Shown piece by piece: positions 1 through 14,352 of a stretch of DNA of 14,352 nucleotides. The stretch lies in assembly GCA_037380845.1 (NCBI GenBank), contig JARRRI010000043.1, forward strand, positions 1 to 14,352, given 5' to 3'. Each line of letters opens with the position of its first letter. The stretch's first letter is position 1. Origin of the DNA: Candidatus Sulfobium sp. (GTDB lineage Bacteria > Nitrospirota > Thermodesulfovibrionia > Thermodesulfovibrionales > UBA6898). The translations under genes and the position numbers were made by a program. A model generated the notes under the pieces. That model made no database searches and had not been told where the DNA came from. It was given only the letters and a program-made list of their open reading frames with translations.

Positions 1-386
1 TTCCTGAAGGCCTCGTCTTCCCTGTTTACTACCACCTGGGTAATAACCGTCACTACATCGACCAAAGGGGCTATCTTCCTAAGGTGGTTGTAGAGCGTCT
101 GCTGGATCATGAAGCCTATTCCACCCTCGGAATCGGCGTCGCAGATATAGAGGGGCATGGGAGGAACGGTGTTCCTCGCCGCCTCGTTTCTTATCATGAT
201 GTTTCCGACAATGGGGCCGTTGCCGTGAGTGATGACGATTCTGCGCCCCTCGCCGATCATGCGGGATATCTCCCGTACACATTCGCCGGTATGGGCGAAC
301 TGTTCTTCTATCGTCCCGCTTTCGCCCCTCCTTATCAGGGCATTCCCGCCGAGCGAAACGATGCACAGAGGAGAAAGTCCGCTCAC
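1..386 (-). CDS. arcC: Carbamate kinase (5' part; truncated by the left window edge)
   Basis: Hand translation from GTG at 386-384 is open to the edge: MSGLSPLCIVSLGGNALIRRGESGTIEEQF...RIVITHGNGPIVGNIMIRNE...PMPLYICDADSEGGIGFMIQQTLYNHL...VVTVITQVVVNREDEAFR. LGGNAL, THGNGPxVG, IGxxIQQ and TQVVV..D.AF are carbamate kinase hallmarks. The start overlaps the upstream stop (GTGA, 386-383). Not in the ORF track. Confidence 0.93.
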   Translation of the reverse strand, partial: MSGLSPLCIVSLGGNALIRRGESGTIEEQFAHTGECVREISRMIGEGRRIVITHGNGPIVGNIMIRNEAARNTVPPMPLYICDADSEGGIGFMIQQTLYNHLRKIAPLVDVVTVITQVVVNREDEAFR

Positions 387-1738
387 CTCTTCAGCGCCTT
401 CCCCGGCGCTCCCTGATCAAGGCTGTCCACAAATCCTTCTATGCACGCCCGGAACTCGTTCCCCTCAACCTCTTCTATGCCGTAGCTCACCCGCACCACT
501 TTCCTGCTGATATGTAGCAGGCTCCCCAGGTCCACCGGCGTGGCGACCAGGACGACGTCGCAGGGGACGCTCTCTATGGTCTTCCTCAGTTCCTCAATCT
601 GCTCCGGTGCGTACCCTGTGGCCGGCAGCAGGTCCCCTATATGGGCATAACGCCGGAAAGTCTCTTTTATCGAACCCACCGCGTAAGGACGCGGATCGAC
701 AACTTCGGCAGCATGGAACTGCCTCGCGGCGAGCAGGCCCGCCCCGTATGACATACCGCCGTGGGTCAAGGTCGGTCCGTCTTCCACCACCAGGACCTTC
801 CTACCCTTTATTCCCTCCGGATCATCGGTCGAAATGCGGGAGGCAGTGCGTACGATGACAGCTTGGGCATTGACCGATCTGACATTCTGTTCGACGATCG
901 CCACACTCTCCCTGTCAGCCGTGTCGACTTTGTTGATAATAGCGACGTCGGCCCTCCTCATGTTCGCCTCTCCGGGATGATAGAGCATTTCGTGGCCGGC
1001 CCTGTGAGGGTCCAGCACGACGGTCTCAAGGTCGGGCCTGACAAACGGCAGGTCGTTATTACCTCCGTCCCAGACAATGATCTCCGCCTCTTTCTCGACG
1101 CTCTTAACTATCTCCTGATAATCGACCCCCGCATAAACAACCGCTCCTTCGGCTATGAGGGGCTCGTATTCCTCCCTCTCCTCTATAGTGCAGTTCTGAC
1201 TGTCCAGATCCCCGGGCTTTTCAAACCTCTGAACCCTCTCCCTGGCGAGATCACAATAAGGCATAGGGTGGCGGATGGCGGCGGGTTTCAGGCCCTTCTC
1301 CCTCAGTATCCTCAGCACGTACCGGGTTACTTCACTCTTGCCGCAGCCAGTCCTCACCGCGCAGACGGAGATCACGGGCAGGGCCGATTCGATCATTGTC
1401 TTCTCGGCACCCAGGAGGACAAAGTCCGCTCCCAGAGAGATGCAGAGAGACGCCTTGTGCATGACATACTCATGCGATACATCGCTGTACGCGAAGACGA
1501 CCTGGTCGATTCCATACTCCGGGATAAGTGCCCCGAGGGTATCCTCGGGATAAATGGGGATGCCCTCCGGATAAAGATGTCCTGCCAGTTCCCGGGGATA
1601 GGTCCTTGTCTCTATGTACGGTATCTGGGCCGCCGTAAAGGCTTTTACATCGTAGGCGTCACTGTCTCTGTAACAGACATTGAAGTTATGGAAATCCCTG
1701 CCGGCCGCCCCCATTATAATCAGCCGCTGTCTCTTCAT
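383..1738 (-). CDS. COG2403 P-loop NTPase (annotated GTPase / cDPG-synthetase-like); probable arginine synthetase, ArcE type (451 aa)
   Basis: N-terminal IIMGAAGRDFHNFN, P-loop AVRTGCGKS, IRHPMPY, CTIEEREEYEP, WDGGNND and VVEDGPTLTHG. The start is placed at ATG 1738 (ATGA overlap with the aminotransferase stop) rather than 1858, because the extra 40 codons lie inside the aminotransferase gene. Adjacent to carbamate kinase. The family call is firm; the arginine synthetase function is inference. Confidence 0.8.
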   Translation of the reverse strand: MKRQRLIIMGAAGRDFHNFNVCYRDSDAYDVKAFTAAQIPYIETRTYPRELAGHLYPEGIPIYPEDTLGALIPEYGIDQVVFAYSDVSHEYVMHKASLCISLGADFVLLGAEKTMIESALPVISVCAVRTGCGKSEVTRYVLRILREKGLKPAAIRHPMPYCDLARERVQRFEKPGDLDSQNCTIEEREEYEPLIAEGAVVYAGVDYQEIVKSVEKEAEIIVWDGGNNDLPFVRPDLETVVLDPHRAGHEMLYHPGEANMRRADVAIINKVDTADRESVAIVEQNVRSVNAQAVIVRTASRISTDDPEGIKGRKVLVVEDGPTLTHGGMSYGAGLLAARQFHAAEVVDPRPYAVGSIKETFRRYAHIGDLLPATGYAPEQIEELRKTIESVPCDVVLVATPVDLGSLLHISRKVVRVSYGIEEVEGNEFRACIEGFVDSLDQGAPGKALKR

Positions 1739-3024
1739 CCGGGGCCCCCGCCCGTGCCGGAAACCGCCTCTTCCAGTATATCCAGTCCTTTTGATATCTC
1801 GTCCTTCGTGACCGGCAGAGGCGGAGCGAGTCTGATAATGTTCTTGTCCACCCCACATTCCAGCAGCACCAGTCCCCGGTCAAGACAGTATTTCAGGATT
1901 TTTTTGAGCCCTTCGGTATCGGGTCCTCCTTCCATGTCCACGAATTCTATGCCGATCATCAGGCCCAAGCCCCTGACGTCGCCGATGCGGCCGTTCCTGT
2001 CCTTCATTTCGCGAAGCCGGCCGAGCGCGGACTCCCCCACAGAGGCGGCATGGTCCAGAAGTCCCTCCCGTTCAATAACTTCTATCGTCGCCAGCGCGCT
2101 CGCGCAGGACACGGGATTGCCGCCGAAAGTAGTGCCGTGCGCCCCCGGCGCCCACTTCTCCATAATCTCCTTTTTTGACGCTATGGCGCTGAGGGGGAGA
2201 CCGGAGGCAATCCCCTTTGCGAGAGTCATGATGTCAGGCACGACGCCGAAGTGCTCGGATGCAAACCATCTGGCCGTCCTCCCCATGCCCGCCTGAACCT
2301 CGTCGAAGACCAGGAGGATGTCGCGCCTGTTGCAGATCTCCCTCAGACTGGCAAGAAACCCCTGCGGCGGAACCACGTAGCCCCCCTCACCCAGCACGGG
2401 CTCTATGATCATGCATGCGACCTCCTCCGGAGGGACAAGGTGTTTGAAGAGCCTCTCGAGGTGTTCGATGCAGTCCATGCCGCAGCTGCCCGCCCTCTGA
2501 CCGAAGAAACACCGAAAGCAATAGGGATAAGGTGAATGATAGATGGATGCGACGAAGGGCTGATAGCGTTTCCGGTATCTAATATTTGACGTGGTAAGAC
2601 TCATCGCGCCGAAGGTCCGCCCGTGAAATCCCCCGGTAAATGCGACCACGCCCTGCTTTCCGGTGTAGAACCGGGCAAGCTTGATCGCCCCTTCCACCGC
2701 TTCAGCGCCCGAGTTCCCGTAGAAAAACATGTTCAGCCCGGGGGGCGTCACTTTTCCGAGTTTTTCCGACAAAGCCACAAGGGGCTCGTAGTGGAAAATA
2801 CATCCGGAATGAATGAGTGCCCCGGCCTGCTTCTTTATGGCTTCCATAACCAGGGGATGGTTGTGGCCGACATTCGTGGTGGCAAGCCCGGAGGTAAAAT
2901 CCATGAACCTCCTGCCGTTTATGTCTTCCACGTAAATCCCGGATGCCTTCTTCACCACGATATCGGTGTGGATTATAAGGGCACTGGTCAGGACCTCTTT
3001 CGCCCGTGAAACAATATCACTCAT
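1735..3024 (-). CDS. Class-III PLP-dependent aminotransferase (GabT / ornithine omega-aminotransferase-like)
   Basis: Motifs FMDFTSG...NVGHNHP, NSGAEAVEGAIK, FHGRT, IIEPVLGEGG, DEVQAGMGRT, TLAKG (PLP lysine) and HGTTFGGNP. 429 aa. Purine-rich AAAAGGGA upstream. Confidence 0.93.
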   Translation of the reverse strand: MSDIVSRAKEVLTSALIIHTDIVVKKASGIYVEDINGRRFMDFTSGLATTNVGHNHPLVMEAIKKQAGALIHSGCIFHYEPLVALSEKLGKVTPPGLNMFFYGNSGAEAVEGAIKLARFYTGKQGVVAFTGGFHGRTFGAMSLTTSNIRYRKRYQPFVASIYHSPYPYCFRCFFGQRAGSCGMDCIEHLERLFKHLVPPEEVACMIIEPVLGEGGYVVPPQGFLASLREICNRRDILLVFDEVQAGMGRTARWFASEHFGVVPDIMTLAKGIASGLPLSAIASKKEIMEKWAPGAHGTTFGGNPVSCASALATIEVIEREGLLDHAASVGESALGRLREMKDRNGRIGDVRGLGLMIGIEFVDMEGGPDTEGLKKILKYCLDRGLVLLECGVDKNIIRLAPPLPVTKDEISKGLDILEEAVSGTGGGPG

Positions 3025-3140
3025 GACATCAGATCCCTTTTCGTTTGCGGACTGAGGTGCCAGGTCCGAGGCAAGAAACGGCCGAACTCAAACCTCCTTC
3101 GTCGTGTGAGGCCTCATCCAACCACGAAAAGCAGGCAGCC

Positions 3141-3236
3141 GAAGAAAGATTTCCGACGCGCTCCGCTTGCGGGAATAACAGATGAAGACCTGGTATCATG
3201 GTCTTTGTAATTCCGGCTCGTCCGGAATCTTTCTTC
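3141..3236. repeat. Inverted dimer of REP-like palindromic units (CGTC-family-like), 96 bp
   Basis: Perfect 11-bp outer inverted repeat GAAGAAAGATT (3141-3151) / AATCTTTCTTC (3226-3236). The right unit is GTAATTCCGGctcgtCCGGAATC. The left unit read on the minus strand is GTTATTCCCGcaagcggagcgcgtCGGAAATC. Inner arms AAGACC (3185-3190) / GGTCTT (3200-3205). Confidence 0.7.
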
Positions 3237-3305
3237 ACCTCTAAGTCCTGCCGAATTGTTACCTCAGCACACCGCACGTTCGCCTTCTCCTGAGTGCATC
3301 ATCTT

Positions 3306-4796
3306 CTACCTGTCTATCTGAGCCTTCTGCAGTCTTCCGCTGAAGTCCCGGTAAATGATCTTCCACTTGGTAAACATGTCCAGGACTCCCCCTTTTCCGC
3401 CCGCCTCCCTGTACCCGAAGCCGCTACTCTTCGTGCCCCCAAAGGGGAGCTGAACCTCGGAGCCGATTGTAGAGGCGTTTATATAGACCATGCCGGTATC
3501 GAGCTCCCTTTCGGCAAAGGCCGACTTATTGACATTACTGGTATAAATCGCCGATACCAGACCGTACCTGCTGTCGTTCACTATGTTTATGGCGTCTTCG
3601 AGTCCCTCCGCCTTTATTACGGACACCACGGGGCCGAATATCTCTTCCCTGGCTATCCTCATCTGCGGCCCGACGTCGGCGAAGACCGTGGGTTCGATGA
3701 AGTATCCCCTGGCGCAGTCCCCCTCCCGGCAGGCCTTTCCGCCGGTCGTGAGCCTGGCCCCCTCGCCCCGGCCTACTTCTATGTATTTGAGCACCTTCTC
3801 CATCTGGGCCTCGTTTATCAACGGTCCGACATCGGTCCTCTCATCCAGACCGTTCCCTAGCCTGAGTTTCTCAGCCTCAGCGGTCAGCATGTCCACAAAC
3901 CTGTCATAGACAGACCGGTGGACGACCATGCGGCTCGACGCTGTACAGCGCTGGCCGGTCGTGCCGAAGCCGCCCCAGACGGCCCCCCCGACGGCGAGTT
4001 CCAGGTCGGCGTCATCCATGATGATGATGGCGTTCTTGCCCCCCGTCTCACAAGACACCTTCACCCCCCGCGAGGCGCAGATCCCCGCGATCTTCTCTCC
4101 CACTGCGGTTGATCCCGTAAAGGACAGCCCGTCCAGGTCAGGATGAGACGCAAGACATTCTCCGGTCGCTTCCCCGCTTCCGTTCACAAGGTTCAGGACT
4201 CCTCCGGGAAGCCCCGACTCGTTGAAAATTTCGACGAGCTTCGACGCGCATACCGGGGTGAAGCTGCTGGGCTTGAAAACCACCGTATTACCGGAGACAA
4301 GGGCCGGCATTATCTTCCATCCGGGTATGGCCAGGGGGAAATTCCAGGGAGTTATAAGAGCGCATACCCCGATGGGGACCCGCAGGGACTTGCAGTCTTT
4401 GTCGGGCAGTTCAGAGGGTATCGTCTCGCCCGACAGCCGTCTCCCTTCGCCCGCCATGTACTGGCCCATGTCGATCGCCTCCTGCACGTCCCCCAGGGCC
4501 TCCTTCAAGACCTTACCCATCTCCCTCGTCATAAGCTCGCCCAACTCCTGTTTTCTTCCGGCGAGCTTCTCCGCAGCCCGGAGCACGATCTCTCCCCGTT
4601 TCGGGGCGGGCGTGAGCCGCCATCCCCTGTAAGCCTTCCTGGCGGCCTGAACCGCCCTGTCCACGTCTTCTTTATCGGATTTACTGACGACGCCGACGAC
4701 CTCGGAGGTGTCGGCGGGATTGATGCTCCGGAAGGTTTCTCCGCTCAGAGAGTCCTGCCATTTCCCGGCGATGAAGTTTCCCACAGTCTCAGGCAT
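3306..4796 (-). CDS. NAD(P)+-dependent aldehyde dehydrogenase (amino-acid semialdehyde / KGSADH-like group)
   Basis: ITPWNFP, VFKPS, FTGSTAVG, catalytic Glu in CETGGKN, catalytic Cys in TGQRCTA, EEIFGPV and LPFGG. Strong RBS AAAGGGAGGT upstream of ATG 4796. Confidence 0.95.
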   Translation of the reverse strand: MPETVGNFIAGKWQDSLSGETFRSINPADTSEVVGVVSKSDKEDVDRAVQAARKAYRGWRLTPAPKRGEIVLRAAEKLAGRKQELGELMTREMGKVLKEALGDVQEAIDMGQYMAGEGRRLSGETIPSELPDKDCKSLRVPIGVCALITPWNFPLAIPGWKIMPALVSGNTVVFKPSSFTPVCASKLVEIFNESGLPGGVLNLVNGSGEATGECLASHPDLDGLSFTGSTAVGEKIAGICASRGVKVSCETGGKNAIIIMDDADLELAVGGAVWGGFGTTGQRCTASSRMVVHRSVYDRFVDMLTAEAEKLRLGNGLDERTDVGPLINEAQMEKVLKYIEVGRGEGARLTTGGKACREGDCARGYFIEPTVFADVGPQMRIAREEIFGPVVSVIKAEGLEDAINIVNDSRYGLVSAIYTSNVNKSAFAERELDTGMVYINASTIGSEVQLPFGGTKSSGFGYREAGGKGGVLDMFTKWKIIYRDFSGRLQKAQIDR

Positions 4797-4868
4797 AAGT
4801 ACCTCCCTTTACGGCGGCCCGAAATGGAAAACGAAAAATCCTCCCGGATAATGCGCTCTCCAGTTCCA

Positions 4869-4897
4869 ATTTTCCCGCACCCGTGGTGGGTTGTCAA
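4869..4897 (-). promoter_or_regulatory. Candidate sigma70 promoter for the ALDH-aminotransferase-COG2403-arcC operon
   Basis: Minus-strand TTGACA at 4897-4892, 17-nt spacer, GAAAAT at 4874-4869. Perfect -35, weak -10. Confidence 0.4.
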
Positions 4898-4932
4898 GAA
4901 ACTGCCGCGGAAGCGGCGGAACCGGAATCTTG

Positions 4933-4962
4933 TTGACAATTCCGGGGCCGTTTCCATATAGT
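4933..4962 (+). promoter_or_regulatory. Candidate sigma70 promoter P1 for the efflux operon
   Basis: TTGACA (4933-4938), N18, TATAGT (4957-4962). Confidence 0.55.
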
Positions 4963-4968
4963 AAAAAT

Positions 4969-4988
4969 GTAAGTGAGCGCTAACATAC
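4969..4988. promoter_or_regulatory. Palindromic operator-like site
   Basis: GTAAGTGAGCGCTAACATAC matches its own reverse complement at 16/20 positions, is centred on AGCGCT and lies just downstream of the P1 -10 box. Confidence 0.55.
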
Positions 4989-5008
4989 GTAGACCCCGGG
5001 TCCCTCCC

Positions 5009-5037
5009 TTGACTAAGACGCAGCGGCTTCACATAAT
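5009..5037 (+). promoter_or_regulatory. Candidate sigma70 promoter P2 for the efflux operon
   Basis: TTGACT (5009-5014), N17, CATAAT (5032-5037); 5/6 and 5/6 consensus matches with optimal spacing. Confidence 0.55.
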
Positions 5038-5098
5038 AAGAATTCACAGCAGAGGGGATGAGAGGGGAGCAGTGAAGCGGACGATAAGGAGAAATCAG

Positions 5099-6247
5099 AT
5101 GTCGAACAGCAGTAGTTTCGGATTCGGGAAAATGTTAAACAGGGTCGCCGTTATTCTCATTCTTTTCGCCGCAACATCTCTTACGGCCTGTACTAAGAAA
5201 AAATCGGATCCGCCGCCCAGACCACCGGCGCCCGTCAACGTTGCCAAGGTGGTCCGGAAGACTGTGCCGGTACAGGTAGAGGCGATAGGGAATGTCGAGG
5301 CATATTCGACCATACAGGTCAAATCGCAGATAGGCGGCCAGCTGATGAAGGTGCATTTCAGGGAGGGCCAGGATGTAAAAAAAGGCGACCTCCTGTTCAC
5401 CATCGACCCCCGCCCCTATGAGGCCCAGGTAAAGCAGGCGCAAGCCGCCCTTGCGAAGGACGCCGCACAGATGGAGTATGCACATGAGGAAGCGCGCCGG
5501 TATGAGGAACTGGTCAGGAAAGGGTATGCCGCCAGAGACCGGTACGATCAGATCCGGGCCAACGCCTCGGCCCTCGATGCGACAGTGAAGGCCGACAAGG
5601 CCCTGCTCGATAATGCAAAGCTCCAGTTGACATACTGCTATATCCATTCTCCGATCACGGGCAGGACAGGGACCCTTCTTTCAAATGAGGGCAACCTCAT
5701 CAAGGCAAATGCGGATACCCCGATGGTAACTATCCAGCAGGTGCGGCCCATATACGTAAATTTCTCCGTGCCCGAGCAGTATCTCGCTGTGATCAAGAAG
5801 TTTATGACCCGAGGTAAACTGAAGGTCCGGGCCATACCAGACCGCAAAGGCGGTGGGGCCGAAAATGGAGAGCTGACCTTCGTGGACAATTCCGTAGACG
5901 CTTCGACCGGAACGATCAGGCTTAAGGGAACTTTCGGCAACAGGGACAAAAGGCTCTGGCCGGGACAGTTCGTCAACGTAAAACTTACGCTAACACAGCA
6001 GCCGGATGCCTTAATCGTTCCGTCGAGCGCCGTCCAGACAGGACAGGACGGAGATTATGTCTTTGTCGTAAAGGAAAACCACACGGTGGGCCAGAACCCG
6101 GTGACGGTGGAAAGGACCTTCGACGATGAGTCGGTCATAGAAAAGGGCCTTGCCCCCGGGGAAACGGTCGTAACCGACGGTCAGCTGCGGCTGGGACCGG
6201 GAGCCAAAGTGGTGATAAAGAACGCTTCCGAAGGCATTAAAGAGTGA
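5099..6247 (+). CDS. RND periplasmic adaptor subunit, MdtA/MuxA-like lipoprotein
   Basis: ATG 5099 with RBS AAGGAG (5086-5091); alternative ATG at 5132. Hydrophobic signal ending in lipobox LTAC. Motifs EGQDVKKGDLLFTIDPRPY, IHSPITGRTG, VDASTGTIRLKG and LWPGQFV. Confidence 0.93.
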   Translation: MSNSSSFGFGKMLNRVAVILILFAATSLTACTKKKSDPPPRPPAPVNVAKVVRKTVPVQVEAIGNVEAYSTIQVKSQIGGQLMKVHFREGQDVKKGDLLFTIDPRPYEAQVKQAQAALAKDAAQMEYAHEEARRYEELVRKGYAARDRYDQIRANASALDATVKADKALLDNAKLQLTYCYIHSPITGRTGTLLSNEGNLIKANADTPMVTIQQVRPIYVNFSVPEQYLAVIKKFMTRGKLKVRAIPDRKGGGAENGELTFVDNSVDASTGTIRLKGTFGNRDKRLWPGQFVNVKLTLTQQPDALIVPSSAVQTGQDGDYVFVVKENHTVGQNPVTVERTFDDESVIEKGLAPGETVVTDGQLRLGPGAKVVIKNASEGIKE

Positions 6248-9200
6248 ACATATCGGAAATCTTCATACGCAGGCCGGTCATGACCACGCTGGTCATGCTG
6301 GCTATCCTCGTCTTCGGTATAGCAGGCTACAGGATGCTGCCGGTGAGCGATCTTCCCAATGTCGATTTCCCGACAGTACTTGTGAACGCATCCCTCCCCG
6401 GGGCAAGTCCCGAAACGATGGCGGCCGCCGTGGCCACCCCCCTGGAGAGGCAGTTTTCCACGATAGCCGGACTCGATTCGATGACATCGACCAACGGACT
6501 GGGCAGCACCCAGATCACTCTTCAGTTCAACCTCGAGCGCAATATCGATGCTGCGGCCCAGGACGTACAGGCGATGATATCCAAGGCGGCCAGTCAGCTG
6601 CCCCAGGACATGCCCAACCCTCCCTCTTACCGGAAGGTCAACCCCGCAGACCAGCCGGTCCTGTATCTGGCGTTCAGTTCTCCTACGCTCCCGCTTTCCA
6701 AGGTCGACGAATACGCCGAAAACTCTATTGCCCAGAGGATATCCATGATAAACGGTGTGGCGCAGGTCCAGGTATACGGCTCACAGAAGTACGCCGTCAG
6801 GGCGCAGATCGACCCCAGGGCGCTTGCCTCTCGGGGACTTGGCATCGACGAAGTGATAGAAGCGCTCCAAAAAAACAATGTAAATCTGCCCACAGGGGTT
6901 CTGGACGGCGCGGACAGGGCATTTACCATTCAGGCAAACGGCCAGCTCATGGACGCCGCCGCATTCCGGCCTCTCATAGTCGCTTACAAAAACGGCAATC
7001 CGGTAAGACTAAACCAGCTGGGACATGTCATCGACAGCGTAGAAAACAACAAGGTCGCAAGCTGGTACAAAAACACGCGGGCCGTGGTGCTCGCAATCCA
7101 GCGTCAGCCGGGGACGAACACGGTGGAAGTGGTGGATTCGATCAAGAGCCTTCTGCCTACTTTCAAGGCACAGATGCCGGCTTCTGTGGACCTGAACATC
7201 CTCTACGACCGTTCGGCATCGATCCGCGAATCTGTCTCGGACGTAAAGTTTACTCTTATGCTGGCCATATTCCTCGTGGTCATGGTGATATTTCTCTTCC
7301 TCCGCAATCTCTCGGCAACGCTCATCCCCAGCATGGCCCTGCCGATGTCCATAGTATTCACCTTTGCGGTAATGTATCTCCTGGGTTACAGTGTGGACAA
7401 CCTTTCTCTCATGGCCCTGATCCTGGCGGTGGGGTTCGTGGTGGACGACGCCATAGTCATGCTCGAAAATATCGTTCGCCACATGGAACACGGAGAACCT
7501 GTGCTTCAGGCGGCCCTTAACGGCTCCAGGGAAGTCGCTTTCACCATACTCTCGATGACCCTGTCCCTGGTTGCGGTTTTCATCCCGGTGCTCTTCATGG
7601 GGGGGATTCTGGGCAGACTTCTCCATGAATTCGCTGTCACTATCGGGGTGGCGATCCTCGTATCCGGCTTTGTTTCCCTGAGCCTCACACCCATGCTCTG
7701 CAGCCGCTTCCTGCGGCCGCCGCAGACCGTAAAGCACGGCAGCATCTACGCGGTCTCCGAAAAGGTCTTCAACGGAATGCTGGCGGCCTACGAAAAGAGT
7801 CTTCAATTCGTGCTCAGACACCGTATCGCCACCCTTTCGGTGACGTTCGCCATCCTTATCGCCACCATCTATTTGTTTACTGTCATGCCCATGGGCTTTC
7901 TCCCCAGCGAAGACACGGGCCAGATATTCGCCTTCACCGAGGCCAAGCAGGGCATTTCTTTCGACTCCATGAAAGAGCATCAGCTCGAAATTGCATCGAT
8001 CGTCGCCGAAGACCCCAACGTCGCCTCATTCATGTCGGCAATAGGTTCGAGCCACATGAGCGCCTCGAGCAATACCGGAAGGATGTTCATACGTCTTAAG
8101 CCCCGCTCCGAAAGACGTCTGAGCGCAGACGAAATCATCCAGGAGTTGAGAAAGAAAGTCTCGAAGGTCGTAGGCATCCAGATGTTCATGCAGAACCTCC
8201 CGCCTATCAGGATCGGCGGCCGGCTGACAAAGAGCCAGTACCAGTTCACCCTGCAGGGACCGGATACCGGGGAGCTTTACAAGAGCGCCACACTGCTGGA
8301 GACCAGATTGAAGACCGTGACCGGACTGCAGGACGTGACGAGCGACCTCCAGATATCAAGCCCGCAGGTCAATGTCGAGATCGACCGCGACAAGGCATCG
8401 GCCCTGGGGGTTACGGCGCAGCAGATAGAAGACGCGCTCGGCGCGGCATACGGGTCGAAGCAGGTGTCGACGATACTCGCTCCGAATGACGAATACCAGG
8501 TGATCGTAGAACTCGAACCGCAATACCAGAAAGACCCGGCGTCGCTCCCCCTGCTTTACGTGAGATCTTCCTCCGGCAGCCTCGTGCCGCTGAACGCCGT
8601 GGCGAGATTAACACAGAGCACGGGCCCCCTTTCGGTTAACCACCAGGGCCAGCTCCCTGCGGTGACGGTCTCTTTCAACCTGAAACCGGGCGTTTCCCTT
8701 GGCGGGGCGGTCGCAGAGGTGGGTAAGGTAGCGCGTTCCACGCTGCCGCCTTCGATAAGCACCAGCTTCCAGGGGACGGCGCAGGCATTCCAGTCATCTA
8801 CGAGCGGCCTGTTCCTGCTGCTCGTCATGGCGCTCCTGGTCATCTATATAGTTCTGGGGATTCTCTATGAGAGTTTCATCCACCCTCTGACCATTCTCTC
8901 CGGGCTTCCCGCAGCGGGCTTCGGAGCCCTCTTGACACTCCTGATATTCCATCAGGACTTGAATATCTACGCCTTCGTCGGGATTATCATGCTCGTGGGC
9001 CTCGTTAAGAAGAACGCCATCATGATGATCGACTTCGCCCTAAACGCCCAGAGAAAAGAGGGCAGGAGCGTGATGGACGCGATTTACGAGGGGTGCGTCG
9101 TCAGGTTTCGTCCGATCATGATGACAACTATGGCGGCGCTGCTGGGCACCCTGCCAATCGCGATAGGTTTCGGCGCAGGCGCCGAGTCCAGGCGGCCGCT

Positions 9201-9354
9201 CGGTCTGGCGGTGGTAGGAGGACTCCTGTTTTCGCAGCTCCTTACACTTTATATCACGCCGGTCGTCTATTACTACATGGAGACATTCCAGGAAAAAACC
9301 GGTGCACGTCTTGGGGCGCGCCGACAGAAGAAGGCCGCAGGCGCGGAGGCTTGA
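6244..9354 (+). CDS. RND efflux permease, HAE1 family (MdtB/MdtC/AcrB-like), 1036 aa
   Basis: FIRRPVMT start, LPGASPETMA and KVNPADQP. Proton-relay motifs GFVVDDAIV, GLVKKNAIMM and RFRPIMMTT are intact. GTGA overlap with the adaptor stop. Confidence 0.96.
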   Translation: MNISEIFIRRPVMTTLVMLAILVFGIAGYRMLPVSDLPNVDFPTVLVNASLPGASPETMAAAVATPLERQFSTIAGLDSMTSTNGLGSTQITLQFNLERNIDAAAQDVQAMISKAASQLPQDMPNPPSYRKVNPADQPVLYLAFSSPTLPLSKVDEYAENSIAQRISMINGVAQVQVYGSQKYAVRAQIDPRALASRGLGIDEVIEALQKNNVNLPTGVLDGADRAFTIQANGQLMDAAAFRPLIVAYKNGNPVRLNQLGHVIDSVENNKVASWYKNTRAVVLAIQRQPGTNTVEVVDSIKSLLPTFKAQMPASVDLNILYDRSASIRESVSDVKFTLMLAIFLVVMVIFLFLRNLSATLIPSMALPMSIVFTFAVMYLLGYSVDNLSLMALILAVGFVVDDAIVMLENIVRHMEHGEPVLQAALNGSREVAFTILSMTLSLVAVFIPVLFMGGILGRLLHEFAVTIGVAILVSGFVSLSLTPMLCSRFLRPPQTVKHGSIYAVSEKVFNGMLAAYEKSLQFVLRHRIATLSVTFAILIATIYLFTVMPMGFLPSEDTGQIFAFTEAKQGISFDSMKEHQLEIASIVAEDPNVASFMSAIGSSHMSASSNTGRMFIRLKPRSERRLSADEIIQELRKKVSKVVGIQMFMQNLPPIRIGGRLTKSQYQFTLQGPDTGELYKSATLLETRLKTVTGLQDVTSDLQISSPQVNVEIDRDKASALGVTAQQIEDALGAAYGSKQVSTILAPNDEYQVIVELEPQYQKDPASLPLLYVRSSSGSLVPLNAVARLTQSTGPLSVNHQGQLPAVTVSFNLKPGVSLGGAVAEVGKVARSTLPPSISTSFQGTAQAFQSSTSGLFLLLVMALLVIYIVLGILYESFIHPLTILSGLPAAGFGALLTLLIFHQDLNIYAFVGIIMLVGLVKKNAIMMIDFALNAQRKEGRSVMDAIYEGCVVRFRPIMMTTMAALLGTLPIAIGFGAGAESRRPLGLAVVGGLLFSQLLTLYITPVVYYYMETFQEKTGARLGARRQKKAAGAEA

Positions 9355-9435
9355 GATTGTGACGCAATGCGGCCCTATGGATTGCTTTTTACATTTTATT
9401 TTTCATACCAGCTTCGGAAGTGAGGAGGATTACTT

Positions 9436-10761
9436 ATGAAAAAAGCATTTATCCTTGCATTACTGGTATTGTTTGCGGTGCCGGCGATCGGCGTGGCGCA
9501 GGAAGATATCATAAAGAAAGGAGAGCAGCTCAACCTTCAGAGGTGCGTTGAAATAGCACTCAGGAAACAGCCCAGCATAGTCGCTGCCAGGAACACGGTC
9601 GATGTAAACCGCAGCAGGGTCGGGCAGGCCCAGTCGAACTATTATCCTCAAATCTCGGCGGACGCCTCATACAAAAGGGTCAAGCCTCTCACAGGGGCGC
9701 AGCGTGCATTGACTACGGGGGTTGACGGCACATCCCCGAGCAGTGCGACCGCCGCCTTCGACGATTACACAGGCAGCCTGTCTGTCAACCAGCTGATCTT
9801 CGATTTCTGGAAGACCAAAAACCAGGTGGACATCCAGAAGCTGAACGTCGGCGCCTCCCGGTCCGACCTCGAAAATACTGCTGAGTCAGTGGTATTCGAC
9901 GTAAAGCAGACATATTACGGAGTGTTGCAGGCGAAGAGAAACAGGGACGTCGCCGAAGAGACCGTAAGGCAGTTCCAGCAGCACCTCGAACAGGCCAAAG
10001 GGTTTTACCAGGTGGGCACGGCCGCCAAGTACGACGTGACGAAGGCGGAAGTAGATCTCAGCAACTCCAAACTGAACCTGATAAAGGCCGATAATGCACT
10101 GAAGATCGCGAGGGTAAACCTCAATAACGCCATGGGGGTGCCGGATGCTCCGGAGTACGGCATCGAGGACAATCTCTCCTACAGTAAATATCAGATAAGC
10201 TTCGATGAGGCGCTCGAAAGGGCCTATCAGAACAGGCCCGACCTGCAGTCGCTCATTTTCCAGAGGAAAGCCACCGAGCAGTCGATTGACCTTGCGAAAA
10301 AGGACTATTATCCGGTATTGACCGGAAGCGCTTCATACACCCGGCAGGGCCAGGACTTTCCTCTCCAGAAGGGATGGAACGCGGGTGTTAATCTGACCTT
10401 TCCGATTTTCAGCGGCTTCCTCACCAAAAACCAGGTGGCTGAACAAAAGGCGAACCTCGAAGTGGTCCGCGCCAACGAAGAGTCTCTGAAGCAGAACATC
10501 CTGCTCGACGTCCAGCAGGGATATCTTAACCTGGCCCAGGCCGCAGAGAGCATAACCACCGCGGAATTGACTGTAAAGCAGGCTACGGAGAACCTGGAGA
10601 TCGCCAACGGCAGATACGCGGCAGGCGTAGGGAACCCCATTGAGGTAACCGATGCCGAAGTATCCCTGACAAATGCTAAAACGTCCTATATACAGGCCCT
10701 CTACGATTACAAGGTGGCCGTTGCCACCATTGAAAAGGCGATGGGTGTCCGGTATCAATGA
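9436..10761 (+). CDS. TolC-family outer-membrane efflux channel
   Basis: Signal peptide MKKAFILALLVLFAVPAIGVA. Two OEP repeats (YYPQISADASY / YYPVLTGSASY; FYQVG..AKYDVTKAE / RYAAGVG..IEVTDAE). RBS GAGGAGG. Confidence 0.93.
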   Translation: MKKAFILALLVLFAVPAIGVAQEDIIKKGEQLNLQRCVEIALRKQPSIVAARNTVDVNRSRVGQAQSNYYPQISADASYKRVKPLTGAQRALTTGVDGTSPSSATAAFDDYTGSLSVNQLIFDFWKTKNQVDIQKLNVGASRSDLENTAESVVFDVKQTYYGVLQAKRNRDVAEETVRQFQQHLEQAKGFYQVGTAAKYDVTKAEVDLSNSKLNLIKADNALKIARVNLNNAMGVPDAPEYGIEDNLSYSKYQISFDEALERAYQNRPDLQSLIFQRKATEQSIDLAKKDYYPVLTGSASYTRQGQDFPLQKGWNAGVNLTFPIFSGFLTKNQVAEQKANLEVVRANEESLKQNILLDVQQGYLNLAQAAESITTAELTVKQATENLEIANGRYAAGVGNPIEVTDAEVSLTNAKTSYIQALYDYKVAVATIEKAMGVRYQ

Positions 10762-11813
10762 CGTTGCAGAGCAAAAGAAGCCTCCACGTAATCCTTTTCT
10801 TCTTCGTTCTCTGCGCGGCGGGGACCCTCCTTTTCATTTATCTTGCCAGGAATAAGGTCTCTCCTGCCGTCCGCGTGACCGGAATAATAGACGGTGTCGA
10901 AGTAAATCTTTCCCCAAAGGTAGCAGGCAGGATCTCATGGACGGCCTGTGACGAAGGTGATGATGTCAAAAAAGGACAGACCGTCATCCGCCTCGACAGC
11001 GAGGATTTTACGGCTTCTGTCAGACAGGCGGAAGCAGGGGTAAGAAAGGCGGCCGCCGACGTGAAGACGGCTGATGCTTCCGTAAGAAGCGCGGAAGCAA
11101 ACATGAAGAGCGCCGCCGCCGATGCTGAGAGCGCCCGGGCAGATATCGAAAGGGCGGCGGCCCAGATGGACGAATCCCGGAAAGAGATGGAACGGGCGAA
11201 GAAGCTCTGTGCGAAGGAATATATATCCAGGGAATCTCTGGACCAGGCCGTGGCCGCCTACGACGTAAATGCGGCATCCCATAAGGCCGCCCAGGAGCAG
11301 TTGAAGGCCGCACTCCAGAGGAAAAACGCCTCAGACGCCGGGCTGAAAGCATCCGAGAGCCGTCTGGATTCATCGAAAGCCGCTCTCCGGGAGGCCGCGG
11401 CCAACCTCGACTATTACAGGGCAAAACTCGGCGACACCGTGATAAAGTCGCCGGTCTCCGGCACGGTCATATTCAAGTCCATGGAGACCGGAGAGACGGT
11501 GTCTCCCGGTGTCACGATCATGACCGTCGTAGACCTGGACAGCCTCTATGCGCGGGTTGACATAGACGAAACAAGGATAAGCGGCATCGTCCTCAACAGT
11601 CCCGCCTTTGTGAGAGTCGACGGAATGTCTGGAAAGGTCTTCAGGGGAAGGGTCATTGAAATCGGCCGCTATGCCGAATTCGCGACACAGAGGGACGTGG
11701 TGCGCGGAAGGGAGGACATCAAGACCTTCAGGGTAAAGGTGAAGATCGACGACACGGAGGGGCTTCTGAAACCCGGGATGACCGTAGAGGTGGAGATACC
11801 GGAGAAGACTTGA
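10758..11813 (+). CDS. HlyD-family periplasmic adaptor (YbhG-like) with a long alpha-helical hairpin
   Basis: N-terminal TM anchor, lipoyl half-motifs LSPKVAGRI...EGDDVKKGQ and IKSPVSGTV...GETVSPG, Ala-rich coiled coil, C-terminal LKPGMTVEV. ATGA overlap with tolC. Confidence 0.92.
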   Translation: MTLQSKRSLHVILFFFVLCAAGTLLFIYLARNKVSPAVRVTGIIDGVEVNLSPKVAGRISWTACDEGDDVKKGQTVIRLDSEDFTASVRQAEAGVRKAAADVKTADASVRSAEANMKSAAADAESARADIERAAAQMDESRKEMERAKKLCAKEYISRESLDQAVAAYDVNAASHKAAQEQLKAALQRKNASDAGLKASESRLDSSKAALREAAANLDYYRAKLGDTVIKSPVSGTVIFKSMETGETVSPGVTIMTVVDLDSLYARVDIDETRISGIVLNSPAFVRVDGMSGKVFRGRVIEIGRYAEFATQRDVVRGREDIKTFRVKVKIDDTEGLLKPGMTVEVEIPEKT

Positions 11814-12826
11814 GGCTCATGCAGAGAGAAAAGGCGATAAGCGTCAACGGGATAACGAAGAGGTTCGGGGAAATCACGGCGGTAGATGATGTAAGCTTCG
11901 ATGTCGATGAAGGTGAGTTCTTCGGGTTCCTGGGTCCCAACGGCGCCGGAAAAACGACCCTGATCAGGATGCTTACCACGCTCCGCAGACCAACTGACGG
12001 CAAGGCATCCGTGGCCTCTTTTGACGTGGCTAGATACCCGGCGGAGGTGAGGCAGCGTATAGGAGTCGTTCCCCAGGCCATGACGAGCGACCTTGATCTT
12101 ACAGGATATGAGAACATGGACCTCTATGGGAGGTTCTACGGCATACGCGGAAAGGAGAGGAGGGAAAGAATACGGTACCTGCTCGACAAGGTCGGGCTTG
12201 CGTCGAGGGCTAAAGACCTTGTAGCAACTTACTCCGGCGGCATGAGGCGGAGACTCGAGATCGCGCGGGTCCTTGTCCACAGGCCCAAACTGCTTTTCCT
12301 CGACGAGCCGACAATAGGCCTGGATCCGCAATCAAGACGCGTGGTATGGGACTTTCTCGAAAAACTCATAGAAGGCGATTCGATGACAATCTTCCTCACC
12401 ACCCATTACATGGAAGAGGCGGAGGCGCTCTGCGACAGGGTGGCCATCATCGATAATGGAAGAATCATAGTCCTGGGAAGTCCGGCTGAGCTGAAGGCGG
12501 AGATACCCGGTAGCGATATTATCTCGATCGCGCTGGAGTCTCTTCCAGAGGAAGTGGTGACGGCAACAGAAAGGCTCCCCTTTGTGCACAAGGTGAAACC
12601 GGAGGACAATTCCGTCAGGGTTTACGTCGATAGTGGGGCAAAGAATCTGCCGGGGCTGATTGACGAGGTGAGAAAAGCCGGTGGCACAATTCAGTCGGCG
12701 ACGATCCATGAGCAGTCGCTCGAAGACGTCTTTATCCATTACACCGGGAAGTCCATCAGGGAAGAAGAGGCTAAAAAAGTCAGTTTCCTGGTCGGAGCGG
12801 GCATTCCGCAGAAACTGGGAAGATGA
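11810..12826 (+). CDS. ABC transporter ATP-binding subunit (DrrA-like, ABC-2 exporter)
   Basis: Walker A GPNGAGKT, signature YSGGM, Walker B LLFLDEPT, H-loop TTH and a C-terminal extension ending SLEDVFIHYTG. The start is TTG 11810 (overlapping the previous stop) or ATG 11819. Confidence 0.95.
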   Translation: MRLMQREKAISVNGITKRFGEITAVDDVSFDVDEGEFFGFLGPNGAGKTTLIRMLTTLRRPTDGKASVASFDVARYPAEVRQRIGVVPQAMTSDLDLTGYENMDLYGRFYGIRGKERRERIRYLLDKVGLASRAKDLVATYSGGMRRRLEIARVLVHRPKLLFLDEPTIGLDPQSRRVVWDFLEKLIEGDSMTIFLTTHYMEEAEALCDRVAIIDNGRIIVLGSPAELKAEIPGSDIISIALESLPEEVVTATERLPFVHKVKPEDNSVRVYVDSGAKNLPGLIDEVRKAGGTIQSATIHEQSLEDVFIHYTGKSIREEEAKKVSFLVGAGIPQKLGR

Positions 12827-12929
12827 CGACTAAAGTAGAACTGAAATGCAGAAGGCGGAAGTAAGAAGCTAAGGGTAAGGTATGCTATCAACAGTTCTCA
12901 GTAGTATTCACCGATACTCGTTTCTTATA

Positions 12930-13005
12930 CGTAATGCCTGAGGTTATAACCGGGCATCCAGGTCTCTTGAAAGTGGATTCCCGCCTAATGACCCCGGGAA
13001 TGACG
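12930..13005. repeat. Inverted dimer of CGTC-type REP-like palindromes
   Basis: Left unit CGTAATGCCTGaggttataacCGGGCATCCA (12930-12960). Right unit on the minus strand CGTCATTCCCGgggtcattaggCGGGAATCCA (13005-12974). 13-nt spacer. Confidence 0.75.
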
Positions 13006-13087
13006 GCCTGGGAGCGCATTTCAGAGCCGATTATTACTTGACCGTTGCTGATGTGGAAAATGAAATTCGGGTCATGAAGAAAATTAT

Positions 13088-14203
13088 ATGATAAGACTTC
13101 TGGCCGTCATAGAGAGAGACCTGAAGAAATTCAGGCGGAACCCGGTGGTGCTCGCTATGAGCATACTGATGCCGATTATATATCTGGTTATCCTCGGGAA
13201 TTCCTTCCAGGGGAAGCTGACCGGCCTGCCAGTGGCTGTCGTCAGCCAGGATTCAGGGCCGTTTGCGAAGCGTCTGGTGGAAAACCTGCGGGCCATTGAG
13301 GCGGGACCGGCAACCTTCACCCTGCTTAAAATGACAGACAGTAAGGCGGCCGTTGAGGGAGTCAGGAAAGGGAGGTACAAGGCGGCACTCATCATCCCGC
13401 CTGAGTTCAGCAGGAGGATGACACTGGAGGGACGGCCGGAGGTCGGACTGTTTCTCGACAATACCGACGGCATCTCGGCCGGGACCATACGCAATCTCGT
13501 AAGCGCCGCAATGACCTCCCTCCATTCTCCTTACGTTCCGATAAGGGATAAGGCCGACGTTGCCCATCTGAGAGACGTCGACCTCTATCCCAAGGTGGAC
13601 TACTACCAGTCGCTTGTGCCGGGGGTGGTGATAATGGCGATCTTCCTCGGAACCCTTACGACCGGGGCCTTCAATCTCGTCATGGACCGTTTTCTGGGAA
13701 TAGATGAAAGCTATCTGCTTACGCCCCTTTCGAAATCTCATATCGTGGCAGGCCTTATCATCAGCGGCCTTTCGATCACCACGGTAATAGCATCTGCTAT
13801 CTTCACAGTAAGTCTTCTCATCACCGGAATATCGCTCGGACAGGCCGTTCAGCAGTGCGCCTCGATTTTTCTCGTTATCGTACTCACGACACTATGCCTC
13901 CTCAGCCTGATGTTCGTGATCCTGGGGAGAATCGGCCACCCGCGTATCGTCGGTATCCTGAGCGGCTTTCTCAATGTCATCCTCTTTTTCCCGAGCGGAG
14001 CGGTTTACCCCGTGGCCAGTTTCCCCAGCTGGCTCAAGACCTTTGCGAAGGTAAACCCCGAAGCATACGCAGTAGAGGCACTGAAAAGCATTCTCTTCAA
14101 GAACGCTCCGATCGTTAATATTTCGGGCGATCTGGCCTTCCTTGCGGTCTTCACCACCGTCATGATGTTCACCGCGATCATTTCCTTCAGGAGAACACTG
14201 TAA
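13088..14203 (+). CDS. ABC-2 type exporter permease (YbhS/YbhR-like)
   Basis: One N-terminal TM, a large extracytoplasmic loop, then five TMs. Motifs YLLTPLSK, FFPSGAVYP, FPSWL and NPEAYAVEAL. 371 aa. Confidence 0.92.
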   Translation: MIRLLAVIERDLKKFRRNPVVLAMSILMPIIYLVILGNSFQGKLTGLPVAVVSQDSGPFAKRLVENLRAIEAGPATFTLLKMTDSKAAVEGVRKGRYKAALIIPPEFSRRMTLEGRPEVGLFLDNTDGISAGTIRNLVSAAMTSLHSPYVPIRDKADVAHLRDVDLYPKVDYYQSLVPGVVIMAIFLGTLTTGAFNLVMDRFLGIDESYLLTPLSKSHIVAGLIISGLSITTVIASAIFTVSLLITGISLGQAVQQCASIFLVIVLTTLCLLSLMFVILGRIGHPRIVGILSGFLNVILFFPSGAVYPVASFPSWLKTFAKVNPEAYAVEALKSILFKNAPIVNISGDLAFLAVFTTVMMFTAIISFRRTL

Positions 14204-14352
14204 TTGAGCTGCCGGTCTGTCATTCTTTTTCCACAAAAAGATCTCTGGACATGTCTTTGTGGTCTCTATTATTAATTTTCTTTAATTCATAATTTCTTCA
14301 AATTTCTGTTCTAAGATAACAATCAAGGGTAACCAAAACCCTTTGTTCAAAC

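Follow-up and report, generated by a model that had tools for sequence, protein, structure and literature searches.

What does a bacterium do with an arginine synthetase? The first description of the enzyme, ArcE, dates from 2024 and covers an archaeon alone. The paper sets out the underlying pathway, already notes bacterial homologs, and states in its Discussion that the roles of these homologs had not been evaluated (PMC11032458). The DNA analysed here, called the window, is a stretch of 14,352 nucleotides from Candidatus Sulfobium sp. It carries an ArcE-like gene in a row with genes for an aldehyde dehydrogenase (ALDH), an aminotransferase (AT) and a carbamate kinase (ArcC). The likely answer is that these four genes form a catabolic operon, which takes arginine to glutamate and conserves energy on the way.

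All four genes lie on the minus strand in one orientation: ALDH first, then class-III aminotransferase, COG2403 protein and a carbamate kinase of which the N-terminal part is present. The open reading frame list and the Pfam and NCBIfam scans bear out this arrangement, which an earlier note had reported (Table 1). The overlaps described there can also be read directly in the sequence: AT and ArcE share an ATGA at 1738-1735, and arcC overlaps the stop of arcE through a GTGA at 386-383. The longest reading frame of the COG2403 gene begins at 1858, but homologs of 445-451 aa align from residues 1-3, which supports the start at 1738.

The window begins at the first base of contig C43, which cuts the carbamate kinase gene. 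The C-terminal part is found at positions 6237-6713 of contig C92, on the minus strand at the end of that contig, with matching strand (TIGR00746 profile 153-308). The two halves together score 126 + 197.6 = 323.6 bits as a simple sum, versus a cut-off of 358.25, with about 30 residues between them unassembled. By markers, the genome is 100% complete.

The ALDH gene is not tightly coupled to the AT gene, as a 281-nt spacer lies between them. In the loci of the phylum the length of this spacer runs from none to about 380 nt. Its fold z-score here is -2.63, and it contains no Rfam match and no minus-strand terminator-like site that could be found. Upstream of the ALDH gene, the region shared with a divergent RND efflux operon holds a sigma-70-like site (TTGACA-17-GAAAAT, 4897-4869, minus strand) and an inverted pair (CCGGAAT-N10-ATTCCGG, 4922-4945), and no sigma-54-type match. 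Transcription would probably start at this predicted sigma-70-like promoter. It may continue from ALDH across the spacer into the AT-arcE-arcC block, and the spacer may be a second control point.

Table 1 Features of the locus, with positions in the window.
Feature	Position	Strand	Evidence
Carbamate kinase arcC, N-terminal 128 residues, cut by contig start	3..386	-	TIGR00746 126 bits, profile 4-121
ArcE, arginine synthetase (ATP-forming arginine deimination), 451 aa	383..1738	-	orthology to TK2200
Class-III (GabT-like) PLP aminotransferase, 429 aa; proposed ornithine delta-aminotransferase	1735..3024	-	PF00202 419.1 bits
Spacer ALDH/AT, 281 nt, inverted pair ATTCCGG-N5-CCGGAAT at 3210-3228	3025..3305	-	sequence read
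NAD(P)-dependent ALDH, 496 aa; proposed glutamate-5-semialdehyde (amino-acid semialdehyde) dehydrogenase	3306..4796	-	PF00171
Divergent intergenic region, ALDH gene vs RND efflux operon	4797..4972	.	sequence read

Judged by sequence, the COG2403 protein is the single-copy ortholog of the characterised ArcE of Thermococcus kodakarensis, TK2200, as the earlier note had thought. BLASTP gives 58% identity and 74% positives over 441 aa with 0 gaps, and there is one match in the genome studied here (G000) and one in that of T. kodakarensis (G226). TK2200 (P0121) was identified as BAD86389.1 by exact look-up, with the UniRef name 'Arginine synthetase ArcE'. The protein has MGAAGRDF at residue 9, a P-loop GCGKS at 131-135, WDGGNND at 223 and NKVD at 269. 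The first three of these are invariant in 17 aligned homologs and, by pairwise alignment, common to TK2200.

No Pfam or NCBIfam family matches the COG2403 protein above its cut-off. The other named candidate, cyclic 2,3-diphosphoglycerate synthetase (CpgS, PDB 9sxb), shares the distant P-loop superfamily COG2403 with it and is the only protein that phmmer finds in the PDB. The match is weak and local, covering about 110 residues (best stretch 112), at a mere 20.6 bits and an E-value of 0.0019. The window protein groups with the T. kodakarensis enzyme and not with CpgS.

Still, NCBI names the ArcE orthologs 'cyclic 2,3-diphosphoglycerate synthase', and 'GTPase' is also used. Since even TK2200 bears the first label, it is an annotation error for the ArcE clade. 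The locus thereby exposes a systematic error in the databases.

Arginine deiminase has 0 TIGR01078 matches in the window, where its absence had been pointed out before, and the same holds for the whole genome. The genome does have argG, argH, carB and argD-argF, and therefore canonical arginine biosynthesis. By the logic given in the Discussion of PMC11032458, this makes ArcE an arginine-to-citrulline enzyme.

The sole ornithine carbamoyltransferase (OTC) of the genome is argF, on contig C26, beside argD and unlinked to the operon. No OTC was found in or near the operon, either in this genome or in 20 loci of the phylum, so the proposed pathway relies on the biosynthetic argF. Among 80 loci from across phyla, ArcC adjoins ArcE in 22 and OTC does so in 10. 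Nothing in the genome scores above the cut-off for an ArcD-type antiporter (35.6 vs 591 bits), a strict model that no control genome passes. A PutA-like ProDH-GSADH fusion is already encoded by the genome, and an SSADH-like ALDH is a separate gene on contig C31.

The proposed route has five steps. ArcE would convert arginine, ADP and Pi to citrulline, NH3 and ATP, the reaction shown for its archaeal ortholog. The unlinked OTC would then split citrulline by phosphorolysis into ornithine and carbamoyl phosphate, from which ArcC, going by the function of its family, would make a second ATP. The AT, translationally coupled to arcE, would transfer the delta-amino group from ornithine to 2-oxoglutarate and so form glutamate-5-semialdehyde. 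Finally the ALDH would oxidise this to glutamate with NAD(P)+. The last two steps are suggested by context. The predicted net gain is two substrate-level ATP and NAD(P)H, and glutamate would retain the carbon skeleton.

This gene order is not confined to one genome. The phylum sample contains 22 other genomes with ArcE; ALDH-AT-ArcE is present in 12 of them, and arcC comes next in 9. Twenty loci have wide flanks: 9 have ALDH-AT-ArcE-ArcC, 2 ALDH-AT-ArcE, 5 ArcE-ArcC, 3 ArcE alone, and 1 is truncated. The twelfth trio is that of genome G085. Candidatus Sulfobium mesophilum has ALDH (74%), AT (73%) and ArcE (66%), in this order. The 4-nt overlap of AT and ArcE recurs in three relatives (L147, L148, L149). 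These genomes are kin (families f3, f10, f15 and f18) and not independent samples. Since at least four further families of the phylum keep the arrangement, it is more than chance.

In family f18 (L158, L162) the operon has a proline dehydrogenase gene after arcC. The product of proline dehydrogenase is the same semialdehyde as the one proposed for the AT. The trio is also present in genus g47 (G030, G039, G085), where no gene for carbamate kinase turned up; a yield of two ATP therefore does not apply throughout.

Other phyla supply curated enzymes at the same position. A TIGR01885 ornithine aminotransferase (OAT; 558-562 bits, cut-off 378) is encoded directly upstream of ArcE in two loci (L106, L117), and a TIGR01236 glutamate-semialdehyde dehydrogenase (GSADH; 770-782 bits, cut-off 613.6) directly upstream of ArcE-ArcC in three (L064, L075, L105). 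This RocD-type OAT and PruA-type GSADH are a case of non-orthologous displacement. With the proline dehydrogenase of f18, they support the earlier suggestion that the pathway extends from ornithine through the semialdehyde to glutamate, with specificities read from context.

The AT itself carries the PLP-lysine motif TLAKGIASG and a DEVQAG. Its best NCBIfam match is NF005993 (631.5 bits, cut-off 574). It falls below the cut-offs of NF004426 (510.8 vs 552), the GABA aminotransferase model TIGR00700 (418.6 vs 506.65) and the Leu/Met racemase model NF045634 (370.8 vs 800), and TIGR01885 is absent among the best 25 of the 69 families listed for it. Identity is 43% to the characterised T. kodakarensis ornithine aminotransferase TK2101 and 42% to the Leu/Met racemase TK1211. 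In a maximum-likelihood tree the ArcE-linked ATs form their own clade (95/96), whose order relative to TK2101, TK1211 and E. coli GabT comes out without resolution. The solved relatives are mostly GabT/PuuE enzymes and racemases, the best being the Ala/Ser racemase 9wqz (337.7 bits). Ornithine delta-aminotransferase is proposed from context, as homology does not settle the specificity.

The ALDH covers positions 1-460 of the 461 in the PF00171 profile (576.8 bits), and has its catalytic Cys in GQRC (residues 281-284) as well as an ETGGK segment. Its top NCBIfam family is GucD, a 2-oxoglutarate-semialdehyde dehydrogenase (555.7, cut-off 770). The GSADH models PRK03137 (432.6, cut-off 648) and TIGR01237 (406, cut-off 659.65) also score below their cut-offs, as does every other NCBIfam match. 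Orthologs with 60-76% identity occupy the first operon position in relatives. Others, of 60-67% identity, occur in 9 genomes that lack ArcE, plus one unlinked in an ArcE-positive genome, so this ALDH is not dedicated to ArcE. Homologs with 55% identity adjoin saccharopine dehydrogenase, which fits an amino-acid-semialdehyde substrate class. That it is a glutamate-semialdehyde dehydrogenase is again a proposal from the neighbourhood, beyond what homology settles.

This leaves room for a looser link to ornithine, in which ArcE and ArcC run the arginine synthetase pathway and the AT and ALDH serve another omega-amine. The candidates are GABA, going through succinate semialdehyde to succinate, putrescine, and lysine, going to 2-aminoadipate. 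The GabT/PuuE and racemase relatives of the AT and its GABA aminotransferase score lean this way, as do the ArcE-less ALDH orthologs and the saccharopine dehydrogenase neighbours, and TK2101 is reported to take lysine too (PMC9986279). Against this, 200 other genomes of the phylum contain 12 AT orthologs with 55% identity or more, all 12 of which adjoin ArcE, and the 4-nt overlap is conserved. The curated OAT or GSADH that other phyla have in this place and the proline dehydrogenase of f18 point to ornithine, and the genome has its separate SSADH-like ALDH. A different omega-amine is unlikely, while still deserving some weight.

The substrate of the ArcE homolog could also be a different guanidino compound (agmatine or 4-guanidinobutyrate, for instance), with the AT and ALDH processing putrescine or GABA. 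A GabT-like AT would suit such a route, and the statement quoted above on bacterial ArcE homologs leaves space for it. It is nonetheless improbable, given the 58% ungapped identity to an arginine-specific enzyme and the RocD/PruA partners in other phyla, which indicate ornithine. In addition, the only carbamoyltransferases found in the genome are argF and a pyrB-like gene, and argF scores 274 against a cut-off of 500 with the putrescine carbamoyltransferase model TIGR04384.

Very improbable is an anabolic use, modelled on a proposal for some bacteria without argG/argH, where ArcE turns citrulline, NH3 and ATP into arginine while ArcC supplies carbamoyl phosphate. The reaction is reversible, ArcE supports arginine synthesis in vivo on fed citrulline (PMC11032458), and in 14 Anaerolineae-type loci the gene immediately upstream of ArcE is argS. 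But argG, argH and carB are present here, by established enzymology an ALDH partner in effect works only in the oxidative direction, and the ProDH, OAT and GSADH partners are catabolic.

Equally hard to credit is that the AT is really an amino-acid racemase, like TK1211 or the P. horikoshii Ala/Ser racemase, feeding for example D-arginine or D-ornithine into the pathway: its best solved match, its likeness to TK1211 and its tree position would allow this, but its NF045634 score is below the cut-off, a co-conserved ALDH would have no aldehyde to oxidise, and true OATs replace the AT in other phyla.

The catabolic arginine-to-glutamate operon remains the preferred reading, and those checks suggested in the earlier note that can be made by computer all favoured it. 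A wider proposal builds on it, to which we give about even chances. The GabT-like AT clade and the 2-oxoglutarate-semialdehyde-dehydrogenase-like ALDH clade would be the OAT and GSADH of a bacterial 'extended arginine synthetase pathway'. The module would be convergent in several phyla, with non-orthologous parts (RocD/PruA elsewhere), and kept even where no carbamate kinase was detected. On this view, anaerobic sediment bacteria would use ArcE as their primary energy-conserving way into the breakdown of arginine to glutamate.

Together, the locus, its relatives in the phylum and the analogues elsewhere give a testable picture of how bacteria use ArcE: a self-contained route from arginine to glutamate, predicted to keep the carbon and to give one NAD(P)H and at most two ATP. 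Two unnamed enzyme clades gain a probable function from it. The chemistry after ornithine is textbook material, so to a specialist this is useful rather than startling. The locus is a sensible extension of a known pathway and not a new kind of system.

The nearest known system is the arginine synthetase pathway of T. kodakarensis, consisting of ArcE (TK2200), OTC (TK0871) and carbamate kinase (Michimori, Yokooji and Atomi 2024, PMC11032458). Shared with it are the ArcE ortholog, the presence of ArcC, the lack of a detectable arginine deiminase, and an OTC that is unlinked here and a separate gene there. The same paper also describes a route from ArcE through ornithine and the GabT-like aminotransferase TK2101 to glutamate semialdehyde. 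In T. kodakarensis these genes are scattered, whereas here AT and ALDH share one operon with arcE-arcC and the AT is translationally coupled to arcE. The proposed end product differs too, being glutamate (catabolic) here and proline (anabolic) there, and the host here is a bacterium from a mesophilic habitat with full arginine biosynthesis and CPS.

OTC and carbamate kinase also act in the classical arginine deiminase pathway (arcABC plus the antiporter ArcD), where carbamoyl phosphate is likewise a source of ATP. The deiminase of that pathway is replaced here by the ATP-forming ArcE, and ornithine is proposed to be metabolised, not exported.

The Roc pathway of B. subtilis uses arginase (RocF), ornithine aminotransferase (RocD) and P5C dehydrogenase (RocA). 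It likewise takes ornithine through glutamate-5-semialdehyde/P5C to glutamate with a class-III AT and an ALDH, and has a second P5C dehydrogenase besides the one for proline utilisation, a part that the PutA-like gene would play here. The AT and ALDH of the window come from other subfamilies, as the TIGR01885 and GSADH results above indicate. Where B. subtilis enters through arginase, the entry here would be the energy-conserving ArcE, OTC and ArcC.

Judged by its sequence, the COG2403 protein encoded in the window is the arginine synthetase ArcE. A homolog search with it brings up over 8000 relatives, which carry the names 'predicted GTPase' or 'cyclic 2,3-diphosphoglycerate synthase'. In the class of one archaeal relative the gene is present in 59 of 61 genomes, with identities of up to 59%. 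Ten proteins from that class were put through an exact look-up, and one is BAD86389.1 of Thermococcus kodakarensis KOD1, with the UniRef name 'Arginine synthetase ArcE'. That protein, TK2200, is the enzyme whose characterisation Michimori et al. published in 2024 (PMC11032458).

The window protein and TK2200 are 58% identical over 441 residues with zero gaps. Both carry the P-loop GCGKS and share further invariant motifs, and each is single copy in its genome. The earlier note had weighed a grouping with cyclic 2,3-diphosphoglycerate synthetase (CpgS), which the comparison does not show: CpgS 9sxb is the sole match among all solved structures, at 20.6 bits. The NCBI label 'cyclic 2,3-diphosphoglycerate synthase' on ArcE orthologs (P0121, which is TK2200, with its cluster members, P0004 and P0034), the T. 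kodakarensis protein included, is a propagated misannotation.

The genome assembly measures 3.18 Mb in 104 contigs, with a marker completeness of 100%; the window makes up the initial 14,352 bases of its contig C43, whose start cuts through arcC. Direct reading of the sequence bears out the overlaps described in the earlier note, ATGA at 1738-1735 and GTGA at 386-383. The remainder of the carbamate kinase gene arcC (profile positions 153-308) is located where contig C92 ends, in matching orientation, and about 30 ArcC residues are unassembled between the two parts. Just downstream of arcC lies a DUF6866/Sfum_1244 gene of unknown function (L005). It has no counterpart in the 80 + 20 ArcE loci compared, and is excluded as a member of the system. 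The divergent export genes encode an MdtA/MdtB-like RND efflux pair, a TolC-like channel, an HlyD-type adaptor, a DrrA-like ABC ATPase and an ABC-2 permease; no link to the operon was seen.

Features of the operon and its surroundings, in window coordinates unless a contig is named
Feature	Position	Strand	Remarks
Aldehyde dehydrogenase (ALDH)	3306-4796	-	496 aa
Class-III aminotransferase (AT)	1735-3024	-	429 aa
ArcE / COG2403 protein	383-1738	-	451 aa; in Pfam and NCBIfam, no family above cut-off
Carbamate kinase arcC, initial 128 residues	3-386	-	rest on contig C92
ALDH-AT spacer	3025-3305		281 nt, separates ALDH from AT gene
Inverted repeat in spacer	3141-3161 / 3216-3236		21 nt
ATTCCGG inverted pair in spacer	3210-3228		
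Sigma-70-like site	4897-4869	-	TTGACA-17-GAAAAT, upstream of ALDH
ATTCCGG inverted pair upstream of ALDH	4922-4945		
Export gene cluster	4973-14203	+	divergent from operon
DUF6866/Sfum_1244 gene	G000:C92:5050-6114	-	downstream of arcC

The earlier note saw no arginine deiminase in the window, and this extends to the whole genome, where none is matched. The genes argG, argH and carB are all present. The sole ornithine carbamoyltransferase (OTC) gene adjoins argD on another contig, C26, and the other carbamoyltransferase match is aspartate-carbamoyltransferase-like. The OTC step would then be supplied by the unlinked argF. This resembles T. kodakarensis, for which PMC11032458 names OTC as a separate gene (TK0871). 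The Discussion of that paper reasons that in an organism with argG and argH, ArcE runs from arginine to citrulline; since both genes are present here, the same direction would apply.

For the ArcD antiporter the best match in the genome scores 35.6 against a cut-off of 591 bits, which is of little weight because the model is passed by no control genome either. As a point that limits the proposed route, the genome already encodes, elsewhere, a 975-aa PutA-like fusion of proline dehydrogenase and glutamate-5-semialdehyde (GSA) dehydrogenase. B. subtilis also retains two P5C dehydrogenases.

ArcE occurs in 22 of 200 other genomes sampled from the same phylum, and 20 of these loci were fetched with wide flanks. 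Nine have the order ALDH-AT-ArcE-ArcC, two have ALDH-AT-ArcE without arcC next to it, five ArcE-ArcC only and three ArcE alone; one locus is truncated. Genome G085 is the twelfth with the trio. The survey of gene neighbourhoods proposed in the earlier note thus finds ALDH-AT-ArcE in 12 of the 22 ArcE-positive genomes, 9 of them with ArcC next. These come from four families (f3, f10, f15 and f18) that are kin, so they are not independent events. Within the 200-genome sample, the AT has 12 orthologs with an identity of 55% or more, every one of which adjoins ArcE; the next AT group, at 47-49%, is found mostly in ArcE-less genomes. The 4-nt overlap of AT and ArcE recurs in three loci (L147, L148, L149).

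In family f18, the gene next after arcC within the ALDH-AT-ArcE-ArcC operon encodes proline dehydrogenase (L158 6031-7053, minus strand; L162 has the same gene cluster), an enzyme that feeds the same semialdehyde. In genus g47 the ALDH-AT-ArcE trio persists in three genomes (G030, G039 and G085, 81-97% complete) in which carbamate kinase was not found anywhere, the best match being about 23 bits. The two-ATP yield is therefore not universal. Ca. Sulfobium mesophilum, which is not among the sampled genomes, shows the same order, with identities of 74% for ALDH, 73% for AT and 66% for ArcE; carbamate kinase was not found in this MAG of unknown completeness. What comes after ArcE there, in arcC's place, is a phosphosulfolactate synthase-like gene of the ComA family (L043 11372-12232, plus strand).

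In two loci the ALDH matches are broken into two or three pieces that lie in different frames: L149 5403-6883 (G073) and L160 5412-8148 (G039), the latter with AT split as well. These may be frameshifts, pseudogenes or assembly errors.

What the aminotransferase and the aldehyde dehydrogenase do is, as far as sequence comparison goes, not given by homology alone. The only model that the AT passes, NF005993, is uninformative. Among solved structures the AT comes closest to an Ala/Ser racemase, a P. horikoshii 'GABA-AT' and GabTs of bacteria. The 7vno chain, also solved, is presumably an ornithine aminotransferase. Identity is 43% to TK2101 and 42% to TK1211, which are a characterised ornithine omega-aminotransferase (OrnAT) and a Leu/Met racemase respectively (PMC9986279). 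The activity of PH1423 was left unknown in a 2018 paper. In a tree the ATs linked to ArcE group together as a separate clade (support 95/96), whose position relative to TK2101, TK1211 and E. coli GabT the tree does not settle. Assigning AT specificity by phylogeny was therefore set aside.

The best-scoring models for the ALDH are 2-oxoglutarate-semialdehyde dehydrogenases, with all curated models below cut-off, and solved structures related to it are of generic type. With GucD as the top model, it was considered whether the ALDH makes 2-oxoglutarate from 2,5-dioxopentanoate after a double transamination. This was set aside by reasoning only: a single AT would need to transaminate at both amino positions, and GSA is prone to cyclise. 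Homologs of 55% identity adjoin saccharopine dehydrogenase, which points to amino-acid semialdehydes as substrates. Nine genomes that lack ArcE have ALDH orthologs of 60-67% identity, and one ArcE-positive genome has such an ortholog unlinked to ArcE. In five fetched loci (L169, L171-L173, L176) an ortholog lies beside a gene of about 367 aa; scans of two of these loci (L169, L171) show its product to belong to the alanine dehydrogenase family. The role of the ALDH is therefore wider than the ArcE pathway.

Neighbours in other phyla are more informative on the route from ornithine over GSA to glutamate. Of the 595 ArcE loci that were confirmed, the best 80 were compared. ArcC is adjacent in at least 22 of these 80 and OTC in at least 10, counts that are minimums because many contigs are short. 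Two loci, L106 (Acidobacteria) and L117 (Thermodesulfobacteriota), carry an ornithine--oxo-acid transaminase immediately upstream of ArcE, by the curated model TIGR01885 (558-562 bits vs 378). Three others, L064 (Fidelibacterota), L075 (Nitrospina) and L105 (Neomarinimicrobiota), carry an L-glutamate gamma-semialdehyde dehydrogenase immediately upstream of ArcE-ArcC, by the curated model TIGR01236 (770-782 bits vs 613.6). At this same place L096 (Zixibacteria) has the window's ALDH type, at 54% identity.

The strongest support for the route from ornithine over GSA to glutamate comes from these enzymes, which differ from one another, have known functions and occupy one and the same position. 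The extension to glutamate put forward in the earlier note is thus favoured by context, with TIGR01885, TIGR01236 and proline dehydrogenase as partners, while homology of AT and ALDH is indecisive. In L064, L075 and L105 the succinyl-CoA synthetase genes sucCD come after the PruA-type GSA dehydrogenase-ArcE-ArcC, with L083, L096 and L103 as further cases; L083 also has nucleoside diphosphate kinase. Such an arrangement resembles an operon for enzymes of substrate-level phosphorylation.

Other neighbours were seen as well. In 14 Anaerolineae/Chloroflexota-type loci (L068, L069, L074, L078-L080, L082, L100, L102, L109, L114-L116, L118) the gene immediately upstream of ArcE, in the same orientation, codes for arginyl-tRNA synthetase (PF00750 + DALR); neither arcC nor OTC is in the vicinity. 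L061 holds a 15th member of this protein cluster, on the other side and strand of ArcE. It is a different kind of arginine link, perhaps with ArcE as arginine supplier. In Aminicenantes-type arcE-arcC(-OTC) operons, a conserved protein of about 700 aa without Pfam family comes next (an ORF of about 717 aa in L052, L062, L111 and L121, with OTC between in the first three).

Regulatory evidence for the operon is weak, the sigma-70-like site included. Some relatives (L147/L148, L158/L161) have sigma-54 activators on the flanks of the operon, which prompted a search for the sigma-54 promoter pattern; the ALDH upstream region has none, with 26 matches overall against about 48 expected. ATTCCGG inverted pairs, of which there are only 11 in the 3.18-Mb genome at spacings of up to 20 nt, lie in both noncoding regions and are a possible operator. 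As a conserved operator they were rejected, none being found at the equivalent sites in nine relatives. At -105.3 kcal/mol, the fold of the ALDH-AT spacer is somewhat better than that of shuffled sequences (z -2.63). Rfam has no match in 1-5200 at E up to 1, spacer included, and the spacer has no intrinsic terminator on the minus strand.

Much of this chemistry is not new. The ArcE/OTC/ArcC pathway has been published for T. kodakarensis, as has its route from ArcE over ornithine, OrnAT and GSA to proline (PMC11032458). The same paper lists bacterial ArcE homologs and calls their roles unevaluated. In the library of full-text literature that was searched, a 2026 follow-up paper included, a bacterial ALDH-AT-ArcE-ArcC operon is nowhere described. 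Bacterial arcE neighbourhoods and distribution are the subject of supplementary figures S2, S10 and S11 of PMC11032458, where some such clusters may already appear. The operon's AT and ALDH belong to enzyme clades without assigned function so far. Compared with the T. kodakarensis arginine synthetase pathway, the logic is the same, and the operon here adds two genes that would carry the route on to glutamate.
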